From assembly GCA_017556745.1 (NCBI GenBank), contig JAFYMF010000055.1, positions 171 to 64,170 on the forward strand: 64,000 nucleotides of DNA. Direction: 5' to 3'. The translations under genes were made by a program, and so were the position numbers. How positions within the stretch are numbered: the stretch's first letter is position 1; each line of letters begins with the position of its first letter. This document shows, piece after piece, positions 1 through 64,000 of the stretch. Origin of the DNA: Clostridia bacterium. GTDB lineage: Bacteria; Bacillota; Clostridia; Oscillospirales; CAG-272. The notes below the pieces were generated by a model, which worked only from the letters and a program-made list of their open reading frames with translations, had not been told where the DNA came from and did not search any database.

Positions 1-13
1 TCGGCGGCTTTTT

Positions 14-484
14 TTATGGAAAAATTGTTATTTTTCTTTCCTTTTTCACGGCATATTCGAGGGCAAGTTTAGTTCCGCTTTTGCGAGTGGTAGGGGCATT
101 TTCTTCATCAAGGTAAACAATGCAAAAGCGGCTTCTGTCTATCATTTCGCGATTACGTTCCACGTATGCGGCTTTGCCGGAGCCTAATAATTTTTCGGGG
201 TAATAGGTATCCTCGTAAAAATTCTTTAGGTATGCCCCATAACTGTCGTTAATAGAGGGAAATTCCGCCCGCACGTAAATTCGTTTTACGTGCGGGTATT
301 TTCCTTTTATTTTGGTCACAAGCTCAAGACACAGACTGTTAAAGCGGCTTTTACTGCCAAACAAGAAAGTATCTACATTTTCATCGGTAATCAGCCTTTC
401 AATTACCTCGGTCAATCTTTCCCTCAGCTCTTCGGTTTCCTTTATCGTCCTGTGACCAAAAAAGCAACAGGTTCTCTCTTGCAT
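14..484 (-). CDS. SLOG/DUF1273 family protein (YpsA-like)
   Basis: ORF 14..493. The N-terminal CCFFGHR motif and ~155 aa size are typical of DUF1273 SLOG proteins. ATG at 484 lies 8 nt after GGAG, whereas GTG at 493 overlaps the SD, so 484 is preferred. Confidence 0.7.
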   Translation of the reverse strand: MQERTCCFFGHRTIKETEELRERLTEVIERLITDENVDTFLFGSKSRFNSLCLELVTKIKGKYPHVKRIYVRAEFPSINDSYGAYLKNFYEDTYYPEKLLGSGKAAYVERNREMIDRSRFCIVYLDEENAPTTRKSGTKLALEYAVKKERKITIFP

Positions 485-623
485 ACATATCACTCCAAAG
501 TAAATATTTTTTTACTTATTATACATTATCTTTCACTTTAAGTAAATATATCTGCAGTTGTGTCTTATAATAAAGAGCCTCGGTTTTCGATAAAATATAT
601 TCATGAAGGAAAGGGGCGATAGT

Positions 624-854
624 ATGAAGACAGAATTTCCGGATAAGTATATTACTCTTGGACTAAAAATTGCCTATTACAGAAGGAAAGCCGGATTTAC
701 TCAGGAATACTTTGCTGAACTTATTGGCAAAAGTGTGAGTTTTGTAGGTCAGATTGAAGGCACCGGTACTATTCGAGGTGTTTCTCTTGAAACCTTATTT
801 AAGATCGCACAGGTTCTGAAGATACCGCCCTCGAAGCTCCTTGAGGAAGATTGA
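624..854 (+). CDS. XRE-family helix-turn-helix transcriptional regulator
   Basis: GFTQEYFAELIGKSVSFVGQIE fits the HTH_3 pattern. ATG 624 is preceded by AAGGGG at 7 nt, while ATG 603 has no SD. Divergent from the SLOG gene. Confidence 0.8.
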   Translation: MKTEFPDKYITLGLKIAYYRRKAGFTQEYFAELIGKSVSFVGQIEGTGTIRGVSLETLFKIAQVLKIPPSKLLEED

Positions 855-860
855 TAAGAC

Positions 861-901
861 AAAAAATCCCACGGTATAGCAATGTACCATGGGACTTTTT
901 T
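861..901. terminator. bidirectional intrinsic terminator between the XRE gene and polA
   Basis: A-run, stem TCCCACGGTA / TACCATGGGA (one mismatch), then T-run, between convergent genes. Confidence 0.7.
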
Positions 902-908
902 ATACTGT

Positions 909-3434
909 TTATTTACTGTCAAGCCAATTCTTTCCGATGAGGATCTCTATGTCAAGGGGAACAGACAGCTCTGCCGCACCCTCCATAGCTTCTCTGAGGA
1001 GCTCCGCCGCGCGGGGTGCATCCTTCTCTGAGGATTCGATGATTATCTCATCGTGTACCTGAAGTATGAGAGTTGCATCAAGGCTTTCTCTTTTCAGCGA
1101 CTCAACCACGCGGATCATAGCAATTTTGATTATATCGGCCGCAGACCCCTGAATGGGACTGTTCATCGCCACTCTTTCTCCGAAGCTGTAGGTGACCTTA
1201 TTCTTTGCCGCAAGCTCGGGAATATATCTTCTTCTGCCAAAGAGTGTAGTGGTATAACCGTTTTCTTTAGCACTCTCTATTGTGTTTCGGAGATACTCGT
1301 TTACCTTGGGATAGGTAGCGAGATATCCCTTTATATATTCATCCGCCTGCTTCTTTGTGATTCCCAGATCCTGAGCCAGAGAGAACGCGCCGATTCCGTA
1401 CACAATACCGAAATTGACCGCTTTTGCCCTCTTTCGCATTTCACCCGTTACCATTTCCTTGGGGATTCCGAAAACCTCGGATGCGGTGACTGTATGAATG
1501 TCAACTCCATCTCTGAATGCTGAAATCATTGTCTCGTCACCCGAGATATGTGCAAGAAGTCTCAGCTCTATCTGTGAGTAGTCGGCATCGATCAGTACTC
1601 TATCATCACTGCGAGGAATAAAGTACTTTCTCAGCTTTCTTCCAAGCTCGGTACGAACAGGTATATTCTGAAGATTAGGTTCAGCCGAGGAAATTCTGCC
1701 GGTTGCTGTTCCGGTCTGCTTGAATACCGTGTGTATACATCCGTCATCCTCTATTACCTTAAGAAGTCCGTCGCCGTAAGTTCCCCTGAGCTTTGCCACC
1801 TTGCGGTAGTCAAGAACGTCAGAAACTACCTCACTGTACGGTCTGAGTTTTTCAAGAACTTCAGCACCGGTAGAGTATCCGCTCTTGGTCTTTTTTCCTG
1901 CAGGAAGGCCAAGTCTTTCAAAAAGTACCTCTCCAAGCTGCTTTGGGGAATTGATATTGAACTCGCACCCTGCCTCGAAATATATCCTCTCGGTATATTC
2001 CCTTTCCATTGCCTCAAGTTCAAGGGAATATTCCCTGAGTCCTTCCTTGTCAACCGCAAAGCCCTCTATCTCCATATCAGCAAGCACGAAAGCAAACGGA
2101 AGCTCAATATTATAATAAAGTTCCTCTTGACCGCTCATAGCGAGCTTGTCACTCTGTGCTTTAAATATCTCATAAATATGTCTCGGTGAGTTTTCATCCT
2201 CCGATACCTCACCAAGGGTTGAAAGCAGTATACGCGGATAACTGTAGTTACCTTCACCGGAGCTGATCACGTATGCCGCAAGCATTATATCAAAGGCGCA
2301 GTTAGAATACTTTATACCCTTATCCGCAAGGAAGGAATATAGATTCTTACAGTCGCAGCACACGGTGCGTCTGTTCTCGTCCTCAAAGAGGAAAGCGATA
2401 TCCCGCCAATCGGAAACCGACACTTCAAGATTATCACCGTCCTCGGTAGCAACACGGCAAATACCGTTTTCTGTATCAAGAGTAACAGCATAGCGCTTAC
2501 CACTTGTTTTTTCATCCATAAGCACAGTTTCGACTTCGGTATATTCATTCACTGAAATCTTATTTGTGCTCTCTTCTAACTCAAAACGCTTAATAAAGGC
2601 ACCGAACTCAAGCTCACGGCAAAGAGAGAACATTTCTTCCCGGTTCATGCCATCGAATGGCAGATCGGAAAGAGTCACGCCGAGAGGCACATCGCAAACG
2701 ATCTTAGCGAGACGGCGGGAAAGAAATGCATTTTCACGTCCCTCGCTAAGCTTACGCTTTACAGAAGGGGTAAGAGAGGCAGTCTCATATCCTTCATATA
2801 TGTTTTCAAGGCCCTTAAACTCCCGAATAAGGGATAGTGCGGTCTTCTCACCGATTCCTGCAACACCGGGGATGTTATCCGATGAATCGCCCATAAGCGC
2901 CTTGACATCGACAAAGCAGTCGGGTGTTATGCCGTACTTTTCAAAAAATGCTTTTCCGTCGTAGGTCACGTAATCTGTATTGGTAGCAAGAAGCACGGTA
3001 GCACTGTCAGTTATAAGTTGAAGAGAGTCTCTGTCTCCGGTAACGATATAACTGTGAACGCCTTCTACTGTAGCTGCAGACGAGAGAGTACCGAGAATGT
3101 CGTCAGCCTCATACCCCTCTTTTTCAAGAACGGTAAGTCCAAGAGCCTTGCATGCCCTCTTTGCATAGGGAAGCTGCTCTGCAAGCTCCTCGGGCATACC
3201 GTGGCGGTTTGCCTTATACCCCTCATATTCAAGATGTCTGAAGGTGGGGGCACGCATATCAAATGCCACCGCCGCATAATCGGGGGACACGTCGGAAATA
3301 TACTTTGTGAGCATATTTATCATACCGTATACCGCATTGGTGTGAAGCCCCGCAGAGTTAGTCAGCTCTCTTATACCGTAGAAGGCTCTGTTGAGAATAC
3401 TGTTTCCGTCTATTACAAGGAGTTTTTTCATCAT
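909..3434 (-). CDS. polA: DNA polymerase I
   Basis: 5'-nuclease N-terminus (LLVIDGNSILNRAFY). Family A polymerase motifs DYSQIELR, RKRAKAVNFGIVYG and QVHDE. Start moved to ATGATG at 3434/3431 behind AAAGGA. Confidence 0.97.
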   Translation of the reverse strand: MMKKLLVIDGNSILNRAFYGIRELTNSAGLHTNAVYGMINMLTKYISDVSPDYAAVAFDMRAPTFRHLEYEGYKANRHGMPEELAEQLPYAKRACKALGLTVLEKEGYEADDILGTLSSAATVEGVHSYIVTGDRDSLQLITDSATVLLATNTDYVTYDGKAFFEKYGITPDCFVDVKALMGDSSDNIPGVAGIGEKTALSLIREFKGLENIYEGYETASLTPSVKRKLSEGRENAFLSRRLAKIVCDVPLGVTLSDLPFDGMNREEMFSLCRELEFGAFIKRFELEESTNKISVNEYTEVETVLMDEKTSGKRYAVTLDTENGICRVATEDGDNLEVSVSDWRDIAFLFEDENRRTVCCDCKNLYSFLADKGIKYSNCAFDIMLAAYVISSGEGNYSYPRILLSTLGEVSEDENSPRHIYEIFKAQSDKLAMSGQEELYYNIELPFAFVLADMEIEGFAVDKEGLREYSLELEAMEREYTERIYFEAGCEFNINSPKQLGEVLFERLGLPAGKKTKSGYSTGAEVLEKLRPYSEVVSDVLDYRKVAKLRGTYGDGLLKVIEDDGCIHTVFKQTGTATGRISSAEPNLQNIPVRTELGRKLRKYFIPRSDDRVLIDADYSQIELRLLAHISGDETMISAFRDGVDIHTVTASEVFGIPKEMVTGEMRKRAKAVNFGIVYGIGAFSLAQDLGITKKQADEYIKGYLATYPKVNEYLRNTIESAKENGYTTTLFGRRRYIPELAAKNKVTYSFGERVAMNSPIQGSAADIIKIAMIRVVESLKRESLDATLILQVHDEIIIESSEKDAPRAAELLREAMEGAAELSVPLDIEILIGKNWLDSK

Positions 3435-3508
3435 TTGATCCTTTTTCTGTAATATACCAAGCGGGGCTGTCTCGTTGAGACAGCCCGGCAAGCTTGTATT
3501 ATTATTTA

Positions 3509-5011
3509 TCAGTTAAAGTAGGGATATTCGCCGGGATATCTGAGTTCCTTAGGAAGATTTACAGATATATCGGTGATACCAAGATACTTAAGGGTGTTGA
3601 AGAGAGTACGTCCAACGTGAGCAAAGCCAACGCCTGCGTGATGAGGATATCTCTTCTCAATAAGAACGTGACGGTAGAAACGAGCCATCTCGGGAACTGC
3701 GATAACCGCACGGCCGCCGAAGGAATTGGTAGGCATATCGAGAACCTCACCCTCTGCGATGTAGGAGATAAGCTTAGCATCAGCAGTAGACTGAAGTCTG
3801 AAGAGAGTAATATCGGAAGCCATGATCTCACCGTCAAGAGTACCGCGGGAAACGTTAGGCTCGGAATCGGGCTCAAGGTTTCTCTTCATGATCAGCTGAT
3901 ACTGCATCTTCTTGCCCTCCTTAAGCAGGCAAGCAGAGGTGTTTCCGCAGTGGAAGCCCATAAAGAGATCCTTTGCGGTGTAGTCGCCGACAACCTTTGC
4001 GTTTTCGCTGATAAGGTCTGCGGGAACGGTGTTGTTAATGTCAAGAAGAGTAACAGTGCTGTCGGTAACAACAGTGAGTATGTACTCGGTAAGTGCACCG
4101 TATATATCGGTCTCACAAGCAACGGGAATACCCTTTGCGGTGAGACGGGAGTTTACGTAACAGGGAACAAACTTGAACATAGTCTGAAATGCAGGCCAGC
4201 ACTTGTTAGCAAATGCAAAATACTTAGCCGCGCCAAGATTCTTCTCCGCCCAGTCAAGAAGAGTGATCTCAAACTGTGCAAGCTTAGGAAGGATACCGGG
4301 ATAGCAGTTACCGTTCTCGCCAAGCTCTGCTTCCATCTCCTTGATAACACCCTCAATACGAGGATCATTATCATGAGCCTGGAAAGCCTCAAGAAGATCA
4401 AGCTCACTGTTCTCCTGGATCTCAACACCGAGATCGTAGAGAGGAGCGATAGGAGCGTTACAAGCAAGGAAGTCATAGGGTCTGGGACCGAAAGTAAAGA
4501 TCTTAAGATTTGCAAGACCGTTCTTAACAGCCGCAACAGGAACATATTCCTTGATCATAGCTGCAACGTCAGCAGCACCGCCTACAGGATATTCGGGAAT
4601 ATAAGCCGCAAGCTTACGAAGGCCGAGGTTATAGGATGCATTGAGCATACCGCAGTATGCGTCACCACGTCCGTTGATAAGATCCTTGCCGCTCTCCTCA
4701 GCTGCCGCTACAAACATAACGGAATTGCCACGAACTGCGGTAAAACGCTGAGCAAGCATGGTCTCAGGGCCCTCGGGACCGAAGTTACCGAGGAACACAA
4801 CAAGAGCATTTACACCTGCTGCATTGATGTCATCAAGAGCCGCAAGAGCATCCTTCTCATTCTCAACTATAACCTTGCTCTCATATATATCAAGGCCCAT
4901 CTTCTCGCACTCAGCTATGACTGCGATTCTGCGCTTCTCAGAAAGAGTAGCTGGGAAACAGTCACGGCTTACCGCAACTATACCGAGTTTAACTACAGGG
5001 GTATTATTCAT
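3509..5011 (-). CDS. L-fucose/L-arabinose isomerase-like family protein (COG2407-like), function uncertain
   Basis: 500 aa. Overall resemblance, recognised by eye, to FucI-like sugar isomerase family proteins. ATG 5011 follows GGAG by 7 nt. Lies only 52 nt downstream of the rnfB stop, same strand. Confidence 0.55.
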   Translation of the reverse strand: MNNTPVVKLGIVAVSRDCFPATLSEKRRIAVIAECEKMGLDIYESKVIVENEKDALAALDDINAAGVNALVVFLGNFGPEGPETMLAQRFTAVRGNSVMFVAAAEESGKDLINGRGDAYCGMLNASYNLGLRKLAAYIPEYPVGGAADVAAMIKEYVPVAAVKNGLANLKIFTFGPRPYDFLACNAPIAPLYDLGVEIQENSELDLLEAFQAHDNDPRIEGVIKEMEAELGENGNCYPGILPKLAQFEITLLDWAEKNLGAAKYFAFANKCWPAFQTMFKFVPCYVNSRLTAKGIPVACETDIYGALTEYILTVVTDSTVTLLDINNTVPADLISENAKVVGDYTAKDLFMGFHCGNTSACLLKEGKKMQYQLIMKRNLEPDSEPNVSRGTLDGEIMASDITLFRLQSTADAKLISYIAEGEVLDMPTNSFGGRAVIAVPEMARFYRHVLIEKRYPHHAGVGFAHVGRTLFNTLKYLGITDISVNLPKELRYPGEYPYFN

Positions 5012-5063
5012 ATTAATCTCCATTCTGCCGCACAGGGCGGCTATTAAATATTTTTATCGTCTT

Positions 5064-5930
5064 TTATCTGACTTTAAGATTTTCTTCAAAATCCTCGGGC
5101 TCAACCGTAAGACCGATCTTCTCCTGCTGATCCCTTGACCAGATTATGTGTCTGGGGCAGTTGTCAACACACTTACCGCAGTCAACACACTTTGAGTAAT
5201 TGATGGATGCGATAAAGCCATCCACCTTAATAGCACCTGACTCACATACTTTCTCACACTTGTGGCAACCAATACATCCAACGTCGCAGAATTGTCTGGT
5301 TATCGCCCCCTTGTCGACTGAGCAACAACCAACCCAGTGAGCACTGTCGTAAGGGATCAGACGGATTATATGTTTGGGACAAGAAGCTACACATACACCG
5401 CAACCGCGGCATTTGTCATAGTCTACTGCCGCTACACCGTTAACTATCTTTATAGCGTCAAAAACGCAGCTCTTTACACAAGAACCGAGTCCCACGCATC
5501 CGTTAGGACAAACCTTGTCACCGCCGCCCATACGTACAGCCGCACTACAGTCCTTTACACCCTCGTAATGATACTTCTTTTTAGCATTATTAAGGTGAGT
5601 ACCGGAGCACATTACCTGCGCACGAATTCGGATGGCCTTCTCAGGTGCAACACCCATTATCTCAGCTATTTCCGCTACCATTGCATCGCCGGCAACGGTA
5701 CATGCGTTTACCTTGGCTTCGCCCTTGACAATTGCCTCAGCGCATGCCTCACAACCGGTATAACCACAGCCACCGCAGTTGGCGCCGGGCATGATCTTGG
5801 TGATCTGCTTTATTCTCTTATCTACCTTGACGGCAAATTTTGCGCTGGCAAATGCAAGAATAAGACCCAGCACACCGCCGATAAACGCAATACACAGCGT
5901 GGGAATAATTATTTCACTAACAAATTCCAT
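5064..5930 (-). CDS. rnfB: Rnf electron transport complex subunit B (polyferredoxin)
   Basis: N-terminal TM helix, a CGGCGYTGC cluster motif and several 4Fe-4S ferredoxin motifs (CRGCGVCVASCP, CVDCGKCVDNCP). Last gene of the rnf order C-D-G-E-A-B. Confidence 0.9.
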   Translation of the reverse strand: MEFVSEIIIPTLCIAFIGGVLGLILAFASAKFAVKVDKRIKQITKIMPGANCGGCGYTGCEACAEAIVKGEAKVNACTVAGDAMVAEIAEIMGVAPEKAIRIRAQVMCSGTHLNNAKKKYHYEGVKDCSAAVRMGGGDKVCPNGCVGLGSCVKSCVFDAIKIVNGVAAVDYDKCRGCGVCVASCPKHIIRLIPYDSAHWVGCCSVDKGAITRQFCDVGCIGCHKCEKVCESGAIKVDGFIASINYSKCVDCGKCVDNCPRHIIWSRDQQEKIGLTVEPEDFEENLKVR

Positions 5931-5961
5931 TATCTATTACCTCCGACTTATTCTGGTAATA

Positions 5962-6543
5962 TCAGTTAAAGCTGATACCGAGGAATCCGGAGAACGCCAT
6001 TGCAATAAGGCCTGCGGCAACAAGAGCTATAGGAACACCGCGGAAAGCCTTGGGAGGCTTTGCCAAAGCCATTCTCTCTCTGACACCGGCAAAGATGACA
6101 AGAGCAAGAGTAAATCCGATAGCCGATGAAAAGCCGTATATTACAGACTCAATAAAGCTATGTCCTTCCTGGATGCTGAGCATTGCCGCACCGAGAACAG
6201 CGCAGTTGGTAGTAATGAGGGGAAGATATATTCCGAGTGCACTGTAAAGTGCGGGAATATATTTTCTGAGAAACATTTCGATGAACTGTACAAGAGATGC
6301 GATAATGAGTATAAAAGCAATAGTCTCAAGATACTCTACACCGAGAGGCTCAAGTATCAGATAATATACTCCGTAGGTTACCGCGCTCGATATAGTCATA
6401 ACGAAGGTTACCGCAAAGCCCATTCCCACAGCGGTCGAGGGGTTGTCGGAGACACCGAGGAAGGGACAAATGCCGAGAAACTTTGAGAAAATATAGTTCT
6501 CGATAAGGATAGCACTGAACATTAAAATAAGTATATCAACCAT
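5962..6543 (-). CDS. rnfA: Rnf complex subunit A
   Basis: 193-aa polytopic membrane protein, RnfA/NqrE-like, at the expected operon position. Overlaps rnfE by 8 nt. Confidence 0.9.
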   Translation of the reverse strand: MVDILILMFSAILIENYIFSKFLGICPFLGVSDNPSTAVGMGFAVTFVMTISSAVTYGVYYLILEPLGVEYLETIAFILIIASLVQFIEMFLRKYIPALYSALGIYLPLITTNCAVLGAAMLSIQEGHSFIESVIYGFSSAIGFTLALVIFAGVRERMALAKPPKAFRGVPIALVAAGLIAMAFSGFLGISFN

Positions 6544-7183
6544 TTAACTTACCCTCGCTTCCTTCTTTTTTGAAATCTCTGTCCTCTTTCTTCATTAAGA
6601 ATTTCTGAACAACAGCAATTATACATCCGAGAGTAATAAATGCACCTGCGGGGCTGATAAGCATGCTGGCAGGCTTATACCAATCTCCAAACACTGTAAA
6701 TCCAAGCACAGTACCTGAGCCAAACAACTCTCTGACAAAGGCAAGCACCACCAATGCAACGGTATATCCCACTCCCATTGTCAATCCGTCAATAGCAGAG
6801 GGAAGAACCTCGTGCTTTGATGCGTAAGCCTCGGCACGTGCAAGTATGATACAGTTTACAACAATAAGCGGAATGAAAAGTCCGAGAGATTTGCTTATAG
6901 TCGGAGCAAATGCCTCAAGAAGCATTTCAACCACCGTAACAAAACCTGATATAATAACTATGTATGATGCAATTCTGATCTGCCTTGGTATGATATTTCT
7001 CAGAAGCGATATAATAACGTTTGAGCAGATCAGTACCGCAGTAACAGAGAGTCCCATTCCCAGCGCATTGACCACGGTAGTAGTGACGGCAAGAGCAGAA
7101 CACATACCGAGAAGCTGTACAAACACCGGGTTTCTTGTAAGCAAGCCCTTCTTGAACTGCGACAGTATCTTCTTTCCGTTCAT
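6536..7183 (-). CDS. rnfE: Rnf complex subunit E
   Basis: 215-aa polytopic membrane protein, RnfE/NqrD-like (NPVFVQLLGMCSALAVTT). Confidence 0.9.
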   Translation of the reverse strand: MNGKKILSQFKKGLLTRNPVFVQLLGMCSALAVTTTVVNALGMGLSVTAVLICSNVIISLLRNIIPRQIRIASYIVIISGFVTVVEMLLEAFAPTISKSLGLFIPLIVVNCIILARAEAYASKHEVLPSAIDGLTMGVGYTVALVVLAFVRELFGSGTVLGFTVFGDWYKPASMLISPAGAFITLGCIIAVVQKFLMKKEDRDFKKEGSEGKLNG

Positions 7184-7231
7184 AGGAATTTCCTTTCTTT
7201 GACTTAATGTGAGTCACAGAGGCCTATGCCA

Positions 7232-8344
7232 TCAAGCGGCAGGGGATTCTGTATCTGTCATGGGTGCGGTATCCGAGGATACAGGTTCTTCAGTCACGTC
7301 GCCATCGGACGAGGTAGTTTCTGAGCCATCGGGAGCAGAGGTTTCAGGATCAGGCTCGGTAACAAAATCTATAATGGAAGTCTCATCTTTCTCGGTCGGG
7401 GGAGCAACAGTTTCTTCTCTATACAGAGTATCAAAGCCGAGAGACGGAACCTCACCTGTAACCGGTACGGTCTCAAGACCCTCATTTGGAGGAATAGGAG
7501 TACTTACATCTATAGTTACAGCTTCAGTCGTGTCAACATCTGTAGTAGTATCCTCGCTTGTCACACCGTCCACCTTAAGCTCAAGTGTAAGAACAGCATT
7601 AACGCCGTCAAGAACTGCTTTTGATGATATAGTAGCACCGGAGATAGCATCTATATCCTCTTTAAGACTAAGAGCACCGCTCTTTCCGTTATAACCGGAA
7701 AGATATGTGCTGTCATTTACACGGCTACCAACATTGGGGGTCTCGGACATGGAAATTATTTTAACTCCGCTGACCGTTCCGCCGCTTCCAATACCGACAA
7801 GCATCTCAATATCACCGCCGAAGCCGCTGGTTACAACACCCACCGCATATCCAATGTGAGTATCATTTTCCATGACCTTGTATACACCGTTTATAGGATC
7901 ACCGTGTGTGGTCTCGATCTCGGAAGATGAGGTTGATGTAGGGAATATCTCTTTTATTGCCAGGTCTCTGTCATTCTTCTTGTTTTCAGCCGCTATATCC
8001 TTGGTCAGGAAATTCACGAGTGAAAGAACGAGAGTGACCATAGCACATACTATAAGAAGTACACCACCGGTCTTCAGCACTGACTTTATGTTTGCATTTC
8101 CGACTTCTTCTTCGGAATCAGCTGTAATGGGTTCAGCTGCAGGAATATCTGTTATCTCTTCAATCACAGTAGCTTCGATAGATTCTTCATCAGTCACAGC
8201 AGAAAGTGTATCGGGGGTCTCGGCAATGACAGGCTCTGAAGTTTCCTCGACGAGATCTACATCTTTGATCTCAGTATCATTGGTGCTAACAGAGGGAATT
8301 TTTTTTACCGGTCTTCGGACACGCTTATTATCCTTATTTTGCAT
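7232..8344 (-). CDS. rnfG: Rnf complex subunit G (FMN-binding) with long acidic N- and C-terminal extensions
   Basis: Single TM (aa ~92-113). FMN_bind core with flavinylation motif SGATISS (aa 235-241). 370 aa, versus my recollection of roughly 200 aa as typical. Overlaps rnfD by 11 nt. Confidence 0.85.
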   Translation of the reverse strand: MQNKDNKRVRRPVKKIPSVSTNDTEIKDVDLVEETSEPVIAETPDTLSAVTDEESIEATVIEEITDIPAAEPITADSEEEVGNANIKSVLKTGGVLLIVCAMVTLVLSLVNFLTKDIAAENKKNDRDLAIKEIFPTSTSSSEIETTHGDPINGVYKVMENDTHIGYAVGVVTSGFGGDIEMLVGIGSGGTVSGVKIISMSETPNVGSRVNDSTYLSGYNGKSGALSLKEDIDAISGATISSKAVLDGVNAVLTLELKVDGVTSEDTTTDVDTTEAVTIDVSTPIPPNEGLETVPVTGEVPSLGFDTLYREETVAPPTEKDETSIIDFVTEPDPETSAPDGSETTSSDGDVTEEPVSSDTAPMTDTESPAA

Positions 8345-9356
8345 CCTTAGTCACACCTCCGAATCTCTTGGGTTTTGTAAATTTATCAATATAACCTACC
8401 AGAAGGTTCATTATAAGTATCGCAAAGGAAACACCCTCGGGATAACCACCGAAATAACGTATGAACACGGTAAGTAATCCGCATCCCACACCGAATATAA
8501 GTTTACCGGTCTCGGTTATAGGTGATGTTACGTAGTCGGTAGCCATAAATATCGCACCGAGGATAAGACCGCCGGAGAATGTCTGATACAGCATGAACTG
8601 CACTGCATCATCTCCCGCCATGGGAAACAGGAAGGTAACAAGCATTACTGTACCGATATAAGCAACAGGTATATGCCATGTTATCACTTTACGTGCGAGA
8701 AGGTAAATACCGCCAACCGCAATAAGAAGTCCTGAAATTTCACCGATACATCCGCTCTTGGTACCGATTACCATATCAACAAGAGATATATCGGGAAGCA
8801 TCCCCTCCTTCATGGAAGAAAGCGGTGTTGCGGAAGCAACTATATCAGCGCTGTCAACAGAAAAACTGAGGGCAGAAATCTTACTCATGGGTGCAGTAAA
8901 ATTATTGATTATGTCGGTCCAGGAGAAGAGAAATACTCTTGCCGCCAGAATTGGGTTAACAATATTCTTACCGATACCACCGAAAATTCCCTTGACAATT
9001 ATCATGGCAAAAGCACCGCCAACAATCGGGATCCAAAGCGGAACGGTTACAGGCATATTAAATCCGAGAAGCACACCGCTTACCACTGCAGAAAAATCAA
9101 AGACGGTTATGGGCTTTCTGATAATAAGCTCAAAGAGTGCCTCAAAGATAACACAAGACGCCACCGAAACAAGTACCACAGACAGACTGCGGAATCCGAA
9201 CACGTATATACTCCACACCAAAGCAGGAAGTAAGGCTATTACCACATCTATCATAATACCGCGTGTGGTTATTCCCTTCTTTATGTGAGGAGAAGGAGAT
9301 ACTGTCAGAAGAGGCGGCGTAACTATTCTTGTACTAACGTTCTGATCATTTCTCAT
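8334..9356 (-). CDS. rnfD: Rnf complex subunit D
   Basis: Polytopic membrane protein, RnfD/NqrB-like. ATG 9356 follows AAGAGGA by 5 nt. The TTG at 9383 is the ORF-track extension. Confidence 0.9.
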   Translation of the reverse strand: MRNDQNVSTRIVTPPLLTVSPSPHIKKGITTRGIMIDVVIALLPALVWSIYVFGFRSLSVVLVSVASCVIFEALFELIIRKPITVFDFSAVVSGVLLGFNMPVTVPLWIPIVGGAFAMIIVKGIFGGIGKNIVNPILAARVFLFSWTDIINNFTAPMSKISALSFSVDSADIVASATPLSSMKEGMLPDISLVDMVIGTKSGCIGEISGLLIAVGGIYLLARKVITWHIPVAYIGTVMLVTFLFPMAGDDAVQFMLYQTFSGGLILGAIFMATDYVTSPITETGKLIFGVGCGLLTVFIRYFGGYPEGVSFAILIMNLLVGYIDKFTKPKRFGGVTKDAK

Positions 9357-9383
9357 ATCAGTCCTCTTTCTTAAATAAACCAA

Positions 9384-10709
9384 TTATTTATTTTGTGCCT
9401 TAGCATCACGGATCTCGCTCTTGGCAACCTTTATGTACTGAACTATAGAAATATGCGCGGGACAGTTATAAGCACATGAACCGCATTCCACACAAGAAAG
9501 CGCCCCGTAGCTCTCTGCATTTTCCGGATCATGTTTCTTTGCGTAAGCCGCAATGTAGTTCGGCATCAGGTGCATAGGACAAGCGCGGACACATCTGCCG
9601 CATCTGATACAGCTCTCCGGCTGTTCGTATCTGCTATTCATCTTTTTTGAGAGAAAGAGTACCGCGGATGTTCCCTTGGTAACGGGAGACTCCACATCCC
9701 ACTGAGCCATACCCATCATAGGACCACCGTTTATTATTTTCTCGGGCTCTCTTATATAACCGCCGCAGAAATCGGCAATTGCACTGTATGGAGTACCGAT
9801 GGGAACAAGCAGGTTCTTGGGATTCTCAAGACAGTCACCTGATGCAGTAACTATTCTCTCTATGAGCGGCATTCCCTGAGAGAATGCTCTATATACCGCT
9901 GCACAGGTCTCAGCATTAAACACCACACATCCAACGTCAGCGGGAAGTTTACCCTGTGGGATCTCACGCCCAGTGATAGCATATATAAGCTGACGTTCAT
10001 CTCCCTGAGGATATTTGGTCTTCATGACACTGACCTTAAAAAGAGGATTTCCATCCACAGCATCATCAATCGAAAGTATACCGTCAAACTTGTTATTCTC
10101 CACCGCAATATGAGCAAGGCGGAGCTTAAGTGCTTTCATTATGATTTTTGCACCATTAAGCACCGACTCGGGATCTTCAAGGATCAATCTGTGGTTAGCT
10201 GTAATAAACGGCTCACATTCAGCGCAGTTGATAATCATCAGATCAACCTTATCGATGGCAGAACGGATCTTGGCATAGGTTGGGAATGTTGCTCCGCCCA
10301 TACCGGATATTCCCGCACGGCGGATAACCTCGATAATATCATCGGTAGTTGTTTCCTGAATGGGCTTTCTGAAAGGAACGATATCAGGAGACATCGTATT
10401 AAGATGATCGTTTTCAATAACGACATATTTATTCTTCTGTCCGGTCGGAGTAGGAACTTCTCTTATCTCGATAACCTTACCCGAAACGCTGGAATGAACC
10501 GGACAACCGAGGGCATTCTCCTCAACGTCACCGATCTTCTGTCCACGGGTTACAGCATCACCAACCTTTACTGTCGGAGTACACATTGCACCGATGTGCT
10601 GTGACAAAGGTATATACACTGTATCGGGAGCAGTCATTTTTTCAATAGGACTTTTGCTTGTATATTTATATTCTCTTACGTGAGTACCGCCTCTGAATGT
10701 AAATGCCAA
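9384..10709 (-). CDS. rnfC: Rnf complex subunit C
   Basis: C-terminal 2x[4Fe-4S] motifs CIRCGRCVRACP and CVECGSCAYNCP. N-terminus FRGGTHV. TTG start at 10709 lies 5 nt after AGAGGTGA. The upstream 38 codons of the ORF track look like leader sequence. Confidence 0.9.
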   Translation of the reverse strand: MAFTFRGGTHVREYKYTSKSPIEKMTAPDTVYIPLSQHIGAMCTPTVKVGDAVTRGQKIGDVEENALGCPVHSSVSGKVIEIREVPTPTGQKNKYVVIENDHLNTMSPDIVPFRKPIQETTTDDIIEVIRRAGISGMGGATFPTYAKIRSAIDKVDLMIINCAECEPFITANHRLILEDPESVLNGAKIIMKALKLRLAHIAVENNKFDGILSIDDAVDGNPLFKVSVMKTKYPQGDERQLIYAITGREIPQGKLPADVGCVVFNAETCAAVYRAFSQGMPLIERIVTASGDCLENPKNLLVPIGTPYSAIADFCGGYIREPEKIINGGPMMGMAQWDVESPVTKGTSAVLFLSKKMNSRYEQPESCIRCGRCVRACPMHLMPNYIAAYAKKHDPENAESYGALSCVECGSCAYNCPAHISIVQYIKVAKSEIRDAKAQNK

Positions 10710-10788
10710 TACTTTCACCTCTTGACTATAAATAGGATTTTGCAGTGGGAAGCAATGACACCAAGTCACACCACCACCCATTTTAAAT

Positions 10789-10817
10789 ATTATACAATAA
10801 AAAACATAACAATTCAA
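10789..10817 (-). promoter_or_regulatory. sigma-A type promoter for the rnf operon
   Basis: TTGAAT-17 nt-TATAAT on the minus strand, about 80 nt upstream of the rnfC start. Confidence 0.6.
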
Positions 10818-10894
10818 CAACAATTTTATTAATATTCATGGTTGTTCGTCATGATTTTAACACAAATAATTTTATAAAAAATTTAAAAATCATA

Positions 10895-10923
10895 TTGACA
10901 ACCGAGAACTTATGTGATATACT
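10895..10923 (+). promoter_or_regulatory. sigma-A type promoter for the tRNA pair
   Basis: TTGACA-17 nt-TATACT, about 30 nt upstream of tRNA-Met. Confidence 0.75.
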
Positions 10924-10955
10924 ATTCAAGTACCGCGGTTGCGGCATTAATATGT

Positions 10956-11032
10956 GGCGGAATAGCTCAGTTGGCTAGAGCAATCGGTTCATACCCGATA
11001 GGTCGTGGGTTCAAGTCCAACTTCCGCTACCA
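10956..11032 (+). tRNA. tRNA-Met (anticodon CAT; a lysidine-modified tRNA-Ile2 cannot be excluded)
   Basis: Hand-folded cloverleaf: D stem GCTC/GAGC, anticodon stem ATCGG/CCGAT with loop TTCATAC, encoded CCA. Has a G1-U72 wobble and one G-A mismatch in the T stem. Confidence 0.8.
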
Positions 11033-11107
11033 GGCCCGTTGGTCAAGCGGCTAAGACACCGCCCTTTCACGGCGGTAACACGAGTTCGATTCTCGTACGG
11101 GTCACCA
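11033..11107 (+). tRNA. tRNA-Glu (anticodon TTC)
   Basis: GGCCCGTTGGTCAAGCGG...CCGCCCTTTCACGGCGG...GTTCGATTC...ACGGGTCACCA. Folds as a canonical cloverleaf with encoded CCA. Directly abuts tRNA-Met. Confidence 0.93.
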
Positions 11108-11150
11108 TAGAAAATGCCTCACGTTAGTGAGGCATTTTCTATGGTGACCC
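11099..11150 (+). terminator. terminator hairpin extended into a perfect 24-bp inverted repeat that includes the tRNA-Glu 3' end
   Basis: GGGTCACCATAGAAAATGCCTCAC-GTTA-GTGAGGCATTTTCTATGGTGACCC. The core GCCTCAC/GTGAGGC plus a T-rich tail acts as the terminator. Confidence 0.7.
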
Positions 11151-11266
11151 TAAGCAGTAATCGAAAACAAGTTACCGTAATAGCGTAAAGAGTTGTCCTT
11201 GTTTACCCAACCAACCGGATCAAGTTGCCAAGGTAACTTATCATATGGGCCTTAATCGAATACCAG

Positions 11267-11297
11267 AATACCTCACGTAACTGTGAGGTATTTTTTT
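11267..11297 (+). terminator. second intrinsic terminator-like hairpin
   Basis: AATACCTCAC-GTAACT-GTGAGGTATT followed by T7. Its stem core CCTCAC/GTGAGG is related to the hairpin at 11115. Confidence 0.65.
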
Positions 11298-11522
11298 ATG
11301 CTAATAGGCTTTCCACCCTCTGCGTGTTGACAAAAATATTCCATATAAATGACGTTACTACAGACCAGATACAATTTTACTCTTTCGGTTCAAGCAAAAA
11401 TGTTTTCTGCATTTACGAATTCCAGCTTGAATATTATGACAAATCCGCAAATCCAAACAAACCATAATTACAAATGAGCAAAAGCGATCGACAGTCACCG
11501 CCCTCAACATCTTTTTAAAGAC

Positions 11523-11558
11523 AAAAAATGGTTCTGCCTTTCGGCAGAACCATTTTTT
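11523..11558. terminator. bidirectional terminator downstream of the zinc-ribbon membrane protein gene
   Basis: AAAAAATGGTTCTGCC-TTTC-GGCAGAACCATTTTTT. Confidence 0.8.
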
Positions 11559-11570
11559 GTCTTTTCGTTT

Positions 11571-12008
11571 TTATTGCTTTATAACAAATCTTTCAGAGCA
11601 GCAAGGACACTTTACCGTATTCTCACCTTTTTTCTTTGGGAGGCGTAAAACATTTTTACATCCGGGGCATTTTACGTATACATGAGTCTTTCTGTCCTTC
11701 CATTTATTCTTCGCAAGACGAAATTTATCACGTATTTTTCTGCCTATACCGCAAAAGGCTTGATTTTCTTTTCTGCGCTTTACAATATTGCGGGAAAACA
11801 TTCTGAAAAAACAGTAAAAAAGAAGTCCATAGCAAACAAGACTTATGATGATCGCTGCTATAGCAGAGCTTACAAACCAGTTCACCACTGTCAGCACAAA
11901 GTAAAGAATGAGAGCCGCGTTACCGAGAGCATCTGCCCCATTTCTGCCATACATAAGACTTGCCAACTTTTCTCTGAATGATATTTTTCTTCCGTATCTG
12001 TCTCTCAT
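11571..12008 (-). CDS. membrane protein with C-terminal zinc-ribbon (CPGC...CPCC)
   Basis: Two predicted TM helices, then KCPGCKNVLRLP...VKCPCCSERF. ATG 12008 follows GGAGGA by 3 nt. Confidence 0.75.
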   Translation of the reverse strand: MRDRYGRKISFREKLASLMYGRNGADALGNAALILYFVLTVVNWFVSSAIAAIIISLVCYGLLFYCFFRMFSRNIVKRRKENQAFCGIGRKIRDKFRLAKNKWKDRKTHVYVKCPGCKNVLRLPKKKGENTVKCPCCSERFVIKQ

Positions 12009-12175
12009 TTTTCCTCCATTTGCCGAATGATACATTCGGGCACAGTTTCTACCCCACTGTGCCCAAAATGTATTTCTTATATGTTCGCACTTAAAACAAC
12101 TTAGCTGATCGCGATACTATTATATACCGCTATTCTGTACTTAACATGTCTTCTCTGTGAAAAGAAAATGTTTTT

Positions 12176-13498
12176 TTAATTAACATCATCCTCATGTGTC
12201 ACATAGAAAAGCTGAATTGTAAGTGCATTGTTTGTAGCAGAAGCATTGTAGACTCTGAAAACAACTTTTAGTTCACTCTTGTCTTGGTTTTTATTCACAC
12301 GAGAAATAACGTTAAGCAAATCTGCTTTGAAACTATCTCCTTCTCTTGAGAAAGTAGGATAAAGCTCTATATAATTCTTACCGGAATAAACAGCATTAAG
12401 CACTTCTCTGTATGCTATACGGTCAAGCTCCATTAAATTTTCTGCAATGAGACCTTTTGCATGGTAGTAATCATACTCTTGTTGTGCTACCGGCAATATT
12501 TCCTCTCGGTCTATTGTGTGATCCATCTTTATCGATTCAGATGAAAGGTTAAAGTAACCGTGAAACCTGAGTTCGGGAGCAAACTCGATATCCCCATCAT
12601 TGTATGTACTGTCAAGATGATAGAATTTTCCGTCTATGTATACTATATTCCACATGTGAGGGGAACCGTCTGCAGTCCCACGAACCACATCACACATTAT
12701 TCCGGCGGAATTAAGGAGATATTTAATACCCATGGCGTATCCACCGCTAAAAGCTTTCCCGCCGACAAGAGCACCATACGCAGTGTCTGCAAGCAGTCTA
12801 TCTATATCGGTGGGTATCTGTCCGTCATCTGCCGGTAAATTCTCAGACTCGGTTTCAGGGTTCCCGGTCTCAAGCATATCATCACCGTAACCGATATCAC
12901 GTTTCTCATAATAAGATACCGCATCACAGAAAAAATCATGAAGCAAAAGCTCACGTTCGAACTCACCCAGGTCTGTAAGCTTTATCTCCTTTTCGGGGTC
13001 ATCGTTTGCGCTTTGTTCCGCCTTATCAAGAATTGACGTTACCGCTAAACTCAATTTCTCCTGCATATTGGAAATCTCTTCAACAGATGCATAGTAACTG
13101 AGAATTATCCTGCTTTTCCCCTTTGCTGTTTGGAGCAAGGTATTATCGATATCAATGTAAAAAAGTCTCGGGTGATCCGCAGTCAGAGCAAGCATTACAT
13201 TCTTGTACTCGTCAGGAGTGTATTCTCTGTCAATAGGTTCTGTCATGGATGCACACTTTTCAGCAGCTAAAAGCACCGACAAATACAGTTTCTGTTCTGC
13301 AGCAGGGAGAATATTATAATAATAACAGTTAAGCAAGCTGCTTCCGGGAAGATTGTCATCCTCAGATCCCGCAAAGGAATCGGTACCGCATACTACTGAT
13401 ATATAAATTATCGAAGCAATGGTCAGCGCCACACAAAGAACCATAATACCACCAAGTACAAGAAAAAACTTCTTGTGTATCGGCACAATTTTTGCCAC
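12176..13498 (-). CDS. membrane-anchored transglutaminase-like (papain-fold) domain protein
   Basis: N-terminal TM. C-terminal core GKAFSGGYAMG...HMWNIVYIDGKFYHLDST resembles the transglutaminase-like C/H/D core but has Ser at the Cys position. The GTG 13498 start behind GGGGGTGA is tentative; the ORF extends to 13558. Confidence 0.65.
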   Translation of the reverse strand: MAKIVPIHKKFFLVLGGIMVLCVALTIASIIYISVVCGTDSFAGSEDDNLPGSSLLNCYYYNILPAAEQKLYLSVLLAAEKCASMTEPIDREYTPDEYKNVMLALTADHPRLFYIDIDNTLLQTAKGKSRIILSYYASVEEISNMQEKLSLAVTSILDKAEQSANDDPEKEIKLTDLGEFERELLLHDFFCDAVSYYEKRDIGYGDDMLETGNPETESENLPADDGQIPTDIDRLLADTAYGALVGGKAFSGGYAMGIKYLLNSAGIMCDVVRGTADGSPHMWNIVYIDGKFYHLDSTYNDGDIEFAPELRFHGYFNLSSESIKMDHTIDREEILPVAQQEYDYYHAKGLIAENLMELDRIAYREVLNAVYSGKNYIELYPTFSREGDSFKADLLNVISRVNKNQDKSELKVVFRVYNASATNNALTIQLFYVTHEDDVN

Positions 13499-13619
13499 AC
13501 AACTCACCCCCGGATACAGAAAATCAAATTCAAGAAATACGGCGATCCTTGGATACATCCTCCGGACCGCCGTAATTAATTCAAAACAAAAATTAACGAT
13601 TAAAAACTACTTCAAAAGA

Positions 13620-14837
13620 TTATCTGCGTCTTACATCATCGCGACGATTAGTCTTCTTGAGTATATTAAGAATATCGTCAAAGTCATTCTCAGCAAGAAC
13701 CTCTTCCTGAATCTCAGGCATAGTTCCCTCGCCGATCTCATTATCCTTTACAGGATCATATACAGTATTTGTCGCTGCGGGAGCAACCTCTTCTACAGGA
13801 GCAGGTGCAGGTGCCTGTGCCTGTGTCTTTACCGCTTCCTTAGGGAAAGCAGCACTGGTATCATAGTTCTTATAATAATTCTCCTTATTGAAACCGGTCG
13901 CGATAATGGTAACACGCATCTCATCCTCAAGTGAAGGATCGAACGCCGCACCCCAAATGATGTTTGCATTGGGATCAGCCGCATCAGCGATCATGGTAGA
14001 TGCAAGATCAACGTCTTCAAGTCCGATGTCAGGAGAAGCAGTGATACTTACAAGGATACCGCTTGCACCGTCAATAGAGGTCTCAAGAAGAGGACTGGAG
14101 ATAGCAACCTTAGCAGCAACCTCTGCCTTGTCCTTACCGGTAGCCGCACCCACACCCATGTGAGCGTAGCCGGCATTAGCCATAATAGAAGTAACGTCGT
14201 TAAAGTCAAGGTTAATAAAGCCGGGAACATTAATAAGCTCAGATATACTCTGAACACCGCGACGAAGAACATCGTCTGCAATCTCAAATGCATTGAAAAG
14301 GGTTATTCTGGTATCGGATACCTGCTTAAGTCTCTCGTTAGGAATAACAACAAGAGAGTCAACGTGATCACGAAGACTGGTAATACCAAGCTCAGCCTGA
14401 GCCATACGGCGCTTACCCTCAAATGCAAAAGGTTTTGTAACTATACCGATAGTAAGGATGCCCATCTCGCGTGCAGCCTTAGCTACAATGGGAGCCGCAC
14501 CGGTACCGGTACCACCGCCCATACCTGCGGTTACGAATACCATATCAGCACCATCAAGTGCCTTCTTTATCTCCTCAATAGACTCCTCTGCGGCACGTGC
14601 GCCGATGTCAGGATTGGAACCGGCACCGAATCCCTTGGTTATCTTCTCACCTATCGGGATCTTCTGTGTAGCAGAAGAGTGAATAAGTGCCTGCTTATCA
14701 GTGTTGATAGATACGAACTCAACACCGCGGATATTTGTGTCAATCATTCTGTTTACAGCATTGTTTCCGCCGCCACCTACACCGACTACTTTTATGCACA
14801 CGCCAAGATCAAGATTCTGGTCAAGTTCAAATGCCAT
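13620..14837 (-). CDS. ftsZ: cell division GTPase FtsZ
   Basis: [13 protein letters not shown] and [10 protein letters not shown] tubulin signature. ATG 14837 lies behind GGGAGGAA. The upstream 35 codons of the ORF track are AT-rich leader. Confidence 0.97.
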
Positions 14838-15019
14838 TTTTATATTCCTCCCAATTGTTATAAGGTTAGGGTTTAATACGTCCTTAGATATGTATATAAT
14901 TATATATACTAATATAATAATATCTTTTTGCTCATTTTGCAATAGTTTTCTTGAAATTTGTATATAAAAATTCGTTTTTTATGTGTTTTTTTCTTTACTT
15001 CCGAAAACAATCAACATTT

Positions 15020-15832
15020 TTAGTCAAATGTTATCTGATTATCGACGATAACACCGCATTCCTCGGGGTCTGTCAGATCGATCTGTGTTCTTGTTATATT
15101 CCCCACAAACATCTCGCTCTCCATGATTTTTCCGCCAAGATCAAGCTTCAAAGTCACATCCGAACTGTCTCCGAGTATAAGCTTGTAGAGATCATCACAC
15201 ACCGCAAATATATCGAATTTGTCCCTGATATTGAGCAGGGTCAAGCGATGGTATATTTTTGAAGCTACCGATGCTGACATTACCCTCGATATAGTCTCCG
15301 TGTCTACATTACCGACTATAGAAAGTTTTTGTCCCACGATTGCATAACTTATCTCACCGGCATCGAGGCGAATCAGACACCTTTTGGTTATCTCATCTGA
15401 TGAAATCAAACGTTCGAGAACTATCAAATTTTCCCCAAAAACAAAGAACTCCCCATCTACTTCCGCATAAAAGTTTGCTTTGTATTCTTCTATTTTCACA
15501 ACCAGAGTTCCGGGCAGATCACGAGTTATTCTCACGTTTTTTACGTAAGGACACTCATCGATTATCCTCCGTGCAATCTCTTTTTTATCTATCCCATACA
15601 TTTTTTCTCCGACAACTATGCCGGAGCTGCTAAGCAATTTGTCTTCGGTATATATACTGTTCCCCTCGAAACGAATATCTCTTATACGTAAAATATAATA
15701 TCCACCGACCACAATGGCTACAAGCACAAAAAGCACAACTATACACACAAGTAAGGCCTTGCTTCTTTTCTTTTTTTCGGGGGTGGGTGTGTAGTAAAAT
15801 TCCTTACGTACGCTTTGCTTTTCTGTATTCAT
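15020..15832 (-). CDS. ftsQ: cell division protein FtsQ/DivIB (POTRA domain)
   Basis: Single N-terminal TM followed by a POTRA-like segment (IRDIRFEGNSIYTEDKLL). Sits between murG and ftsZ. Confidence 0.8.
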   Translation of the reverse strand: MNTEKQSVRKEFYYTPTPEKKKRSKALLVCIVVLFVLVAIVVGGYYILRIRDIRFEGNSIYTEDKLLSSSGIVVGEKMYGIDKKEIARRIIDECPYVKNVRITRDLPGTLVVKIEEYKANFYAEVDGEFFVFGENLIVLERLISSDEITKRCLIRLDAGEISYAIVGQKLSIVGNVDTETISRVMSASVASKIYHRLTLLNIRDKFDIFAVCDDLYKLILGDSSDVTLKLDLGGKIMESEMFVGNITRTQIDLTDPEECGVIVDNQITFD

Positions 15833-15858
15833 TTTATCTCCGTGTCAAAGGTACAACT

Positions 15859-16989
15859 TTATTTTTTCGTTTTCTCGTTTTTTTCAGTGAGAGAACGTAT
15901 CTCCTCGAGTATTCTCTTATTTGCATCAGGCACAGCAAACTTCCCGATAGCACAGCGCATCTTCTCTGCCTTTTCCGGAGATTCTCTCAGTGCCCTCAGT
16001 TCCCTCTCCAGTCTACCGTCAGCAAGTTCTTTTTCTTCTATCAAAATAGCCGCACCTGCATCAGCAAGCACTTTAGCATTCTTATACTGATGGTTGTTGG
16101 TCACATTTGGTGAGGGGATCATTATGCTTACCTTTTTCTGCATAGAAAGCTCTGATACAGTCATTGCTCCTGCGCGAGATATTACAACGTCAGCGGCCGC
16201 CATTCTCAGCGGCATATCGTAAATATACTCAAGAAGCTCTATGTTATCCGCGCCCTCAAGCCCATATTCAGAAAACATTGCTGTAGCCGCCTGATATTCA
16301 ATAGCTCCTGTCGCGTGGAGATGATGCACTGCCTTATCTTTCGAAGAATAATCACGCATAGTGGCGAGAACAGCTTCATTGACCTTTTCAGCACCAAGGC
16401 TTCCACCGTATGAAAGTATATACTGCTCACAGTCAGAAGGAACTCCAAGCTTTCTTCTCGCTTCAGAATACTCCTCTGAAGAAAATTCTCCAAGCAGAGG
16501 ATTTCCCACATGAACAAGCTTATTCTTCTGTCTGATATATTCACCTGTCTCCTTAAAATTAAGCCAGATCGCATCAACGTACTTAGAGAGCATTTTCGTG
16601 GCCACGCCCGGGACTGCGTTTGACTCATGAACTGCAGAAGGCACCCCCATCATTGAAGCCGCTCTCAACACAGGCCAGCACACATATCCACCTGTACCGA
16701 TAACAATATCGGGACGAAATTCCTTAATTATCTTCTTTGCCTTATAAGGGGATACGGCGGCAAGGTACATGGTTTTTATGTTTGAAGGAGATAAACTACG
16801 GCGTATTCCCTGTATCTCCACGTATTTTATATCGTAACCGGCGGCAGGAACAAGCTTATTCTCAAGACCACTCTCTCTACCGACAAAAATTATCTCCGAT
16901 CCCGGTATATTCTGTTTTATGGTATTAGCTATGGCAATAGCGGGATTGATATGTCCTCCCGTACCGCCTCCGGTCATAATTACTCTCAT
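15859..16989 (-). CDS. murG: UDP-GlcNAc--undecaprenyl-PP-MurNAc-pentapeptide GlcNAc transferase
   Basis: MTGGGTGGHINPAIA N-terminus, ~370 aa, dcw context. Confidence 0.95.
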   Translation of the reverse strand: MRVIMTGGGTGGHINPAIAIANTIKQNIPGSEIIFVGRESGLENKLVPAAGYDIKYVEIQGIRRSLSPSNIKTMYLAAVSPYKAKKIIKEFRPDIVIGTGGYVCWPVLRAASMMGVPSAVHESNAVPGVATKMLSKYVDAIWLNFKETGEYIRQKNKLVHVGNPLLGEFSSEEYSEARRKLGVPSDCEQYILSYGGSLGAEKVNEAVLATMRDYSSKDKAVHHLHATGAIEYQAATAMFSEYGLEGADNIELLEYIYDMPLRMAAADVVISRAGAMTVSELSMQKKVSIMIPSPNVTNNHQYKNAKVLADAGAAILIEEKELADGRLERELRALRESPEKAEKMRCAIGKFAVPDANKRILEEIRSLTEKNEKTKK

Positions 16990-17004
16990 TTTTATGCTCC
17001 AAAG

Positions 17005-18321
17005 TTATTTTTTCTGATATGAGTGCTTTGATATCTTAAGCATTACCCCCATCTCCGCCATAAGTATAACCATTGCCGTCCCTCCATAGCTGAAGAACGG
17101 AAGAGATATACCGGTGTTTGGGAGTGTATTTGTAACAACACCGATGTTAAGCAGTACCTGGATAGCCACCTGACCGGTTATACCCAGTGCAAGCAGTGAA
17201 GAAAATTTATCCGGTGCATGCATAGCTATAACCATACCTCTCCACACAAGAAGTGCAAAGATACACATAATAGCTACCGCTCCGACAAATCCAAGCTCCT
17301 CGCAAACGATAGAAAAGATAAAGTCATTATGAGGCATTGATGTATAACCGTACTTAAGACGGCTATTACCAAGTCCTACACCGAGAAGTCCTCCTGAACC
17401 AATAGCGTACAGTCCCTGTATTGTTTGCCAACCACCGTCCCTCGGGAACGCTTCCGGGTTAAGCCATATCTTGATACGGCCGCTCTGGTATCCGTTTCCA
17501 AACCACAAAAGCACTCCCAGTGCTGATGCAGCGACTCCGCCAAAGATCCCGATCCACTTAACACTTCCGCCTCCTGCAATCATTACCATGATACCGAGGA
17601 AACCTATTATGAGTGTACCTGAAAGGTGATGCTCAAGCATTACAAGTCCGCAAGCGATTCCAATTACGATAAAAGGAATTGCCGCATCATAAACAAAGCT
17701 TTTTGTTATATGAATCGGGCCTATATATTTGTCAAACTTACTGTTTTCTTTCAGATTATCTTTTTTGTCAAAATACTTTGCCAGAAGAACTACAATTGCG
17801 GGTTTCATAAAGTCAGATGGCTGGAAAGTAAACAGCGAGCCTATTCTTATCCACCGCACTGCAGAACCCTCAGCAACACCTATTACGAGCACCGCCACAA
17901 GGAAGATACATCCTATTCCAAATATGACTTCCGCATATTTTTTATATGCGGTATATGGCCATAGGTAAGTGAAAAGCATAAACAAAAATCCAATGGCAAC
18001 AAAAGCAAGATGTCGCTTTATGTAGTACAGACTGTCGCCTGTTTCATTTGCCGCATAAACGAAACTTGCGCTGAACATCATTACCGATCCGATAGCAAGT
18101 AAAGTCAGAACCAGTATAAGAAATACTCTATCAACACCGGTGGTTACTCTTTCGTATTTTCTGTCTTTGATTGATGCCGGTGTTATTGCGGTTTCACTGC
18201 GTCGTACCACACCGCTCGACACAGACCTGTCGGGGGAATACCTTTTAGTACCGTCTTTTGCGGACGTCTTTTTATCGGGGGAGACATTTGTGATTTTATA
18301 TTTCTGTTCGCTTTCTTTCAT
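17005..18321 (-). CDS. ftsW: SEDS-family peptidoglycan glycosyltransferase FtsW/SpoVE
   Basis: Polytopic membrane protein with the FtsW/RodA signature (LPNTGISLPFFSYGGT). dcw context. The ~65-aa basic N-terminal tail may mean the start is internal. Confidence 0.9.
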   Translation of the reverse strand: MKESEQKYKITNVSPDKKTSAKDGTKRYSPDRSVSSGVVRRSETAITPASIKDRKYERVTTGVDRVFLILVLTLLAIGSVMMFSASFVYAANETGDSLYYIKRHLAFVAIGFLFMLFTYLWPYTAYKKYAEVIFGIGCIFLVAVLVIGVAEGSAVRWIRIGSLFTFQPSDFMKPAIVVLLAKYFDKKDNLKENSKFDKYIGPIHITKSFVYDAAIPFIVIGIACGLVMLEHHLSGTLIIGFLGIMVMIAGGGSVKWIGIFGGVAASALGVLLWFGNGYQSGRIKIWLNPEAFPRDGGWQTIQGLYAIGSGGLLGVGLGNSRLKYGYTSMPHNDFIFSIVCEELGFVGAVAIMCIFALLVWRGMVIAMHAPDKFSSLLALGITGQVAIQVLLNIGVVTNTLPNTGISLPFFSYGGTAMVILMAEMGVMLKISKHSYQKK

Positions 18322-18363
18322 TAGTCCCCCTCCTTTAATGTTTTATTATTGATTAATACTGTG

Positions 18364-19353
18364 TTATATAATTATCGAAACAACGGCTATAAGACACATC
18401 ACAAAGGTGAACATCGAAAACGCGGTTACAACCTTAACCTCGCTCCAACCACACTTCTCAAAGTGATGATGTATGGGTGCCATCTTGAAAAATCTCTTTT
18501 TTGTTTTCTTGTAATAGAGTACCTGAATGATATCTGACATAGCCTCAATTATAAATATGAGACCTGCTATAACTATTATAAGCGGAGAGCCAATCATAAA
18601 GGCCGCACCAACGGTTATACCGCCGAGAAACAGTGAGCCGGTATCTCCCATAAACACTCTTGCCGGATGAGCATTATAAACGAGAAAGCCAAAGCATCCA
18701 CCCATAGCCGCACCGGAAAGGAGCGCAAGACCACTATCCTCCAGTCTGAAAGCACAGAAGGCAAAAAACGCCATTATGATAAGAGAAACCGAAGAAACAA
18801 GTCCGTCTATACCGTCGGTAAGGTTTGCACTGTTTACAATGCCTACGATCAATACTATTGCAAATATATAATAGAAGATTCCCAGATCAATACCCACACC
18901 CACAAACGGAATATAGAGAGTGGTTGATATAAAACCGAAAATTCCCATACCGGCAAGATAAATAGCCGCAACAAGTATCTGAAGTATCAGCTTCTGAGAT
19001 GCACTAAGTCCCTCATTCTGTTTCTTTGTAAGCTTTACCGAGTCATCAAAAATACCGATAAGACCGTTGAGCAACGCAAGACCGAAGGTAAACACAAGAG
19101 GAAGCAATTCATTAATGTCACTGCCCAGCGTAAGTTCAACCATAACATATACCGCAACTGCCAATGTTATAGCGATTATAAAGGATATGCCACCCATTGT
19201 GGGTGTACCTTCCTTTGACTTATGCCATCTGGGTCCTATGTCAAGAATCTTCTGTCCCATTTTAAGACTTTTAAGCTTTGGAATCAGAAATCTGAGTATA
19301 ACGGCAGTAACAATAAACACCGCCGCAATTGATGAAGCAAAGCTAATATACAT
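18364..19353 (-). CDS. mraY: phospho-N-acetylmuramoyl-pentapeptide transferase
   Basis: MraY motifs (NLTDGIDGL, MGDTGSLFLGG). ATG 19353 follows GAAGGAGA by 5 nt. Confidence 0.95.
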   Translation of the reverse strand: MYISFASSIAAVFIVTAVILRFLIPKLKSLKMGQKILDIGPRWHKSKEGTPTMGGISFIIAITLAVAVYVMVELTLGSDINELLPLVFTFGLALLNGLIGIFDDSVKLTKKQNEGLSASQKLILQILVAAIYLAGMGIFGFISTTLYIPFVGVGIDLGIFYYIFAIVLIVGIVNSANLTDGIDGLVSSVSLIIMAFFAFCAFRLEDSGLALLSGAAMGGCFGFLVYNAHPARVFMGDTGSLFLGGITVGAAFMIGSPLIIVIAGLIFIIEAMSDIIQVLYYKKTKKRFFKMAPIHHHFEKCGWSEVKVVTAFSMFTFVMCLIAVVSIII

Positions 19354-19374
19354 ATATGTCTCCTTCTGCGGCAA

Positions 19375-20838
19375 TCACTCTCCGAGTACCTCTCTAACCA
19401 GTGAGGCTTCATCAAACGGATGTTTGCCGCTGCTGTCTATCTCGTATTTTTCATGTCCTTTTCCGCAAAGCAAAACTATACTTCCGCTTGGAGTACTCTC
19501 AAGGGCAAATTTTATTGCAGTCCTGCGGTCAGGAATAATTTTATGCGGTTTTTCTTTGTCAATGCCTTTCATAATATCTCTTAATATCTGTTCGGGCGGT
19601 TCACCTCTACAGTTATCAGAGGTTATTACAGTCAGATCAGCAAGCGCCGTTGCAATTCTGCCCATTTCAGCGCGTTTACTTCTGTCCCTATCCCCTCCAC
19701 AACCGAAAAGCACGGTAATTTTCTGTCCTTCTTTTCTGAAAGCTCTAACAGAATTCAATACATTTTTCAGCGCATCCGGGGTATGGGCATAATCGATAAA
19801 GACAATAGGGGTATTTTCAGTTACAGTTATCTTTTCCATCCTGCCGTCTATACCGGCTAAGTCTCGAACCGCAGATATTATATTCTCCGGCATAATACCG
19901 CAGATGAGAGCAACGGATGCCGCCGCTAAAATATTATATACTGCAAATTCACAAGCAAGTGGGGAATAAATGCTGATAGATCCACCGCGACCGTGGAGCA
20001 GGTATCGAACACCACTTTCACCAAGCAGCTCTACGTTACGGGCCGAAAAGATTGCCCTCTCGTCCATACCATAGCTATAACTTTGTGGATAAACTCTAAA
20101 AAGAAGGTCACCGTATTTATCGTCAATGTTAAAAAGTCTAATTTGAGACATATCGAACAACCGTGATTTTGCTTTGAAATATTCCTCCATATTCCCGTGA
20201 TAATCAAGATGTTCCGGAGATAAATTTGTAAATATTCCAACAAAAAATTTTAACCCAGCGAGTCTACCCTCGGCTAAAGCATGAGATGATGCCTCCATAA
20301 AGACATACTCAACGCCCTCATTTTTCATTTGACTGAGTATTCTATACACGGTAGAAATATCAGGAGTTGTAAATGAATGGTTTCCAGAAGACGGCACGGC
20401 TATGACTTCATTGTTTATTTTACACGAGAGCGTTCCTATTGTACCGGTTTTATAACCTGCACGGCGGAATATCGCATCAAGTATAGTGACAGTTGATGTT
20501 TTTCCATTGGTACCGGTGACCGCAACAAGCTTCATTCCTCTTGACGGGTAGCCGTAGAATTTATCAAGCAAGGCTTGAAGAGCCACCTTTGTGTCAGACA
20601 CGAAAAATACCGGTATATTCCCTATATCACCTGTAGCACATCCTGCCTCTGCAATAATCGCAGCAGCACCGTTCTTGACCGCCGATTCGCAGTAATTATG
20701 TCCGTCAGTTTCTCTGCCCGAGATACATACAAACAGACTGCCTACAGTTACTTTTCTTGAATCGTCGGTGATATCACTGACACAAATATCTCCTTGATAT
20801 TCATGTTTAACAACTGAAATAAGCTCTGAAAGTTTCAA
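19375..20838 (-). CDS. murE: UDP-MurNAc-L-Ala-D-Glu--2,6-diaminopimelate ligase
   Basis: Mur ligase P-loop VTGTNGKTST. DNPR-like motif present as DNCR. dcw context. Confidence 0.92.
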   Translation of the reverse strand: MKLSELISVVKHEYQGDICVSDITDDSRKVTVGSLFVCISGRETDGHNYCESAVKNGAAAIIAEAGCATGDIGNIPVFFVSDTKVALQALLDKFYGYPSRGMKLVAVTGTNGKTSTVTILDAIFRRAGYKTGTIGTLSCKINNEVIAVPSSGNHSFTTPDISTVYRILSQMKNEGVEYVFMEASSHALAEGRLAGLKFFVGIFTNLSPEHLDYHGNMEEYFKAKSRLFDMSQIRLFNIDDKYGDLLFRVYPQSYSYGMDERAIFSARNVELLGESGVRYLLHGRGGSISIYSPLACEFAVYNILAAASVALICGIMPENIISAVRDLAGIDGRMEKITVTENTPIVFIDYAHTPDALKNVLNSVRAFRKEGQKITVLFGCGGDRDRSKRAEMGRIATALADLTVITSDNCRGEPPEQILRDIMKGIDKEKPHKIIPDRRTAIKFALESTPSGSIVLLCGKGHEKYEIDSSGKHPFDEASLVREVLGE

Positions 20839-20898
20839 ACAGAACGCCGCCTTTCATATAGAGTGGAAGATATTTTATACTTCCGCCCCGAAAGGCTT

Positions 20899-23208
20899 TT
20901 AATCTGTTCCGTCCATGTGTCTGAACTCGAGTGTGACGACCGTTCCTGCGGGAACAGCTTCTCCGGGTTCAGGACTCTGACTTACAACCACAGCACCGCT
21001 ACCGGAGTCAACGTTAACGGCACCTTCTATCTTGATATTAAGTCCTGCGTTTATAATAAGTCGGTTTGCCGCCACCGCAAGTTTTCCTGATACGTCAGGA
21101 ACGGTAACGGTATTCTTAGGTGTCTCTTTTCCGACATAGAGAATTATTCGTCCGTTTTCCTTACTCATAGAGCTACCTGCCTTAGGCACCTGGTCAACGA
21201 CCTTGTCACCCTCGCCAACAACTTCTACTTTCAGACCGCGATATTTAATATCACTCTTTGCATATTCAAGGTCAACACCCTTGTAGTTACTGACAGAGAT
21301 ATCTATATTTTTAAGTTCTTCCTCTGTGTATTCAGCCTCATATCCAAGATAAGGCAACACCGTACCAAGAAATTTTGAAACAAAAGGAGCGGCAACAACA
21401 CTACCGTATGAGCTACCAACGGTAGGTTCATCCACCACTATTATAATTGCTATCTCAGGATCGTCAGCAGGCGCAAATGCGACGCAGGAACCGACTCTGA
21501 GAGATTCATCTTCTTCATCTCGTTTCTGAGACGTACCTGTTTTAGCAGCTACCTTATATCCCTTAACATAAGCGTTTCTTGCACCGCCGTCACCGGATAC
21601 ACCCTCCTCAAGTATCTGCATAAGAAGCTCAGAGGTTGCCTCGCTTATTACCTGACGTCTTACCTCAGGCTCAAATGTCTCTACTGCACTGCCGGTATCA
21701 TCGGTTATTTCTTTAACGATATGAGGAGTTACAAGCTTACCGTCGTTAGCAACTCCGCAAAGCGCGGTAAGCTGCTGAAGTACTGTAGTCTTAAAGGTCT
21801 GACCGAAGGAATAAATAGCAAGCTCTACAGGACCCATATTTTCATACGCACTTCGGATAGTATTGTATTCGCTGGGCAGATCCACACCTGTAGTCTCTGC
21901 ATAACCGAAGTTTTCAAAATAATTATAAAACAGCTCTCGACCGAGTCGCTTATTTGTCTCCATCAGAGTAGGGTTACAGGACTGCTGAAGTCCCACAGCA
22001 AACGTAACCTTTCCATGTCCCACCAAACGGTGACAATGGATAGGATCTTTATATCCCTCAACATAGTAGGCACCGGAACAATAAAAAGTATCGTCCACGC
22101 TTACCGCATTCTCCTCAAGGGCGGCCGCCGCAGTTATTATCTTAAAGGTAGAGCCCGGCTCATAACGGTCGGTAATCGTCTTATTGTTCCACACATTATA
22201 CAGCATTTCGGAGTATCGTTCATTATACTCTTTACTTCCGTTTTCATAATGTGACAATTCTTCTATATCAAGCTCAGTAAGAACACTATATGGGGTATTC
22301 AAATCAAAGGTAGGATACTGAGCCATACCCAGGATCTCGCCTGTCTTAATCTGCATTACTACTCCGCAGACACCTTTAGTAGGTGCGGAAGTTTCATATG
22401 CCGCTTTGAGCTGATTTTCCAGCTCATACTGTATGCGCATATCGAGAGTAGAAATAATATTTTTTCCGTTCTCCGGTTCAATAAAACTCTCATATTCAAA
22501 TGGCATATCCTGGCTGTGGGCATCCTTTGCGTAAATATAGCGTCCCGCAGATCCTTTCAGAACACTATTATATCTGCTTTCAATACCAAGAACACCGTCG
22601 CCATTACTGCTGACAAATCCTATTGCGTTTGCCGCAAGACTACCATAACAATAGTACCTTTTACTTCCCGCTTCAAGATGAATCTCATTTGAAAGATCAT
22701 TTTCAGCAATAAACTGGCGAAGTTTATCGGCGGTATCGGCATCCACCTGTCGCTGTATAGTCTCATCGAGTCGTTTAACCTTTGCTGCCTTTTCCATCAC
22801 TTCATCGTAGGAAACCGAAAGAAATTTAGAAAGAGCATGAGATACCATTTGTGCCTCAGATACAGTAGCCACACCCGGTCCCATATTAGCAAGGGTATAA
22901 GCCTCACGTATCTTTAATTTTTTCTCGCTTGTATCATTGTCTACCCTCTGAATGTCTTTAGGAGATATAAATACCCTGTACACGGTAACATTGGTAGCAA
23001 GGAGATTACCGTTACGGTCATATATATTTCCTCGTTCAGCATTTACCTCTCCTTCGACAGTTATCTGATCGGTAACCTTCTCGAGATAGTAATCGTACTT
23101 GACTATCTGAAGTTTGAAAAGATTAGCAATAAGAACTGCCATAAACACGAGAAAGACTATTATAATTATTAAACTCCGTTTAAGAACCTGTACTCCGGGC
23201 CTTATCAA
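20899..23208 (-). CDS. class B penicillin-binding protein (PBP2B/SpoVD/FtsI type) with two C-terminal PASTA domains
   Basis: STFK, SCN and KTGT active-site motifs. Two PASTA-like repeats in the last ~130 aa. TTG 23208 follows GGAGG by 7 nt. Confidence 0.92.
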   Translation of the reverse strand: MIRPGVQVLKRSLIIIIVFLVFMAVLIANLFKLQIVKYDYYLEKVTDQITVEGEVNAERGNIYDRNGNLLATNVTVYRVFISPKDIQRVDNDTSEKKLKIREAYTLANMGPGVATVSEAQMVSHALSKFLSVSYDEVMEKAAKVKRLDETIQRQVDADTADKLRQFIAENDLSNEIHLEAGSKRYYCYGSLAANAIGFVSSNGDGVLGIESRYNSVLKGSAGRYIYAKDAHSQDMPFEYESFIEPENGKNIISTLDMRIQYELENQLKAAYETSAPTKGVCGVVMQIKTGEILGMAQYPTFDLNTPYSVLTELDIEELSHYENGSKEYNERYSEMLYNVWNNKTITDRYEPGSTFKIITAAAALEENAVSVDDTFYCSGAYYVEGYKDPIHCHRLVGHGKVTFAVGLQQSCNPTLMETNKRLGRELFYNYFENFGYAETTGVDLPSEYNTIRSAYENMGPVELAIYSFGQTFKTTVLQQLTALCGVANDGKLVTPHIVKEITDDTGSAVETFEPEVRRQVISEATSELLMQILEEGVSGDGGARNAYVKGYKVAAKTGTSQKRDEEDESLRVGSCVAFAPADDPEIAIIIVVDEPTVGSSYGSVVAAPFVSKFLGTVLPYLGYEAEYTEEELKNIDISVSNYKGVDLEYAKSDIKYRGLKVEVVGEGDKVVDQVPKAGSSMSKENGRIILYVGKETPKNTVTVPDVSGKLAVAANRLIINAGLNIKIEGAVNVDSGSGAVVVSQSPEPGEAVPAGTVVTLEFRHMDGTD

Positions 23209-23355
23209 AACATTGCCTCCGTATATTGATCTTCTGTGTTTTTTTAAAAAGTTACATAACGCACTGGGGCAGACAAGATAAAACGGATATGTACGTCTCT
23301 CTGTCTGCCCTAAGTTAAGCACCTAAAGTGCCTTTTTATTAATAATATTTTAATG

Positions 23356-24249
23356 TCAGTCTATATATTCCAAAAAGTTACTAAATACACTGAGGATAGC
23401 AGAGAAACCACCTTTGCTTTCTTCTTCTGCATTAATGATCAATCTCTTTTCATCACTAACAGTATTTATGTACTTAGTTTGTACGCTCTCTTTTTTTACC
23501 ATACCAATGGTATCAAGAGCATAACGCTCTATTTCTTCAAGATCGTCTCTGACCTCAAGTTCAAACGCCAAATCAGCCTCAACGTTAGTAAGTGCCTTAA
23601 CCTCTGCCTCAAGAGCAGATATTTCACTCTCGATAACAGACTTCTGCATAGAACAGTAGACGACTATCATAAACAGAAGTGCACATATTACAAGTGCAAT
23701 AACCGCACCTACAGGGAAATCGTTTTTCTTTATCTTTCTCTCGTCATCACGACCGAGATCACGACCTACAAATGCAGCACCCAAACTTGCAAGAGCGCTC
23801 TTTTTAGGCGCCCCTGCAGAGGTGTAGGAGGTCATAGCGGTAACACCTGAACGTTCGTTATTGTCTACCGCACCAATTGTCTTTGTGTTAAAACCGGCTG
23901 AAGCAGTCGCAAGAGCCTTTTCCCGTCTGGATTCAGCAGGATCATATATCTTTACGTCACGATCGTAAATGGGACGAGTCTGAGCATCTGTAGGTTCATA
24001 GGTTCGAAGAGCAGGTCTTACCTTGTAAGTAGGAGCAGGACGTCTCTCCTGTGACCAACCGTTACGCTGAGCCTCACGTCTGAGCTCTGCCTTTCTGATT
24101 TCACTACGATTTATTGCAGCACCTACACGACCACCGTACTGAGCACGCAACTTGTCGCAAAGAGGATTAACTCCGGCGCTGTTATTTTGACGCACATACT
24201 GTCGCGCTGTATGCTGTACATTATTCTTATTTTGCCGGTTATCCATCAT
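23356..24249 (-). CDS. ftsL: FtsL-like septation protein with ~177-aa N-terminal cytoplasmic extension
   Basis: TM at aa ~178-200, a coiled-coil segment, then EEIERYALDTIGMVKKE typical of FtsL/DivIC C-termini. Sits at the ftsL position between rsmH and the PBP gene. Confidence 0.7.
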   Translation of the reverse strand: MMDNRQNKNNVQHTARQYVRQNNSAGVNPLCDKLRAQYGGRVGAAINRSEIRKAELRREAQRNGWSQERRPAPTYKVRPALRTYEPTDAQTRPIYDRDVKIYDPAESRREKALATASAGFNTKTIGAVDNNERSGVTAMTSYTSAGAPKKSALASLGAAFVGRDLGRDDERKIKKNDFPVGAVIALVICALLFMIVVYCSMQKSVIESEISALEAEVKALTNVEADLAFELEVRDDLEEIERYALDTIGMVKKESVQTKYINTVSDEKRLIINAEEESKGGFSAILSVFSNFLEYID

Positions 24250-24372
24250 TGCAACTTCCTTTCAGTAATATTCGACACATGTCGTAGGAATATGTCATAT
24301 CTAAGGCCCATTACATCATTCGTGCCTATACGCTGCAGCAAACAAATTATATGCCGGACCTTAGATATTTTG

Positions 24373-25314
24373 TCAAATTTTGATTGCCGTCCTTAGTTTT
24401 GCACTTCCGGAACGTGAATTACTCTCAAGTTCCTGTGCGGACGGTAAAATAGGTTTTTTATTAAGCACTTTTAACTTTGGCTTGTTACCACACACACACA
24501 CCGGGAAATCCGGGGGGCAAGTACAACCGCGTGCCAAAGCAGAAAACTCATTTTTAACTGCTCTATCCTCAAGAGAGTGGAAAGTAATAACAGCTACAAT
24601 TCCACCAATGTCAAGAGCATCAGTAGCTGCCTTAATTGCCGGAGAAATTATATCAAGTTCTCCGTTTACTTCTATTCTGATTGCCTGAAAAACTCTTTTT
24701 GCCGGATGTCCCTCATCATGTCGCCGAGGATACACAGAAGCAACTATATCTACAAGCTGACCGGTAGTCTCAATAGGCGACTCCTCTCGTCTTTTCAGTA
24801 TGGCAGAAACAATTTTTGGAGTATACTTTTCCTCACCATACTCAAAAAAGATTCGTCTGAGTTCTTCCTCAGAATACCTATTTACTACTTCATAAGCTGT
24901 GAGACTGTCCTCGCGATTCATTCTCATATCGAGCGGAGCATCCTTCATATATGAGAATCCTCTATCGGCAGTATCAATCTGATGTGATGATACACCAAGA
25001 TCCATAAGGACACCGTTTACTTTATTAATTCCGAGTCCCTCAAGAATATCTGAGAGATTCAAGAAATTATCATGTACAAGTGTTACCTTGTCTGAAAAGG
25101 GAGATAAACGATTCCCTGCCGCCTCAATAGCGGCACTGTCACGGTCAATCGCTATGAGTCTTCCCTCAGTAAGCCGTGACACAATTTCATACGAATGACC
25201 GCCGCCACCGGCAGTACAATCTACATATATACCTTTGGGATCAATTCTAAGTGCATCGATACACTCATGAAGCATAACCGATACATGTGAAAAGGTGTTT
25301 ACTTCTTTATTCAT
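24373..25314 (-). CDS. rsmH: 16S rRNA (cytosine1402-N4)-methyltransferase
   Basis: HVSVMLHE, DCTAGGGGHS and FHSLEDR motifs. ATG 25314 lies immediately after the mraZ stop. Confidence 0.95.
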   Translation of the reverse strand: MNKEVNTFSHVSVMLHECIDALRIDPKGIYVDCTAGGGGHSYEIVSRLTEGRLIAIDRDSAAIEAAGNRLSPFSDKVTLVHDNFLNLSDILEGLGINKVNGVLMDLGVSSHQIDTADRGFSYMKDAPLDMRMNREDSLTAYEVVNRYSEEELRRIFFEYGEEKYTPKIVSAILKRREESPIETTGQLVDIVASVYPRRHDEGHPAKRVFQAIRIEVNGELDIISPAIKAATDALDIGGIVAVITFHSLEDRAVKNEFSALARGCTCPPDFPVCVCGNKPKLKVLNKKPILPSAQELESNSRSGSAKLRTAIKI

Positions 25315-25315
25315 A

Positions 25316-25744
25316 TCAGAAACCGAGAGTTCTAAGTTTATCAAGAATGCTAGCAGAATTCATCTGACTCTTCTTATCTGCCCAATTCTTATCCGACCAA
25401 ATCTCAACATGGTTGCCGGCACCAACTACAACAGCATTTTTCTCGATCTCAGCATATTCTCTAAGTTCTTGGGAAAGTATGATTCTTCCCTGCTTATCAG
25501 GCTGAACATCTACTGCATTTGAAAATAAAAACAGAAGAATATCACGCGCCTCAATTTGAGGGAGCTCATTAATCTTGTCAGTAAGCTTGTCCCACTCATT
25601 CATGGAATACACGGATATACACTTGTCAAAAAGCTGAGTAATAATAAAAGACTCTCCGAGCTGATCTCTGTGTTTAACAGGTATAAACAATCTGTTCTTG
25701 TCATCAACAGTATGAGGGTAATGTCCCACAAGAGTTGCCAACAC
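25316..25744 (-). CDS. mraZ: transcriptional regulator MraZ
   Basis: Two SpoVT/AbrB-like DxxxR repeats (DDKNRLFIP, DKQGRIIL). 142 aa when started at GTG 25744, 5 nt after GAGGTGA. Confidence 0.9.
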   Translation of the reverse strand: MLATLVGHYPHTVDDKNRLFIPVKHRDQLGESFIITQLFDKCISVYSMNEWDKLTDKINELPQIEARDILLFLFSNAVDVQPDKQGRIILSQELREYAEIEKNAVVVGAGNHVEIWSDKNWADKKSQMNSASILDKLRTLGF

Positions 25745-25772
25745 AGAAATCACCTCACTTTTGCGTAATTTT

Positions 25773-25811
25773 GATGGGTTTTGGGTACACTTTCCCCCAC
25801 AATTACCCATG
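25773..25811 (-). promoter_or_regulatory. candidate MraZ operator (TGGGN direct repeats)
   Basis: Minus strand reads TGGGT-AATTG-TGGGG-GAAAG-TGTAC immediately downstream of the -10. The plus strand carries two further TGGGT. Confidence 0.5.
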
Positions 25812-25818
25812 TAACATA

Positions 25819-25847
25819 ATTATAAAGTATTTTTTTCAAAAAATCAA
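25819..25847 (-). promoter_or_regulatory. P_mra promoter of the dcw cluster
   Basis: TTGATT-17 nt-TATAAT on the minus strand, ~75 nt upstream of the mraZ GTG. Confidence 0.7.
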
Positions 25848-26036
25848 TAGGTAATCTTGTATTTCTAAAAAGTTTTTTAACAAAATTACGCATTATTATT
25901 AATTTTTTTACCATATTTCGTTAAATATAACATTTTAATACAAAAGGGTTATAAACAGAGCATGGAGATGTAATAATTTATTGACAGTGAATATTTGTTT
26001 TAATCTATAGATCGGGAGGAGTGAATTGCCATTGGT

Positions 26037-26092
26037 AATTCCTGTCCCCACCGTATAAAGGATTTATGTATGCCCACGAGGGGACAGCAATT
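26037..26092. repeat. 13-bp-stem hairpin (AATTCCTGTCCCC / GGGGACAGCAATT)
   Basis: Inverted repeat with one C-C mismatch and a 30-nt loop. Confidence 0.7.
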
Positions 26093-26128
26093 GGTGTTTA
26101 GGAAGAATTATAATTATATTCGTCACCA

Positions 26129-26326
26129 CCCTACCGCGTTCAAGCACATTTTGAAAAAACATCTCTAACCTCGTAGGGGCGACCTTTGGTCGTCCGTTTT
26201 AATTATATCTTTATCGCTCGACAATCGGGCGAACACAGTTCTCCCCTACGGGTGTGATAGGCTCTGTCGAATAAAATACGGAATTAAGCTCTAAACAATC
26301 CATACCGCGTTTGAGCACATTTTTGA
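26129..26326. repeat. 26-nt direct repeats (171-bp spacing) flanking a GC-rich compound palindrome
   Basis: CCCTACCGCGTTCAAGCACATTTTGA (26129) versus CCATACCGCGTTTGAGCACATTTTTGA (26300). Between them, outer stem CGTAGGGG (26172) / CCCCTACG (26243) encloses hairpins GGGCGACC-TTT-GGTCGTCC and GGGCGAAC-ACA-GTTCTCCC. Confidence 0.8.
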
Positions 26327-26328
26327 GG

Positions 26329-26652
26329 ATACATAAAACAAAGGAAAAAACTCCTTCCACCACCGAATTCGGAATTTCGAAAATTCGAATTCTTGTGGTC
26401 CCCCTCCCTCAGGAGGGAGGCTTGAATGCACATGTTATACTGCTATAATTCTTGAGTATTAGTGGCGCATTCCACAAGAATTACTTGGTTATTCGAAGAA
26501 CACCGTTTTGCTAACGCAAAAACGTAATTCTTCTTTAGTTAGGCTCCCTCCAAGAACATTGTTTACAATGTTTCGGGAGCTGTCGAGCGTTATTTGCGAA
26601 GCAAATATCAAGACTGGGTGAGTATATTTGGAATGATGAAACTACATGAAAC
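26329..26652 (-). repeat. single copy of the multi-hairpin repeat family seen at 31128-31809 (inverted genomic orientation)
   Basis: The reverse complement shares identical blocks AGCCTCCCTCCTGAGGGAGGGGGACCACAAGAATTC (36 nt, 26387-26422) and CCGAATTCGGTGGTGGAAGGAG (22 nt, 26351-26372). It also shares the TTTCAT...ACTC(A/C)CCCAGTC block, with equivalent but sequence-diverged hairpins. Confidence 0.85.
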
Positions 26653-26656
26653 AATG

Positions 26657-26727
26657 AAAAAAACTCCGCCTTATGAGCGGAGTTTTTTAGAAAAGATAAA
26701 AGCGGCTCACCCGAAGGTAAGCCGCTT
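26657..26727 (-). terminator. two tandem terminator hairpins downstream of the surface-protein gene
   Basis: ACTCCGC-CTTATGA-GCGGAGT flanked by A/T runs (26657-26688). AGCGGCTCACC-CGAA-GGTAAGCCGCT followed by a T-rich tract on the minus strand (26691-26727). Confidence 0.75.
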
Positions 26728-26760
26728 TATTATTTAATCATTTCTGATTATCAAGGCTAA

Positions 26761-29631
26761 TTATCTAACCTTCTTAGCAACTACTACGCCTGCAAGAGCA
26801 AGAGTAGCGATTACTGCGAAGCCAGCAACTGCAACGTCAGAGGTCTGAGCAGCAGGAGTCTTGTTGGGAGCCTTGGTGGTGTCTGCAGGAGTCTCGTTGT
26901 CTGCCTTAGCGGTAGTATCAGCGGGAGTCTCAGCAGCAGCCTTGTTTACATAGTCAACTTCGTAACCATGGATAGCAAACTGGTTGTCAATACCCTCAAG
27001 AGTAGAAGTGAAGGTACCAACGTTAACGATCATACCCTTGTTAACAACCTTACCGTTTACGTTGTCAAGCTTGCCCTCAACGCGTACGTCATAACCGTAC
27101 TCGTTGTAGAAGGTACCGTTGTTTACAAACTCACCCTTGATGAGAGTGTAAGCTACGAATGCCTTGTAAGGATCGAAGGTGTAGAAGGTCTTGTCGTTAA
27201 GATACTCCATAACACCATCCATACCGGTTACCTTCTCGAAGTTAGCGGAATCGAAGTTCTTATAAGTACCATTGTTTACAATAGTAGCACCCTTTGCAAC
27301 AACAACATCGTTGAAGTTGTAGAAGGTACCGGACTTGATCTCGATCTCGCCCTTGTTATCAACAAGACCACCGTTAACAATCATAGAATTATCAACTACG
27401 ATCTTACCGGAGTTGTCAAGGAGCCAGCTGCTATAATTGAATGCAGTAAGAGCCTTGGAAAAAGGATCCTTAGTCTGAATGTAAGCAACGAAGAAAGAAG
27501 AATCAGTAATATTGAGAACAGCATCCTTAGCGTTATAGAACTTCTCAAAGCCCATACGACCGGTCTTGGTAATGTTCATAGTACCGTTGTTGAAGATACG
27601 TCCATCATAAACAACGAACTCAGAATCCTTATTATGGCCGGGGCAGTTCTCACAACCGTCGTAAACAACAACCTTAGACTCGATGGTGTTGTAGGTTGCA
27701 TTCTCAGGAATGATTATCTTTTTATCCTCATCATCGGGATGCTCATCCTCAGTTGCCCAGTTGTCTCTGTGGTTAGTGAAGGACTTGAAAGTAACAGTCA
27801 TAGTACCGTTGTTAACGATCTTACCGCCGCCGTTCTGGAAGAAGTAACCGGAAAGATTCATAGTACCGTCGTTGGTGATACCAAGAGGATATACAGTAAG
27901 GTTGGTCTTACCAGCAACAGTCTGCTCGGTGTATGCACCTTCTCTGTTTCTGATAAGGAGTTTGGACTCGAGAGTAGAATCCTTATTGGTAGCAGATGCG
28001 TAATCGAAAGTACCTATGTTCTTAAGAAGACCGGCAATCTCAACGTTAACACCGGTACCGGTAACGGATACAGAACCAGCGTTAGTGAAAGTTCCGCGGA
28101 AAACAAGTGCATCGCCACCATTTGCACTATCAATAGCAATAGTACCAAGGTTTCTGTGCTGTGCATATACAGGTGCTCTGAAGTCATCATCACCCTCGTC
28201 AATATAAGCAACATAGGTAGTAGCAGCAAACTTAAGAGTAGGAGCAACCTTGGTCTCTACTCCGGTAGCATTGTTGTTAAACACTGCAGTCTCACCAATG
28301 ATAGAACCGGAACCGGTATTATTAAATACCTTATTAACGGTAAGAGTACCGCCAAGCTTTACTTCACCACTGTTGGTAAAGCCACACGCAGCAGTAAGGT
28401 TAGCTGCAAAAGTCTCGATCTTACCATTGTTGATAAGATCAGGACACATATTAGCATCGTAATCCTGATAGTATCTGAGACGATAACCAACATAATCCTC
28501 AAAAGTACCAACAAGCTTTACAGTACTTGTGTAGTTAATAGGACCAGCACTTGTAACCTTAATAGTACCTTCGTTGAAGAAGTCAGCACTGTTGGACACC
28601 TCAAAACGAGCCTTTGAATTATTCCAGCTAGCAACAGGTGCAAAGGTCCAAGTTACATTACCGTTGAACTCAAGAAGACCGTAGTTGTACACATTAGCGC
28701 TATAACCGAGGTTAAGCTCGTAGTTACGGGTAGCACCGTCAACACCGGTAGCAAACACGGTCTCAATAGTACCGTAGTTGTAGAAGTTCTTAGCTGCGGT
28801 AGCAGCATCAGCAAAACGAACGTTTGCCCAGTAAGACGTGGTTGCCTTGTAAGGATCCTGGATGTGACCCTTAGCGTCAACATACGCACCGTCACAAACC
28901 TTGGTGTAGTCGGTCTTGCCGTTTACGATAGTGATCTTACCGTAGTTAGCGATCGCACCGATAACGTAGATGTGACCGTCAGCCTCAAGAACGAGGTTGG
29001 CACCCTCTTCGATCTTCTCGTCAAGATTGATAACGATAGGAGTTACGCAATCAACGATGAAGTTGTCCTCGAGAGAGAAGTTTGCGAAGGTGTAGTAACC
29101 GTCTTTGTTAGCAGTGATCTCTACTTCCTTAGCAGTACTGGTAGCACTGTCATAAACAGTTCTGGCAACATAGAGCTGAGGAATCTTGTTGTCGTGAAGA
29201 TCCTTATCCTCGATCATGTAGTCTTTCTTAACAGTGATCTCAATTGCAAGATCATAAGTACCGTCAGCGTTAGGAACAGCAGAAATGATGTCGTACTCAA
29301 CGCCGGGGTTCTGCTCAAGTCTGAACATCTCAACAGGAGCAGTGTAGTGAGAAATAGTGATGGGCTCGGTTGCGGGAGAAGAAAGAACCCACTTACCGTC
29401 AGCGTTGGGAGCGATCTCGGTGCCATCATCAAGAACGAGGATGAGGCCGGTGCCGTCAACGCCATTGATGGTGAAACTGTTAATGGTGTAAGTAATAACG
29501 CCATCAGCAACAGAAACACCCATGTTAGCTACCATACCGTCAGGTCCATTGAAGTGACCAGCAGCAGAAGCAGCTACTGCCATAACAGTGATCATAAGCA
29601 CTGCTACAACAAGTAAAAATGCCTTTTTCAT
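26761..29631 (-). CDS. large secreted cell-surface protein with NxG-type beta-helix-like repeats and C-terminal membrane anchor
   Basis: Signal peptide MKKAFLLVVAVLMITVMAVAASAAG. At least 18 copies of the motif [FILV]xNxG[TKSE][IMFL]. C-terminus ETPADTT x2, AAQTSD, a 21-aa hydrophobic stretch, then KKVR. ATG 29631 lies behind GGAGGAA. Confidence 0.85.
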   Translation of the reverse strand: MKKAFLLVVAVLMITVMAVAASAAGHFNGPDGMVANMGVSVADGVITYTINSFTINGVDGTGLILVLDDGTEIAPNADGKWVLSSPATEPITISHYTAPVEMFRLEQNPGVEYDIISAVPNADGTYDLAIEITVKKDYMIEDKDLHDNKIPQLYVARTVYDSATSTAKEVEITANKDGYYTFANFSLEDNFIVDCVTPIVINLDEKIEEGANLVLEADGHIYVIGAIANYGKITIVNGKTDYTKVCDGAYVDAKGHIQDPYKATTSYWANVRFADAATAAKNFYNYGTIETVFATGVDGATRNYELNLGYSANVYNYGLLEFNGNVTWTFAPVASWNNSKARFEVSNSADFFNEGTIKVTSAGPINYTSTVKLVGTFEDYVGYRLRYYQDYDANMCPDLINNGKIETFAANLTAACGFTNSGEVKLGGTLTVNKVFNNTGSGSIIGETAVFNNNATGVETKVAPTLKFAATTYVAYIDEGDDDFRAPVYAQHRNLGTIAIDSANGGDALVFRGTFTNAGSVSVTGTGVNVEIAGLLKNIGTFDYASATNKDSTLESKLLIRNREGAYTEQTVAGKTNLTVYPLGITNDGTMNLSGYFFQNGGGKIVNNGTMTVTFKSFTNHRDNWATEDEHPDDEDKKIIIPENATYNTIESKVVVYDGCENCPGHNKDSEFVVYDGRIFNNGTMNITKTGRMGFEKFYNAKDAVLNITDSSFFVAYIQTKDPFSKALTAFNYSSWLLDNSGKIVVDNSMIVNGGLVDNKGEIEIKSGTFYNFNDVVVAKGATIVNNGTYKNFDSANFEKVTGMDGVMEYLNDKTFYTFDPYKAFVAYTLIKGEFVNNGTFYNEYGYDVRVEGKLDNVNGKVVNKGMIVNVGTFTSTLEGIDNQFAIHGYEVDYVNKAAAETPADTTAKADNETPADTTKAPNKTPAAQTSDVAVAGFAVIATLALAGVVVAKKVR

Positions 29632-29667
29632 GTTTGAATTCCTCCTGAAAATATTTTTTACGATGTA

Positions 29668-29696
29668 ATTATAGCACAGGGTTTTCAAAAATGCAA
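29668..29696 (-). promoter_or_regulatory. strong promoter of the surface-protein gene
   Basis: TTGCAT-17 nt-TATAAT with TGC directly upstream of the -10 (extended -10), minus strand. Leader ~30 nt. Confidence 0.7.
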
Positions 29697-30025
29697 TAGT
29701 TAATTTAGAATTTCTTAAAATTTTTTTGTATTTTTGTTCTCTTTTTGTTCATAAATTCCCCGAAAAGCCTATAGTTATAAGCTTTTTCACCGTTCATATT
29801 TTAAAGATAAATTATGAACATTTTTATTAATAATTAACATTTATCTCATATTTCGTCTTTTTTCTACTCCCGGAGGTGTTCCGTATATATAATCATAGCT
29901 TGCCGGCTACCACCCGTACCAGTTATCACAATACGGCTTATAGCAGCGTTTTCTTCCTATTTATTATATATAATATATATAACATTCTGTATTTAACCGT
30001 CGTACGGCAAATTTCCCCCTAATTA

Positions 30026-30054
30026 TTGACATTTGAATGCAAAAGATTTATAAT
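30026..30054 (+). promoter_or_regulatory. consensus sigma-A promoter
   Basis: TTGACA-17 nt-TATAAT upstream of the DUF1858 gene. Confidence 0.75.
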
Positions 30055-30094
30055 AAATGGAAAGAATATATATAAAACAGGGAGGTATATAATA

Positions 30095-30301
30095 ATGAAA
30101 GTAACAAAAGAGTCCATTATCGGTGATGTTCTTGACGCTGAGCCTGAAACCGCTAAGTTCTTCTTTGAAATGGGCATGCATTGCCTTGGTTGTCCCTCTG
30201 CAAGGGGCGAAAGCATAGCAGACGCATGCACCGTTCACGGTACAGATGCAGATGATCTTATTGCTAAGATCAACGAGTATATCGAAGCAAAAGCTAAATA
30301 A
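30095..30301 (+). CDS. DUF1858 / hybrid-cluster-protein-associated redox disulfide domain protein
   Basis: 68 aa with the GMHCLGCPSARGESIADA motif. ATG 30095 lies behind GGGAGG. Terminator hairpin CAACCCC...GGGGTTG at 30319-30354. Confidence 0.8.
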   Translation: MKVTKESIIGDVLDAEPETAKFFFEMGMHCLGCPSARGESIADACTVHGTDADDLIAKINEYIEAKAK

Positions 30302-30392
30302 CAGCACAAAAACATGAGCAACCCCTGGCGGTGACCCGCTTTGGGGTTGTTTTACAATAATTATATTTTATATTGGATTAACATACCGTATT

Positions 30393-31076
30393 ATGAATAT
30401 CAAATCTCCCTGTTTATGTAACCGTTTATCGGTTGTTTCTGAATTCGTTCGTCAAGGAGCTGTTGTTGCCGACATCGGAACAGATCATGCTCTTCTTCCG
30501 ATATATCTTCTAAGGACGGGAAAAGCAAAAAAAGCCATTGCTGCAGATATTGCAGAGGGTCCCTTAGCCGCCGCTGCGAAAAACATTTCTGCATACGGCC
30601 TTTCAGATAAAATAACAACCGTACTTTCAGACGGTCTTGACAAAATTGCCCCCTTCTCCCCCACAGACATAACCATCTGCGGTATGGGAGGTGAAACTGT
30701 TATTGATATCATATCAAAAGCTCCCTGGGTCAAGGATCCGGATATACGCTTGATATGTCAGGCACAGAGCTTTCTCCCCGTACTGAGAGAATATCTCCTC
30801 AAAGAAGGATTTTATATAGCAGATGAAGCAATTTGCCGTGACCGTGGAAAGTTTTACGTATGTATAGTTGCGGAATACGGTCAAAGTGAAGATGACTACA
30901 GTGAAACAGAGCTGCAAATCGGACGGCGTAATATTGAAAAATCAGAACCGATCCTCAAGGATTATGCGTCGCACCTTATAAATATACTTGAAAAAAAATC
31001 CGACGGATTAAAAAAAGCAGGAATAGACGCAAGTGATACCGATAAGCTGACAGAAGCACTAAAAAAGTATTTATAG
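30393..31076 (+). CDS. trmK: tRNA (adenine22-N1)-methyltransferase
   Basis: VADIGTDHALLPIYL and GMGGE motifs of the TrmK/YqfN family, 227 aa. Confidence 0.88.
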   Translation: MNIKSPCLCNRLSVVSEFVRQGAVVADIGTDHALLPIYLLRTGKAKKAIAADIAEGPLAAAAKNISAYGLSDKITTVLSDGLDKIAPFSPTDITICGMGGETVIDIISKAPWVKDPDIRLICQAQSFLPVLREYLLKEGFYIADEAICRDRGKFYVCIVAEYGQSEDDYSETELQIGRRNIEKSEPILKDYASHLINILEKKSDGLKKAGIDASDTDKLTEALKKYL

Positions 31077-31127
31077 TTATCTAATATAGCGTTAGATAAA
31101 AAGCTAAATTTATTTAAAACAAGCTTT

Positions 31128-31477
31128 GCTGACAGTCCTCTCAAGAGGGGGCCTAACTTAATAATATATTACTATAGGAAAATTTTCGTTTTCGCTTTTG
31201 CGAAACAAGTGTCACGAAGGCACCTGAGAAAATTTTCGCAGAACGGGCAATCTTTGACTTAGCTTTTTCCGGCGCCCGTTCAGCCTCCCTCCTGAGGGAG
31301 GGGGACCACAAGAATTCCGAAATTCGAAGAATTTCCGAAATTCGGAGAATTTCCGAATTCGAAGAATTTCCGAATTCGGTGGTGGAAGGAGTCGGTTTCC
31401 CGTTCCTTTGTTTCATATAACTTCATCATTTCAATCATACTCCCCCAGTCATCGGGACATTAGCTCCGCAATGTCCT
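31128..31477 (+). repeat. multi-hairpin repeat unit A (350 nt)
   Basis: Starts with boundary motif GCTGACAGTCCTCTCAAGAGGGGGCCT. Hairpins: TTTCGC/GCGAAA, AGGTG/CACCT, GAACGGGC/GCCCGTTC, CCTCCCT/AGGGAGG and GGACATT/AATGTCC. Contains four 17-nt mini-hairpin repeats. Confidence 0.9.
31312..31377 (+). repeat. tandem 17-18 nt mini-repeats GAATT(T)CCGAA(A)TTC, 4 copies
   Basis: GAATTCCGAAATTC-GAA-GAATTTCCGAAATTC-GGA-GAATTTCCGAATTC-GAA-GAATTTCCGAATTC. Each copy can fold as GAATTT-CCG-AAATTC. Several GAATTC sites. Confidence 0.9.
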
Positions 31478-31809
31478 GCTGCCAGCCCCCTCAAGAGGGG
31501 GCCTGACTTGATAATATATTACTATAGGAAAATTTTCGTTTTCGCTTTTGCGAAACAGGTGTCACGAAGGCACCTGAGAAAATTTTCGCAGAACGGGCAA
31601 TCTTTGACTTAGCTTTTTCCGGCGCCCGTTCAGCCTCCCTCCTGAGGGAGGGGGACCACAAGAATTCTGAAATTCGGAGAATTTCCGAATTCGGAGAATT
31701 TCCGAATTCGGTGGTGGAAGGAGTCGGATCCCCGTTACTTTACTTCATATAACTTCATAATTTCAACCATACTCCCCCAGTCATCGGAACATTAGCTCCG
31801 CAATGTCCT
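31478..31809 (+). repeat. multi-hairpin repeat unit B (332 nt)
   Basis: Roughly 95% identical to unit A by eye. Has three instead of four mini-repeats (31662-31709). Starts with GCTGCCAGCCCCCTCAAGAGGGGGCCT. Confidence 0.9.
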
Positions 31810-31836
31810 GCTGCCAGCCCCCTCGAGATGGGGCCA
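31810..31836 (+). repeat. third copy of the 27-nt boundary motif (degenerate)
   Basis: GCTGCCAGCCCCCTCGAGATGGGGCCA, immediately upstream of the DUF559 gene. Confidence 0.8.
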
Positions 31837-31869
31837 ATATAGTCCGATATTACACAAAAACCGAACTTA

Positions 31870-32268
31870 ATGTTTTTTAAGGCGGTGGTCAAAATGCCTA
31901 TTCACTACAATAGTAATAATTTACCTCTTGCAAAAGCACTAAGAAAAGAAGCAACAAAAGAAGAAAATCACTTATGGTATGATTTTCTATCGAAACATAA
32001 TCCACGATTTCAACGTCAAAAGCCTATTGATAATTTCATAGCTGATTTTTATTGTCACAAAGCAAAGTTAGTAATCGAAATAGATGGCTCTCAACATTTT
32101 ACAAAAGTCGGTAAACAAAAAGATCATTTCCGTACGGAGATACTTGAGGGATACGATCTTAAAGTCATAAGGTTTAACAATCTGCAAATACGGGAAAACT
32201 TCCCCGGGGTTTGTATGTATATTGATAAAGTCGTAAAATCAATATGTAACACAGAGGACAACTCGTGA
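31870..32268 (+). CDS. DUF559 endonuclease-domain protein (Vsr/restriction-endonuclease-like fold)
   Basis: LRKEATKEENHLWYDFL...FQRQKPIDNFIADFYCHKAKLVIEIDGSQH...LKVIRFNNLQI matches the DUF559 pattern. An alternative start at ATG 31894 is possible. Confidence 0.8.
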   Translation: MFFKAVVKMPIHYNSNNLPLAKALRKEATKEENHLWYDFLSKHNPRFQRQKPIDNFIADFYCHKAKLVIEIDGSQHFTKVGKQKDHFRTEILEGYDLKVIRFNNLQIRENFPGVCMYIDKVVKSICNTEDNS

Positions 32269-32297
32269 TTTTTTGTTTCACTCCCACAGCCAGCTTC

Positions 32298-32324
32298 GCT
32301 GCCAGCCCTCTCAAGAGGGGGCCT
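32298..32324 (+). repeat. fourth copy of the 27-nt boundary motif
   Basis: GCTGCCAGCCCTCTCAAGAGGGGGCCT, 29 nt after the DUF559 stop and 37 nt before the nif3 start. Confidence 0.85.
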
Positions 32325-32361
32325 AAAGTAAGAACCATGTTGAAGAAAAGGAGGCAAACAG

Positions 32362-33123
32362 GTGAATATAAGAGAATTCGCAAAAAAGATGGATGAATTG
32401 CTGCCGTTGTCGCTCAGATGTCCGTGGGACAACGATGGTCTGCTCTGTGCATCAAAGCCTGACAGAGAAATAAAAAAAGTTCTTGCTACTCTTGATGTAA
32501 CAGAGGATGCAGTCACCCGTGCAATCGATGGCGGTTTTGATATTATCATTTCTCACCATCCATTCATCTTTAAGCCTCTTAGCTCCGTAGTTGCAGACAG
32601 CCTTTCCGAAAAAGATCTTTTCAGACTCATCCAAAACGGTATCGGTGTACTGAGCTACCACACCAGACTTGATGCCGCAGAAGGTGGTGTTGCCGACAGA
32701 CTCTCCTCTCTCATTAACCTTAGAGACGTAGTATCTGCAGGAGAGATCGGAGAAAACATTCTGCGACTCGGTTATAGCGACATAAACGATCTAAAAGAGT
32801 TTTCGACAGGTATCAAACAGGCCTTGAATTCACCTGTTGTAACAGTTGGAGACAGCGGACTACCCGTTCATAAGGTTGCCGTTTGCCCCGGTGACGGCAA
32901 GGACTTTGTAAAGATAGCCTCCTCTCTCGGCGCTGACACATACGTCACCGGCAGATTGTCATACAATATTATGTGCGATGCGAAAAAGATGGGAATAAAT
33001 CTTATTGAAGCAGGACATTATTTCACAGAGAAACATATAACCGAATATTTTGCCAATGTATGCCACGATCTCTGTGGCGCACAGACAGAAATATTCGAAT
33101 CATTTAATATAGATATAATATAA
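32362..33123 (+). CDS. Nif3-like dinuclear metal center protein (YqfO family)
   Basis: GTG start behind GGAGG. Motifs ISHHPFIF and IEAGHYFTE are typical of the NIF3 family. 253 aa. Confidence 0.85.
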   Translation: MNIREFAKKMDELLPLSLRCPWDNDGLLCASKPDREIKKVLATLDVTEDAVTRAIDGGFDIIISHHPFIFKPLSSVVADSLSEKDLFRLIQNGIGVLSYHTRLDAAEGGVADRLSSLINLRDVVSAGEIGENILRLGYSDINDLKEFSTGIKQALNSPVVTVGDSGLPVHKVAVCPGDGKDFVKIASSLGADTYVTGRLSYNIMCDAKKMGINLIEAGHYFTEKHITEYFANVCHDLCGAQTEIFESFNIDII

Positions 33124-33138
33124 TAAAAGGTAGAAAAA

Positions 33139-33648
33139 ATGGCAAAAGAAAAATATCTTGAATGCGGTAAAATAATAAACACTCACGGAGTTAGAGGTGT
33201 GGTCAAGGTAGAATCATACTGTGATACTCCAAAAGTTCTGGCAAACCTCCCTGCTATATACCGCAAAAAAGCAGGAGAATATATAAAATACGATGTGACC
33301 CACGCCTCTCTCCAGAAGCAGTTTGTACTTCTCACACTTGATGGGCTTGACACTCTTGAAAAAGCAATCGAGGCAAAGAACGAAATCATATACGCAGACA
33401 GAGATGATTTCTCACTTAAAGAAGGCAGTTACTTCATTGCAGATCTTATCGGTCTTCCGATAATTGATGTAGACAGTGGAGTGAAGCACGGAACTCTCAG
33501 TGAAGTGATAAACTCCGGAGCATCTGATATATATGTTGTTAAAACAGAATCGGGAGAAGCCATGATTCCAGCAGTACCGGAGTTTATAAAAAACACCGAT
33601 CCTGACAATGCTATATACGTGAAACCGATTCCCGGTATGTTCGACTAA
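33139..33648 (+). CDS. rimM: 16S rRNA processing protein RimM
   Basis: GKIINTHGVRGVVKV N-terminus, PRC-barrel C-terminus, followed by trmD. Confidence 0.92.
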   Translation: MAKEKYLECGKIINTHGVRGVVKVESYCDTPKVLANLPAIYRKKAGEYIKYDVTHASLQKQFVLLTLDGLDTLEKAIEAKNEIIYADRDDFSLKEGSYFIADLIGLPIIDVDSGVKHGTLSEVINSGASDIYVVKTESGEAMIPAVPEFIKNTDPDNAIYVKPIPGMFD

Positions 33649-33668
33649 AAGAGAAAAGAGTAATCAAA

Positions 33669-34355
33669 GTGACCTTTAACATTATGACATTGTTCCCCGA
33701 CTTGATACACACAGTGCTTGGGGAAAGTATTATAGGCCGTGCACAAAAAAACGGCGTAATAAAAGTTTCAGAATACAATATTCGTGATTATTCCGAGGAC
33801 AAGCACCGTAGAGTAGACGATACCCCCTATGGTGGCGGCAAGGGTATGCTGATGGCCGCCCCTCCCATATACAACTGCTACACCGAGATTATAAAAAACT
33901 TATCGGGTACAGTCAGAACTGTGTATATGTCTCCCAAGGGAAAGGTGCTCACCCAGACCGACGCAAAGCGGTTGTCGGAATACGACAATCTCATTATTCT
34001 CTGCGGACACTATGAGGGTGTCGATCAGAGAATATGTGACGAGATAATAGACGAGGAGATTTCTATCGGCGATTACGTTCTCACCGGTGGCGAGATCCCC
34101 GCATGCATACTTGTCGATGCGGTAGCCCGTCTTGTTGACGGAGTGCTGTCCGCACCGGAATGTCACGAGAGCGAGAGTCTCTCGGATGGACTGCTTGAGT
34201 ACCCACAGTACACCCGTCCATTTGACTTCCGCGGCAGGACTGTCCCCGAGGTACTTATTTCAGGAGATCACAAAAAAATAGCCGATTGGCGAAAAAGTGA
34301 AGCCGAAAAATTAACCGCCGAACGCCGTCCCGATCTTCTAAGTAAGAATAACTGA
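33669..34355 (+). CDS. trmD: tRNA (guanine37-N1)-methyltransferase
   Basis: TLFPD, DDTPYGGGKGM and GHYEGVDQR motifs. GTG start. Confidence 0.95.
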   Translation: MTFNIMTLFPDLIHTVLGESIIGRAQKNGVIKVSEYNIRDYSEDKHRRVDDTPYGGGKGMLMAAPPIYNCYTEIIKNLSGTVRTVYMSPKGKVLTQTDAKRLSEYDNLIILCGHYEGVDQRICDEIIDEEISIGDYVLTGGEIPACILVDAVARLVDGVLSAPECHESESLSDGLLEYPQYTRPFDFRGRTVPEVLISGDHKKIADWRKSEAEKLTAERRPDLLSKNN

Positions 34356-34369
34356 GGGAGTAATCATAG

Positions 34370-35935
34370 ATGAGAGAACGGAAAGCCGTGCGAACTGTGG
34401 CAACAATGACTTTTGCCACTTTATTTTCTAAGTTTCTCGGTGCGCTGAGAAATGCACTGTTTTCCGCTCCGTTCGGTACAGGAAGCGAGGCGGTGGCTTT
34501 TACCGCCGCACAGCGGTTACCTCTGTCATTTTTTGATATTTTGTTTTCCGCTGCCATAACCGGTTGCTTCATTCCTGCATATAATTCTTTTTCCACCAAT
34601 AACAAAAACAAAAAACGAGATAGCTTTACTACCGCGTTTTTTCTCGTAGTGATATGTGCAACAGTACTGATGACGGTGATGGCAGAGCTTTTTGCACCTC
34701 AGCTTATCTCACTTACCGTCCGAGGACTTGACACAGATACTCACGCACTTGCCGTACTGCTGATGAGGATAATGTTTCCGTCAGTAATATTCATCGGCAG
34801 TTGTTATATTCTGTCTGGGATTCTTCAGTCAAAGGGGCGCTTTATCCTTCCTGCATTAGTATCATCCGGTTCAAATATTCTCTCGGTAGTATATCTGTTA
34901 CATTTCAGTCATCTAAAAAAGAGAACGGCCATTATTTATCTTGCCGTAATATACACTGTGTCATGGGCGGTGCAGTTTCTGACCCTTTTGCTTCCACTCA
35001 TCTGTAGGCATAAGACATACCGAAAAGTACCTGACTTCCGTAGCACAGAATTCAAAAAAGCTATAACCGGTATTCCGGCTACAGCACTCAGCTCCTGTCT
35101 TGTTCCCACCGCTCTGCTGGTATCTACTTTTTTTGCATCACTGTCATCCACCCCCGGCGGTGCATCTGTATTTGATTATTCCTACATTATATATATAATA
35201 GCCGCAGGGACTCTTTCTCATGGAATCTCCGGATTCATATTTCCATCTCTTTCCCGTCTTGCTCATCTTGACGATGGCAAAGAATTTTCCTCTGCGGTAA
35301 AAAAAGCTCTTTACTATTCTGTTTACATCTCCCTCCCCTGCTCTCTGTTTTTTGCTCTTATTTCAAGAGAAATGGTGTCGGTTTTATATTTGCGTGACAG
35401 CTTTACCAATGAAGATGCGGTAGCCGTTTCGAGGCTACTAGGTACCATGGTGTTATTTATTCCGTTTTATTCTGCCGGGGAAATACTTCTTCGGGCGTTC
35501 TATTCAAAAAAACACCGAGGGGTTCCTATAATCGCCGCAGTCACAGGAGTATTGATTACGGTATATGCTACTCTTTTACTGAGTTATTTCACAAACAAAA
35601 ATATACTTTCGGCGGGTGTCGGATACGGAGTAGGTCAGTTAATTTCATCCCTTATACTGTTTATTTTTCTTCCGAGAATCGGAGTAAAAATTACAGCTTG
35701 GCGATTTCTTTATCACGGGCTCAAAATAATCATTCCCACAGCTTTTTCAGCGGCAATGATGGTTACACTGTATCGTTTTACGGGTAATAACCCATTTACC
35801 GCCGAAGCCCATAAAGATATTTTAGTATCACTGGCAGTTTTGTCTGCCGGTTTAGTACCGTATACTATACGGTATCTTTCGGTAAAACTAAAAAACATGA
35901 AAGGAGGATCGGATATTGAAAACAAAAAACAATAA
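34370..35935 (+). CDS. murJ: MurJ/MviN-family lipid II (or related glycolipid) flippase
   Basis: 521-aa polytopic MOP-superfamily protein with an N-terminus (TFATLFSKFLGALRNALFSAPFGTG) typical of MurJ. Confidence 0.8.
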   Translation: MRERKAVRTVATMTFATLFSKFLGALRNALFSAPFGTGSEAVAFTAAQRLPLSFFDILFSAAITGCFIPAYNSFSTNNKNKKRDSFTTAFFLVVICATVLMTVMAELFAPQLISLTVRGLDTDTHALAVLLMRIMFPSVIFIGSCYILSGILQSKGRFILPALVSSGSNILSVVYLLHFSHLKKRTAIIYLAVIYTVSWAVQFLTLLLPLICRHKTYRKVPDFRSTEFKKAITGIPATALSSCLVPTALLVSTFFASLSSTPGGASVFDYSYIIYIIAAGTLSHGISGFIFPSLSRLAHLDDGKEFSSAVKKALYYSVYISLPCSLFFALISREMVSVLYLRDSFTNEDAVAVSRLLGTMVLFIPFYSAGEILLRAFYSKKHRGVPIIAAVTGVLITVYATLLLSYFTNKNILSAGVGYGVGQLISSLILFIFLPRIGVKITAWRFLYHGLKIIIPTAFSAAMMVTLYRFTGNNPFTAEAHKDILVSLAVLSAGLVPYTIRYLSVKLKNMKGGSDIENKKQ

Positions 35936-37826
35936 GAAAGGCAGTGGCATACTGCATTTACTTGACCGCTTTTCAGAGTATTTATATAAAAAAGCTTCTG
36001 TGAGCTTTGTCGGTCATCTTTTTTCCTCATCTAAGGAAGAACTAAACAGAACAAAGCCCAAACCGTCAACCGATCCCACGCTTATCGGCGTTTTGAAAGA
36101 GAAAATACGTCCCGTTCGAAAAACCATATCAAGTTGGATAGAGAACAGTGTAATTGCCGGAGCATTCCGTCGGTTTGCCGCGAATCTGGCAGAAACCAGA
36201 ATGCGTGTATGCGGCTGGTTCTTCTTTTCATTCGGCTTTTATACCATTGCCCTTCTGGTATTCAAGCACTTTGCCGATCTTGAGAAAATAGAAAGTTTAG
36301 GGAAGCTGTACTTCCCATTGTCGGTAATGCTAACCTCTTTACCTATGCTTCTGTCAAGAGATTCCCTTGTGGGTGCAATGAGAAAAAACAGACTTACTCG
36401 TTTTCTCCTGACACACATTATCGGATTCAGAGAACCGCAGTTTGAAAATCTCAACCAAAAGCGAGGCAAGAGTAATATTGCATTTATTCTCGGCATACTG
36501 TTTGGTTTCTTTTCTCTTTTGGTAAGTCCTGAATTTCTGGTTCTTTTAATCTTGACTGCCGTAGTAATGTATCTTGTTTTCATTACACCTGAGCTGGGGG
36601 TGACCCTTACTTTTTTCATGTTACCCTTTGTCAGGACACTTGTCCTCGGTGTCACGGTTCTCTATACCTCTTTTTGTTATTTTTTTAAATTAATACGCGG
36701 TAAGCGTACATTGTCATTCCGTACCACAGATATATTTATTACCATATTTATGGGACTTATCTTCTTTGGCGGTACGGTTTCGGTCGCTCCCGAAGGTTCT
36801 TTACCCTCCGGACTTATGATGGCATGCTTAATGCTGGGATACTTTGTAACCGTCAATCTTATCAACACAGCCGAGCTTCTCGGACGAATCACCACTGCTG
36901 TAATTTCTTCCGCGGTGATCGTATCTGTAGTCGGTATATGTCAGTACTTTTTGGGAGAGGCTTCTCAAATATGGCAAGATGTAAACATGTTCGCCGATAT
37001 TTCGGGACGAGTGACATCTACTTTTGGAAACCCTAATGTCCTTGCAGAATATATTATTATTGTATTTCCTATTGCCGCCGCATTTCTCTTTTCGTCCGAA
37101 AGCAGACGCGGAAGCTTCAAGTCATTTATGGCCTGTTTGTTACTTTTTGCCTGTCTGATACTTACCTGGTCCCGCGGCGGATGGCTGGGCTTTATAATCG
37201 GAATGCTGATATTCTTTATTTTCATGACGAGAAAGACTATTACTTTCCTGTTTTTTGCAGGAATCGCCACTCCTTTTCTCCCATTTGTTCTCCCGTCAAA
37301 CGTGTGGAACAGACTGGCGAGTATCGGAAATCTTGCTGATTCATCCACAAGCTACAGAGTAAACGTTTGGGAAGCATCTCTTAATATGCTCCGGGATTGT
37401 TTTGGTAGCGGTATCGGTATCGGAGAGGCTGCCTTCTCGCAGGTTTATCCACTCTATGCTTATGCCGGCTCAGAAAACGCTCCCCATAGCCACAATCTGT
37501 TTCTGCAGATAACTCTCGAGCTTGGAATTGTCGGAATCATTATCTTTTCAGTTATCGTACTGATGTTTATGAAAAACTGTATTTCAAGAGCAATAAACAC
37601 CCCCGAAAGACGAACAAAGCTTATAATTCTCGGCGGAATGTGCGGAATATTATCCGTCCTTATTCAGGGAATGACCGACCACATATGGTATAATTACAGA
37701 ATATTCCTCATATTCTGGCTTATAATAGGTCTGACAAATGCATACAGACGGGTTGGCCTTTCACAAAAATCCGACAGTCTATTCAGGCATAGCGGAATCA
37801 GCTCCGCACAGATCGAGCTGAACTAA
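35916..37826 (+). CDS. O-antigen ligase-like (Wzy_C domain) membrane protein
   Basis: 636-aa polytopic protein. TWSRGGWLGFIIGMLIF and HSHNLFLQITLELG match the Wzy_C family pattern. TTG start behind GGAGG. Overlaps murJ by 20 nt. Confidence 0.8.
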   Translation: MKTKNNKKGSGILHLLDRFSEYLYKKASVSFVGHLFSSSKEELNRTKPKPSTDPTLIGVLKEKIRPVRKTISSWIENSVIAGAFRRFAANLAETRMRVCGWFFFSFGFYTIALLVFKHFADLEKIESLGKLYFPLSVMLTSLPMLLSRDSLVGAMRKNRLTRFLLTHIIGFREPQFENLNQKRGKSNIAFILGILFGFFSLLVSPEFLVLLILTAVVMYLVFITPELGVTLTFFMLPFVRTLVLGVTVLYTSFCYFFKLIRGKRTLSFRTTDIFITIFMGLIFFGGTVSVAPEGSLPSGLMMACLMLGYFVTVNLINTAELLGRITTAVISSAVIVSVVGICQYFLGEASQIWQDVNMFADISGRVTSTFGNPNVLAEYIIIVFPIAAAFLFSSESRRGSFKSFMACLLLFACLILTWSRGGWLGFIIGMLIFFIFMTRKTITFLFFAGIATPFLPFVLPSNVWNRLASIGNLADSSTSYRVNVWEASLNMLRDCFGSGIGIGEAAFSQVYPLYAYAGSENAPHSHNLFLQITLELGIVGIIIFSVIVLMFMKNCISRAINTPERRTKLIILGGMCGILSVLIQGMTDHIWYNYRIFLIFWLIIGLTNAYRRVGLSQKSDSLFRHSGISSAQIELN

Positions 37827-37846
37827 TATAAGAAAAGGAGTAAACC

Positions 37847-38341
37847 ATGGAAAAAAAAGCAAAAAGAGGATTTAGATTTAATATAATAGATATTATTCTT
37901 CTCCTTGTTATTATTGCCGCCGTTCTTGGCGTTATATATTTTTTCCTTTCGCATGATGATGTCCCAGGTGCATCAGACACCTTCTCCGCTGAATATGTTA
38001 TCGAGTCAAAGGAAATACGAGATGAGTTTGACGGTCTCATAAAACCCGGTGATATCATACTGGATTCTGTTAGACAAATCAAACTTGGCGAGGTACTGTA
38101 CGTAGAGTATGTAGATGCTGTCAGAACCACCGTCAACACCGATACAGGTGAGCAAAAAAACGTTGAGGTCCCCGGTAAATTAGATGTTTATATAACAATA
38201 CGTTCCACGGATGTCACTCATGACGAATGTTATAAAATAAACGGTAGCTACGATCTTATGACAGGAAGCTATTTCTCCTACCGTACTCCCGGATTTGTCG
38301 GCGAGGGAAGCTGTGTTTCAGTCAAGATACTGAATAAATAA
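37847..38341 (+). CDS. DUF4330-like single-pass membrane protein (paralog 1)
   Basis: RFNIIDIILLLVIIAAVLG N-terminal anchor typical of DUF4330, ~165 aa. Confidence 0.7.
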   Translation: MEKKAKRGFRFNIIDIILLLVIIAAVLGVIYFFLSHDDVPGASDTFSAEYVIESKEIRDEFDGLIKPGDIILDSVRQIKLGEVLYVEYVDAVRTTVNTDTGEQKNVEVPGKLDVYITIRSTDVTHDECYKINGSYDLMTGSYFSYRTPGFVGEGSCVSVKILNK

Positions 38342-38352
38342 GGAGGACAAAT

Positions 38353-38862
38353 ATGAGTACCACCGCAAAGAAAAACAGATTATTCAGATTTAATGTCATA
38401 GATGCAGTAATCATACTTGTGATACTCTGTGCTGTCGGAAGTATATTTGTCCGCTATAATCTAGAGGAAAATATCAGTATTTCAGGTCACAGCGAATCGG
38501 TAGAAATAAAGTTTCTCATAACCTCGCTTGATCACAGCTCAAGCGATTCATTTAAAGAGGGTGACAGTGTTTTCTTTTCGTCAAACAGCAAGCTCATAGG
38601 TACACTCACCTCTGAAAAGACTATCATCCCCGCAGAGATCATGCTTACACTCTCTGACGGCTCGGTTGTCAAATCTGAGTCCCCCGGAGCTGAGAAAGTA
38701 GACCTGAGAGGAAGTATACTCTCAAACGGTGTCTTTGATGAAGACGGCAGCTTTATGCTTGACGGTAACACTTTTATTGCTCCCGGAATGAAGATTTCTC
38801 TCTATACAGAGAATATAATCACCGATTGTATTATTACAGAAATAAAAAGAATGGAACAATAA
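38353..38862 (+). CDS. DUF4330-like single-pass membrane protein (paralog 2)
   Basis: RFNVIDAVIILVILCAVGS anchor. Same size and architecture as the preceding gene. 11-nt spacer with GGAGGA. Confidence 0.7.
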   Translation: MSTTAKKNRLFRFNVIDAVIILVILCAVGSIFVRYNLEENISISGHSESVEIKFLITSLDHSSSDSFKEGDSVFFSSNSKLIGTLTSEKTIIPAEIMLTLSDGSVVKSESPGAEKVDLRGSILSNGVFDEDGSFMLDGNTFIAPGMKISLYTENIITDCIITEIKRMEQ

Positions 38863-38916
38863 TTGTTTTTACTGTCTAAAATTGCCTCTTCTCGCAAAAT
38901 TTATGCATAAAAACTA

Positions 38917-38945
38917 TTGATTTTATTATAAATCTTTGATATAAT
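38917..38945 (+). promoter_or_regulatory. promoter of ptsH
   Basis: TTGATT-17 nt-TATAAT with TGA directly upstream of the -10 (extended -10). Confidence 0.65.
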
Positions 38946-39022
38946 ATAATCGTATAAAAAGTTTTATAAATTACAGTGCCTCAGGTACTTTTAATTACTA
39001 CTTTACAGGAGCGTCAATAAAT

Positions 39023-39286
39023 ATGATCTCGATGGATGTTACTATTAAAAACAACGTTGGTCTCCACGCCCGTCCGGCTACATTTTTTATTCAGAAAGCT
39101 AATTCATATAAGAGTTCTATTTGGGTAGAGAAGGAAGATCGCAGAGTAAATGCTAAGAGTTTGCTCGGTGTACTTTCTCTTGGTATAGTTAAGGGTATGT
39201 CCATTACTCTCATCGCAGACGGTGTAGACGAAAATGATGCTCTCGAGGGTCTTTCAACCCTTATCAATACCGGTTTCAACGAATAA
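39023..39286 (+). CDS. ptsH: phosphocarrier protein HPr
   Basis: His15 motif GLHARPA and Ser46 motif NAKSLLGVLSLG. 87 aa. Confidence 0.93.
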   Translation: MISMDVTIKNNVGLHARPATFFIQKANSYKSSIWVEKEDRRVNAKSLLGVLSLGIVKGMSITLIADGVDENDALEGLSTLINTGFNE

Positions 39287-39379
39287 GCTCAGAAAGCGGG
39301 AATAAATTTAACGGACTTGTAATTTCGCGGCGGATAAGTGTGTGAAATTTGAGTCCGTTTGTTTTTTGGGAGTTACAGA

Positions 39380-41224
39380 GTGAACGAGCGCTTAGATAAA
39401 CTCAGAGAAAAAGCAAATTCCCTCCCACTGTCGTCAGGTATATATATTATGCGTGACTCACGGGGAGAGGTTATATACGTAGGAAAATCACGAAAGTTAA
39501 AGAACCGTGTTTCAAGCTACTTCATCGAAGGATCCAAAAGCATTAAAACCGAAAAAATGGTTAGTCGCGTAGCAGATTTTGACTATATTCTCTGTGATAA
39601 TGAAATAGAGGCACTGACACTTGAGAACAGCCTCATTAAGCAGTACTCTCCTAAATACAATATCAAGCTTAAGGATGCAAAATCTTACCCTTATATACGG
39701 GTGTCGGTAAAAGATGACTATCCGAACCTTACAATGACAAGATCCCGTGCAGGAGACGGAGCAAAGTACTTTGGTCCTTATTCATCAAGCACAACAGTGT
39801 ACGATATTATCGGAACACTGAAGAAGACCTTTGGTCTCCCCTCATGCAAGCACAAATTTCCTCGAGACATCGGTAAAGTGCGTCCATGTATTTACAGTCA
39901 GATCGGTAGATGCATGGCACCGTGCAGCGGCAAGGTATCCCGCTTTGAATATGTTTCGGCTGTAAACTGTGCCCTTGATGTGTTGTCAGGTGACATATCC
40001 GATGCCACAAAAAATCTTGAGAAAAAGATGTACGAATATGCAGAAGCTGAACAGTTTGAAGCTGCTGCTCGCTGCCGTGACACTATTGCATCTATTGAAA
40101 AACTAAAAGACCGTCAGAAGGCAGTTACCGATCCCAAAGCAGAACACGATATATTTGCACTTTACCGAGACGAAATGTGTTCGGTAATAGCGGTGCTTAT
40201 TATCCGCGGCGGCAGAATAACCGACAACGAGCAATTCACGTTTTCCGCAGATGAGATAATCGAGCCGGAAAACATCTCATCCTTTATTTTCGGCTTTTAC
40301 AGGCGTCGTGAGTATGTACCTAAGGACGTGCTTCTCGGATTTGACATTCTTGAGGAGGATGCTGAGGACCTGCGAGCATCGCTGTGTGAGCTCAGCGGCA
40401 GAAAAGTACGTCTTCATCGTCCCGAGCGAGGTGAGCTCAAAGCTCTTTGTGACATGGCTTACGCAAATGCCGAGCAAAATGCAACTCACTACAAGAAAAA
40501 GACAGAGAATGAAAACGAGGCCCTTGCAGGTCTTGCCGGTCTTCTCGCTCTTGAGGTATACCCCGAAAGAATAGAGGCATACGACATATCAAATATTGGT
40601 CGAGAGCACAAGGTTGCCGGAATGGTGGTAATGGAAAACGGTTCCTTCCGCCGAAGCGATTACAGATCATTTAAAATAAAGACAGTAGACGGACAGGATG
40701 ACTACGCTTCTATGAGAGAGGCTATCTCAAGACGTCTGCAGCACGTAGATGATGAGTCCTTCCCTCCTCCTCCTGACCTTATTCTCCTTGACGGCGGTAA
40801 AGGTCACGTTTCGGTGATACGGCAGCTTGCCCGGGAAATGGGATGTGATATTCCTATATTCGGGATGGTTAAGGATGAATACCATAAAACCCGTACTCTC
40901 ACTGACGGAGAGCGAGATATCAGTATTGCAAAAAAGCAATCTGTATTTATGATGATATATAAACTTCAGGAAGAGGTACACCGCTATACCTATTCCAGAA
41001 TGGATAATGCAAAAAGAAAATCTCTTCGCACCTCCTCCCTTGAGAAAATAAAAGGGATAGGTGAGAAGAAGGCAAAAATGCTCCTCAGTGAGCTCGGTTC
41101 TCTTTCCGCCATCAAGTCGGCGAGTGTAGAGACCTTGTCCGCCGTTAAGGGGATATCCATCCGCGACGCCGAGGAGATATTTAATTATTTCAGTAGTCAA
41201 TCCGAAAGGCAGATAAAAAAATGA
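39380..41224 (+). CDS. uvrC: excinuclease ABC subunit C
   Basis: GIY-YIG N-terminus (GIYIMRDSRGEVIYVGKS), UVR domain and C-terminal HhH. GTG 39380 behind GGGAG is preferred over TTG 39359. Confidence 0.95.
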   Translation: MNERLDKLREKANSLPLSSGIYIMRDSRGEVIYVGKSRKLKNRVSSYFIEGSKSIKTEKMVSRVADFDYILCDNEIEALTLENSLIKQYSPKYNIKLKDAKSYPYIRVSVKDDYPNLTMTRSRAGDGAKYFGPYSSSTTVYDIIGTLKKTFGLPSCKHKFPRDIGKVRPCIYSQIGRCMAPCSGKVSRFEYVSAVNCALDVLSGDISDATKNLEKKMYEYAEAEQFEAAARCRDTIASIEKLKDRQKAVTDPKAEHDIFALYRDEMCSVIAVLIIRGGRITDNEQFTFSADEIIEPENISSFIFGFYRRREYVPKDVLLGFDILEEDAEDLRASLCELSGRKVRLHRPERGELKALCDMAYANAEQNATHYKKKTENENEALAGLAGLLALEVYPERIEAYDISNIGREHKVAGMVVMENGSFRRSDYRSFKIKTVDGQDDYASMREAISRRLQHVDDESFPPPPDLILLDGGKGHVSVIRQLAREMGCDIPIFGMVKDEYHKTRTLTDGERDISIAKKQSVFMMIYKLQEEVHRYTYSRMDNAKRKSLRTSSLEKIKGIGEKKAKMLLSELGSLSAIKSASVETLSAVKGISIRDAEEIFNYFSSQSERQIKK

Positions 41225-41787
41225 GAATTATAACCGGACTTGCAAAGGGGTGCCGTCTCGATACCCTTGAGGGTGAAAACACCCGTCCCACAGGAGAGCG
41301 CGTAAAGGAAGCTATGTTCTCCATGATACAGTTTGATATAGAAGGTAGAAATGTTCTTGATCTTTTCGCAGGTTCCGGACAGCTTGGCCTTGAGGCTCTG
41401 AGCCGCGGTGCTAGCCATGCCACCTTCCTTGATGTATCAAAGGATGCTGTAGAAATAATAAAGAAGAACGCGCAAAAGACCCGTCTTACCGACAGATGCA
41501 CTATTGCTAACGGCGACTTTACTACCTTCTTCAGAGCGGGCAGAAAGAAGTTTGATATTGTCTTTCTTGATCCACCCTATAAGTCAGGGCACATGACCGC
41601 CGCTTTAAAAAAACTCAGAGATAGCGGATTCCTTAACAACGGAGCTATCCTTGTTTGTGAAAGCGAGACAGGTGACGTATTCGGTGACTCGCCTGAGCTT
41701 GAAGAAACCTACGAGGTACTGAAGAATTCCCGTCACGGCAGAGCATATATCACTCTGCTTCTGAAGAAAAAGGATGTAGAAGAATGA
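41221..41787 (+). CDS. rsmD: 16S rRNA (guanine966-N2)-methyltransferase
   Basis: RPTGERVKEAMFSM, LDLFAGSGQLGLEALSRGA and DPPY motifs. Overlaps uvrC and coaD by 4 nt each. Confidence 0.92.
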   Translation: MRIITGLAKGCRLDTLEGENTRPTGERVKEAMFSMIQFDIEGRNVLDLFAGSGQLGLEALSRGASHATFLDVSKDAVEIIKKNAQKTRLTDRCTIANGDFTTFFRAGRKKFDIVFLDPPYKSGHMTAALKKLRDSGFLNNGAILVCESETGDVFGDSPELEETYEVLKNSRHGRAYITLLLKKKDVEE

Positions 41788-42287
41788 CCGACAAAAAGAT
41801 AGCTCTCCTCACCGGCAGCTTCGATCCGCTTACCTCCGGTCACTATGACATTGCCATTCGTTGTTCGCAGTTATTTGACACTGTGTATGTTGTCAGCTTT
41901 TACAACAGTGAGAAAAAAGGAATGTTCACACCTGAGGAACGTCTGAGCATTCTTCGCGGTGCATTTGCATCCCACCCCAACATAAAAACCGACGTATCTG
42001 ACGGTATGGTAGCAGAATATGCAGCAAAAATTAACGCCGGTGTAATAGTAAAGGGGTTACGTACCACCGCAGACTTTGAATATGAATATAATCTTGGTGA
42101 GATAAGCCGTAGGCTTTCTCCCGAGGTAGAGACACTGTTTATGCCATCAAAAGCTGAACTTGCATACATCAGTTCAAGCTATGTAAGAGAGCTGATAAAA
42201 TATAAAAGACCTCTTGAGGGTGCAGTACCCGATGGTGCACTGGAAGTGCTTTATACCCTGAGAGACAAAAAGTTCCCGCAAAAATAA
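41784..42287 (+). CDS. coaD: phosphopantetheine adenylyltransferase
   Basis: GSFDPLTSGHYDI nucleotidyltransferase motif and ISSSYVRE C-terminal motif. 167 aa. Confidence 0.95.
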   Translation: MTDKKIALLTGSFDPLTSGHYDIAIRCSQLFDTVYVVSFYNSEKKGMFTPEERLSILRGAFASHPNIKTDVSDGMVAEYAAKINAGVIVKGLRTTADFEYEYNLGEISRRLSPEVETLFMPSKAELAYISSSYVRELIKYKRPLEGAVPDGALEVLYTLRDKKFPQK

Positions 42288-42316
42288 CTATTAGACCATC
42301 TCTTCCCGAAAAAATA

Positions 42317-42345
42317 TTGCAACGGGAAGATAAATGGTGTATAAT
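42317..42345 (+). promoter_or_regulatory. promoter of ilvE
   Basis: TTGCAA-17 nt-TATAAT with TG directly adjacent to the -10. Overlaps the coaD terminator-like hairpin TCTTCCCG...CGGGAAGA. Confidence 0.65.
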
Positions 42346-42393
42346 AAGGTAGTTTAATAAGAATATTTTATTCGATTATCGGAGGATAAATAA

Positions 42394-43464
42394 ATGCTTA
42401 ACATCAGAATTGAACCCATTGCACAGAAAAAGCCCAAGCCTGATCAGAACAAGCTTGGCTTTGGTAACTACTTTACCGATCATATGTTTATGATGAACTA
42501 CACCGAGGGTAAGGGTTGGTACGATCCCCGCATAGTTCCCTACGGTGATATTGCTCTTCCACCTGCAGCTATGGTATTCCACTATGCACAGGAAATGTTT
42601 GAGGGTCTTAAGGCTTACTATACCGCAGACGGTACTGTTCAGCTTTTCCGTCCTCAGAAGAACATTGAGAGAATGAACAACACCAACGAGAGAATGTGTA
42701 TCCCCCAGCTTGATCCCGATGACGTTCTCCAGGCAATCAAGGCTATCGTTGACTACGATAAGGACTGGATCCCTACCGCTGATGGTACTTCTCTTTACAT
42801 TCGTCCCTTCATTATTGCTACTGATGAGCACCTCGGTGTACATATAGCAAAGAACTATATCTTCGCTATTATTCTTTCTCCTGTTGGCTCTTACTACCCC
42901 ACCGGCATCAACCCCGTTAAGATCTACATCGAGACCGAGTTTGTCCGCGCTGTTAAGGGCGGTACCGGTTATGCTAAGGTAGGCGGTAACTACGCAGCTT
43001 CCCTCAAGGGTCAGGAAAAGGCAGAAAAGCTTGGTTACGCTCAGGTTCTTTGGCTTGATGGTATCCACCGCAAGTACATCGACGAGGTTGGCGCAATGAA
43101 CGTATTCTTCGTAATCGACGGCGAGGTTGTTACTCCCGCTCTTGACGAAGGCAACATTCTTCCCGGTGTTACCCGTGATTCCTGCCTTGCTCTTCTCCGT
43201 AGCTGGGGTATCAAGGTAACCGAGCGTAAGGTATCCATCGATGAGCTTGTTCAAGCTTATGATGCAGGTAAGCTTGACGAGGCATTCGGCACCGGTACCG
43301 CTGCAGTTATCTCCCCCATCGGTGAGCTTAACGACGACGGCAAAATCATGACCCTCTCCGGCGGAAAGATCGGTCCCATCTCTCAGCGTCTTTACGACAC
43401 CCTCACCGGTATCCAGTGGGGCAAGAAGGAAGACACCTTCGGTTGGACTGTTAAGGTAAACTAA
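42394..43464 (+). CDS. ilvE: branched-chain amino acid aminotransferase
   Basis: 356-aa class IV aminotransferase (FGNYFTDHMF, FEGLKAY, GGNYAASL, GTAAVISPI). Confidence 0.95.
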   Translation: MLNIRIEPIAQKKPKPDQNKLGFGNYFTDHMFMMNYTEGKGWYDPRIVPYGDIALPPAAMVFHYAQEMFEGLKAYYTADGTVQLFRPQKNIERMNNTNERMCIPQLDPDDVLQAIKAIVDYDKDWIPTADGTSLYIRPFIIATDEHLGVHIAKNYIFAIILSPVGSYYPTGINPVKIYIETEFVRAVKGGTGYAKVGGNYAASLKGQEKAEKLGYAQVLWLDGIHRKYIDEVGAMNVFFVIDGEVVTPALDEGNILPGVTRDSCLALLRSWGIKVTERKVSIDELVQAYDAGKLDEAFGTGTAAVISPIGELNDDGKIMTLSGGKIGPISQRLYDTLTGIQWGKKEDTFGWTVKVN

Positions 43465-43468
43465 TACA

Positions 43469-44398
43469 TTGAAGATAACCGTTGAGCAGGATGCGCACGG
43501 TATGAAGACAGGCGAGTTTCTCAAAAAGAGACTCGCCTGTTCTTCGAAAATGATAACTCTCCTGAAGAAAGATGAGCATGGAATCATGCTCAACGGAAGA
43601 AGAGTAACAGTGCGCGAGATACTGAATGCAGGAGATATACTTGAAATTTCCGACCGAGATAAAGAGGAGAATATAAATCCGAACATCATCCCCGGTGGTG
43701 AAATGCCGGAGATCATCTACGAGGATGACGACATAATAGCGGTAAACAAGCCGCCAAATATGCCCACTCACCCATCACACGGTCACTATGGAGATACCCT
43801 CGCAAATGCTTTGGTCAGTTATTTTATGAAAAGCAATACACCGTTTGTATTCAGATCCATGAACCGACTTGACAGAGATACATCCGGAATTGTAGTAGTC
43901 TCAAAAAACAGATTTACCGCAAATCTCCTATCGAAGGCACTCCTTGACGGAAAGGTGAAGAAGCAGTATTTCGCCGTCACCGAAGGAATTCCGAAAGAAA
44001 AATCCGGTCGGATAGAAAGCGACATAAGACGCATAGGCGAAAGTATTATAATAAGAGAAGCGTTACCCTGCGGTGAGGGTGGAGAGACTGCCAAGTATGC
44101 CTTGACCGATTATAAAGTTGTATCGCAAAAAGACGGTCGGGCAGGAGTTATCGTAACTCCACACACAGGACGTACCCACCAGATACGCGTTCACTTTAAG
44201 TACATCGGTACCCCGCTTGTGGGTGACGGACTCTACGGAACACCTTCCCCGCTTATTTACAGACATTCACTACATGCCGTAGTGCTTGAATTTCCGTATA
44301 AGGGTAACACACTCAGACTTACCGCACCGCCACCGGACGATCTTCTGTCTCTTGTTGGGTTAGAACAGAGCAATTTTGATTTTAACGGAGAACTGTAA
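43469..44398 (+). CDS. RluA-family 23S rRNA pseudouridine synthase (RluD/RluC-like)
   Basis: S4-like N-terminus, catalytic HRLDRDTSG-like motif (NRLDRDTSGIVV) and GRTHQIRVH motif. TTG start. Confidence 0.9.
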   Translation: MKITVEQDAHGMKTGEFLKKRLACSSKMITLLKKDEHGIMLNGRRVTVREILNAGDILEISDRDKEENINPNIIPGGEMPEIIYEDDDIIAVNKPPNMPTHPSHGHYGDTLANALVSYFMKSNTPFVFRSMNRLDRDTSGIVVVSKNRFTANLLSKALLDGKVKKQYFAVTEGIPKEKSGRIESDIRRIGESIIIREALPCGEGGETAKYALTDYKVVSQKDGRAGVIVTPHTGRTHQIRVHFKYIGTPLVGDGLYGTPSPLIYRHSLHAVVLEFPYKGNTLRLTAPPPDDLLSLVGLEQSNFDFNGEL

Positions 44399-45498
44399 TG
44401 CAAAAGCTAAAAGCAAAGATAAAGGCTAACATCCCACTGGCAGTGAGAATAATTTTTCTCATTACTCTGCTATGCATCTTAATAAACATAGTAGCAGTAA
44501 TGAACAAAGGTTTTGCCGACTTTTTTTCGAGATATGTAGGGATGGTCTTCAGAGGTATACTGTCCTATATTACCGTGTTTATTCCCTTTTCTCTTGCAGA
44601 AAGCATTCTGATAATGCTTCCTGTAATATTTATTTTCCTTGTTGTGCACACTATCAGAATCTCCGGGGACAGAGTTCGGTCAAATCGATTCATGTTTTCG
44701 ATAATGTCTGTCATTCCTCTCCTTTACTGTTTGATGATACTGGGGTTTGGTACCGGATATTACGGCACCACAATTGACGAAAAAATGAGACTTGACCGAA
44801 AAGAAGTATCGGCTGAAGAGCTGTATAATACCGCAGTAATTTTGCGAGATGAAATAAACGCTATTGCCGAGGAGATAGACTTTGCCGACTATAGTTTCTC
44901 GATATCTCCATACAATGTAAGAGAAACAGGAGATAAAGTCATCCAAGCATACGATAAAATATACGATAAATATTCTTTTATTTCCCCACTTTACAGCAGA
45001 GTAAAACCTGTGGTACTGAGTGAAGCAATGACATACACCCATATTTCCGGTGTTTATTCATTCTTCACGGGTGAAGCAAATATAAATACAAATTTCCCGG
45101 ATTACACTATCCCTTTTACTGTCGCCCATGAGCTGGCACATCAGAGAGGAATTGCACGGGAGGATGAAGCAAATTTTGTTGCATTTCTCGTGTGCAAAGA
45201 GTCAGACGACCCATATGTCAGATATAGCGGTTATCTCAACCTTTATGAATATGTTTCCTCTGCTCTTTATCGAGCAAATCAGGAACTTTATGTAAAGGCC
45301 GCTACCGCTCTCAATATCGATGTCAGATATGAACTAATAGCATATTCAACATTCTTTGATAAATACCGCGATTCGGTAGCATCTGACATAAGTGGTGCAG
45401 TAAACGATGCATATCTTAAACTTCAGGGTACAGAAGGAACAAGAAGCTATGGCCTTGTAGTAGATCTGGCTGTAGCATATTATAGGACAGAAAAATGA
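44398..45498 (+). CDS. DUF3810-like membrane-associated putative zinc metallopeptidase
   Basis: N-terminal TM helices and the motif HELAHQRGIAREDEANF (HExxH). Confidence 0.7.
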   Translation: MQKLKAKIKANIPLAVRIIFLITLLCILINIVAVMNKGFADFFSRYVGMVFRGILSYITVFIPFSLAESILIMLPVIFIFLVVHTIRISGDRVRSNRFMFSIMSVIPLLYCLMILGFGTGYYGTTIDEKMRLDRKEVSAEELYNTAVILRDEINAIAEEIDFADYSFSISPYNVRETGDKVIQAYDKIYDKYSFISPLYSRVKPVVLSEAMTYTHISGVYSFFTGEANINTNFPDYTIPFTVAHELAHQRGIAREDEANFVAFLVCKESDDPYVRYSGYLNLYEYVSSALYRANQELYVKAATALNIDVRYELIAYSTFFDKYRDSVASDISGAVNDAYLKLQGTEGTRSYGLVVDLAVAYYRTEK

Positions 45499-45720
45499 TC
45501 TTTGATGTTTTTCACACTTTTTTCTGTCGATAATATAATTAATAACAGTCATAGTTATTGATTTTCCGATCACATATATTCTATTTGTTAACTTTTTATA
45601 AAATCTATTCCTTTTTAAAGAAATACGTGATATAATATAAGTTGGTATGTTATGTAATTACTCTTGTGACAAATAGATTATCGTATTTTCGATCGATTAT
45701 GCCGACAGAGGTAAAATTTT

Positions 45721-47016
45721 ATGGAAAAAATTGAAATAACCGGTGGCAACAGACTTTACGGTACTGTTGATATCAGCGGTATGAAAAACGCTGCTCTGCC
45801 GATAATATTCTCTTGTATCCTGATAAAAGGTAAATGTATAATAGAAAATCTTCCTACGGTGAAAGACATTACCAACTCCCTTGAGATTCTCTCAAAAATG
45901 GGAGCATCGGTAAAGATGATAAACCGTAACACTGTCGAGATAGACTGTACCAATATTAAGGGTGGTTCTTCCCCCTATGAGTTGGTTCGTAAGATAAGAG
46001 CTTCTTCATATCTTTACGGTGCTGAGCTTGGTCGTTTCGGTCGTGCGTATGCAGGTCTTCCCGGCGGTTGTGATTTTGGTGGTGTTCGTCCCATAGACCA
46101 GCATATCAAAGGTTTTGAGGCTCTTGGTGCTAAGGTAACCACTGAAGGCGGTTATCTTGAAGCAGTAGCGGAGAATGGTCTTCGCGGAGCACAAGTGTTC
46201 TTTGACGTTATTACAGTTGGTGCTACTATCAACGTTATGCTTGCATCAGTATGCGCAAAGGGAACAACTATTATTGATAACGCGGCTCGCGAGCCACATA
46301 TCGTTGACCTGGCAAACTTCCTTAATACTTGCGGTGCACATATATCCGGTGCAGGTACCGATACCATTAAGATCAAGGGTGTTTCCGGGCTTCACGGTTG
46401 CAACTATGCTATAATCCCCGATATGATTGAAGCGGGAACATATATGACTGCAGTAGCAGCTACTGGCGGTAAGCTCAAGCTTACCAATGTTATTCCCAAG
46501 CATCTTGAATCTATCTCAGCTAAGCTTGAGGAGATGGGTTGTATAATCGAAGAGTTTGATGATAATATTATCATCAGTCGTGATGCTCCACTTAAAAAAG
46601 CCAATATAAAGACTATGCCCTACCCCGGCTTTCCCACCGATATGCATCCTCAGATCGCTATCGTTCTTTGTATGGCAAATGGAGTGAGTTATATTACCGA
46701 GGGTGTGTTTGAGACCAGATTCCGTTACGTTGACGAGCTCAGACGTATGGGTGCCAATATCAAGGTAGACGGCAAAACCGCTATCATTGAGGGTGGTTCT
46801 CCCCTTTCTGCAGCACCGGTAAAGGCAGTGGATCTTCGTGCAGGCGCAGCAATGATAGTTGCAGGCCTTGCCATTGAGGGTAAAACCGAGATAACCGATG
46901 TTCACCTTATCGAGCGTGGATTTGACGATATAGTCGGAAAGCTTACCGGAATCGGCGCAAACATAAAAAAGGTCATCTGTCCCGATGAGGATTCAGAGCT
47001 GGCACGTGCAAACTAA
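45721..47016 (+). CDS. murA: UDP-N-acetylglucosamine 1-carboxyvinyltransferase
   Basis: 431 aa. GGNRLYGTVDISGMKNAALPI N-terminus. Active-site loop LPGGCDFGGVRPIDQH with the catalytic Cys. Confidence 0.95.
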   Translation: MEKIEITGGNRLYGTVDISGMKNAALPIIFSCILIKGKCIIENLPTVKDITNSLEILSKMGASVKMINRNTVEIDCTNIKGGSSPYELVRKIRASSYLYGAELGRFGRAYAGLPGGCDFGGVRPIDQHIKGFEALGAKVTTEGGYLEAVAENGLRGAQVFFDVITVGATINVMLASVCAKGTTIIDNAAREPHIVDLANFLNTCGAHISGAGTDTIKIKGVSGLHGCNYAIIPDMIEAGTYMTAVAATGGKLKLTNVIPKHLESISAKLEEMGCIIEEFDDNIIISRDAPLKKANIKTMPYPGFPTDMHPQIAIVLCMANGVSYITEGVFETRFRYVDELRRMGANIKVDGKTAIIEGGSPLSAAPVKAVDLRAGAAMIVAGLAIEGKTEITDVHLIERGFDDIVGKLTGIGANIKKVICPDEDSELARAN

Positions 47017-47030
47017 ATAATTGCTATTTG

Positions 47031-47073
47031 ACAGGCACATCAATGTAACCCGATGTGCCTGTTATTACTTTTT
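47031..47073 (+). terminator. murA terminator
   Basis: ACAGGCACATC-loop-GATGTGCCTGT followed by a T-rich tail. Confidence 0.75.
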
Positions 47074-47117
47074 ATATAATACTGTAAAAGCTAAAAAATT
47101 ATGACAGAGTAAAACAA

Positions 47118-47774
47118 ATGATAAACATTACCGTATGGTTAGATAAATATTTAAGCAAACTAGATCAAACCTTTGGTAAGCGAGTATGATTTGTGGGTCT
47201 ACAGCGAAGTTACAACCGCGGTGAAGCCACAGAGACAAGTGACATTGATACCGTAGTAATACTTAATGAGTTATCCGCACATGATATTATACTATATAAT
47301 AACATGCTTGATACTTTAGAGAAAAGAGAGTTTGTGTGCAGATTTCTGTCAGGGAAAAATGAGCTGATTAATTGGGAACCGTCTGACCTTTTTCAGTTCT
47401 ATCATGACACAAATCCGATAAAAGGCAGTCTTGACGAGCTTCTGCCTTTACTTGACAGCACCGCAGTAAGCAGAGCAATAAAGATCGGCGCTTGCAACAT
47501 ATATCATGGTTGTGTACATAATATGTTATATGAAAAGAATGAAAAAATCTTGAGAGGACTTTACAAATCCGCTTCATTTATTTTGCAAGCAATATACTTT
47601 AAGCAAGCAGGTAAATATATAAAAACACAAAAAGAGCTCTCAAAATATCTTTGTGCTGATGACAGATACATATCCGACACATTTTCTTCTCTGAAAAACG
47701 GGGGAGCAGTTGCATTTGATGAAATGTCGGAAAGACTTTTTACTTGGTCAAAAAAGCAAATAGAAAATATCTAG
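47118..47774 (+). pseudogene. nucleotidyltransferase-domain protein (KNTase/ANT-like) interrupted by in-frame TGA at 47187
   Basis: ATG 47118 gives MINITVWLDKYLSKLDQTFGKRV-stop-FVGLQRSYNRGEATETSDIDTVVIL in a single frame. The stop sits where a Trp (TGG) would be expected. TGA is a genuine stop elsewhere in the window (e.g. 852-854). Confidence 0.6.
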
Positions 47775-47958
47775 GTTTTATTTTTATCATTGCCATACTT
47801 CAAATACAGTCTCCCATAGTTACTTAATATTTTAATAAATTATTAACAAAATATTACCATTCATAAAACACGCGTACCGGTCAATAATAATTGTGCAGGG
47901 TGCAAAAGCGCCCTGGTTAACAAGTAAATTAAATATGAAATTATAGGAGAACAAAAAA

Positions 47959-48162
47959 ATGGCAAGAAGTAATAAGACTCTCGTTCCCGAAGCAAAGGCA
48001 GCTCTTGATCAGTTCAAGATGGAGGCAGCAAGCGAAGTAGGCGTAAATCTCAACCAGAGCTACAACGGTGACCTTACCTCTAAGCAGGCAGGTAGCATCG
48101 GTGGCCAGATGGTAAAGAAAATGGTAGAGAAGTACGAGAACGATATTAAGAACAGCAAATAA
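47959..48162 (+). CDS. alpha/beta-type small acid-soluble spore protein
   Basis: 67 aa. KMEAASEVGVNL and GSIGGQMVKKMV match conserved SASP blocks. SD AGGAGAA. Confidence 0.93.
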   Translation: MARSNKTLVPEAKAALDQFKMEAASEVGVNLNQSYNGDLTSKQAGSIGGQMVKKMVEKYENDIKNSK

Positions 48163-48220
48163 CTTTTCCCTTTTTCCTCTTTTCTCTTTAAGTGTTGTGT
48201 CAATTCGGATATAAATGAGG

Positions 48221-48264
48221 GGGATGTTATACAGGTATATGGCCTGTATAACATCCCTTTCTTT
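48221..48264 (+). terminator. SASP gene terminator
   Basis: GGGATGTTATACAGG-loop-CCTGTATAACATCCC followed by TTTCTTT. Confidence 0.75.
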
Positions 48265-48286
48265 GCGTTTTCCTTTTCCACGTCGA

Positions 48287-48315
48287 TTGACAAAAATAAA
48301 AAGATACTGTATACT
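48287..48315 (+). promoter_or_regulatory. promoter of the radical SAM gene
   Basis: TTGACA-17 nt-TATACT. Confidence 0.7.
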
Positions 48316-48346
48316 TTTCTTATAAATCAAATTAAGAGGTATTATA

Positions 48347-49327
48347 ATGAATACACCTTTATATTCAGGAGTAATTATAAATTACGTTTGTACAGCTGCA
48401 TGTAAGCACTGTATTGTTGCATCGTCGCCCGACTGCCCCAAGGACCATATCACAGAAGAAATGGCGGAAAACATTGCCAAACTTCTCTCAGAGTCAGGCG
48501 CATATTCGGTACATATCGGTGGCGGAGAACCTTTCATAAACTTTTCTTCCCTCTGTACCGTTATCCGTGCGCTCTCCCGCAACGGTATTGAGGTAGATTA
48601 TATTGAAACAAACGGATTCTGGTGCTCAGACGAGAAATTCGTGCGAGATAGACTTATGAAATTAAAGGAACTTGGCGTTACCACTATAATGGTGTCCGCA
48701 GATCCTTTTCATCTTGAGTACGTACCGCTCGTACGCCCTTTGATCCTCTGTAAAATGCTCAGAGAGTGCGGATTTGACTTTTTCGTGTGGAAAGAAAGAT
48801 ATCTGAGACAGTTATCCCGTCTTGATATAAACAAGAGCTATACCGAAGAAGAGCTAAAAAAAGAGCTTGGAGATGATTACGTGGCCGCCACAGCCGCTGA
48901 ATACGGTGTAGGAATGAACGGTAGGGCTCTGGCTATCGCCGACAAGATATATCCCCGCCGCTCATACGAGGAGTTTGTTACCTCGTCTCCCTGTTCACGT
49001 CTTCTCGTTCCTCATCACTGCCACATCGACCTTTACGGTAACGGTCTTCCCGACGGTTGTCCCGGTCTTGCAATGGAGATGCATGACTACTTAAATGAAG
49101 CTCTCAGCAAAGAGAAGTATCCTGTGTTCACCGCACTTGTGGGTGGCGGTACTGAGGCTCTCTTTAATTACGCAACAGAAAAGGGATTTGTTCCGAGAGC
49201 TGAGGGTTATCCTACCCGTTGCAGCTTCTGCTATGCTATGCGCAGATATCTTGCATCGCTCGAAAATCCAACAAGAGACCTTTCTCCTATCTCTTTCTAT
49301 CACTCAATGGATAAAGAGGATATATAA
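48347..49327 (+). CDS. radical SAM domain protein, function unknown
   Basis: CxxxCxxC at aa 15-22 (CTAACKHC), GGGEPF glycine-rich SAM motif, extra C-terminal Cys pairs (CSRLLVPHHC, CSFC). Confidence 0.8.
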   Translation: MNTPLYSGVIINYVCTAACKHCIVASSPDCPKDHITEEMAENIAKLLSESGAYSVHIGGGEPFINFSSLCTVIRALSRNGIEVDYIETNGFWCSDEKFVRDRLMKLKELGVTTIMVSADPFHLEYVPLVRPLILCKMLRECGFDFFVWKERYLRQLSRLDINKSYTEEELKKELGDDYVAATAAEYGVGMNGRALAIADKIYPRRSYEEFVTSSPCSRLLVPHHCHIDLYGNGLPDGCPGLAMEMHDYLNEALSKEKYPVFTALVGGGTEALFNYATEKGFVPRAEGYPTRCSFCYAMRRYLASLENPTRDLSPISFYHSMDKEDI

Positions 49328-49334
49328 AATTCTC

Positions 49335-49363
49335 TTGACAAAAAAACATTTTAGGAATATAAT
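49335..49363 (+). promoter_or_regulatory. consensus promoter driving the FMN riboswitch and ribU
   Basis: TTGACA-17 nt-TATAAT. Confidence 0.8.
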
Positions 49364-49372
49364 ATCAATACA

Positions 49373-49545
49373 TTATTCTTCGGGGCAAGGTGAGAATCCT
49401 TACCGGCAGTAACAGTCTGCGACCCGCATTTGCGGCTGAACGGGTGTGATTCCCGTACCGACGGTCATAGTCCGGATGAGAGAAGAAGTATGCGTTTCTC
49501 CGTATATTTATGCCCCAAGACCGTTATGTCTTGGGGCTTCTTTTT
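49373..49545 (+). promoter_or_regulatory. FMN riboswitch (RFN element) with intrinsic terminator
   Basis: TTCTTCGGGGCAAGGTGAGAATCCTTACCGGCAGT...GTGTGATTCCCGTACCGACGGTCATAGTCCGGATGAGAGAAGAAG matches conserved RFN blocks. Terminator GCCCCAAGAC-loop-GTCTTGGGGC plus a T-run at 49512-49545. Confidence 0.9.
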
Positions 49546-49581
49546 CATCTTTTGCGCTCTGAACTTTGAAAGGAGTTCACA

Positions 49582-50199
49582 ATGAACATCAAGCAAAGAC
49601 AAAAGACCGAGTTTATTGTAAAGGTAGCAATGCTCGGTGCAATTTCCACCATCCTCATGCTTATTGAGTTCCCTCTGCCGTTTATAGCTCCGCCGTTTTA
49701 TAAGCTTGACTTCAGCGAGGTGCCTGTACTCATTGGTACCTTTGCAATAGGGCCTCTGGCCGGTGTGCTTATCGAGCTTGTAAAGGTACTGCTCAACCTC
49801 GTAATAAACGGAACAATTACCGCCGGTGTAGGTGAGCTTGCAAATTTCGTTGTAGGCTGTTCCTTCATCATTCCCGCAGGTCTTATCTACAAGCACAAAA
49901 AAACAAAGCTCAACGCACTTCTCGGTCTTATTGCAGGTACTGTTACCATGGCCGCTGTTTCCCTGCCGATAAACGCATTTGTTATGGTTCCCGCATATAT
50001 TGTTCTTGCAGGATTTTCATCTGAGATGATAATCGGTATGGCCACAAAAATATTCCCCTTTGCAGACAGTGTACTGAAACTTGCTTTATTCTGCGCGGTA
50101 CCCTTTAATCTTATTAAAGGTGTAGTTGTTTCTGTAATCACATTTGTTCTCTATAAACCCATAACTCCTCTGCTAAAAAAGATATCCTTTAAGAAATGA
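49582..50199 (+). CDS. ribU: riboflavin transporter, ECF S-component
   Basis: 205-aa membrane protein (LIEFPLPF...KLDFSEVPVLIG) directly downstream of the FMN riboswitch. Confidence 0.85.
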   Translation: MNIKQRQKTEFIVKVAMLGAISTILMLIEFPLPFIAPPFYKLDFSEVPVLIGTFAIGPLAGVLIELVKVLLNLVINGTITAGVGELANFVVGCSFIIPAGLIYKHKKTKLNALLGLIAGTVTMAAVSLPINAFVMVPAYIVLAGFSSEMIIGMATKIFPFADSVLKLALFCAVPFNLIKGVVVSVITFVLYKPITPLLKKISFKK

Positions 50200-50201
50200 A
50201 T

Positions 50202-50234
50202 AAAAAAATTGCCGCATTTCTGCGGCAATTTTTT
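50202..50234. terminator. bidirectional terminator between ribU and yebC
   Basis: AAAAAAATTGCCGCA-TTTC-TGCGGCAATTTTTT. Confidence 0.85.
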
Positions 50235-50235
50235 A

Positions 50236-50961
50236 TTACTCAGCCATTTCCCAGTTGTGGAAAACGTTAGAAACATCGTCATAGTCCTCAAGGTGCTCAA
50301 GAAGATTGTTCATATTCTTGATATCATCCTCGGACTCAAGGGTAACGTAGTTGGAGGGAACCTTCTCAACTTCGCTTGACTCTATCTTATAACCTTTTGA
50401 CTCAAGAGCCTCTTTAACTGCATAGATGTCAGAAGGCTCGGTGCTGATCTCGAAGAACTCTTCATCTGCCTCAAAGTCAGATGCGCCTGCTTCAAGTGCA
50501 TCCTCCATAAGCTTCTCCTCATCAGCATCCTCTCTAAGAACGATAATAGTACCCTGCTCAGAGAACATATAGGATACGCAACCGGGCTGACCCAGGTTAC
50601 CGCCGAACTTATCAAAGTAGTGACGAACCTCACCGCCGGTACGGTTACGGTTGTCTGTCATCGCCTCAACGATTACCGCAACACCTGCAGGTCCGTAACC
50701 CTCGTATACGATCTCCTCATAGTTAGCCGCATCGTTACTGCTTGCCTTCTTGATAATACGCTCAATATTATCATTGGGAACGTTATTACTCTTTGCCTTC
50801 TGAATAAGATCACGAAGCTTGGTATTGGATACAGGATCGGGACCGCCGTCTCTTATGGCAACTGCCATCTCCTTACCGATCTTGGTGAAGATCTTTGCTC
50901 TCTGTGCATCGGTCTTCTCTTTCTTATGCATTATATTTTTCCATTTGCTATGGCCAGACAT
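50236..50961 (-). CDS. yebC: YebC/PmpR family DNA-binding regulatory protein
   Basis: MSGHSKWKNIMHKK N-terminus. 241 aa. Confidence 0.93.
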   Translation of the reverse strand: MSGHSKWKNIMHKKEKTDAQRAKIFTKIGKEMAVAIRDGGPDPVSNTKLRDLIQKAKSNNVPNDNIERIIKKASSNDAANYEEIVYEGYGPAGVAVIVEAMTDNRNRTGGEVRHYFDKFGGNLGQPGCVSYMFSEQGTIIVLREDADEEKLMEDALEAGASDFEADEEFFEISTEPSDIYAVKEALESKGYKIESSEVEKVPSNYVTLESEDDIKNMNNLLEHLEDYDDVSNVFHNWEMAE

Positions 50962-50985
50962 TTTATATTCTCCTCGTATGTTAAA

Positions 50986-52689
50986 TTATATTTTTTCGGT
51001 TTTTGCCATGCACACAAGATTAAAGGCATTGCCAAGAACTGTCTTGGTAGCACGGGTAAGCTTAACTCTGAAATTCTTTACCTTCTCATCCTCTGCGTTA
51101 AGGATTCTGCATCCATGATACATACGGTTAAATGCAGAGCATATATCAAGTATGTATCTCACGATAACGGAAGGTTCATAGTCAGCAAGTGCAGCCTGTA
51201 CCTTTACAGGGAATTCAGCCAAGATCTTAATAAGCTCGGTCTCTTCCTTAGCAGTTATTCCTGCGGTCTCACCGATCTCTCCTGCCTTCTCAAGAATACT
51301 GGAAGCACGTGCATAGGTGTACTGAGCGTAAGGACCGCTGTTACCCTCAAAACTGAGAGCGTCCTCAAGAATAAAGTTAATGTCGTGACTTCTGGTGTTC
51401 ATAAGGTAGTGGAATACGATCGCACCCACACCGATCTGCTCCGCAACCTTTTCCTTATCGGGAAGGTTAGGATTCTTCTCCTCCATAATTGCGCTTACCT
51501 TTTCGATAGCAAGAGCGAAAAGATCCTTGAGCAGTATAACGTTACCTGTACGGGTAGCCAGCTTAGCACCGTTGATACTTACTGTTCCATAAGGAACGTG
51601 AACAAGCTGATCGACCCAATCGTAGCCCATAAGTTCCATTACCTTAAACCACTGAGCAAAGTGAAGACTCTGACCGGCAGATGTAACGTATACACATTTA
51701 TCAAAATTAAAGTTGTTCTTTCTATAAACCGCCGCAGAAATATCACGGGAGGGATAGAGGGATGCACCGTCTCTCTTAAGGATAAGACAGGGAGGCATAT
51801 TATATTCGGACAGATCAACGATAGATGCACCGTCATCAAGCTTGAGAAGTCCCTTCTCACGCATTATATTAATCTGCGCTTCCATCTTATCTGAGAAGAA
51901 GCTCTCACCCATATAATAGTCAAACTTGATACCGAGCTGATCGTAAGTAATATTGTACTCCTTAAGGCTGATGTCAAGGAACCACTTCCAGAGCGCGATA
52001 TTCTCAGGATCATGTTCCTCAAGCTTCTTAAACTCTGCTCTTGCCTCATCATTAAGGGAAGGATCTTTCTCTGCTTCCTCGTGGAACTTTACATAAAGCT
52101 CGACAAGTCCGTCACAACCCTTTTCCTCAACAGTTTCCTTGTTACCCCAACGTTTGAAAGCAACGATCTGCTTACCGTTCTGTGTACCCCAGTCACCCAG
52201 ATGGTTTACACCGATACACTCATAACCCGAGAACTCGTAAAGACGACGGAGGCAATGACCGATAACAGTTGTACCAAGGTGTCCTATGTGGAAAGGCTTG
52301 GAGGTGTTGGGAGAGGAATAGTCAAGAACGACCTTCTTATTCTTACCTACCTCTGAAGAGCCGTAGGAATCACCGGCATCAATAATACCGTCAACGATAC
52401 CGGGAAGATAGTTATCATCAATATACATATTAAGGTATCCACCCACAGACTCAATGCGGGAAATACCGGTGATAGAAAGACCGTTTGCAATATCTGCCGC
52501 GATCTGCTGAGGAGCGCGTCGAAGCGCGCGACTGAGCTTAAAGCAAGGAAGTGCGAAGTCTCCCATAGCGGGATCAGGTGGAGTCTCAAGCATCTCGGAT
52601 ATATCCTTTATACCGAGGCCGTGTCCGTCAGCATAACTGTTCAGCTTATTAAAAAGCGATTCGCTGACACTTAATTTCAGTTTCTGCAT
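50986..52689 (-). CDS. argS: arginine--tRNA ligase
   Basis: Class I HIGH motif (PFHIGHLGTTVIG). 567 aa. ArgS-like N-terminal and DALR-type anticodon-binding domains recognised by eye. Confidence 0.92.
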   Translation of the reverse strand: MQKLKLSVSESLFNKLNSYADGHGLGIKDISEMLETPPDPAMGDFALPCFKLSRALRRAPQQIAADIANGLSITGISRIESVGGYLNMYIDDNYLPGIVDGIIDAGDSYGSSEVGKNKKVVLDYSSPNTSKPFHIGHLGTTVIGHCLRRLYEFSGYECIGVNHLGDWGTQNGKQIVAFKRWGNKETVEEKGCDGLVELYVKFHEEAEKDPSLNDEARAEFKKLEEHDPENIALWKWFLDISLKEYNITYDQLGIKFDYYMGESFFSDKMEAQINIMREKGLLKLDDGASIVDLSEYNMPPCLILKRDGASLYPSRDISAAVYRKNNFNFDKCVYVTSAGQSLHFAQWFKVMELMGYDWVDQLVHVPYGTVSINGAKLATRTGNVILLKDLFALAIEKVSAIMEEKNPNLPDKEKVAEQIGVGAIVFHYLMNTRSHDINFILEDALSFEGNSGPYAQYTYARASSILEKAGEIGETAGITAKEETELIKILAEFPVKVQAALADYEPSVIVRYILDICSAFNRMYHGCRILNAEDEKVKNFRVKLTRATKTVLGNAFNLVCMAKTEKI

Positions 52690-52865
52690 AAAAATCTCCG
52701 TTTATATCATCATTAATAATTGAACATAATTATCCACTATACTCCTATTATACTACAACTGATTCGGTCTATCAAGAGGAAAATGTCATTTTTTAAGAAA
52801 TAAAAGGTGTTGACCGCAAAAAAAATTAATGATAAAATGTTGGTAAATGAAAGGAGGTAAGGTAA

Positions 52866-54218
52866 GTGGACAAAATAAACATTCCGGACTCCGTGCTAAA
52901 TATTATTTATACCCTCGAGAGAAACAAACACAGTGCTTTTCTTGTAGGGGGCTGTGTCAGAGACCATCTGCTTGGGGTCACACCTACCGACTTTGATATT
53001 ACCACCTCCGCTTGCCCATGGGAGGTTAAAGAAATATTCTCAGACTGTCAAGTCATACCTACGGGGGAAAAACACGGTACGGTCACAGTAATATCTTCAG
53101 GCACACCATTTGAGATAACCACATTCCGTCTTGAAAGCGGTTACAGTGACGGCAGACATCCTGACAAAATTGAGTTTTCATGCAGTATAGAAGACGATCT
53201 TGCCCGAAGAGATTTGACTGTGAACGCTATTGCATACAGTCCTACAGCAGGATTCGTTGACCCGTATGACGGGATAGAAGATATAAAGCATCGGATAATT
53301 CGTGCAGTGGGTGACCCAAAAAGACGTTTTGCGGAAGATTCTCTGAGAGTACTCAGAGCACTCCGTTTTTCTTCGACCCTGTCTTTTGAGATAGAAAGTG
53401 AAACCGAAAAAGAGCTTTTTACCCTGAAAGATGGTCTGAAACGTATATCTGCAGAAAAGATATACACCGAATTAAAGAAACTCCTCTGCGGTAGGGATGC
53501 AGGAAAGATCATACAAAAATATCCGGAGATAATCGGCACGGTGATACCTGAGCTACTGCCGATGATTGGATTTGACCAGAAAAATCGATATCATAAATAC
53601 GATCTTCTTGAGCACACCGTACGCGTAGTTGACGGTGTTCCTCCTCTTCCTCACCTACGCTTTGCGGCACTGCTTCACGACGTAGAAAAGCCATCGACCT
53701 TTACTTTGGACAGTGTCGGTGGTCACTTTTACGGACACGAGAAAAAGAGCGGAGAAACGGCAAAAGCGATAATGGAGAGGCTAAAGGCGGATAAAGATAC
53801 CAGAGATAAAGTAGTTTGCCTTGTGCTAAACCACGGTCTTGTTCTTCAAAAGGATAACAAATTTATAAAAAGGTGTCTTAACCGCTACGGCAAAGACACC
53901 TTCAGGGACATTATTCTTCTTTCTCTTTCAGATAACAGCGCGCTCAGCGATCTCTGCAGCGACAGGCCGGAAAAGATCAGAGAGATATCTCTCTTGACCG
54001 AGAATATAATTTCTCTTGAACCCTGTCTTACCATAAAGGATCTTAAAATAGATGGAAACGATCTTATTTCGCTTGGTCTTACACCGGGCAAAGACATCGG
54101 AACGGTTTTGAACGAGATTCTGAGTGCAGTAATTGACGGTGATACTGAAAACGAGAAAGACCTTTTAATTAAAAAAGCGGAAGAAATTATCCGAATAAAG
54201 ATTCAAAAATCTCGATAA
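52866..54218 (+). CDS. cca: CCA tRNA nucleotidyltransferase / poly(A) polymerase family with HD domain
   Basis: GGCVRDHLLG...DFDITT head-domain motif, RDLTVNA motif, HD-like AALLHDVEK. GTG start behind AGGAGG. Confidence 0.88.
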   Translation: MDKINIPDSVLNIIYTLERNKHSAFLVGGCVRDHLLGVTPTDFDITTSACPWEVKEIFSDCQVIPTGEKHGTVTVISSGTPFEITTFRLESGYSDGRHPDKIEFSCSIEDDLARRDLTVNAIAYSPTAGFVDPYDGIEDIKHRIIRAVGDPKRRFAEDSLRVLRALRFSSTLSFEIESETEKELFTLKDGLKRISAEKIYTELKKLLCGRDAGKIIQKYPEIIGTVIPELLPMIGFDQKNRYHKYDLLEHTVRVVDGVPPLPHLRFAALLHDVEKPSTFTLDSVGGHFYGHEKKSGETAKAIMERLKADKDTRDKVVCLVLNHGLVLQKDNKFIKRCLNRYGKDTFRDIILLSLSDNSALSDLCSDRPEKIREISLLTENIISLEPCLTIKDLKIDGNDLISLGLTPGKDIGTVLNEILSAVIDGDTENEKDLLIKKAEEIIRIKIQKSR

Positions 54219-54810
54219 TCTTAAACTTCAGTTTATACCTCGGTTTATCGTTCTCGGTAATAATCTTATACTGTTCCTCTGTGAAACCAACTTTTATCAG
54301 CGCTTCTTCGTTTGAAGGAGCGTTGTTTTTTTCGTTTGCTGCACTAAGACACAAAGGCGGGAACGCCACGCACCACCAGTTTTGTCCCGCGGCTTCACCT
54401 ATCTCAACTTTAAGAGAAGTATAATTTCCTGCTGGTAGTGTCAGACCCTCATATTCTCTCCGAGGGTATTTTTCTTCACCGATAGACACCCTTACCGGAT
54501 AATCATACCCCAGCTCTCTGACCTTTTCTTCTGCCGCACTCCATAACTCGTCCAGATCTTCCACAATTACAGCTTCAGCATCTTCACGGCTCATATCACA
54601 CGAGAGCTTATTTGACATCACACGAAGAACTTCATCTCTCACAAGGAGCTTCATCTGCTGATCTTCTTCACTGTCAGAATTAGCCAGAATATGAAGCCGT
54701 ACTACCTTGTCGTAAAGTTCATTTTCCCCCGACAGTGGAAGAACAGAAACTGTTGTATAAGCAAGCAGAATAAGCAATGAAATAATAAGTAAAAAAACAG
54801 GGAATCTCAT
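54187..54810 (-). CDS. spoIIR: stage II sporulation protein R
   Basis: Signal/anchor peptide, then VVRLHILANSDSEEDQQMKLLVRDEVL, typical of SpoIIR. Its 3' end overlaps cca by 32 nt. Confidence 0.88.
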   Translation of the reverse strand: MRFPVFLLIISLLILLAYTTVSVLPLSGENELYDKVVRLHILANSDSEEDQQMKLLVRDEVLRVMSNKLSCDMSREDAEAVIVEDLDELWSAAEEKVRELGYDYPVRVSIGEEKYPRREYEGLTLPAGNYTSLKVEIGEAAGQNWWCVAFPPLCLSAANEKNNAPSNEEALIKVGFTEEQYKIITENDKPRYKLKFKIIEIFESLFG

Positions 54811-54876
54811 ATTTACCTCCAATCACTTTCTATGAAGTGATTATCGGCACAAGATCCCCTTTTTATTCAATTTAAA

Positions 54877-55524
54877 TTAAAGACAAGCGGCAAAAAGCTC
54901 ATCACAGTTATCTGCAATGATCTCTGCCCCCTCTGCTTCAAGTACATCTCTGTCTCTGAATCCCCAAGTAACTCCCGCAAATGCAACTTCTGCATTACGC
55001 GCAGCTATAACGTCAGATTCAGAATCACCAACGTAAAGAGTGGTTATCTTGTCTCCACCCATTACACTGAGAGCGGTATTTATTCCGGAAGGATCGGGTT
55101 TGGGAGTTATTCCCTCTCGCTCACCCGAAACAAAATCAAACACGCCGGGAAAATACAGATCGATAAGTACCTGAACCGCAGGATCCGGTTTGTTTGACAA
55201 AAGTCCGCACTTTACTCCTCTCTCTCTAAGTGAATCTACAAGTTCGATCACTCCGGGATAAGGTGCAGTCTTTATATTAGCATGTTCTCTGTAATATTTA
55301 AGATAGTAATCCAGTATCTCCCCAAAACTCTCGTCATCCCGACTAACGCCTGATGCCTTGCTTATAAGATATCCGGCACCGTAACCGGTAAAACGGCGTA
55401 CGTCATCAGATGTCACCTGCTTCTTGCCAAAGACGCTGAGAGTATGATTGACCGCATCAGCCAGGTCAGAAAGAGTATCAAGAAGAGTACCGTCAAGATC
55501 AAAAATAACAGTACTGTATTTCAT
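54877..55524 (-). CDS. HAD-superfamily hydrolase (phosphoglycolate phosphatase/PpaX-like)
   Basis: FDLDGTLLDT motif I, LLSNK motif II and YVGDSESD motif IV. Confidence 0.85.
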   Translation of the reverse strand: MKYSTVIFDLDGTLLDTLSDLADAVNHTLSVFGKKQVTSDDVRRFTGYGAGYLISKASGVSRDDESFGEILDYYLKYYREHANIKTAPYPGVIELVDSLRERGVKCGLLSNKPDPAVQVLIDLYFPGVFDFVSGEREGITPKPDPSGINTALSVMGGDKITTLYVGDSESDVIAARNAEVAFAGVTWGFRDRDVLEAEGAEIIADNCDELFAACL

Positions 55525-55560
55525 TAAACTATTGTCCTTTTCTTTTGGGTTTAATATTAA

Positions 55561-55587
55561 ATGGCCGCCGCAAAAGCGGCGGCCATT
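55561..55587 (-). terminator. hairpin downstream of ispH-S1
   Basis: ATGGCCGCCGC-AAAA-GCGGCGGCCAT. Only a weak T tract follows on the minus strand. Confidence 0.55.
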
Positions 55588-55609
55588 TTAAGTTCTCTTT
55601 GATTATTAA

Positions 55610-57679
55610 TTACTCAGCGTCCTCAGTAACGTACTTGCTTGCCTCGGGAGCATCGCTGGAGTATACGGGAACATCAGCATCCTCAACAACTGCAGATGCA
55701 GCCTCTTCTGCTGCGGGCTCCATAAGAGCACGGATAGAAAGGTTTACCTTGCAACGATCGTGGTCAATACCGGTGATCTTAGCCTCAACGGTAGCACCGA
55801 TCTCGAGAACCTCTGCAGGATTGCCGATCTTGTGATCAGTAATCTGAGAAATGTGGATAAGGCCGTCAACACCGTCAACGATCTCAGCAAACGCACCAAA
55901 GGGAGTGAAGCTTACGATCTTAACCTCAGCAACGTCACCCTCCTGATACTTCTGGTTGAAGATGAACCAAGGATTGTCCTCGTCCTTCTTGTAGCCAAGA
56001 GAAATTCTCTTGCGCTCCTTGTCAATAGCCTTAACAAATACAACGATATTGTCGCCAACCTTAACAACCTCGGAAGGATTCTTAATACGCTTCCAAGAAA
56101 GCTCAGTGTTATGTACCATACCGTCAACACCACCGATGTCAACGAATGCACCGTAAGAGGTAAGACTCTTAACAACACCATTGTAAACCTTGCCCTCTTC
56201 AATATCGGACCAGATCTTTTCCTCAGCTGCACGTCTCTCTTCGCGAAGAACTACGCGGATAGAAGCGTATGCACGACGGCGATCAGCCTTGATCTCAATG
56301 ATCTTAACACGCTGAGTGGTACCAACGAGAATGGTAAGGTCACCGTCAGCCTTGATACCGGTGTGTGATGCGGGAACAAATACACTGTTTGAGAAGAGGG
56401 AGATGATAACACCGCCGCGAACAGCCTCGATTACTCTACCCTCAAGAATCTCACCGCTCTCATGTGCGGCAACGATCTTGTCCCAATTCTTGTGAGAGTC
56501 AATTCTCTTCTTAGAAAGAGCTGCAATACCCTCAACGTCACTTACACGGATAACGAATGCCTCGATCTCATCGCCGATCTTGAACATATCTTCAAGCTTA
56601 GCGGTGGGATCGTCTGTGATCTGGTCAAAAGCGATAGTTCCGGTAACCTTGGTACCAAGGTCAAGCTGAACTTCATTGGTGGTTATACCAATAACCGTAC
56701 CGACAACCGTGTCTCCTGTATTTAAAGTTTTGAGTGATGACTCGAGCAGTTCTTCGAAATTTTCTGTCATGATTTCTGCGCTCATTTTTTTCCTAACCTC
56801 CTGTATGATACGGTCGGGTGTAGATGCCCCCGCCGCTATTCCAACCCGCTCTGCAGGTAGAATTTTTATATTAATAAGCTCATCCGCATTCTGGATGAGA
56901 TAAGCCTTGCCGCATCTTTTGCGGCAGATGTCATAGAGCTTAGCAGTATTGGAGCTTGAACGGCCACCTATAACGACCATCACATCATTCTCCTCAGCCA
57001 TTTTCTCTACTTCAAGCTGTCTTTTTTCAGTAACACTACATATTGTATCAAAAATCAATGCGTTTGTATATACCTTTTTGATAATTTCTTGAGTTTTTTT
57101 CCATTCAGACAGATTTTGTGTGGTTTGCGCTGCTAAAACTACCCTTTCAAAGGAATATTTTCCGTTTCCGAGGGCTTCGACCTGTCGTTCTGCTTCCTCA
57201 GCTGAGTCAAATATTAACACTTCGCCGTTAACGTGACTTGCTATACCTTCAACCTCGGGATGGGTCTCGGCTCCAAGCAGCAGAAACAGAGTTTCCTTTC
57301 CCGATTCACGATCGGCGATATTATGTATCTTTTTAACAAAAGGACAAGTACAGTCTATTATCTCAAGTTGACCGGGATATTTTTCAGAAAGCTTCCTGAC
57401 CGCCTCTTCACGGTCAAGGGTAATACCGTGAGTACGGATAAGAACCTTACATATCCCATCGGCCGCAAGTATAGATTCAAGGCATGAAATATCATCAGCA
57501 TCTATTGTTCTGACTCCCTTGTCCCATAGCTCACGGTTATAGTCCGCATTGTGTATAAGTTCACCAACGGTATAGATATGAGTCCCGGGTGCAGCACTTT
57601 CTATCAACTTTTCGAGAGTATCGGTGGCTCTCTTTACCCCAAAGCAAAAGCCTGCGTTTTCAGCAACAGTTACCGTCAT
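55610..57679 (-). CDS. ispH: bifunctional 4-hydroxy-3-methylbut-2-enyl diphosphate reductase / ribosomal protein S1-like (4 S1 domains)
   Basis: N-terminal ~280 aa are IspH/LytB-like (GFCFGVKRA, THGI, SSNT). The C-terminal ~400 aa carry repeated S1 OB-fold motifs (G.V....GAFV). Confidence 0.9.
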   Translation of the reverse strand: MTVTVAENAGFCFGVKRATDTLEKLIESAAPGTHIYTVGELIHNADYNRELWDKGVRTIDADDISCLESILAADGICKVLIRTHGITLDREEAVRKLSEKYPGQLEIIDCTCPFVKKIHNIADRESGKETLFLLLGAETHPEVEGIASHVNGEVLIFDSAEEAERQVEALGNGKYSFERVVLAAQTTQNLSEWKKTQEIIKKVYTNALIFDTICSVTEKRQLEVEKMAEENDVMVVIGGRSSSNTAKLYDICRKRCGKAYLIQNADELINIKILPAERVGIAAGASTPDRIIQEVRKKMSAEIMTENFEELLESSLKTLNTGDTVVGTVIGITTNEVQLDLGTKVTGTIAFDQITDDPTAKLEDMFKIGDEIEAFVIRVSDVEGIAALSKKRIDSHKNWDKIVAAHESGEILEGRVIEAVRGGVIISLFSNSVFVPASHTGIKADGDLTILVGTTQRVKIIEIKADRRRAYASIRVVLREERRAAEEKIWSDIEEGKVYNGVVKSLTSYGAFVDIGGVDGMVHNTELSWKRIKNPSEVVKVGDNIVVFVKAIDKERKRISLGYKKDEDNPWFIFNQKYQEGDVAEVKIVSFTPFGAFAEIVDGVDGLIHISQITDHKIGNPAEVLEIGATVEAKITGIDHDRCKVNLSIRALMEPAAEEAASAVVEDADVPVYSSDAPEASKYVTEDAE

Positions 57680-58287
57680 TTGTTCTCTTCCTTCGGCTCA
57701 AGAGACAGTATTCTGTCAAATATAAGCTGCGTCGCTCTCTTGTATTCAGCTGTATTTCCACCCTCAAAAGCGAATTCATCATGTGATATTACGGGGCCGA
57801 TATAAACATCCTTACGGCCGAAAAGACGCATTCTGTATTTCTTGGTTTTAATAAACACGGGAAGCACGTTAACACCTGCGCGGTATTCGATCATTCCTAC
57901 ACCGTGGTGCAAAGGGGTATTTTCAGGATGCACATTCTTGTGTCTGTGTCCCTGGGGAAAGATTCCCACACTCTCGCCCTCTGAAATAAGGGAGATCGTT
58001 TTCTTGATAGCGGCTACATCTCCACCGCCTCTGTCTACCGAATATGCACCAAGGGCTTTAATAAGACCGCGGAGTACCGGAATCTTAAATAGCTCCGCCT
58101 TTGCAAGAAAACGGACGGGACGTCTCAGTGCCACACCGAGAACGATAACATCGAGAAAGGAGGTGTGATTTGCACAAACGATAACACCACCCTCTTGCGG
58201 CTCATTTTCTTTCCCGTAAGAGTGGATTCTGAGCACTGCTCCAAGAAAGCCACCCAATATTTTTTTAAGTCTTCTGTAAAGTTTCAT
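57676..58287 (-). CDS. plsC: 1-acyl-sn-glycerol-3-phosphate acyltransferase
   Basis: HxxxxD motif NHTSFLDV and FPQG(H)R motif. 203 aa. Confidence 0.88.
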   Translation of the reverse strand: MKLYRRLKKILGGFLGAVLRIHSYGKENEPQEGGVIVCANHTSFLDVIVLGVALRRPVRFLAKAELFKIPVLRGLIKALGAYSVDRGGGDVAAIKKTISLISEGESVGIFPQGHRHKNVHPENTPLHHGVGMIEYRAGVNVLPVFIKTKKYRMRLFGRKDVYIGPVISHDEFAFEGGNTAEYKRATQLIFDRILSLEPKEENK

Positions 58288-58304
58288 ATTTAATACCTGT
58301 TTAC

Positions 58305-58967
58305 TTATCCGATATTCTCTCGGATTATCTCAAGAGCACGGAGAACAGTCCCCTCCTCGTCAAGAAGAGAGTTATCAAGCAGGATAGCATCGGGAGCAGC
58401 TACTGCAGGTGCTACCTCTCTTGTACTGTCGTTTTTGTCTCTCTCGATCATTTCCTCAAGCACCTTCTCGGGAGTAGTCTCTATCCCCTTCGCCTTAAGC
58501 TCAAGGTATCTGCGGTTTGCCCTTGCCTCGTTTGATGCAGTGAGGAATATCTTAACCTCAGCATCGGGAAGGATAACTGTACCGATATCTCGGCCGTCCA
58601 TTACAACACTACTCTTCTCTGCAATGCTTCTCTGTGTACTGAAGAGAAATTCTCTTACCGCCGGAATTGCAGAAACAGCAGATGCGTACATTGACATTTC
58701 GGGAGTACGGATCTTATCACCTACATTCTCACCGGAGAGAAGCACACACTGTGCACCGTCAACATAGGTAAGCTCTACCACTATCTTCCCAAGAAGCGCT
58801 GTAACTGCCGCCACGTCACGAGGATCGATCTCGGCACGTTTAACGGCAAGTCCTATGGTGCGGTAGAGAGCTCCGGTGTCAACGTATATTATCCCCAGTC
58901 TTGCCGCAATCTGTTTTGCAAGATAGCTTTTTCCTGCCCCGCTGGGTCCGTCTATTGCGATCTTCAT
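58305..58967 (-). CDS. cmk: cytidylate kinase
   Basis: IAIDGPSGAGKS P-loop and VMDGRDIGTVILPDA motif. Confidence 0.95.
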   Translation of the reverse strand: MKIAIDGPSGAGKSYLAKQIAARLGIIYVDTGALYRTIGLAVKRAEIDPRDVAAVTALLGKIVVELTYVDGAQCVLLSGENVGDKIRTPEMSMYASAVSAIPAVREFLFSTQRSIAEKSSVVMDGRDIGTVILPDAEVKIFLTASNEARANRRYLELKAKGIETTPEKVLEEMIERDKNDSTREVAPAVAAPDAILLDNSLLDEEGTVLRALEIIRENIG

Positions 58968-59006
58968 TTATATTACCTCGATCTGTAATTAAGTTTTGTG
59001 CTCAAA

Positions 59007-60254
59007 TCAGTCCTGTGCCGCAGCCCCACCTGCTACATATGCAGTAGAGAAAGCAATGCCAAGATTAAATCCACCGGTATATCCGTCACAGTCGATTACC
59101 TCTCCTGCAAAGTAAAGTCCCGGGACAATCTTCGACTCCATACTGCCGGGCACAATCTCCTTGACGGCAACACCACCTGAGGTGATAATAGCCTCCTTTA
59201 CCGGCCGTGTACCGGTAAGCGAAATCTTAAAATATTTTATACTTTCAAGCAGAGCTCGTCTTTCCGCTTTTGAAACGGAATTGACCTTTTTTCTCGGGTC
59301 TATACCACTAACCTTGATCATAGGTGCGATCATCTTCTGCGGCAAAAGATCATCAAGAGAATTTATTACGTCTCTGTTTGAATATTTTGAAAAATCAGAA
59401 AGGATACGCCCGTCAAGTGTCTTTTCATCAAGGGCGGGCTTCATATCGATATATGCGGTATACTTATGCTTTGTAAAATCAAGATGAGCGGATGCGGAAA
59501 GCACGGTAGGACCGCTGAGGCCAAAGTGAGTAAACAACATCTCACCGAACTCGGAAAATACCTTCTTCCCTTTTTCATCCTTCACTGTAAATTCTACGTT
59601 TTTAAGAGAAAGTCCCATCATTGATGAACAAAGTGCACGGTCGGCTTCAAGGGGAACAAGTGAACCCTTGGGGGTAACTATACGGTGACCGAGGGACTCA
59701 GCAAAGCGGTAACCGTCACCGTCTGAACCGGTAAGGGGATAGGAAAGACCTCCGGTAGCGATTATTACCACATCGAATTTTTCACAACCGTCAGCGGTAT
59801 AAACGCCAAATTTACCTTCTTCGTCGGTCTTAATATCAAGAACCGGAGAAAAACGAAATACAGCACCGTTCTTCTTTACATAGTGAACAAGTGCATCAAC
59901 TATATCCTCTGCCTTGTCCGACTGCGGGAATACTCTGTTGCCTCGCTCTGTTTTAAGCGGAACACCGATCTCCTCAAAGAATGTCATTATATCCCTCGGA
60001 GAAAACTCTGAAAGCGCGGTATATAAAAATCTGGGGTTACGAGGAATATTCGCAAGGAACTCTTCCTCTGTACAGTTGTTAATAACATTACAGCGACCCT
60101 TGCCGGTTATTCTCAGCTTACGGCCGGGACGGCTGTTCTTTTCAAAAACTACGACGCGAGCGCCGAGAGATGCGGCTCTTCCCGCCGCAAGCATTCCTGC
60201 CGCACCGCCGCCGATAACAGCAATAGTCTTCTTATTATCCACAGGATTATTCAT
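59007..60254 (-). CDS. HI0933/YhiN-family FAD-dependent oxidoreductase (BaiN-like)
   Basis: IAVIGGGAAGMLAA dinucleotide-binding motif and C-terminal GLYFAGEVIDCDGYTGGFNL. ATG 60254 follows GAGGA by 8 nt and overlaps the rpiR-family gene end. Confidence 0.85.
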   Translation of the reverse strand: MNNPVDNKKTIAVIGGGAAGMLAAGRAASLGARVVVFEKNSRPGRKLRITGKGRCNVINNCTEEEFLANIPRNPRFLYTALSEFSPRDIMTFFEEIGVPLKTERGNRVFPQSDKAEDIVDALVHYVKKNGAVFRFSPVLDIKTDEEGKFGVYTADGCEKFDVVIIATGGLSYPLTGSDGDGYRFAESLGHRIVTPKGSLVPLEADRALCSSMMGLSLKNVEFTVKDEKGKKVFSEFGEMLFTHFGLSGPTVLSASAHLDFTKHKYTAYIDMKPALDEKTLDGRILSDFSKYSNRDVINSLDDLLPQKMIAPMIKVSGIDPRKKVNSVSKAERRALLESIKYFKISLTGTRPVKEAIITSGGVAVKEIVPGSMESKIVPGLYFAGEVIDCDGYTGGFNLGIAFSTAYVAGGAAAQD

Positions 60255-61125
60255 CGGAGTCATCCTCATGTTCCTTGGCGTAAACACCGTATTCCTCCCA
60301 TACATCCTCAAGCTTAGAAAAAGCATTCTCAACGTAATCCTGCTTCTTTCTTCCGATCGCCGCAATCATTGCGTTGATTATAGAAAGAGGGGCAACAAGA
60401 GAATCAACGAAAGATGCCATATCACTTTTAGCAATAAGCACATCATTGGCGCGCTCAGCTATAGGTGAGTTTTCGCTGTCGGTAAGGGCAATTACCCTTG
60501 CACCCTTGGCACGGGCAAAATCAACACCGCTGACTATTCTCTGAGAGTAACGGGGAAAACTGATAGCTATCATAACATCACCCTGACCGATATGGATAAG
60601 CTGTTCAAACATTTCACTTGGGCCGGCAGAATCAATAAGTCTGACGTTTTCAAAAATAACATTCAAATAAAAATGCATAAATGAGGCCAGAGGAGCACAG
60701 GATCTGACACCCACAATATATATGTTTCGTGCCGATACAATTCCGTCCACCGCACGGTCAAAGTGAGCGCGGTCAACGGCCTCGATCGTTCTCTTTATTT
60801 TATCCATATCGGATAGAAGCACCTTGTCAAGTACTTCGTCGTCCGTCATACGGGTATTTGCTACCTCAATACGCTGTACAGAGGTAAGCTTGGTACGGAT
60901 CATTTCCTGCAGAGCTCTCTGGAGTCCCGGATATCCGTCATAGCCAAGCTCGAGGGCAAATCTGACCACAGTAGACTCGGATACCTTAACAACGGCACCA
61001 AGCCTCGCAGCAGTCATATATGCCGCCTTATCATAATGTTCGGATATATACTCAGCAATAAGACGTTGCCCTTTTGAAAAGCCGGACATACCCGTTTGTA
61101 TTCTTTTAAGCAGGTCCCCACTCAA
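60247..61125 (-). CDS. MurR/RpiR-family transcriptional regulator (HTH_6 + SIS domain)
   Basis: N-terminal LLKRIQ...SKGQRLIAEYI...ARLGAVVKVSESTVVRF HTH, followed by a SIS domain. TTG start behind GGGGGA. Confidence 0.88.
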   Translation of the reverse strand: MSGDLLKRIQTGMSGFSKGQRLIAEYISEHYDKAAYMTAARLGAVVKVSESTVVRFALELGYDGYPGLQRALQEMIRTKLTSVQRIEVANTRMTDDEVLDKVLLSDMDKIKRTIEAVDRAHFDRAVDGIVSARNIYIVGVRSCAPLASFMHFYLNVIFENVRLIDSAGPSEMFEQLIHIGQGDVMIAISFPRYSQRIVSGVDFARAKGARVIALTDSENSPIAERANDVLIAKSDMASFVDSLVAPLSIINAMIAAIGRKKQDYVENAFSKLEDVWEEYGVYAKEHEDDSDE

Positions 61126-61199
61126 TGGGAGGTCCCCCTTTCCCGCAATATTAACGAGTAATTATTTTTACTCCGAGCAAATCAATTTACTCGAGTAAA

Positions 61200-62462
61200 T
61201 CATTTTACTCCGATGTCTTTTCTGTAGTGCATATCCTTGAAGCTGATCTTGCTTACTGCATCATAGGAACGCTTTATAGCACTGTCAAGATCTTCTGCAA
61301 GAGCAGTAACACCGAGAACACGACCACCTGAGGTATAGAACTTACCGTCTTTTACCTCGGTACCGGCGTGGTATACTCTGATGCTGTCATCACCGTCAAA
61401 CGCATCGGTACCGGATATCTCATAGCCCTTCTCATACTTAACAGGATAACCGCCGGAGGCAAGGACTACACATACCGCCGCATTATCGGACCACTCTATG
61501 GTGAGTTCATCAAGTTTTTCATCTATAACTGCATCGATTATGTCAACAAGATCGGTCTTGAGTCTGGGAAGCACGACCTGAGTCTCGGGATCACCGAAAC
61601 GTGCATTATACTCGATAACATATACACGACCGCCGGAAAGCATGAGACCGAAGTAAAGAACACCCTTGAATGCTCTGCCCTCTGCCGCCATAGCCTTAAC
61701 TGTAGGTTCAAATATCTCCTTCATACAAATATCTGCAATCTCGGGAGTATAGATTCGGCTGGGAGAGAAGGTACCCATACCACCGGTATTGGGACCCATA
61801 TCATTGTCATAGGCTCTCTTGTGGTCCTGTGCGGAAACCATAGGTTTAACTGTTTTACCGTCGGTAAAGGCAAGAACAGAAATCTCCTGTCCAACAAGGA
61901 ACTCCTCAATAACCACGCGGCCACCTGCCTCACCGAATACACGGTCACACATAATGCTTCTTACTGCATCAGCAGCCTCGTCAAAATTCTGTGCAATTAT
62001 AACACCCTTACCAAGTGCAAGACCTTCTGCCTTAACAACAGTGGGATACTTGTTCTGGGTCTTGATATATTCAATTGCCTCTTCGCTGTCGGTAAACACC
62101 TCGTATCCAGCGGTAGGAATACCGTACTTTTTCATAAGATCCTTAGAGAATACCTTACTACCCTCAATGATAGCAGCATTTGCTCTGGGACCGAAAGCAC
62201 GTATACCCTCTGCCTCCAGTCTATCAACCATACCAAGCACAAGGGGATCGTCAGGAGCAACAAAAACAAGGTCTACCTTCTTTTCCTTTGCCGCCTTAAC
62301 TACACCATCAATATCGGTTGCCTTGATGGGAAGGCATTCAGCAAGGCAGGAAATACCGCCATTACCGGGTACCGCATAAAGCTTACCACATTTGGGACTG
62401 CGAGAGAGAGTTTCTATTATGGTATGTTCGCGGCCACCGCCGCCTACAACAAGTATATCCAT
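61200..62462 (-). CDS. purD: phosphoribosylamine--glycine ligase
   Basis: MDILVVGGGGREH N-terminus, ATP-grasp core, ~420 aa from ATG 62462. The upstream 39 codons of the ORF track cover the promoter and leader. Confidence 0.95.
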   Translation of the reverse strand: MDILVVGGGGREHTIIETLSRSPKCGKLYAVPGNGGISCLAECLPIKATDIDGVVKAAKEKKVDLVFVAPDDPLVLGMVDRLEAEGIRAFGPRANAAIIEGSKVFSKDLMKKYGIPTAGYEVFTDSEEAIEYIKTQNKYPTVVKAEGLALGKGVIIAQNFDEAADAVRSIMCDRVFGEAGGRVVIEEFLVGQEISVLAFTDGKTVKPMVSAQDHKRAYDNDMGPNTGGMGTFSPSRIYTPEIADICMKEIFEPTVKAMAAEGRAFKGVLYFGLMLSGGRVYVIEYNARFGDPETQVVLPRLKTDLVDIIDAVIDEKLDELTIEWSDNAAVCVVLASGGYPVKYEKGYEISGTDAFDGDDSIRVYHAGTEVKDGKFYTSGGRVLGVTALAEDLDSAIKRSYDAVSKISFKDMHYRKDIGVK

Positions 62463-62516
62463 TTTACACACACAGGCACTTCTGTGCCCACCGCTCCTAT
62501 TATTTATATACATATT

Positions 62517-62545
62517 ATTATATAAAAAATATGACCTGATGTCAA
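62517..62545 (-). promoter_or_regulatory. consensus promoter of purD
   Basis: TTGACA-17 nt-TATAAT on the minus strand. Confidence 0.75.
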
Positions 62546-62587
62546 GAGCAACAACCCTACGAGACAGTTTAAAACACAATACGAAAA

Positions 62588-62617
62588 CAAAAAAAGAGCC
62601 GCTATTAAAGCGGCTCT
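62588..62617 (-). terminator. lgt terminator
   Basis: Minus strand: AGAGCCGCT-TTAATA-GCGGCTCT followed by T7. Confidence 0.8.
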
Positions 62618-62627
62618 GACAAATATA

Positions 62628-63434
62628 TTATTCTGTAATTTTTTTCTTGTATTTGACACCGGTAACTATAAAAGCCGTCACCGAAATAACAAAAAGAATA
62701 ATACTGATGAACTGCGAAGTGGAAACACCGAATACAAATCCACGAACCGCATCGCCTCTTAAAAATTCATCGCTGAATCTCACTATCGAGTACATGAAAA
62801 GATAACAGAAAACAAGCTTTCCGGAGAAAAATCCGCCATTTTCCTGCACTCTCTTGTAGAGCATCAGCAAAACTGCAAAAATCACAAGATTAAGAACAGA
62901 CTCAAGGAGCTGTACCGGAAATCTCGACACGTCATTAACCGCAGAAGATAACTCGTTACCATGAGCAGTAAATCCAAATTCACTCTCGATACCGTAACAG
63001 CATCCGCCAAGGAAACATCCAACTCTTGCAAAAGCGTGGAACAGCGGAACGATTACAGCGATAATATCCATGTATATAGCAAGGGGCAACTTTTTAACCT
63101 TAATGGTCACAATACCGGTAATGGCTCCTCCGATAAGGCCTCCGTAAAAAACGGAACCGCCAAGCAAAAGAGACAGAATAAACACAAGCTGATCAAAGTT
63201 CTTCACCTTAAACAGATACGGGACAACCCTTATGTTGGTTATAGCATAAAGCAAAGTTCCTCCAACGATAACACCAAGTGCAATGAAGAGTAAAACGATA
63301 AGCATATCGTTATCGTTCATCTTACGGCGGCGGATAAGAAAACAAGCAAGTATACCGGCCGCAAAGGCACCTATTCCCGCCATAATACCGTACATAGGAA
63401 ATGAACGACCAAATATTTCTAAGTAAGGAAACAT
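62628..63434 (-). CDS. lgt: prolipoprotein diacylglyceryl transferase
   Basis: Polytopic membrane protein with GGLIGG, FARVGCFLGGCCYG and FPVQLLES motifs. Confidence 0.88.
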   Translation of the reverse strand: MFPYLEIFGRSFPMYGIMAGIGAFAAGILACFLIRRRKMNDNDMLIVLLFIALGVIVGGTLLYAITNIRVVPYLFKVKNFDQLVFILSLLLGGSVFYGGLIGGAITGIVTIKVKKLPLAIYMDIIAVIVPLFHAFARVGCFLGGCCYGIESEFGFTAHGNELSSAVNDVSRFPVQLLESVLNLVIFAVLLMLYKRVQENGGFFSGKLVFCYLFMYSIVRFSDEFLRGDAVRGFVFGVSTSQFISIILFVISVTAFIVTGVKYKKKITE

Positions 63435-63494
63435 CGCAACTCCTGTCTGCCGTCACCGCTCTGACGGCAAAAATCATTAACTCTGTGTATATGA

Positions 63495-63520
63495 GAAAAG
63501 CGCCACAAAACTGTGGCGCT
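63495..63520 (-). terminator. terminator of the DUF4190-like gene
   Basis: Minus strand: GCGCCACA-GTTT-TGTGGCGC followed by TTTTCTC. Confidence 0.7.
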
Positions 63521-63537
63521 CTGCACTCAAAGAAAAA

Positions 63538-63924
63538 TTAATAGAGACCGCTGAGAATATCGTTAAGATCGCCAACTGCGCTGGAAGCCTCCTGAAGTGC
63601 GCACCATGCACAAGTGGAGCAAATGCTGCAGATGGTGAAAATGGGAGAAAGAGCAAGGCCGATAATGCTTATAACAAATCCGGCAGTTGCAAGACCGGAA
63701 GCCTTACCGGTAGCCTTAAGGGATGCGCCACGGCCGCTGATACCCATTATAAGGCCAACGATAGCAGTAGCAAGGATGATGATAAATGCGAAAGGAATGA
63801 TGCCGCTGAGGAGACCAAATACGATGCTTGCGATACCGCATACAAGAGAGATAATGGACTTGGTCTTACCATCGTCAACAGGACCTCTCATAGGAGCAAA
63901 GTTAGGATTAGGAATGTTGTTCAT
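63538..63924 (-). CDS. DUF4190-like small membrane protein with Cys-rich C-terminus
   Basis: Pro/Asn-rich N-terminus, three hydrophobic helices and a CSICSTCAWC segment. ATG 63924 follows GGAGG by 8 nt. Confidence 0.65.
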   Translation of the reverse strand: MNNIPNPNFAPMRGPVDDGKTKSIISLVCGIASIVFGLLSGIIPFAFIIILATAIVGLIMGISGRGASLKATGKASGLATAGFVISIIGLALSPIFTICSICSTCAWCALQEASSAVGDLNDILSGLY

Positions 63925-64000
63925 TACAAAGTCCTCCAAAAAATATTACACTTTCGTGTTATTGTTCATTATTTTATCACATAAAAAACACAATTTCAAG

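Follow-up and report, generated by a model that had tools for sequence, protein, structure and literature searches.

The intergenic element C (26329-26652), which lies between a surface-protein gene and the dcw promoter in the 64-kb stretch of Clostridia DNA analysed here (the window), is probably an ORF-less and partly decayed copy of a modular palindromic repeat, whose modules regularly flank small genes for DUF559 (Vsr-like) endonucleases, and form their 3' appendix, in Clostridia of the rumen and gut. The repeat family appears to be selfish or mobile, or at least highly recombinogenic, DNA, and by analogy would be comparable to REPINs or MITEs. An initial annotation had described C as the third member of a repeat family otherwise represented by units A and B, and C does belong to the same family as these units, but they do not form a three-member set; the family is a widespread modular repeat attached to DUF559 genes.

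Comparison of C with units A and B

Both blocks that had been described as identical in the three copies were recovered as exact matches, one of 36 nt (AGCCTCCCTCCTGAGGGAGGGGGACCACAAGAATTC) at 26387-26422(-), 31282-31317(+) and 31632-31667(+), and one of 22 nt (CCGAATTCGGTGGTGGAAGGAG) at 26351-26372(-), 31370-31391(+) and 31702-31723(+), with none of either expected in shuffled sequences. The annotated collinearity was borne out by a MAFFT alignment of the reverse complement of C with A and B (~330 columns), in which pairwise identity was 89% between A and B and 66% between B and C, and the block common to all three, TTTCAT..CATCATT..ATACTC(A/C)CCCAGTC, fell inside the collinear alignment. In this formal alignment the similarity extended well past both GC-rich blocks and, since it was collinear over such a length, the relationship is not one of GC-rich blocks alone. 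The three hairpins with differing arms that had been placed at matching positions (ATTTGC/GCAAAT, GCTCCC..GGGAGC and CGTTTTTGC/GCAAAACG) were all present in the predicted fold of C, which had a z-score of -5.2 (a second fold z-score was also strong, at -5.7).

The central ~80 nt, previously regarded as unrelated, could indeed not be aligned with A and B, but they occupy the same architectural slot, and a long hairpin is found there in both versions (GAATGC..GCATTC in C, as against GAACGGGC..GCCCGTTC in A and B). Relatives at three other loci (L036, L039 and L044) bridge the two versions. C follows the same periodic arrangement as A and B, but is slightly longer than the single period first proposed; an imperfect 23-nt direct repeat is present at both ends (26332-26354 and 26645-26667, 20/23 matches), so that C comprises ~1.1 periods. 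As this repeat consists of element sequence (tail plus linker), it may reflect the 1.1-period tandem structure rather than a target duplication.

Module architecture and distribution

The architecture of relatives at four other loci indicated that the repeat unit is a module of ~46 nt. It opens with hairpin HP, formed by a pyrimidine arm and a purine arm around a loop, continues with a smaller, variable hairpin (hp2), in which GAA or GCA loops are frequent, and closes with an 8-nt purine tail. One of these loci (L001) carries a short version, with AGCCTCCCTC-TTA-GAGGGAGG, then the hairpin GGGACCAC..GTGG and then GGAAGGAG; two (L004 and L005) carry a ~210-nt element consisting of a module, a linker and the same module inverted; and the fourth (L006) carries a solo module with a different small hairpin. 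Composites, in which two modules in inverted orientation are separated by a linker of 40-90 nt, follow DUF559 stop codons and also occur alone, as in L004, L005 and units A and B of the window. Each of A and B consists of a composite (5'-type module, 45-nt linker and 3'-type module) and a 127-nt spacer, and in C the order is 3'-type module, spacer and 5'-type module, with partial linkers at both ends (Table 1). The C spacer is itself a multi-copy repeat piece, with a contig depth of 10-17x baseline in rumen metagenomes.

A covariance model of the module (R1), trained on nine modules that all came from other organisms, gave seven matches in the 64-kb window, all of them in C, A or B or beside the DUF559 gene at 31894-32268. 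The 3'-type module of C scored 13.5 bits, against 24-39 bits for the other copies. An additional hairpin (AACATTGT/ACAATGTT) splits its GCTCCC..GGGAGC hairpin, hp2 reads ATTTGC-GAA-GCAAAT, and the tail has mutated to TGGGTGAGT, this part of the element being partly decayed, against the earlier view of function rather than decay.

Table 1. Modules of the repeat family and neighbouring features in the window. R1, covariance model of the module; its E-values are rough, the model being home-built.
Feature	Positions	Strand	Evidence or remarks
Conserved mraZ upstream block	25745-25947	-	Sister-strain alignment
P_mra-like promoter, TTGATT-17-TATAAT	25847-25819	-	Sequence pattern
C, 5'-type module	26350-26422	-	Exact blocks; R1 31.3 bits, E 9e-7
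C 5'-type module, purine tail GGAAGGAGT	26350-26358	-	Sequence
C 5'-type module, hairpin HP1 CCTCCCTC/GAGGGAGG	26403-26420	-	Sequence
C 5'-type module, second hairpin GGGACCAC..GTGGT	within 26350-26422	-	Lengthened by GAATTC-containing short repeats
C spacer, hairpins CGTTTTTGC/GCAAAACG and GAATGC..GCATTC	26423-26540	-	Fold; relatives L036, L039, L044
C, 3'-type module (inverted, degenerate)	26541-26623	+	R1 13.5 bits, E 0.22; fold
C linker (TTTCAT..CATCATT block), ending in right copy of 23-nt repeat (26645-26667)	26624-26667	-	Sequence; alignment A1
Two terminator-like hairpins 3' of 975-aa surface-protein gene	26728-26699 and 26688-26658	-	First one alone kept in sister strains
Solo hairpin CAGTCCTCTCAAGAGGGGGCCT, remnant of 3'-type module, opening the A/B array after trmK	31133-31154	+	Repeat family D4; sequence
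Spacer piece, first copy	31155-31281	+	Same piece as 31505-31631
Unit A, 5'-type module	31282-31392	+	R1 27.9 bits, E 9e-6
Unit A, 3'-type module: hairpins GCCCCCTC/GAGGGGGC and GGACATT/AATGTCC, tail TGGGGGAGT	31439-31504	-	R1 31.2 bits
A-B spacer, hairpins TTTCGC/GCGAAA, GGTG..CACC and GAACGGGC..GCCCGTTC	31505-31631	+	Sequence, repeats
Unit B, 5'-type module	31632-31724	+	R1 29.5 bits
Unit B, 3'-type module, slightly degenerate	31771-31836	-	R1 24.1 bits
DUF559 gene, 124 aa (start as called in public assemblies)	31894-32268	+	Pfam PF04480, E 4e-27
3'-type module directly 3' of DUF559 stop codon	32280-32324	-	R1 38.7 bits, E 5e-9

A scan of the genome collection with a 21-mer of the block recovered a single relative (L001), indicating that the exact sequence variant is rare, though the architecture is common. 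Two true relatives (L004 and L005) were found in metagenomes using a gapped pattern; two other matches to this pattern (L002 and L003) lay inside a eukaryotic glycine-rich gene and were attributed to chance. The plasmid collection gave no match in a distant blastn search with A and B, and the 21-mer had no matches (0) in viral contigs, where a looser hairpin pattern together with a common module variant detected solo modules only (L006, L042 and L043), with no DUF559 gene nearby. Searches of Rfam with C, A and B returned nothing at the gathering threshold, and a permissive threshold gave chance-level matches in terminators only. A coding reading of A and B was rejected, as C does not preserve their short minus-strand ORFs (52-87 aa) and the frame is shifted by the 17-18-nt repeats.

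Covariation and the mirror-repeat tail

Among the 52 R1 hits (44 distinct), 89% of stem cells were paired, compared to 75% in shuffled and ~50% in slid controls, the stem alignment having been fitted to R1 and so being biased toward pairing. Both stems covary, with compensatory double changes in 12 of the 14 stem pairs, and the variety of hp2 is evident in the raw sequences (GTCAGC/GCTGAC, CACGC/GCGTG, GGCTGC/GCAGCC, CCCGCC/GGCGGG, ATTTGC/GCAAAT and GGACATT/AATGTCC).

The 8-nt tail proved to be an in-register mirror copy of the purine arm of HP. Over 24 distinct arm/tail combinations, 165 of 192 mirror positions matched, compared to 138.6 +/- 3.8 when tails were shuffled among modules (0/10,000 shuffles), and variant arms are accompanied by correspondingly mirrored tails, such as GAGGGGGC with TGGGGGAG (A and B of the window), GAGGAAGG with GGAAGGAG (L020) and GGGAGAGC with TGAGAGGG (L028). 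The alternative that the tail is a direct repeat of the purine arm, able to pair with the pyrimidine arm, did no better than chance and worse than the mirror arrangement. The module thus unites on a single strand the three segments (pyrimidine arm, purine arm and mirror purine tail) that a putative intramolecular triplex of the purine-motif type would require. On the module strand, G-T wobbles outnumber A-C mismatches (17 vs 3), a weak hint that this strand is the one that folds.

Mirror repeats that form intramolecular triplexes are known as H-DNA, and the modules resemble these in having a homopurine arm and a mirror homopurine tail beside a matching pyrimidine arm. They differ in that the three segments lie on one strand, are joined through a hairpin connector and are part of a dispersed repeat, and the predicted structure is derived from sequence alone.

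Association with DUF559 genes

The DUF559 protein of the window has a Vsr-like PD-(D/E)XK fold and matches an 'endonuclease-like protein' of known structure (PDB 3HRL, E 1e-12), and the catalytic-type residues D..E-x-D..H are invariant in seven DUF559 homologues. A homologue search with this protein found 5071 sequences. As the gene in the window is bracketed by the family hairpin, the loci of seven further homologues (68-78% identical) were examined. In all eight independent loci (the window, the L014 group, L020, L024, L028, L029, L030 and L032), which were partly chosen by the pattern itself, modules lay within a few hundred nt of the DUF559 ORF or overlapped its end, and none were found elsewhere in the 8-10 kb flanks.

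The connection extends into the reading frame, as the 36-nt block resembles the 3' end of many DUF559 ORFs. At one locus (L024) the end of the ORF reads GCCTCCCTCCGAGAGGGAGGGGGACCGCGATAGCGGTGGAGGGAG, which is almost the 36-nt block of the window plus the tail, and is followed by a linker and an inverted module; the same composite lies behind the DUF559 stop codon at four others (L028, L029, L030 and L032). C-terminal tails of the ..ASLREGGG type are translated modules, and were present in 30 of the 120 best homologues (of 5071). At the other end of the gene, the 5'-type module of L020 stops 5 nt before the DUF559 start codon, so that its tail (GGAAGGAG) would serve as the ribosome-binding site. 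The upstream host gene was co-oriented with DUF559 in all eight loci, at a distance of 0-110 nt if intervening module units are discounted, such units being present between host gene and DUF559 in the window and the L014-L018 loci.

Given that the module both flanks DUF559 genes and forms their 3' end, A, B, C and the L004 and L005 elements look like ORF-less versions of the 3' appendix. Modules far from any DUF559 gene ('orphans') are represented by C, L001, L004-L006, L042 and L043, and tblastn searches near the orphan composites found no DUF559 remnant. None of the transposase Pfam families matches the sole associated ORF, that of DUF559, and to our knowledge no transposase or homing activity has been demonstrated for DUF559 proteins.

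The tail 5 nt before the DUF559 start in L020, the placement of composites directly after stop codons, and the presence of units 3' of host genes in the same orientation would also fit a role at the RNA level, in which modules stabilise the 3' end of the upstream mRNA or terminate it, like REPs in E. coli, and act as a translational switch for DUF559, with the tail GGAAGGAG as Shine-Dalgarno sequence. We consider this unlikely, because many modules are orphans far from any DUF559 gene, copy number shifts between strains, which argues against a tuned function, and the mirror-repeat tail has no obvious use in a simple stabiliser. Modules also lack U-tracts and, unlike intrinsic terminators, do not combine a GC hairpin with a run of U/T; the terminator-like sites at 26658-26728 lie outside the modules.

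Turnover, probable insertion and copy number

Composites and single modules undergo tandem amplification and are shuffled with other repeat pieces, so that their number and arrangement differ between close strains. A 57-nt module upstream of the same DUF559 gene was present in one (L015), two (L018), three (L016/L017) or four (L014) copies in different strains; the 350-nt units occur twice in the window and in L010, and once in L007 (a real difference or assembly collapse); and L032 has two 165-nt composite units. In a sister species (L044, TrmK 74% identical) DUF559 again lies between trmK and nif3, but directly after trmK, and two 292-nt units follow 3' of it, so that DUF559 is on the other side of the repeats compared to the window. 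Beyond these units, still at trmK-nif3, is a piece in which both the spacer end and the module belong to the C type rather than the A/B type.

At some loci the assembly of modules, DUF559 and modules is flanked by direct duplications of host sequence (L028, 35 nt; L030, 41 nt; L014-L018, 12-15 nt), and in each case the duplicated sequence is the last part of the gene upstream and runs to the stop codon. Clear host duplications were seen in only three of the eight DUF559 loci. These duplications, from which alone insertion would be deduced, may represent an insertion signature, and we know of no transposase class that their length and variability (12-41 nt) would fit. There were no empty sites among the retrieved loci, every related trmK-nif3 and fucosidase locus being occupied, including that of the sister species. 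DUF559 at trmK-nif3 has apparently been inherited vertically between species, a pattern equally compatible with domestication and with selfish behaviour.

Evidence of multiple copies came from six DNA metagenome runs, in which contigs stop within the elements, leaving loose ends of many kinds, and depth over the modules was 4-17x that of the flanks, an excess that may stem partly from other taxa. Within DUF559 itself, contig depth reached up to ~20-fold in one run, and in four further metagenomes, the assemblies of which were shattered around C, no allele lacking C was seen. The host, an uncultured rumen or gut Clostridia bacterium, is seen in bovine-gut metagenomes. One relative (L008) has a different upstream context, which was put down to chimeric assembly at the module.

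A, B and C share the 36-nt and 22-nt blocks exactly, compared to 66% identity overall, which suggests gene conversion between copies within the species, as hp2 at this place is different in the sister species, although the exact conservation of the 5'-type module in the three copies could instead reflect selection. Local tandem duplication and gene conversion are also the processes that would be expected if A, B and C were passive debris, that is, solo 3' ends of decayed or deleted DUF559 genes that have never moved in trans. The homology of the 36-nt block to DUF559 ORF ends, the frequency of tandem arrays and the decayed 3'-type module of C all agree with such an origin, but it appears improbable: orphan composites are found at unrelated loci with no DUF559 remnant nearby by tblastn, the C-type spacer and module occur at two different loci in two species, and the excess metagenome depth and many junctions point to many sites. 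Plain decay would, in addition, erase the covariation that is seen in both stems and the tail.

Genomic setting and the dcw promoter

On the minus strand the order is surface-protein gene, two terminator-like hairpins, C, a GTAG palindrome pair, a P_mra-like promoter, mraZ, rsmH, ftsL and a PBP gene, which confirms the annotated position of C between the surface-protein terminators and the dcw promoter (Table 1). The surface protein (975 aa, 26761-29688) has no Pfam domain. Genuine GTAG-headed REP pairs adjoin C (26130-26330, with a headed element at 26165-26260) and constitute a separate family. Units A and B lie between trmK (30393-31076) and the DUF559 gene, which is followed by nif3, rimM and trmD, and there are no terminator-like sites between trmK and nif3 (31050-32400).

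Sister-strain dcw loci were found via MraZ homologues (94% and 90% identical) and aligned with the window (alignment A3). All that they share with it here is the first terminator of the surface gene and ~200 nt 5' of mraZ, so that C is not conserved at the dcw promoter; conservation upstream of mraZ ends ~385 nt short of C. In place of C, two loci (L033 and L034) have a composite that belongs to the family but differs in sequence and order (R1 matches at 3157-3202 and 3262-3309), and others (L036 to L040) have GTAG palindromes and a spacer-type piece with no module. Since it is replaced by different mosaics in sister strains, C is not a conserved part of P_mra control, and on sequence comparison it is best described as one mosaic in a hypervariable repeat 'junkyard' between the surface-protein terminators and the conserved P_mra block.

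Co-orientation of the copies with their flanking genes had been noted, but this involved only two loci, the element itself consists of inverted module pairs, and relatives (L001 and L004) occur in either orientation relative to their neighbours. The earlier argument, that divergence which preserves structure implies function, is correct as to the divergence, which is real and spans a much larger family, but no host function at P_mra is supported; structural constraint in an element that is not conserved at P_mra points to a property of the repeat itself, such as propagation or recognition by a partner protein. That A, B and C act as a structured regulatory RNA (sRNA or cis element), transcribed together with neighbouring genes, and that C modulates surface-gene read-through or P_mra, is very improbable. 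In its favour, folds are strong (z -5.2 and -5.7), stems covary, and A and B are probably transcribed within an operon, as no terminator separates trmK from nif3. Against it, no Rfam family matched even under permissive settings, two terminator-like hairpins precede C, the distance from C to the P_mra -35 element downstream is ~480 nt, the promoter block is retained in sister strains whereas C is not, promoter-like sites do not recur at equivalent positions in A, B and C, and both module orientations are present inside one unit. Three metatranscriptome runs had contigs over the surface-protein gene of a related strain and none over C, a result that is uninformative rather than negative.

Relationship to known repeat systems

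Among the closest systems are REP/REPIN sequences with their RAYT gene, and the associated BIME mosaics (Nunvar 2010, PMC2817692; Bertels & Rainey 2011, PMC3116915). REPs are palindromes of ~20-40 nt with a conserved GT(A/G)G head, and the RAYT partner is a Y1 (IS200-like) transposase flanked by two inverted repeats (PMC2817692). The present modules are likewise short extragenic palindromes with compensatory stem changes; they form inverted doublets with a spacer and mosaic clusters of alternating orientation (L004, L005 and A/B of the window; L024, L028-L030 and L032), and a partner nuclease gene is flanked by the repeats. They are unlike REPs in that none of the 52 module matches is GTAG-headed, all beginning with AG(C/G)C or TGGC, and in carrying a second hairpin and the mirror-repeat purine tail. 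The flanked gene is a PD-(D/E)XK Vsr-like DUF559 (PF04480) in all eight loci rather than an IS200-like Y1 and, unlike RAYT, looks multi-copy. REPs reach >100 copies per genome, and for the present family two loci are found in the 64 kb of the window. The sole Y1_Tnp match, a faint one, is to an unrelated ORF of L015 at a distance of 1.3 kb.

MITEs, such as Correia elements, RUP, BOX and bcr1, are ORF-less, have terminal inverted repeats and short target duplications of fixed length, and derive from a transposase parent. Elements of the present family are similar in size (100-350 nt), lack an ORF, are intergenic and vary in presence or arrangement between strains, and terminal inverted repeats are found, with AGCCTCCCTC..GAGGGAGG at both ends of the L004 and L005 composites. 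In contrast to MITEs, the ends are structured modules rather than plain inverted repeats, target duplications are 12-15, 35 or 41 nt or absent, and no DDE transposase parent was found, the sole associated ORF being DUF559.

Free-standing homing endonuclease genes include a Vsr-like EDxHD type, exemplified by I-Bth0305I, and DUF559 resembles these as a small PD-(D/E)XK/Vsr-fold nuclease gene, without a promoter of its own, co-oriented between conserved host genes. This likeness lies in fold, residues and gene setting. Homing genes are marked by occupied and empty alleles of one site, the empty one being cleaved, and all alleles retrieved here are occupied. We know of no homing genes with palindromic module arrays or ORF-less derivatives. 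Literature searches covering DUF559 and repeats, selfish genes of the Vsr-like type and clostridial REPs yielded no account of a DUF559-repeat association. By analogy, then, the element is one that would work like REP/RAYT and MITEs in outline, without the GTAG head and Y1 transposase of the former or the short target duplication of fixed length and transposase parent of the latter.

Proposed origin and significance

In the reading of C as an ORF-less copy of a DUF559-associated repeat, the modules would be cis sites, and they could be driven either by a nuclease of the DUF559 family or by the host's own replication and recombination at the hairpins; that the nuclease may mobilise them is suggested by the association alone. 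Effects of C on neighbouring genes (termination, insulation or RNA stability) would then be incidental. A more specific model, which is tentative and which we hold to be doubtful as a whole, is that DUF559 genes and their modules are an undescribed class of selfish element in Clostridia, in which a promoterless Vsr-like gene lodges behind a host stop codon and duplicates 12-41 nt of the gene end, while the modules fold as single strands into a hairpin and purine-motif triple helix, with hp2 as connector, are acted on by the nuclease or the replication machinery, and spread in ORF-less form, A, B and C being examples.

For the locus itself, a tempting regulatory story for the dcw promoter is unsupported and has been removed. 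More generally, metagenome assemblies of rumen Clostridia are broken up by these repeats: all runs examined have contigs that end within them, and in at least one public contig a module coincides with an apparent chimeric join. The mirror-repeat tail would allow an inexpensive and concrete biophysical test of whether a natural foldback triplex forms. The DUF559 (domain of unknown function) family is very large and, if its link with structured repeats holds, that link, insertion immediately 3' of host stop codons accompanied by long target duplications, and the ORF-less derivatives would together suggest a role for the family that can be tested, as a selfish or domesticated nuclease possessing cis sites of its own, in parallel to RAYT and REPIN.

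Module structure and the short repeat in hp2

Modules are pieces of about 46 nt in which a hairpin with a pyrimidine and a purine arm is followed by a small variable hairpin (hp2) and a purine tail. Across the module matches of the alignment A7, this tail was an in-register mirror of the hairpin's purine arm, a relation that is compatible with a foldback triplex, and the hp2 loops were often GCGAAGC- or GCGCAGC-like. In 5'-type modules of units A and B and of copy C, which lies ahead of the mraZ promoter, hp2 was extended by a palindromic tandem repeat of 17-18 nt containing GAATTC, whose copy number falls from approximately 4 in A to 3 in B and to 1.5 in C. In other contigs, 48 nt were skipped or fewer copies were found (L013). 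The repeat shifts the reading frame, and is evolving fast. The good promoter-like site inside C is not retained by the C-type copy that the sister species carries (L044).

Features of the window and of related DUF559 loci
Feature	Position	Strand	Sequence or score	Remarks
hp2 extension of 5'-type module by short tandem repeat	window 31318-31369 (A), 31668-31701 (B), 26373-26386 (C)
Promoter-like site, good	window 26422-26449	+	TTGAAT-16-TG-TATAAT	inside C, directed away from mraZ
REPIN-like pair of GTAG-headed palindromes	window 26130-26330		GTAGGGGCGACC..GGTCGTCC + inverted GGGCGAAC..GTTCTCCCCTAC
Host-derived duplication pair	L028 3865-3899 / 4511-4545			flanks modules + DUF559 + modules
Host-derived duplication pair	L030 3958-3998 / 4529-4569			flanks modules + DUF559 + modules
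Host-derived duplication pair	L014 4743-4754 / 5477-5488			flanks modules + DUF559 + modules
tRNA-Met and tRNA-Glu genes	window 10956-11107
Two perfect inverted repeats, 22-24 nt	window 11099-11150 and 11517-11564			just downstream of the tRNA genes; likely terminators
FMN riboswitch	window 49372-49491		105.6 bits

Neighbourhood of C

The GTAG palindrome pair beside C had on both sides a direct repeat of 22-23 nt, ACCGCGTT(C/T)(A/G)AGCACATTTT(T)GA, and contig depth over the pair reached 70-80 times baseline in rumen metagenomes. Similar palindromes adjoin modules at two loci of orphan modules (L001 and L042). A 166-aa ORF about 1.3 kb downstream of the DUF559 unit of L015 (6747-7247), which may be a partner of these palindromes, gave a faint Pfam match to Y1_Tnp (IS200/RAYT-like); its counterparts in L014, L016 and L019 were broken into two ORFs. 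The 975-aa ORF at window 26761-29688 contained internal repeats, and a Pfam search of it returned no domain. Its product is probably a surface protein that is expressed at a high level, because a related strain's version was recovered in long contigs (depth 13-46) from three metatranscriptomes.

DUF559 units

The duplications flanking three DUF559 units repeat the 3' end of the host gene that lies upstream, over 12-41 nt and as far as its stop codon, and we know of no transposition mechanism that matches this length and variability. A public contig (L008, approximately position 9745) fuses an unrelated coding region straight onto the middle of a module (..ggacCTGAGGGAGGGGGACCAC), and this junction is probably an assembly chimera due to the repeat. 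Over the interior of the window's DUF559 gene (31926-32087), contig depth exceeded that of the flanks in four metagenome runs, from slightly in one to about 20 times in X5, and many divergent junctions were found there in the same runs, which together suggest that the sampled communities carry many paralogous DUF559 genes.

Follow-up and report, generated by a model that had tools for sequence, protein, structure and literature searches.

The genes trmK and nif3 are normally adjacent, so what occupies the 1,285 bp that separate them in this Clostridia bacterium, and how did it get there? We addressed this question in a 64,000-nucleotide stretch of contig JAFYMF010000055.1 (assembly GCA_017556745.1), hereafter called the window, by combining domain searches, repeat and structure analysis, and comparison with related loci. 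Our analysis shows a lineage-specific insertion of a small predicted nuclease gene (DUF559) together with copies of a two-hairpin palindromic repeat, which we call an arm, that flanks this gene family across gut Clostridia. We found no description of this pairing, which looks like a selfish DNA module, in the literature searched.

The trmK-nif3 spacer contains repeated units and a DUF559 gene

The first-pass annotation, made from sequence alone, described a spacer cut by a repeated 27-nt motif into two gene-less units and one unit carrying a DUF559 gene, and this observation holds. The motif GCTGCCAGCCCCCTCAAGAGGGGGCCT is present at 31128 (three mismatches), 31478 (exact), 31810 (three mismatches) and 32298 (one mismatch), all on the plus strand, with spacings of 350, 332 and 488 nt as had been noted, although only one of the four copies is exact; none of 100 shuffled sequences gave any match. 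The two gene-less units are 96% and 93% identical in ungapped blocks, and 90.6% identical overall because of one 18-nt indel in a 17-nt-period minisatellite, which has 4.0 copies in the first unit and 3.0 in the second. The unit folds far better than shuffled sequence on either strand (z = -6.7 on the plus strand and -5.6 on the minus strand). In line with the annotation, no transposase, integrase, reverse transcriptase or Cas domain was found among the called genes within 6 kb on either side in same-species contigs. A third, diverged copy of the unit core lies on the minus strand at about 26350–26660.

The open reading frame at 31870–32268 matches PF04480 over profile positions 6–107 of 109 (94.8 bits against a cut-off of 20.6). 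While it was originally read as 132 residues long, its homologues all start at MP/MSLxYN, suggesting that translation probably begins at 31894 to give a protein of 124 residues. The AF2 model (pLDDT 79.7) has a predicted restriction-endonuclease-like fold, with best PDB matches to 3HRL (E 1e-4) and to the catalytic domain of the Vsr-like homing endonuclease I-Bth0305I (3R3P; Foldseek probability 0.99), consistent with a small Vsr-like PD-(D/E)XK nuclease.

The 27-nt motif is part of a two-hairpin arm

The interpretation offered with the first-pass annotation, in which the motif acts as punctuation between three modules, is only partly supported. The spacer is indeed an insertion between genes that are normally adjacent, its repeats match no Rfam family, and other genomic copies exist. 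However, the 27-mer does not delimit cassettes; it is hairpin 1, the outer hairpin, plus the 3′ half of hairpin 2 of a ~45–50-nt arm, read in reverse. The GCCTCCCTCCTGAGGGAGG...GGAAGGAGT core of each unit is the same arm read forward, with the minisatellite in its second loop, so that each unit is an inverted arm pair, like a REPIN. The unit boundaries chosen previously are therefore out of phase with the real repeat element, and the gene-less units and the DUF559 segment are not three equivalent modules, but two tandem copies of an inverted arm pair followed by a DUF559 gene bracketed by two more arms (Table 1).

The arm has three parts: a nearly invariant GC-rich hairpin (CCTCCCTC-NNN-GAGGGAGG), a second hairpin whose sequence varies but always pairs, and a conserved tail, GGAAGGAGT. 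Regular-expression detectors for the arms were too strict and missed many copies, and we therefore used a covariance model (R1) and an nhmmer profile. Model R1, built only from forward arms, hits the regions of the 27-mer on the minus strand and the unit cores on the plus strand, showing that the same element occurs in both orientations. In total, the window has seven arms in two spacers. Since MAFFT alignments do not align the variable second hairpin, covariation was counted on the model-fitted alignment, which leans towards the structure; in it, 97% of cells are paired and 5 of 6 pairs of hairpin 2 show double changes. Loops are mostly GCA, GAA or GNNA, and G-U pairs and A-C mismatches are equally frequent (12 against 12), arguing against an RNA-strand bias.

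Table 1 Features of the trmK-nif3 spacer and of the second repeat-rich spacer in the window.
Coordinates	Strand	Feature	Evidence
30393–31076	+	trmK, tRNA (adenine22-N1)-methyltransferase; left border of the insertion	Pfam TrmK, 2.4e-40; directly adjacent to nif3 in four relatives
31122–31154	-	Arm a1, reverse, truncated; keeps hairpin 1 and half of hairpin 2, has lost the ACTCCC tail; contains the first 27-mer	Motif match with 3 mismatches; a direct-repeat family (D3); comparison with full arms
31128–31809	+	Two gene-less units (31128–31477 and 31478–31809), a tandem duplication of one inverted arm pair with a 127-nt structured spacer	Identity of the units; a single chimeric unit in same-species contig L001, two in L002
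31155–31281	.	Swollen spacer between arms a1 and b1, about four extra hairpins; repeated at 31505–31631	Predicted fold; three palindromes (I4, I8 and I9)
31282–31392	+	Arm b1, forward: hairpin 1 GCCTCCCTC-CTG-AGGGAGG, hairpin 2 GACCAC...GTGGT with the minisatellite in its loop, tail GGAAGGAGT	R1 hit at 31282; equivalent to arm b2; compact 45-nt form with the same 27-nt core in MAG contigs L019–L021
31310–31379	.	17-nt palindromic minisatellite AAGAATTTCCGAATTCG, 4 copies, in the loop of hairpin 2 of arm b1; three copies at 31661–31711 in arm b2	Tandem Repeats Finder; 18-nt indel between the units
31439–31504	-	Arm a2, reverse, complete: tail ACTCCCCCAGTC, long hairpin 2 GGGACATT...AATGTCC, hairpin 1 GCCCCCTC-AAG-AGGGGGC (the exact 27-mer)	R1 on the minus strand, E 4.4e-7; 7e-4 with filters off
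31632–31724	+	Arm b2, forward, 3 minisatellite copies	R1, E 2.2e-6
31771–31836	-	Arm a3, reverse, degenerate (3 changes in hairpin 1); immediately upstream of DUF559	R1, E 0.05; motif match with 3 mismatches
31894–32268	+	DUF559 gene, 124 aa (alternative ATG at 31870, 132 aa); small Vsr-like PD-(D/E)XK nuclease (predicted)	PF04480, 3.7e-27; more than 5,100 homologues, best at 70–78% identity; D51, E62, D64 and H68 invariant in 30 homologues; AF2 model
32280–32324	-	Arm a4, reverse, compact and complete, 12 nt after the DUF559 stop; contains the fourth 27-mer	Best R1 hit in the window, 25.9 bits, E 9.1e-7, full model length
32362–33123	+	nif3 (DUF34/NIF3 family); right border of the insertion	Pfam, 7.2e-60
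26350–26422	-	Separate forward-type arm with AATTCGAA x3 in its loop, in a second repeat-rich spacer (26000–26760) with no DUF559 nearby	BLAST hits of the unit; sequence; R1, E 5.3e-7

Arms accompany this DUF559 subfamily in many gut Clostridia

To determine whether the element is peculiar to this locus, we examined other loci of the same DUF559 subfamily. In 21 of 25 non-redundant DUF559 clusters with enough flanking sequence, an arm lies within 260 nt of the gene (15 upstream, 16 downstream, 10 both), at a density of 3.9 per kb in the flanks against 0.053 per kb elsewhere, i.e. about 74-fold over background; the profile used for this count misses the swollen arms of the window, which is consequently scored as having no arm. 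The packing is tight, with forward arms ending 5–22 nt before the start codon, so that the tail serves as the Shine-Dalgarno sequence, and with an arm overlapping the stop codon, so that C-termini such as ASLREGGGPR are arm-encoded. Arms occur in both orientations, usually as inverted pairs with the tails outward: of 54 adjacent arm pairs, 31 are reverse-then-forward, typically with a gap of 20–35 nt, compared with 127 nt in the units of the window. The element is not peculiar to this locus, but is the local, swollen form of a repeat that accompanies this DUF559 subfamily in many gut Clostridia.

The reverse association does not hold, since seven loci chosen by arm sequence alone contain no DUF559. 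A scan of reference genomes with the 20-mer TCCTGAGGGAGGGGGACCAC returned only three hits, all at ends of short MAG contigs, which tend to break at arms, and so gives no genome-wide copy number, while a scan of viral contigs with the degenerate 27-mer gave no hits.

The insertion is lineage-specific and varies between strains

Comparison of the trmK-nif3 junction in relatives, a check suggested by the first-pass annotation, revealed empty sites: four relatives with TrmK proteins 57%, 55%, 53% and 51% identical have spacers of 65, 76, 42 and 1 nt, respectively, with no DUF559 and no arms. A sister species has the junction occupied, but in a different arrangement, and unit number differs between strains of the same species (Table 1). 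Elsewhere, a ~550-nt cassette that is 77–95% identical has the same two ends in three unrelated contexts, implying mobility, although no target-site duplication was seen at these ends. We had also considered the differing surroundings of human-gut DUF559 clusters as a sign of mobility, but rejected this because they are the same kind of type I restriction-modification locus with variable hsdS segments.

A possible selfish module of nuclease and repeats

Together, these data suggest, tentatively, that the spacer holds a DNA-level selfish module that entered the trmK-nif3 junction in the common ancestor of this species and its sister species. In this view, DUF559 would recognise the arms, as the invariant interrupted palindrome would suit a dimeric nuclease and the second hairpin could be read as an extruded DNA hairpin, and would nick or cut there. 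Repair and recombination at these breaks, and between arms, would insert the cassette at new sites, duplicate or delete arm units, and leave gene-less arms behind as non-autonomous copies or solo remnants. In the window, the arms have swollen, through a minisatellite in one loop, a lengthened hairpin 2 and a 127-nt hairpin-rich spacer, and one arm pair has recently duplicated in tandem.

The anatomy is well supported: our data directly show the identity of the arms in both orientations, their conserved structure without RNA-strand bias, their tight but asymmetric association with DUF559, the shared cassette ends, the lineage-specific insertion, the copy-number change between strains, and the intact catalytic residues on a matching predicted fold. 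The mechanism is inferred, namely that DUF559 has nuclease activity, that it acts on the arms, and that breaks drive the spread. A 120-residue PD-(D/E)XK nuclease cannot join strands itself, so any transposition-like insertion would need host functions. Moreover, the two arms flanking DUF559 in the window are in the same orientation and one is degenerate, and the locus looks old and vertically inherited, with 70% DUF559 identity against 74–79% for the neighbours, so this copy may no longer be active.

Alternative explanations

It remains possible, though we consider it unlikely, that the arms are a general REP-like intergenic repeat family of Clostridia, spread by another enzyme or by plain recombination, and that DUF559 is a cellular nuclease, for example in Vsr-like mismatch repair or defence, whose gene merely sits in, or was captured between, such repeats. 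Arms without DUF559, both in the window and in the independently selected loci, are in keeping with this, as are the proposal that a Caulobacter DUF559 protein is a Vsr-like repair enzyme (PMC12907096), the position of the human-gut clusters in type I restriction-modification loci, which suggests a methylation-linked role, and an IS200-like Y1 transposase 1.3 kb from DUF559 in one locus group. However, that transposase is absent from the window and from all other DUF559 loci examined, the gene and arms share precise common ends when they move, and chance co-location does not predict a positionally exact association, with the ribosome-binding site and stop codon inside arms, across unrelated contexts.

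Less likely still is a role of the arms as RNA, in which hairpins transcribed within the trmK...trmD operon and the DUF559 mRNA control processing, stability or translation, or neutralise DUF559 in the manner of type III toxin-antitoxin repeat RNAs. The spacer has no predicted terminator or strong promoter and is therefore probably co-transcribed, so an RNA role cannot be excluded; folding on the plus strand is very strong, the tail is a Shine-Dalgarno sequence, tandem arrays of 1–4 forward arms lie directly upstream of DUF559 in several loci (L005–L010 and L047), and some hairpin-2 loops of reverse arms are UUCG or UACG. Nevertheless, arms occur in both orientations relative to the gene and as inverted pairs, the minus strand folds almost as well, G-U pairs are not favoured, and arms are dispersed far from any DUF559, unlike type III antitoxin repeats. 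PADLOC gave only weak hits to nuclease domains and no ToxN-like match. Rfam gave no hit in the region at gathering score, and none on 18 canonical loci apart from one unrelated tRNA, with relaxed searches yielding only chance hits to miRNA-type hairpins, snoRNA/sRNA models and Clostridiales-1, all far below their gathering scores. A programmed inversion switch that flips DUF559 or neighbouring segments appears very unlikely. "DUF559 domain-containing protein" is enriched 14-fold among predicted programmed-inversion targets (PMC9881135), the forward arm before and the reverse arm after the gene are inverted repeats in the canonical layout, and the gut clusters lie beside hsdS genes, yet the arms bracketing DUF559 in the window are direct repeats, no recombinase gene lies within 6 kb on either side, and three same-species contigs show the same orientation. 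The published enrichment may simply reflect the flanking inverted arms.

Relation to described elements

The closest parallel is with REP/REPIN elements and their RAYT transposase in Proteobacteria (PMC3116915, PMC3337134), which are likewise short GC-rich intergenic palindromes, commonly inverted doublets, with gene-less copies, strain-dependent copy number and a small nuclease-type gene itself flanked by the repeats. REP/REPIN systems have tens to hundreds of copies per genome, while the count made here is of seven arms in two spacers of the 64-kb window. Here, the flanked gene is DUF559 rather than a Y1/HUH transposase, the host is a member of the Clostridia, and the arm has two hairpins plus a conserved tail, its consensus AGCCTCCCTC...GGAAGGAGT lacking the 5′ GTAG; a different, GTAGGG-type hairpin family at 26130–26260 is not the arm. 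The same DUF559 cassette sits in several contexts, whereas RAYTs are typically single-copy and vertically inherited. With free-standing and intron-borne homing endonucleases, especially I-Bth0305I, the element shares a small, putatively selfish nuclease gene of the same predicted catalytic fold wedged between conserved genes, occupied in two species and empty in four relatives, but it has no extra DNA-binding domain, occurs at non-homologous sites and travels with dispersed repeats, which classical homing genes do not.

Integron cassettes resemble the locus in that an ORF is followed at once by a 60–140-nt imperfect palindrome with conserved ends and a variable middle, which fits the original picture of hairpin-delimited modules in an array. 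However, no integrase was found among the genes within 6 kb on either side, the arm ends are ACTCCCTC/GAGGGAGT rather than RYYYAAC/GTTRRRY core sites, the only cargo is DUF559, and the palindromes are dispersed singly around the genome. BOX elements of Streptococcus pneumoniae are also modular, highly structured, intergenic and probably co-transcribed, with conserved end modules and a variable number of internal sub-repeats; no protein partner is known for BOX, and we saw no sequence resemblance by inspection. IS200/IS605-type elements and their derivatives have ends defined by hairpins rather than long terminal inverted repeats, and no target duplication was seen at the ends of our cassette either, but the module has no TnpA (Y1) or TnpB gene. 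A MITE is not supported, as the doublets do have inverted ends but show no target-site duplication at the shared cassette ends in three contexts and no related transposase. Literature searches on DUF559 with repeats or mobile elements, on REPIN/RAYT in Firmicutes and on MITEs in Clostridia returned no description of the element.

Implications

DUF559 is a very large family with no established function outside a few Vsr-like proposals, and here it is tied, with positional precision, to a specific structured repeat in many gut Clostridia. A further-reaching possibility, which we regard as unlikely on present evidence, is that this subfamily is the dedicated partner enzyme of a previously unrecognised class of REPIN-like repeats in Firmicutes, which would be a second route to a repeat-plus-nuclease association, independent of HUH transposases, and would give a function to a large family of unknown function. 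If the nuclease does act on the arms, REP-RAYT-type associations would not be unique to HUH transposases or to Proteobacteria, there would be a known source of genome plasticity, of assembly breaks and of spurious small ORFs in gut Firmicutes, and the enrichment of DUF559 among predicted programmed inversions would be explained. If it does not, the arms are still an unannotated, widespread repeat family that genome annotators currently translate into false protein termini.

The trmK–nif3 spacer

The spacer between trmK and nif3 spans 1,285 bp and contains one DUF559 ORF. The 27-nt motif reported in the first-pass annotation was found at four sites, with 3, 0, 3 and 1 mismatches, where none is expected by chance. 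The two gene-less units (350 and 332 nt) are 96% and 93% identical in ungapped blocks, and differ by one 18-nt step of a 17-nt palindromic minisatellite. The array described in that annotation is real. The unit folds much better than shuffled sequence on both strands (z = -6.7 and -5.6), whereas no terminator or convincing promoter was predicted in the spacer. Since homologues all begin at MP/MSLxYN, the DUF559 start is more likely the one giving 124 aa than the upstream alternative.

A diverged third copy of the unit core lies on the minus strand in another repeat-rich spacer, between mraZ and the gene for a 975-aa surface protein. This second spacer also holds a different hairpin family, GTAGGGG-hairpin-CCCCTAC, which sits next to repeats of the type described below in metagenome-assembled genome (MAG) contigs L020 and L021 too, and whose GTAG foot recalls classical REPs.

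To place the spacer in its evolutionary context, we compared the junction between strains and relatives. Same-species metagenome contigs carry either two units (contig L002) or one chimeric unit (contig L001), and a fourth contig ends 114 nt after trmK, as assemblies do at repeats. A sister species (TrmK 74%, Nif3 79% identical) has trmK, then DUF559 (70% identical), then about 1.15 kb of related but rearranged repeats, then nif3. In contrast, relatives with TrmK 57%, 55%, 53% and 51% identical have trmK–nif3 spacers of 65, 76, 42 and 1 nt, with no DUF559 and no repeat. The spacer is an insertion, and a dynamic one.

One repeat arm in two orientations

DUF559 homologues at 52–78% identity are very numerous in Clostridia/Ruminococcaceae MAGs and gut metagenomes. 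We read their flanks in loci retrieved by exact protein matching and in 80 metagenome loci, and two recurring elements appeared: A, ACTCCCTCAGTC-hairpin-GACAGCTCCCTC-NNN-GAGGGAGCC, which is an extended form of the 27-nt motif, and B, AGCCTCCCTC-NNN-GAGGGAGG-TGG-hairpin-GAC-GGAAGGAGT. The centre of each window unit is a B element whose second loop holds the minisatellite, and the compact 45-nt form with the identical 27-nt core occurs in ruminant-gut MAG contigs. The interpretation in the first-pass annotation, of an array of modules punctuated by the motif at this junction, was thus only partly supported, as the spacer is indeed an insertion but the repeat is not local.

We built a covariance model from six forward (B) copies, which hit A elements on the opposite strand throughout the loci and in the window, showing that A and B are one element, here called an arm, in two orientations. 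Adjacent arms are mostly reverse-then-forward with a 20–35-nt gap (31 cases), with a further 12 forward-then-reverse pairs and 11 forward tandems. The common unit is therefore an inverted doublet of 110–135 nt with the tails outward. The window units are the same doublet with a 127-nt hairpin-rich spacer, a lengthened hairpin 2 in the reverse arm, and a minisatellite in the forward arm. The sister species has its own 18-nt minisatellite, CTTAGTCAGACGTATGTG x3, just after DUF559, and an 87-nt insert in the second loop of its forward arm; arm loops seem to tolerate or attract insertions. In both species a conserved segment, GTTTCATATAACT...CATACTCCC, precedes reverse arms, and on the opposite strand it reads as a ribosome-binding site plus ATG and a short ORF start, M(K/E)LYET, for which we have no explanation.

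Features of the window and of related loci (E-values of arms and B elements are those of the covariance model)
Feature	Position	Strand	Details
trmK	window 30393-31076		left of the spacer
nif3	window 32362-33123		right of the spacer
27-nt motif	window 31128		3 mismatches
27-nt motif	window 31478		0 mismatches
27-nt motif	window 31810		3 mismatches
27-nt motif	window 32298		1 mismatch
DUF559, more likely start	window 31894		124 aa
DUF559, alternative start	window 31870		
B element, centre of unit	window 31282-31392		minisatellite in second loop
B element, centre of unit	window 31632-31724	+	E 2e-6; minisatellite in second loop
Arm	window 31439-31504	-	E 4e-7
Arm	window 31771-31834	-	E 0.05
Arm	window 32280-32324	-	E 9e-7
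Arm	window 26350-26422	-	E 5e-7; no DUF559
Diverged third copy of the unit core	window around 26350-26660	-	
Second repeat-rich spacer	window 26000-26760		
GTAGGGG-hairpin-CCCCTAC family	window about 26130-26260		
Weak arm-like match	window 19359-19408	-	E 0.23; may be a decayed arm
Conserved segment preceding reverse arms	window 31410-31450, 31742-31782, 26610-26660; L102 (sister species) 4560-4600 and 5105-5160		
Minisatellite after DUF559 and 87-nt loop insert	L102 4195-4250 and 4974-5102		
IS200-like Y1 transposase	L006/L008 4747-5247, L009 4016-4516		166 aa; PF01797, 24.9 bits
DUF559 cluster in a type I restriction-modification locus	L042 202-2840		example from human-gut loci L036-L101
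FMN riboswitch (105.6 bits) and two adjacent tRNA genes	window 49372-49491; 10956-11104		both ordinary

Association of arms with DUF559

To quantify the association, we grouped the DUF559 genes into 34 clusters at 90% nucleotide identity or more. Of the 25 clusters with at least 260 nt on both sides, 21 have at least one arm within 260 nt: 15 upstream, 16 downstream and 10 both. There are 51 arms in 13 kb of flanks against 8 in 151 kb elsewhere. The layout is stereotyped, with a reverse arm at about -160 to -113, a forward arm ending 5–22 nt before the start, so that its tail is the ribosome-binding site, a reverse arm over the stop codon, and a forward arm at about +45 to +100. Many annotated C-termini (ASLREGGGPR and similar) are simply translated arm sequence. 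The converse association does not hold, as seven loci picked by arm sequence alone contain no DUF559, and neither does the window's second repeat-rich spacer.

The human-gut DUF559 clusters lie directly after the hsdM and hsdS genes of type I restriction-modification loci (Pfam N6_Mtase/HsdM_N and Methylase_S), and in several of these loci (e.g. L041, L091) fragments of the hsdS 3' end are repeated on both sides of the DUF559 module. In loci L006, L008 and L009, an intact IS200-like Y1 transposase lies 1.3 kb downstream of DUF559; in strains L005 and L007 it is split into two ORFs, and it is absent from the window and from the other DUF559 loci.

Structure of the arms and mobility

On the model-fitted alignment of 70 distinct arms, 97% of cells pair, and eight of 14 pairs show double changes, including 5 of 6 in the second hairpin. 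Shuffled and slid controls score far lower, although this alignment leans towards the model. G-U and A-C mismatches are equal, 12 each, loops are mostly GCA, GAA or GNNA, and arms are found in either orientation. Together, these observations lean towards a DNA-level role, or at least a strand-symmetric one, but the numbers are small.

We also detected a ~550-nt cassette consisting of a terminator-like hairpin (CGGCAGAG...CTCTGCCG), a TGnTATAAT promoter, DUF559, a forward arm and a reverse arm. It has the same two ends in three unrelated contexts: next to a POR gene, next to an unknown gene, and between MetRS and DUF1846. The copies are 77–95% identical, and no target duplication was seen. Forward-arm arrays vary from 1 to 4 copies among strains at one locus.

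The DUF559 protein

The only PDB sequence match of the protein is 3HRL, a Neisseria DUF559 protein. Its AF2 model (pLDDT 79.7) matches 3HRL and the catalytic domain of the Vsr-like homing endonuclease I-Bth0305I, and D51, E62, D64 and H68 are invariant. Searches of NCBIfam, PADLOC and PHROGs added only generic nuclease matches. A previous survey of the PD-(D/E)XK superfamily groups DUF559 with Vsr and the I-Bth0305I fold (PMC3424549), and a Caulobacter DUF559 protein has been proposed as Vsr-like (PMC12907096). The repeats have no Rfam match, and we found no paper describing their association with DUF559.

Interpretation

Our data support the anatomy of the locus well: a lineage-specific insertion, and one arm family in two orientations that tightly brackets a conserved nuclease gene. 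The mechanism, by contrast, is inference. We tentatively favour a DNA-level selfish module in which DUF559 would act on the arms, and break repair or recombination would move, duplicate and delete them, although this reading falls short of even odds. A generic repeat family with DUF559 as a passenger remains possible but less likely, and a role at the RNA level appears unlikely. An inversion switch is the least likely, and is improbable here because the two arms around the gene are direct repeats.

The module works most like REPIN-RAYT, but it is not a member of that family, because the partner gene is not a Y1 transposase and the GTAG foot is absent. A previous study found that "DUF559 domain-containing protein" is enriched 14-fold among predicted programmed-inversion targets, without explanation (PMC9881135); flanking inverted arms would account for that enrichment.

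Follow-up and report, generated by a model that had tools for sequence, protein, structure and literature searches.

A hairpin-rich repeat family of gut and rumen Clostridia associated with a DUF559 nuclease gene: evidence for DNA rather than RNA hairpins

The stretch of DNA analysed here (the window, 64,000 nucleotides from a Clostridia bacterium) carries four copies of a boundary motif, GCTG[A/C]CAG followed by a hairpin, all on one strand, at positions 31128-31153, 31478-31503, 31810-31835 and 32298-32323. The question raised by this locus is whether these hairpins are kept as folded RNA, as folded DNA, or not at all. The initial annotation, whose positions and letters for the four copies are correct, considered the variation of the arms to be either compensatory or compatible with G-U pairing on the plus strand, as expected for a folded single strand in the sense of the flanking genes. 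A degenerate pattern recovers all four motifs, with a chance expectation of 0.01. The 5' arms of copies 1-4 are GTCCTCTC, GCCCCCTC, GCCCCCTC and GCCCTCTC, respectively, and the 3' arm GAGGGGGC is unbroken in copies 1, 2 and 4, the three intact copies described before. In copy 3 a G>T transversion in the 3' arm (GATGGGGC) disrupts one pair, and the loop is also altered. The related minus-strand copy at 26541-26584 indeed has the arms GCTCCC...GGGAGC and an additional inner stem AACATTG/CAATGTT. The difference between CCCCC/GGGGG and CTCCC/GGGAG is a true compensatory change, with CTCCC/GGGAG being the family consensus.

The C to T changes themselves give a different picture. Copies 1 and 4 share the T at arm position 5, and in the related strain X4 the copy 1 site has the exact sequence of copy 4. 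Position 31136 is T in the window and C in X4, so that at least one of the C>T changes is recent. Together these observations leave only 2-3 independent C>T events, plus one disruptive G>T. The predicted RNA folding energy is better on the plus strand for copy 1 alone (-8.6 kcal/mol, compared with -6.2 kcal/mol for the minus strand). For copies 2-4 the plus and minus values are -15.2/-19.2, -9.6/-11.6 and -11.3/-11.8 kcal/mol, the minus strand being equal or better. In a comparison with dinucleotide-shuffled sequences, none of the four window copies exceeds the shuffles in folding energy. The C>T variants of the window are best read as young mutations, either effectively neutral or slightly harmful, and not as selected G-U pairs.

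The boundary hairpin, H2, forms the outer end of a module of about 50 nt, which consists of the box ACTCCCTC, a hairpin H1 (GTCAGC-loop-GCTGAC) and H2 (GCTCCCTC-loop-GAGGGAGC). This A module has a counterpart, B, a diverged reverse complement with hairpin H3, a variable hairpin H4 and the box GGAGGGAGT. The module is found in either orientation, as inverted pairs and as tandem arrays, and the units are arranged as A-linker-B doublets, B-spacer-A doublets or head-to-tail arrays. Both the inverted A/B modules and the outer terminal inverted repeats can be read directly in the alignments. The terminal inverted repeats bound gene-bearing copies, with a DUF559 gene in the arrangement B-DUF559-A (L007, L030, L263 and L267), as well as miniature ones (B-spacer-A and A-linker-B, at many loci). 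A pairing of the A box (ACTCCCTC) with the B box (GGAGGGAGT) was considered and dropped, since 2 of the 8 positions are mismatched in the window and the box variants show no covariation. The box GGAGGGAGT was also rejected as a ribosome-binding site of the DUF559 gene, because its distance varies from 10 to 70 nt and the genes come with Shine-Dalgarno sequences of their own.

The spacer between trmK and NIF3 is 1285 nt long in the window and 77-78 nt in sister taxa. It contains two and a half units and the DUF559 gene, and by this comparison it appears to be a 1.3-kb insertion of a module array with its DUF559 gene. All parts of the block lie on the plus strand. The left edge is E1 (31128..31153), a 5'-truncated A module that retains the 3' half of H1 (GCTGACAG) and H2 at 31135-31152. 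It is followed by linker l1 (31154..31281), which connects A and B and spans about 130 nt, compared with about 20 nt in the Ca. Ventricola copies. The B1 module (31282..31392) comprises H3 at 31284-31301 (CCTCCCTC/GAGGGAGG), H4 (ACCAC...GGTGGT), whose apex is occupied by tandem repeats of 18 nt that contain GAATTC, and, at 31384-31392, the terminal box GGAAGGAGT. Spacer s1 (31393..31438) occupies the site that is held by DUF559 in full-length elements. It leads to the A2 module (31439..31503), with box1 (ACTCCCCCAGTC), an H1 extended at its apex by GGACATT/AATGTCC, GCTGCCAG, and, at 31485-31502, an H2 that is perfect. The second unit consists of linker l2, module B2 and spacer s2 (31504..31770; H3 of B2 at 31634-31651, box at 31716-31724), and is followed by the A3 module (31771..31835), whose H2 at 31817-31834 has the disruptive G>T. 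The DUF559 gene (31894..32268, 124 aa, alternative start 31870) precedes the A4 module (32280..32323), the right edge of the block, with box1 (ACTCCCACAGCC), an H1 whose loop is TTC (GCGAAGC when read on the opposite strand) and H2 at 32305-32322. A complete s-A-linker-B element is located on the minus strand at 26350..26660, with B at 26350-26421; its A module has consensus-type arms, and the inner hairpin sits in its H2 loop (26541-26584).

The number of copies varies between strains and samples. The conspecific contig L084 is without one whole unit of about 350 nt, the second of the window, and the B-module arrays upstream of the DUF559 homologue P0044 range from 1 to 4 copies in different samples; at the P0044 loci these are tandem 57-nt B repeats directly upstream of DUF559. 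Breakpoints are found in hairpin loops, in that of H1 for the truncated E1 and in that of H3 for the junction of L085. The junctions carry no target-site duplication of fixed length, only duplications of 20-43 nt of host-gene 3' ends at 3 loci, and these duplicated ends differ at synonymous sites.

A transition-tolerant pattern search gave 83 genome loci, about 78 of them in Clostridia MAGs. The carriers include Ca. Ventricola, Lachnospiraceae TWA4 (11 matches on a single scaffold), Sporobacter, RGIG MAGs and Phascolarctobacterium. When only box1 and H1 served as the anchor, at least 120 metagenome loci were found. The modules are also present on 36 IMG/VR stretches. They are dispersed over whole genomes without cargo genes or toxins, and they far outnumber the DUF559 genes. 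Neither the window nor 18 of the loci matched an Rfam family at the gathering threshold or even at E<=10, where hits were at chance level only, and a literature search found no description of the repeat family or of its association with DUF559. The modules thus constitute a widespread, previously undescribed, hairpin-rich DNA repeat of gut and rumen Clostridia.

This dispersal allows the pairing of H2 to be assessed over 193 independent copies in unique contexts, collected symmetrically with regard to strand from other genomes and metagenomes. Watson-Crick pairs make up 98.3% of 1544 pairs, with the loop varying freely. Of the exceptions, 7 are G.U when read on the strand of the module, 10 are A.C, which is G.U when read on the opposite strand, and a further 10 are mismatches of other kinds. 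Wobble-compatible changes therefore occur on both strands alike, an outcome that the initial annotation had itself named as refuting, and the strand asymmetry proposed in the initial annotation is a small-sample illusion, not beyond chance. A formal MAFFT-based count gives 91% of cells paired, compared with 39-49% in slid controls. It is noisy owing to the misalignment of loop-length variants and of an alternative downstream class, so the registered H2 tally is preferred. The mismatch tally of H3 in B modules was not used quantitatively, since mis-registered matches contaminate it.

The neighbours of H2, hairpins H1 and H4, covary massively, which makes some folded or extruded hairpin form plausible. 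The apical inserts of H1 lengthen its stem by a mean of 2.4 pairs, compared with 0.61 for shuffled inserts, and contain zero G.U. The 72 unique H4 hairpins have perfect stems of unrelated sequence, in which G.U accounts for 9 of 472 pairs when one strand is read and for 8 of 490 when the opposite strand is read. On the B-like strand, the loops of H1 and H4 are of the G..A type in 58 hairpins and of the T..C type in 7, and GNA triloops closed by C-G are frequent. Purines make up 92% of the H2 loops of A modules and pyrimidines 89% of those of B modules, so that the polarity is mirrored at the two ends of the element, like terminal inverted repeats. The purine or GNA loops of H1 and H2 lie on opposite strands, an arrangement that fits no simple model.

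These data indicate that the pairing of the H2 stem is under selection, but not as RNA, although the nearly invariant stem sequence could reflect recent copying instead of selection. The earlier proposal of selection on a folded strand holds insofar as H2 is selected for self-complementarity; it does not hold for a single functional strand, because complete elements contain both module orientations. The near absence of G.U pairs, the frequent C(GNA)G triloops and the mirror-image loop polarity favour a constraint at the level of DNA and point to DNA hairpins over a plus-strand RNA. Modules resembling terminal inverted repeats that form ssDNA or cruciform hairpins are consistent with all three features; ssDNA had been the second possibility in the initial annotation and may be the folded form.

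The product of the ORF at 31894-32268 matches Pfam DUF559 (PF04480) with 94.8 bits, compared with a cutoff of 20.6 bits, and its closest relative of solved structure is PDB 3hrl (E=7e-11). The catalytic motif D...ExDGxQH...R...N is kept, with invariant D51, E62, D64, H68, R80 and N96, and the product is a putative Vsr-like PD-(D/E)xK endonuclease. An exact look-up of the 132-aa ORF returned no match, since translation of the called product begins at the second ATG and gives 124 aa. To our knowledge DUF559 is not a known transposase, and we know of no assigned biology for the small stand-alone members of this very large family.

The linkage between this gene and the modules is tight. DUF559 homologues are found in 17 of 203 loci that were ascertained by their modules, with the nearest hairpin 23-133 nt upstream and 0-100 nt downstream of the gene. 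When homologues were chosen by protein only (P0044, P0084, P0060, P0083 and P0111), modules flanked 5 of 5, and the stop codon of P0044 falls within the H2 loop. The gene has a stereotyped position, enclosed by two inverted modules whose box ends face it, and a homologue of 46% identity (L005) has a variant hairpin pair on its flanks in the same layout. A protein search gave more than 4100 close homologues, many of them on short contigs. Since assemblies tend to break at repeats, a link of DUF559 to repeats would explain this. In E. coli, a perfect 17-bp hairpin caps the start of the DUF559 gene ycjD, and its stop overlaps a C-rich/G-rich hairpin. This gene adjoins a GC-rich repeat of about 16 copies per genome, which we take to be BoxC, and the remnant of a DUF559 3' end lies after it. 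RAYT-like genes occur at three loci (L092, L061 and L114) with classic GTAG REPs, and no modules, on their flanks; a RAYT was accordingly rejected as the mobiliser of the modules.

The best explanation, which we consider probable though far from certain, is a REPIN-like family of DNA repeats with the PD-(D/E)xK (DUF559) nuclease as partner enzyme. The A module and its diverged reverse complement B would serve as terminal inverted repeats in a mosaic family of dispersed elements, and the DUF559 gene between the inverted box ends would parallel the RAYT gene between REP sequences. The stems may be maintained as perfect palindromes at the DNA level, which form hairpins either in ssDNA or by extrusion of a cruciform. 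The DUF559 nuclease would bind or nick these hairpins and could in this way drive module copying, homing or maintenance. The family is dispersed, its copy number is variable, its stems are perfect, its polarity is intrinsic to the module and its linkage to DUF559 is tight. It should be noted that arrays on viral contigs are free of DUF559, that no regular target-site duplication occurs and that H1 and H2 have their purine or GNA loops on opposite strands, all of which counts against this explanation.

The association could equally reflect a homing-type DUF559 gene that targets the repeats. A related possibility is that the modules are ordinary MITE- or REP-like repeats, moved by another enzyme or by recombination, and that DUF559 is an independent, selfish, free-standing homing endonuclease gene that landed or was retained between them. 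The Vsr clade with DUF559 includes a group I intron homing endonuclease, and the protein has a weak PHROG "homing endonuclease" match. The excess of modules over DUF559 genes, the viral arrays and the relic after ycjD, which suggests turnover, agree with this possibility, as do the synonymous differences in the duplicated host-gene ends, which suggest import from a donor genome. However, no other candidate enzyme is linked to the modules, and the RAYT-like genes have GTAG REPs on their flanks. Moreover, the stereotyped position of DUF559 and the matching variant hairpins of its divergent homologue look like co-evolution and not opportunistic landing, and we regard an independent gene as unlikely. 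A plus-strand structured RNA seems less likely still. REP and BOX elements, when transcribed, act as stabilisers, processing sites or attenuators, and the hairpins could do the same in a trmK-DUF559-NIF3 transcript. The array is located inside a co-directional operon and is therefore probably transcribed, so that an additional role at the RNA level is possible. The one metatranscriptome with any sequence words of the operon gave zero coverage. All window copies share the sense of the flanking genes, the predicted hairpins are stable, the H2 loops of the A strand are purine-rich and the predicted fold of copy 1 is more stable for the plus strand. Yet the shared sense with the flanking genes, to which the initial annotation drew attention, is not apparent across loci, where modules are co-directional with 23 and anti-directional to 24 flanking ORFs as called by a crude ORF caller. 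G.U pairs are not in excess in H2, are below 2% on either strand of H4 and are absent from the H1 extensions; the loop polarity follows the module and not one transcript strand, and the T variants of the window are recent polymorphisms. Rfam gave no match, and 31100-32330 contains no site resembling an intrinsic terminator, with flanks free of T-runs.

Hairpins of the same orientation that delimit three "cassettes" recall an integron with attC-type recombination sites, and the tandem 57-nt B repeats directly upstream of DUF559 at the P0044 loci recall a type III toxin-antitoxin-like locus, in which repeat RNA would neutralise the DUF559 nuclease. Both are highly improbable. The RYYYAAC/GTTRRRY cores are not kept (only copy 1 reads GCCTAAC), the empty sites of sister taxa have no attachment-like hairpin, and no integrase was found among the Pfam-scanned neighbours of the locus. 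Furthermore, copies of the modules are scattered over whole genomes with neither cargo genes nor toxins, and the repeat count falls to one in some samples.

The REPIN-like reading with a nuclease partner can be compared with known systems. The REP/REPIN-RAYT systems (REPtrons) of Proteobacteria likewise consist of short extragenic palindromes, tens of them per genome, in inverted doublets and mosaic clusters, whose inverted copies flank the gene of a partner enzyme and whose hairpins are presumably recognised as folded DNA. The modules differ from them in a consensus that has neither a GTAG nor a CGTC tag at the base of the palindrome, in being built of two hairpins and a box within about 50 nt, and in having a Vsr-like PD-(D/E)xK protein instead of a Y1 HUH transposase; genomes with the modules also harbour classic GTAG REPs and RAYT-like genes, which form a family of their own. 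BOX of Streptococcus pneumoniae and the BIMEs and BoxC of E. coli share the organisation into A, variable middle and C-like modules with mutually complementary ends, the variable number of internal tandem units and the location within operons and between genes. Their sequences are unrelated, however, and the modules consistently embed a nuclease gene, while we know of no partner enzyme for the BOX, BIME and BoxC families. MITEs with long terminal inverted repeats (Correia/NEMIS, RUP) are similar in these repeats, in having short non-autonomous copies beside rarer gene-bearing ones, and in presence/absence and copy-number polymorphism between strains. The modules, in contrast, have no fixed-length target-site duplication or DDE transposase, and their termini are themselves hairpins. 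The DUF559 protein belongs with the Vsr/DUF559/I-Bth0305I clade by its Pfam score far over threshold and its ExDGxxH-type motif, but its gene has no adjacent cytosine methyltransferase, unlike Vsr, and is not within an intron, unlike I-Bth0305I.

An apparent G-U asymmetry in a few repeat copies is unreliable, and loop polarity and G.U frequency over hundreds of copies are far more informative. For most interspersed repeats of bacteria, REPs excepted, we know of no partner enzyme. It is possible, though we propose it only tentatively, that REPIN-like hairpin repeats include a second, hitherto unrecognised class with small DUF559 (YcjD-type) endonucleases as its dedicated partners, and that this partnership reaches as far as E. 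coli ycjD. If this is true, DUF559 would do for the modules what RAYTs do for REPs. A reproducible link between a nuclease gene and a hairpin repeat would give a testable function to DUF559 and to the repeats alike, for which E. coli ycjD may be a tractable model.

The boundary hairpin of the window consists of the motif GCTG[A/C]CAG followed by a hairpin with two 8-nt arms. It occurs four times on the same strand, at 31128-31153, 31478-31503, 31810-31835 and 32298-32323 (copies 1 to 4), whereas the degenerate pattern would be expected 0.01 times in the window by chance. A G>T change in the 3' arm of copy 3 breaks one pair. A related copy on the minus strand (26541-26584) has the arms GCTCCC/GGGAGC and carries an inner stem inside the loop. 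The hairpins bound two tandem non-coding units of about 350 nt and an open reading frame at 31894-32268 (+), identified as DUF559 by Pfam (3.7e-27). This block is flanked by trmK and NIF3/DUF34, with rimM-trmD-murJ further downstream.

A new family of REPIN/BOX-like DNA repeats has the boundary hairpin as its conserved end module. A pattern tolerating any transition in either arm matched 83 loci in GTDB representative genomes, about 78 of them in Clostridia MAGs and five obvious chance matches. The consensus of module A is ACTCCCTCAGTCAGC-loop-GCTGACAGCTCCCTC-loop-GAGGGAGCC, corresponding to box1, hairpin H1 and the boundary hairpin H2. Module B, recognised in the 300 nt read around every match, consists of GCCTCCCTC-loop-GAGGGAGG (H3), a variable hairpin H4 and then GGAGGGAGT; it is a diverged reverse complement of module A, with exact complementarity in some genomes. 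The modules are arranged as A-linker-B, as B-spacer-A or in tandem arrays, and the A-linker-B copies of Ca. Ventricola add a 20-bp outer inverted repeat and have unique flanks. The order in the window is partial A, linker, B, spacer, A, linker, B, spacer, A, DUF559, A. No Rfam model matches any part of the module family, and literature searches found no account of it.

A metagenome scan anchored only on box1 and H1, with H2 unconstrained, gave at least 120 loci. Among those listed, the H2 stem GCTCCCTC/GAGGGAGC is nearly invariant and the loop is freely variable (AGA, GGG, GGA, TGA, AAA and others). About 10% of the listed anchors (L123, L124, L128, L130, L136, L150, L172, L179 and L184) continue downstream into another sequence, ACCTTCGGCG..., in place of H2; the module can therefore recombine with another partner element.

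The block between trmK and NIF3 is an insertion. In sister taxa a NIF3 homologue (80% identity in L223, 56% in L224-L226) lies 77-78 nt downstream of trmK, compared with 1285 nt in the window. Copy number also varies: the conspecific contig L084 is without one 350-nt unit. The H4 apex is filled with 18-nt tandem repeats GAATTTCCGAAATTCGGA, rich in GAATTC palindromes (31310-31384 and 31660-31712), whose number differs between the two units of the window and among strains; sequencing runs X4 and X20 of related strains skip 48 nt here, from 31317 to 31366. The left edge of the array (31127/31128) falls within the H1 loop, so that the array begins with the 3' half of H1. In L085, a contig of the same species, unrelated DNA is joined to the 3' arm of H3 exactly in its loop (position ~3760). 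Such breaks, located exactly in hairpin loops, could reflect loop cleavage in vivo or, for the L085 junction, an assembly artefact. At three loci, the 3' end of the host gene lying upstream, with its stop codon, is directly duplicated, and the copies bracket the whole block of modules and DUF559 (L092/L096, about 20-23 nt; L265, 43 nt; L267, 42 nt). The two copies in L267 are distinguished by changes at synonymous codon positions, as though another genome had supplied one of them.

Other features of the window should be mentioned. Classic GTAG-tagged REP/REPIN-like palindromes, a second and separate repeat family, adjoin the CTCCCTC element at 26170-26270 (for example GTAGGGGCGACCTTTGGTCGTCC, 26173-26195, +) and are found also in L025, L083, L114 and L227. 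In L114 they flank a RAYT-like Y1 transposase gene, and in L227, a contig from IMG/VR, these palindromes and A modules follow each other alternately in arrays with a period of about 158 nt. An ORF of 975 residues (26761-29688, minus strand) has no Pfam match and many internal imperfect repeats (TAGTACCGTTGTT... motifs). It may encode a repetitive surface protein, and downstream of it lie two strong terminators (26658-26728). An FMN riboswitch (49372-49491, 105.6 bits) and two adjacent tRNA genes (10956-11104) are ordinary features.

The association of DUF559 with the modules is well supported. With the product of the window gene as tblastn query, homologues were found at 8 of 83 genome loci and at 9 of the 120 metagenome loci listed (at least 120 exist). 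In nearly all, the distance to the closest module hairpin is 23-133 nt on the upstream side and 0-100 nt on the downstream side. The usual order is a B-like module, the gene and an A module, so that the inverted modules face the gene with their box ends. Modules also flank all five homologues chosen by protein alone (P0044, P0084, P0060, P0083 and P0111; 70-76% identity) in five separate genomic contexts, and the gene at the P0044 loci has its stop codon inside the H2 loop. The L005 homologue, 46% identical, has another pair of hairpins on its two sides, with the layout unchanged. The RAYT-like Y1 genes found in these data have classic GTAG REPs or nothing beside them, and not the modules. IMG/VR contigs contain arrays of A module plus GTAG REP without DUF559. 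The window protein retains the motif D...ExDGxQH...R...N common to E. coli YcjD, matches PDB 3hrl (E=7e-11) and falls in the Vsr/DUF559 clade, which includes a group I intron homing endonuclease. In terms of mechanism, DUF559 is a putative partner nuclease of the modules.

The surroundings of ycjD in E. coli K-12 (L221, NC_000913.3 1351030-1351840) hint at a generality beyond the Clostridia modules. A perfect 17-bp hairpin, TCACCTCATTCTGACAA/TTGTCAGAATGAGGTGA, is located at the start of ycjD, and a C-rich/G-rich hairpin overlies its stop. Behind the gene comes a relic DUF559 3' end that partially duplicates the 3' end of ycjD itself, and about 170 nt downstream lies a GC-rich repeat, presumably BoxC-like, which E. 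coli genomes contain at a median of 16 places each.

The initial annotation proposed that the variation of the H2 stem is compatible with G-U pairing on one strand, and hence that a plus-strand RNA or single-stranded DNA is folded. The arm sequences were read correctly; the strand asymmetry does not hold. Copies 1 and 4 share T at arm position 5, and run X4 has C at both 31136 and 31132, making its copy 1 identical to window copy 4. The pattern therefore comes down to one disruptive transversion and two or three C>T changes that arose independently, too few for the proposal. Copy 1 alone is predicted to fold better as plus-strand RNA (-8.6 versus -6.2 kcal/mol); for copies 2-4 the minus strand is equal or better, and none of the four has a predicted energy beating dinucleotide shuffles. 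Among 193 A-module hairpins of unique context, with both arms ascertained alike, 1517 of 1544 pairs are Watson-Crick, 7 are G.U on the module strand, 10 are A.C (G.U on the opposite strand; three of these are orthologous) and 10 are other mismatches. Disrupting changes are thus at least as frequent as wobble changes, and wobble occurs in both arms, the pattern that the initial annotation itself regarded as contrary to its reading. Nor do the modules follow the sense of the flanking genes, as had been suggested: with a crude ORF caller, 23 A modules are co-directional and 24 anti-directional to long ORFs, with 29 and 20 in mixed settings.

Pairing itself is retained. Compensatory variants of H2 include T-A to C-G at position 2 (five copies), G-C to C-G at position 0 (three) and C-G to T-A at position 7 (two). 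In a raw and noisy MAFFT alignment, 91% of cells are paired versus 39-49% in slid controls, a level reached by none of 500 shuffles. The neighbouring stems, H1 and H4, give good support to hairpin formation. The apical inserts of H1 range from 3 to 35 nt, and 13 of 15 unique inserts of at least 7 nt add 2-8 perfect pairs to the stem (mean 2.4 versus 0.61 +/- 0.21 when shuffled; no G.U). The 72 unique H4 sequences are mutually unrelated and all have perfect stems, in which G.U accounts for 9 of 472 pairs when one strand is read and for 8 of 490 when the opposite strand is read; folding is better on the plus strand in 21, on the minus in 26 and equal in 25, giving no overall strand advantage. 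The GCTGCCAG variant of H1 has a T.C mismatch low in the stem (A2 alignment, columns 11/30) and is found mostly in copies whose H1 is lengthened at the apex, as though the added pairs compensated for it.

The loops have a definite polarity. On the B-like strand, G..A loops account for 30 of 62 in H4 (T..C, none) and 28 of 57 in H1 (T..C, 7); GAA, GCA, GGA and GTA triloops and C-G closing pairs predominate, and the H1 consensus is GCGAAGC, which we take to be the classic hyper-stable DNA mini-hairpin. The H2 loops of A modules are 92% purine, while the equivalent H3 loops of B modules are 89% pyrimidine, and the purine/GNA loops of H1 and H2 lie on opposite strands. The constraint is therefore tied to the module and appears in mirror image at either end of the element, as in the terminal repeats of transposons; it tracks neither a single chromosomal strand nor a single transcript strand. 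The mirrored polarity, the lack of orientation bias and the near absence of G.U pairs favour a constraint acting at the level of DNA.

Follow-up and report, generated by a model that had tools for sequence, protein, structure and literature searches.

Catalogues exist of GC-rich, structured intergenic repeats of the triplex type, which have been tied to genome instability but for which no partner enzyme was put forward (Holder et al., 2015; PMC4666352). For E. coli K-12, 23 TMECO triplex repeats are given in Table 1 of that work; no mobile-element link was found for TMECO and structure-induced instability was proposed (PMC4666352). I-Bth0305I and the Vsr-like (EDxHD) homing endonucleases are selfish and spread by cutting and host-repair copying (PMC3239194, PMC2677866). 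DUF559 is a very large protein family without an established role, and E. coli YcjD is one of its members. In one paper DUF559 genes were 14-fold enriched among predicted inversion targets, an enrichment that would be expected from the inverted modules described below. In full-text searches no literature linking DUF559 to repeats was found. Here we describe a DUF559 gene of a cattle-gut Clostridia bacterium, which is located in the 1.3-kb trmK-NIF3 spacer of a 64-kb stretch of DNA (the window, i.e., the whole stretch that was analyzed). We consider it somewhat probable that positions 31810-32324 represent an old resident "DUF559 cassette" in which a nuclease gene is joined to structured modules (T-modules), and that such cassettes have had a module-targeting mode of spread.

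A T-module is built in the order pyrimidine arm, loop, purine arm, variable hairpin, and mirror-repeat third strand. The trmK-NIF3 spacer is an array that consists of a relic boundary, two gene-less units (A and B), and then a segment made of leader, DUF559 gene, and inverted module. In each gene-less unit, a part X is followed by a forward module and, after a spacer, by an inverted module. The features of the locus, and of a more distant unit copy in the same window, are as follows.

30393-31076, plus strand: trmK, tRNA m1A22 methyltransferase gene, the left host gene (PF04816, E 2.4e-40).
31122-31153, plus strand: leftmost boundary relic, AGCTTTGCT followed by GACAG and the degenerate hairpin GTCCTCTCAAGAGGGGGC, without pyrimidine box (fold z +0.97).
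31154-31279, plus strand: part X of unit A, a structured 125-nt segment (no BLAST match in 100 DUF559 loci).
31283-31393, plus strand: forward T-module of unit A, which begins with GCCTCCCTCC-TGA-GGGAGGGGG (rule-based finder; fold z -4.3).
31440-31503, plus strand: terminal (inverted) T-module of unit A (rule-based finder; fold z -3.2).
31504-31835, plus strand: unit B, with X at 31504-31629, forward T-module at 31633-31725, and terminal module at 31772-31835.
31836-31893, plus strand: DUF559 leader, without a canonical promoter.
31894-32268, plus strand: DUF559 gene, intact, 124 aa, Vsr-like nuclease fold (PF04480, E 3.7e-27).
32281-32323, plus strand: terminal (inverted) T-module of the DUF559 segment, decayed (fold z -0.87).
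32362-33123, plus strand: NIF3/YqfO-family gene, the right host gene (PF01784, E 7e-60).
About 26300-26660, minus strand: third unit copy, gene-less and in inverted orientation (by alignment; forward module at 26351-26419 by the finder).

Units A and B form tandem repeats (31127-31476 and 31477-31808, respectively) of 93-96% identity; together with the one distant copy they are the gene-less copies in the window. After its first hairpin, the forward T-module of unit A continues with a stem (ACCAC..GGTGG) around a GAATTC minisatellite and then the third strand GGAAGGAGTC, and its blocks are those of the canonical DUF559 tail described below. The terminal module of unit A has the order CTCCCCCAGTC, small hairpin Ha (GGACATT..AATGTCC), GCTGCCAGC, and GC hairpin Hb (GCCCCCTCAAGAGGGGGC). 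The right halves of the two units (31283-31503 and 31633-31835) have the same block order as the canonical tail, from which they differ in that the GAATTC minisatellite occupies the loop of their second hairpin. The DUF559 segment of the window retains only the last, inverted module (32281-32323), in the order CTCCCACAGCC, short Ha (AGC-TTC-GCT), GCCAGC, and Hb GCCCTCTCAAGAGGGGGC. Part X has conserved hairpins of its own, and when that of unit A is aligned with the third copy, two of the stems show compensatory changes; the third copy spans a complete period, which runs from the spacer through the terminal module, X, and the forward T-module into the start of a spacer. No sigma-70-like site was found upstream of the DUF559 gene, and GGCGGTGGTC ahead of its ATG may be a relic of the 3' end of a forward T-module. 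The modules bracketing the gene (31772-31835 and 32281-32323) are in the same orientation, i.e., direct repeats, and neither terminal inverted repeats nor a target duplication around the whole array were seen at the trmK-NIF3 locus; at other loci target duplication was observed.

The original prediction was that the DUF559 module begins with a degenerate boundary motif and ends in the 3' end of units A and B with three internal deletions. The strings on which it relied were found in place: the boundary motif GCTGCCAGCCCCCTCGAGATGGGGCC at 31809-31835, then TTTGTTTCA, CTCCCACAGCC, AGCTTCG, and CTGCCAGCC at 32273-32307, and next the hairpin GCCCTCTCAAGAGGGGGC at 32305-32322. The degenerate motif at the start is the Hb of unit B (31817-31834), which carries 2 mismatches here and is perfect in strains L004, L006, and L007. 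When the 18-nt hairpin core GCCCCCTCAAGAGGGGGC was searched in the 64-kb window with up to 3 mismatches, it was found only at 31135, 31485, 31817, and 32305 (7 strand-matches vs 0.03 expected; this number was reached in 0 of 100 shuffles), and the DUF559 gene sits between two of these four copies. A metagenome scan for Hb of the window type gave one match, on an unrelated high-GC contig, which we dismissed as chance.

The alignment of the DUF559 3' flank was made without CTGCCAGCC and the hairpin. With units A and B of the window it was weak (score 18.5), a score reached by 169 and 96 of 2000 shuffles, respectively (p about 0.05-0.08). With L007, the strain variant of the unit, the alignment was contiguous (CTCCCCCAGTCAGCTTCGCTGCCAGCC against CTCCCACAGCCAGCTTCGCTGCCAGCC) and its score of 33.5 was reached by 0 of 2000 shuffles. 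We concluded that the 3' end shared between the DUF559 segment and the units is real. Since the flank matches the L007 variant contiguously, two of the three presumed deletions are in fact an exchange of the variable small hairpin Ha between a short form (AGC-TTC-GCT) and a long form (GGACATT-AGCTCCGC-AATGTCC). For the TTTGTTTCA block the agreement may be fortuitous, as the 3' flank aligns best with TTTC and a 6-nt gap in its place. The shared end is a composite module of a pyrimidine box (CTCCC(C/T)C), the variable small hairpin Ha, and the GC hairpin Hb, i.e., an inverted T-module. The further proposal that the gene sits in the same frame as the non-coding units stood for this terminal module, but it failed for part X (31154-31279), for which sensitive BLAST found no counterpart in or around 100 DUF559 loci; only the H1 hairpin was matched. 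Because the left part has no match in these 100 loci, we rejected a derivation of units A and B from cassettes (5' promoter module plus 3' tail) by loss of the ORF.

Two sets of DUF559 loci were surveyed for flanking modules: contigs encoding close homologues, and loci from a scan of one genome per species, of which 80 were kept, from ruminant and human gut Clostridia MAGs. The strict finder accepted only 7-bp stems free of mismatches that were combined with a mirror third strand of no more than 1 mismatch; in the 64-kb window it reported 4 modules, all inside the two repeat regions. By this rule 63 of the 78 complete loci carry at least one module within 400 nt of the gene (142 modules in total), and with looser patterns a module was found within 400 nt in 72 of 78 loci from other species. 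The joining of DUF559 genes to such structured ends thus extends well past the window, and in gut Clostridia it is nearly constant. The 78 complete loci were selected for their close relationship to the protein studied here, and the linkage is therefore established for that clade only and for one E. coli case. In the flanks the strict rule found 63 modules at 32 gene-less sites over 955 kb, so that module density near the DUF559 gene is 24-fold that of the flanks. In the most frequent layout (22 of 65 loci) an inverted doublet follows the gene. A module overlaps the 3' end of the ORF, and contains its last codons, in 25 of 65 loci, which accounts for the recurrent C-terminal sequence ...SLREGGGPR; in many loci modules provide the ribosome-binding site (RBS) as well as the last codons of the DUF559 gene.

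In most surveyed loci the ORF continues into a conserved tail. Its first half comprises GCCTCCCTCC-GAGA-GGGAGGGGG, a second hairpin ACCGCG-TTAG-CGGT, and GGAAGGAGCC; its second half, after a spacer of ∼45 nt, comprises CTCTCCCTCAGTC, Ha, G(A/C)CAGC, and Hb TCCCTCC-CGGA-GGGAGCC. The second half is the first-half design on the opposite strand, and the tail is therefore an inverted doublet. Across 55 distinct terminal modules, 33 different Ha stems were counted, with a mean perfect stem of 4.82 bp vs 2.83 bp in shuffles. The arms of Hb vary pairwise (T:A to C:G, C:G to T:A, and G:C to C:G), as in the arm pairs GCTCCCTC/GAGGGAGC, GCCCCCT/AGGGGGC, CCTCCCTC/GAGGGAGG, and GCTCCTTC/GAAGGAGC. The pyrimidine box tracks the purine arm: CTCCCTC is found with GAGGGAG, CTCCCCC with GAGGGGG, and CTCCCTCC with GAGGGAGG. 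The match between third-strand box and purine arm was 6.25, compared to 5.79 after permutation (maximum 6.09 in 1000 permutations). We concluded that the module structures are kept through compensatory changes while the sequences vary. The layout is predicted to be able to fold as a hairpin plus an intrastrand triplex, and the agreement among box and both arms, behind which there are few independent events, would be a requirement of such a triplex. In single-stranded DNA folding, good folds were obtained for the modules of units A and B that are intact (z -4.3 and -3.2); the segments 31118-31160 (z +1.0), 31750-31838 (z -1.3), and 32262-32326 (z -0.9) fold no better than shuffles, and the modules flanking the DUF559 gene itself are the most decayed of the array.

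Given the position of the tail, the modules might act in cis as RNA or expression elements, i.e., as insulators, 3' stabilisers, or SD/anti-SD switches of the transcript of DUF559, the gene-less units being remnants of gene loss or a duplicated untranslated tail. In most loci the tail is on the gene strand, directly after or overlapping the stop codon, and its CCTCC/GGAGG arms could sequester the RBS; the degenerate hairpin copies show C-to-T changes that preserve G-T pairing on the plus strand, and the ORF is covered by a contig in a single low-depth run of uncertain kind, possibly RNA. We nevertheless regard this explanation as improbable. No intrinsic terminator was found at 30950-32450 and a T-run follows none of the hairpins, which rules out the boundary hairpins as terminators; an Rfam search of 30900-32500 gave no match, only two sub-threshold chance scores. 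Modules occur in both orientations, including far from any DUF559 gene, and the third unit copy is inverted and lies between unrelated genes. The third strand would have no role in an RNA hairpin, yet it co-varies with the stem.

Gene and module DNA are 80-95% identical between species, and the genomic contexts and neighbor genes differ. The cross-species homology of the cassette ends ∼100-137 nt upstream of the ORF and 175-225 nt downstream of it. A single MAG carries two copies (L030 and L031) that show 95% identity over 701 nt in different contexts. Since the homology is bounded and the contexts are unlike, the gene-plus-module block moves or has moved. Inverted module flanks are present in some relatives, e.g., L028, and duplications of host gene ends of variable length (17-42 nt) border some cassettes, which fits template switching and staggered nicking equally well. 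The linkage could also be co-location without partnership: the T-modules would be selfish or structure-prone intergenic repeats moved by something else (a Y1/RAYT-like transposase, replication slippage, or template switching at stalled forks), and DUF559 would be a host repair-type nuclease or a passenger in repeat-permissive spacers. Such an arrangement would suit the excess of gene-less modules over genes (the 32 distant sites in 955 kb), the absence of a mobile-element link for TMECO (Holder et al., 2015; PMC4666352), the host gene-end duplications, and the old, vertically inherited state of the window copy (see below). Orphan modules were closer to the resident gene-linked module than to those of other genomes in 11 of 17 loci, which is not significant (p 0.064), and a Y1_Tnp gene above the Pfam cut-off lies 1.3 kb from one DUF559 locus, with another in L091. 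Co-location alone, on the other hand, does not predict the 24-fold higher module density beside DUF559, the supply of RBS and last codons by modules, the 80-95% identity of gene plus module in unrelated contexts, or the adjacency of ycjD and TMECO in E. coli. The two Y1 (IS200/RAYT-like) genes, in two surveyed genomes, have no module flanks, and Y1/RAYT was rejected as the partner enzyme. We consider co-location without partnership unlikely.

The DUF559 protein matches PF04480 with 94.8 bits against a gathering cut-off of 20.6 (profile positions 6-107 of 109). NCBIfam PRK09767 scored 51.6, under its equivalog cut-off of 218; the Vsr family model PF03852 gave no match, and besides DUF559 there was only a sub-threshold match to MTES_1575. 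More than 4,000 close homologues of the 124-aa protein were found. The solved DUF559 protein NGO0050 (3hrl) is 31% identical (sequence E 7e-11). A structure model with pLDDT 75.6 matched 3hrl in Foldseek (E 1.2e-5; TM 0.81 on target). It also matched I-Bth0305I, a homing endonuclease, in the catalytic domain (3r3p, E 9e-3), and PvuRts1I and AbaSI in their nuclease domains. D51, E62, D64, and H68 are unchanged in all of 32 homologues, and the alignment with 3hrl places them on its D, E, D, and H residues; the nuclease residues, whose inspection the original prediction had asked for, are kept. The protein has a Vsr-like PD-(D/E)XK-type fold, as judged from the model and the fold matches, and an intact catalytic motif. 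The gene is under strong purifying selection, with 0.15-0.20 non-synonymous differences per site and saturated synonymous sites.

Searches of PHROGs and PADLOC gave weak matches to the nuclease core only, the PADLOC matches being to a methyl-directed restriction enzyme and to DpdF nuclease domains; a defence role was rejected on this result. The same matches bear on an integron-like or defence-type cassette array, in which the hairpins would be sites of a recombinase encoded elsewhere and DUF559 a restriction-like cargo. Every segment is closed by a hairpin site, and in relatives the context after Hb changes exactly at the hairpin: L018 differs from L024, in which Hb is followed by a SUKH/SMI1 immunity-type gene. 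We hold such an array to be very improbable, since no recombinase was found next to the window locus or the surveyed loci, most of the "cassettes" are gene-less, the cargo is recurrently the single gene DUF559 and not a diverse set, and the PADLOC matches are confined to the shared nuclease core.

A related arrangement is found in E. coli K-12. The annotated DUF559 gene ycjD (1,351,407-1,351,760, minus strand) is followed 168 nt downstream by TMECO no. 9 (1,351,204-1,351,239, antisense) on the same strand. Such an adjacency would arise by chance in ∼1% of cases, a rough figure based on 18 TMECO loci and a few thousand spacers. The ycjD stop codon lies within a degenerate CCCTCTCCC...GAGGGGG hairpin, and a duplicate of ∼45 nt of the ycjD 3' end is present between this hairpin and TMECO. 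A general role of DUF559 proteins, YcjD included, as structure-specific nucleases on T-modules and on TMECO/BoxC/PIT would accommodate both cases; we regard this generalization as rather doubtful.

To describe the variation at the trmK-NIF3 locus, we compared contigs encoding the identical DUF559 protein. The number of units is one (an A-left/B-right hybrid, L001) or two (L003 and L005), the minisatellite has 2 to 4 copies, Ha is short or long, and the Hb at 31817 is perfect or imperfect. These differences fit recombination or slippage between direct repeats, and the present variation at the locus is most simply explained by homologous recombination between direct repeats. In contigs from 4 samples the array is preceded by another upstream region, with the junction precisely within hairpin H1 (position 31641), and in contig L113 the upstream neighbor differs. 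In metagenomes holding the gene, it lies on a long, single-copy unitig (Logan contigs); the module region is broken into short pieces whose loose ends run into other contexts, and at least one further module context is visible in this way. A sister species (TrmK 74% identical) also has a DUF559 gene, 67% identical, in the trmK-NIF3 spacer, where the gene comes first and 1.15 kb of other repeats come after it. Residence of the gene at this site thus probably predates the split of the two species, and the repeats around it have turned over in the meantime. No empty site was found for the locus: the exact TrmK and NIF3 searches and the two closest TrmK homologues all gave occupied sites, and there is no empty-site/filled-site pair. 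We concluded that the DUF559 copy looks old and vertically inherited and not recently mobile.

Our preferred reading is that of a resident cassette whose modules are used in turnover and spread. Since each segment of the array closes in the same module, the modules closing the segments would serve as joints for segment gain, loss, and exchange. The DUF559 nuclease would recognize the extruded hairpin/triplex module and nick or cut there, after which host repair would copy from another module-bearing site; such copying would spread gene-less modules and occasionally the gene. We hold the step in which the nuclease acts on the modules tentatively, as possible and falling short of probable. Because rejoining of DNA is beyond a hydrolytic nuclease, mobility of any kind has to rely on host repair, and the process would be homing-like and host-repair-dependent, without true transposition.

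The pairing of DUF559 with the modules suggests that the nuclease is the partner hitherto missing for a class of bacterial repeats without explanation. If the wider role of DUF559 proteins on T-modules and TMECO/BoxC/PIT considered above is true, gene and repeats would make up a second REP-RAYT-like system, built on a hydrolytic nuclease and host repair, and a function would be provided for a large DUF family and for a repeat class unexplained since the 1990s. The fast turnover that intergenic DNA undergoes in gut Clostridia, and the metagenome assembly breaks at module sites, could likewise be explained by the pairing.

The locus can be compared with several known systems. As in a MITE and its parent element, short gene-less elements have ends in common with a gene-bearing element, and the original prediction is supported in part by the gene-module linkage and the gene-less copies; however, no transposase, terminal inverted repeats, or fixed target site duplication is present at the locus, the sharing is limited to the 3' module, the units did not arise from the gene-bearing segment by internal deletion, and the gene copy is old. 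Vsr belongs to the same fold class, which makes single-strand nicking chemistry plausible, but DUF559 has no adjoining cytosine (Dcm-type) methyltransferase, its neighbors being trmK and NIF3.

The likeness to REP/REPIN-RAYT lies in a small enzyme gene flanked by structured palindromic repeats that also occur as gene-less copies, often in inverted doublets, with the gene in single or few copies and the repeats probably in many. RAYT is a transposase of the Y1 HUH type, which both cuts single-stranded DNA and rejoins it, whereas the enzyme here is a hydrolytic nuclease of the Vsr-like PD-(D/E)XK type; in addition, the repeat has a mirror-repeat third strand, and the flanks at the window locus are direct, not inverted. 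REP/RAYT, with which the original prediction had compared the locus, is thus an analogy and not a membership.

The T-modules and TMECO/BoxC/PIT have in common the order of pyrimidine arm, loop, purine arm, loop, and a second purine block that mirrors the first; both are intergenic, often in inverted pairs, and associated with local rearrangement. The second loop of TMECO is 3 nt, whereas the Clostridial module has a variable hairpin of 9 to >70 nt in this place. The sequences are unrelated (CCCTCNCCC against CCTCCCTCC), and the published TMECO pattern CCCTCNCCC-N3-6-GGGNGAGGG-N3-GGGNGAGGG was not matched, although the block logic is alike. The EDxHD homing enzymes reside inside group I introns or inteins and have extra DNA-binding domains, whereas the DUF559 protein is a free-standing one of 124 aa, encoded between host genes without intron or intein, and its presumed target is a dispersed repeat. 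I-Bth0305I has the same nuclease fold, as seen in the 3r3p match, and its mechanism of spread is the one proposed here.

The gene-less repeat units of the window contain part X and a GAATTC-rich minisatellite inside the forward module, at the following positions:

31154-31279, part X of unit A
31504-31629, part X of unit B
26430-26560 on the minus strand, part X of the third, inverted gene-less copy
31310-31378, minisatellite of unit A, four repeats
31660-31709, minisatellite of unit B, three repeats

Part X has two stems, one formed by GTTTTCGC and GCGAAAC and the other by GAACGGGC and GCCCGTTC, and both stems are preserved in the third copy through changes on both sides. Part X has no match in Rfam. 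The minisatellite differs among strains and sequencing runs: the strain variant L007 carries approximately two repeats, and 48 nt are missing from a Logan contig relative to the window.

Contigs from four samples (L002/L111, position 3748) depart from the window at 31641, where another upstream region, carrying phosphoglucomutase and ABC-transporter genes, meets the array exactly within H1, a hairpin in the forward module of unit B; from this junction onward the contigs and the window are 100% identical. The junction is either a real rearrangement at H1 or a recurrent assembly chimera. In another contig (L113, 1-330) an identical NIF3 protein is encoded, yet the upstream gene differs (a P-loop protein) and identity to the window starts only ∼25 nt ahead of the NIF3 start. 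The trmK-NIF3 spacer of the sister species (L115, 4161-5240) holds a different repeat set. Among its elements are a GCTTAGTCAGACGTATGT triplet repeat and a pair of ∼300-nt units, together with a forward module in which the loop of the second hairpin measures ∼85 nt.

Canonical cassettes (L030, L033, L034, L037, L044, L051, and others) share a conserved 5' module at approximately -130 to -1 of the DUF559 ORF. It consists, in order, of a terminator-like hairpin (CGGCAGAG..CTCTGCCG) between A and T runs, TGTGATATAATGG (an extended -10), and GGAGGAG. The DUF559 copy in the window lacks this module. In many species a further conserved module of ∼80 nt, GGATGCGCGCAACCTTAGGGGTATGGGCTTTGCCC...TTTGTAATACAAAGGCGAAACTGGCGATAAA, lies behind the tail (the modules 3' of the ORF), directly after the terminal GC hairpin Hb, and extends to the RBS of the next gene, whichever gene that is. 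The ∼80-nt module was found in L030, L031, L033, L035, L043, L044, L051, L053, L060, L065, and L024, and is missing from L034, L029, and L018.

At the E. coli K-12 locus (L121 2030-2840, corresponding to 1,351,029-1,351,839), three features are clustered. The stop codon of the DUF559 gene ycjD falls within a degenerate triplex-motif hairpin, ∼45 nt of the ycjD 3' end are duplicated after this hairpin, and the published triplex repeat TMECO no. 9 is located 168 nt downstream of ycjD on the same strand.

An IS200-like Y1 transposase gene encoding 166 aa (PF01797; score 24.9 bits, cut-off 23) was found 1.3 kb from a DUF559 locus (L009 4247-4747), and is broken into two ORFs in sister strains. Another Y1 gene is present in L091 (8351-8827). 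No T-modules flank the transposase gene at either position. In the MAG contig L058 (100-1100), the DUF559 gene sits between copies of a 232-nt exact direct repeat, which comprises the terminal module and its downstream context. Some other DUF559 cassettes are bracketed by long direct duplications of the 3' end of the upstream host gene:

L028, 9904-10460, 42 nt
L027, 39 nt
L071, 30 nt
L008 family (L008-L014), ∼17 nt

The lengths of these host-gene duplications vary, which sets them apart from a transposase target duplication of fixed size.
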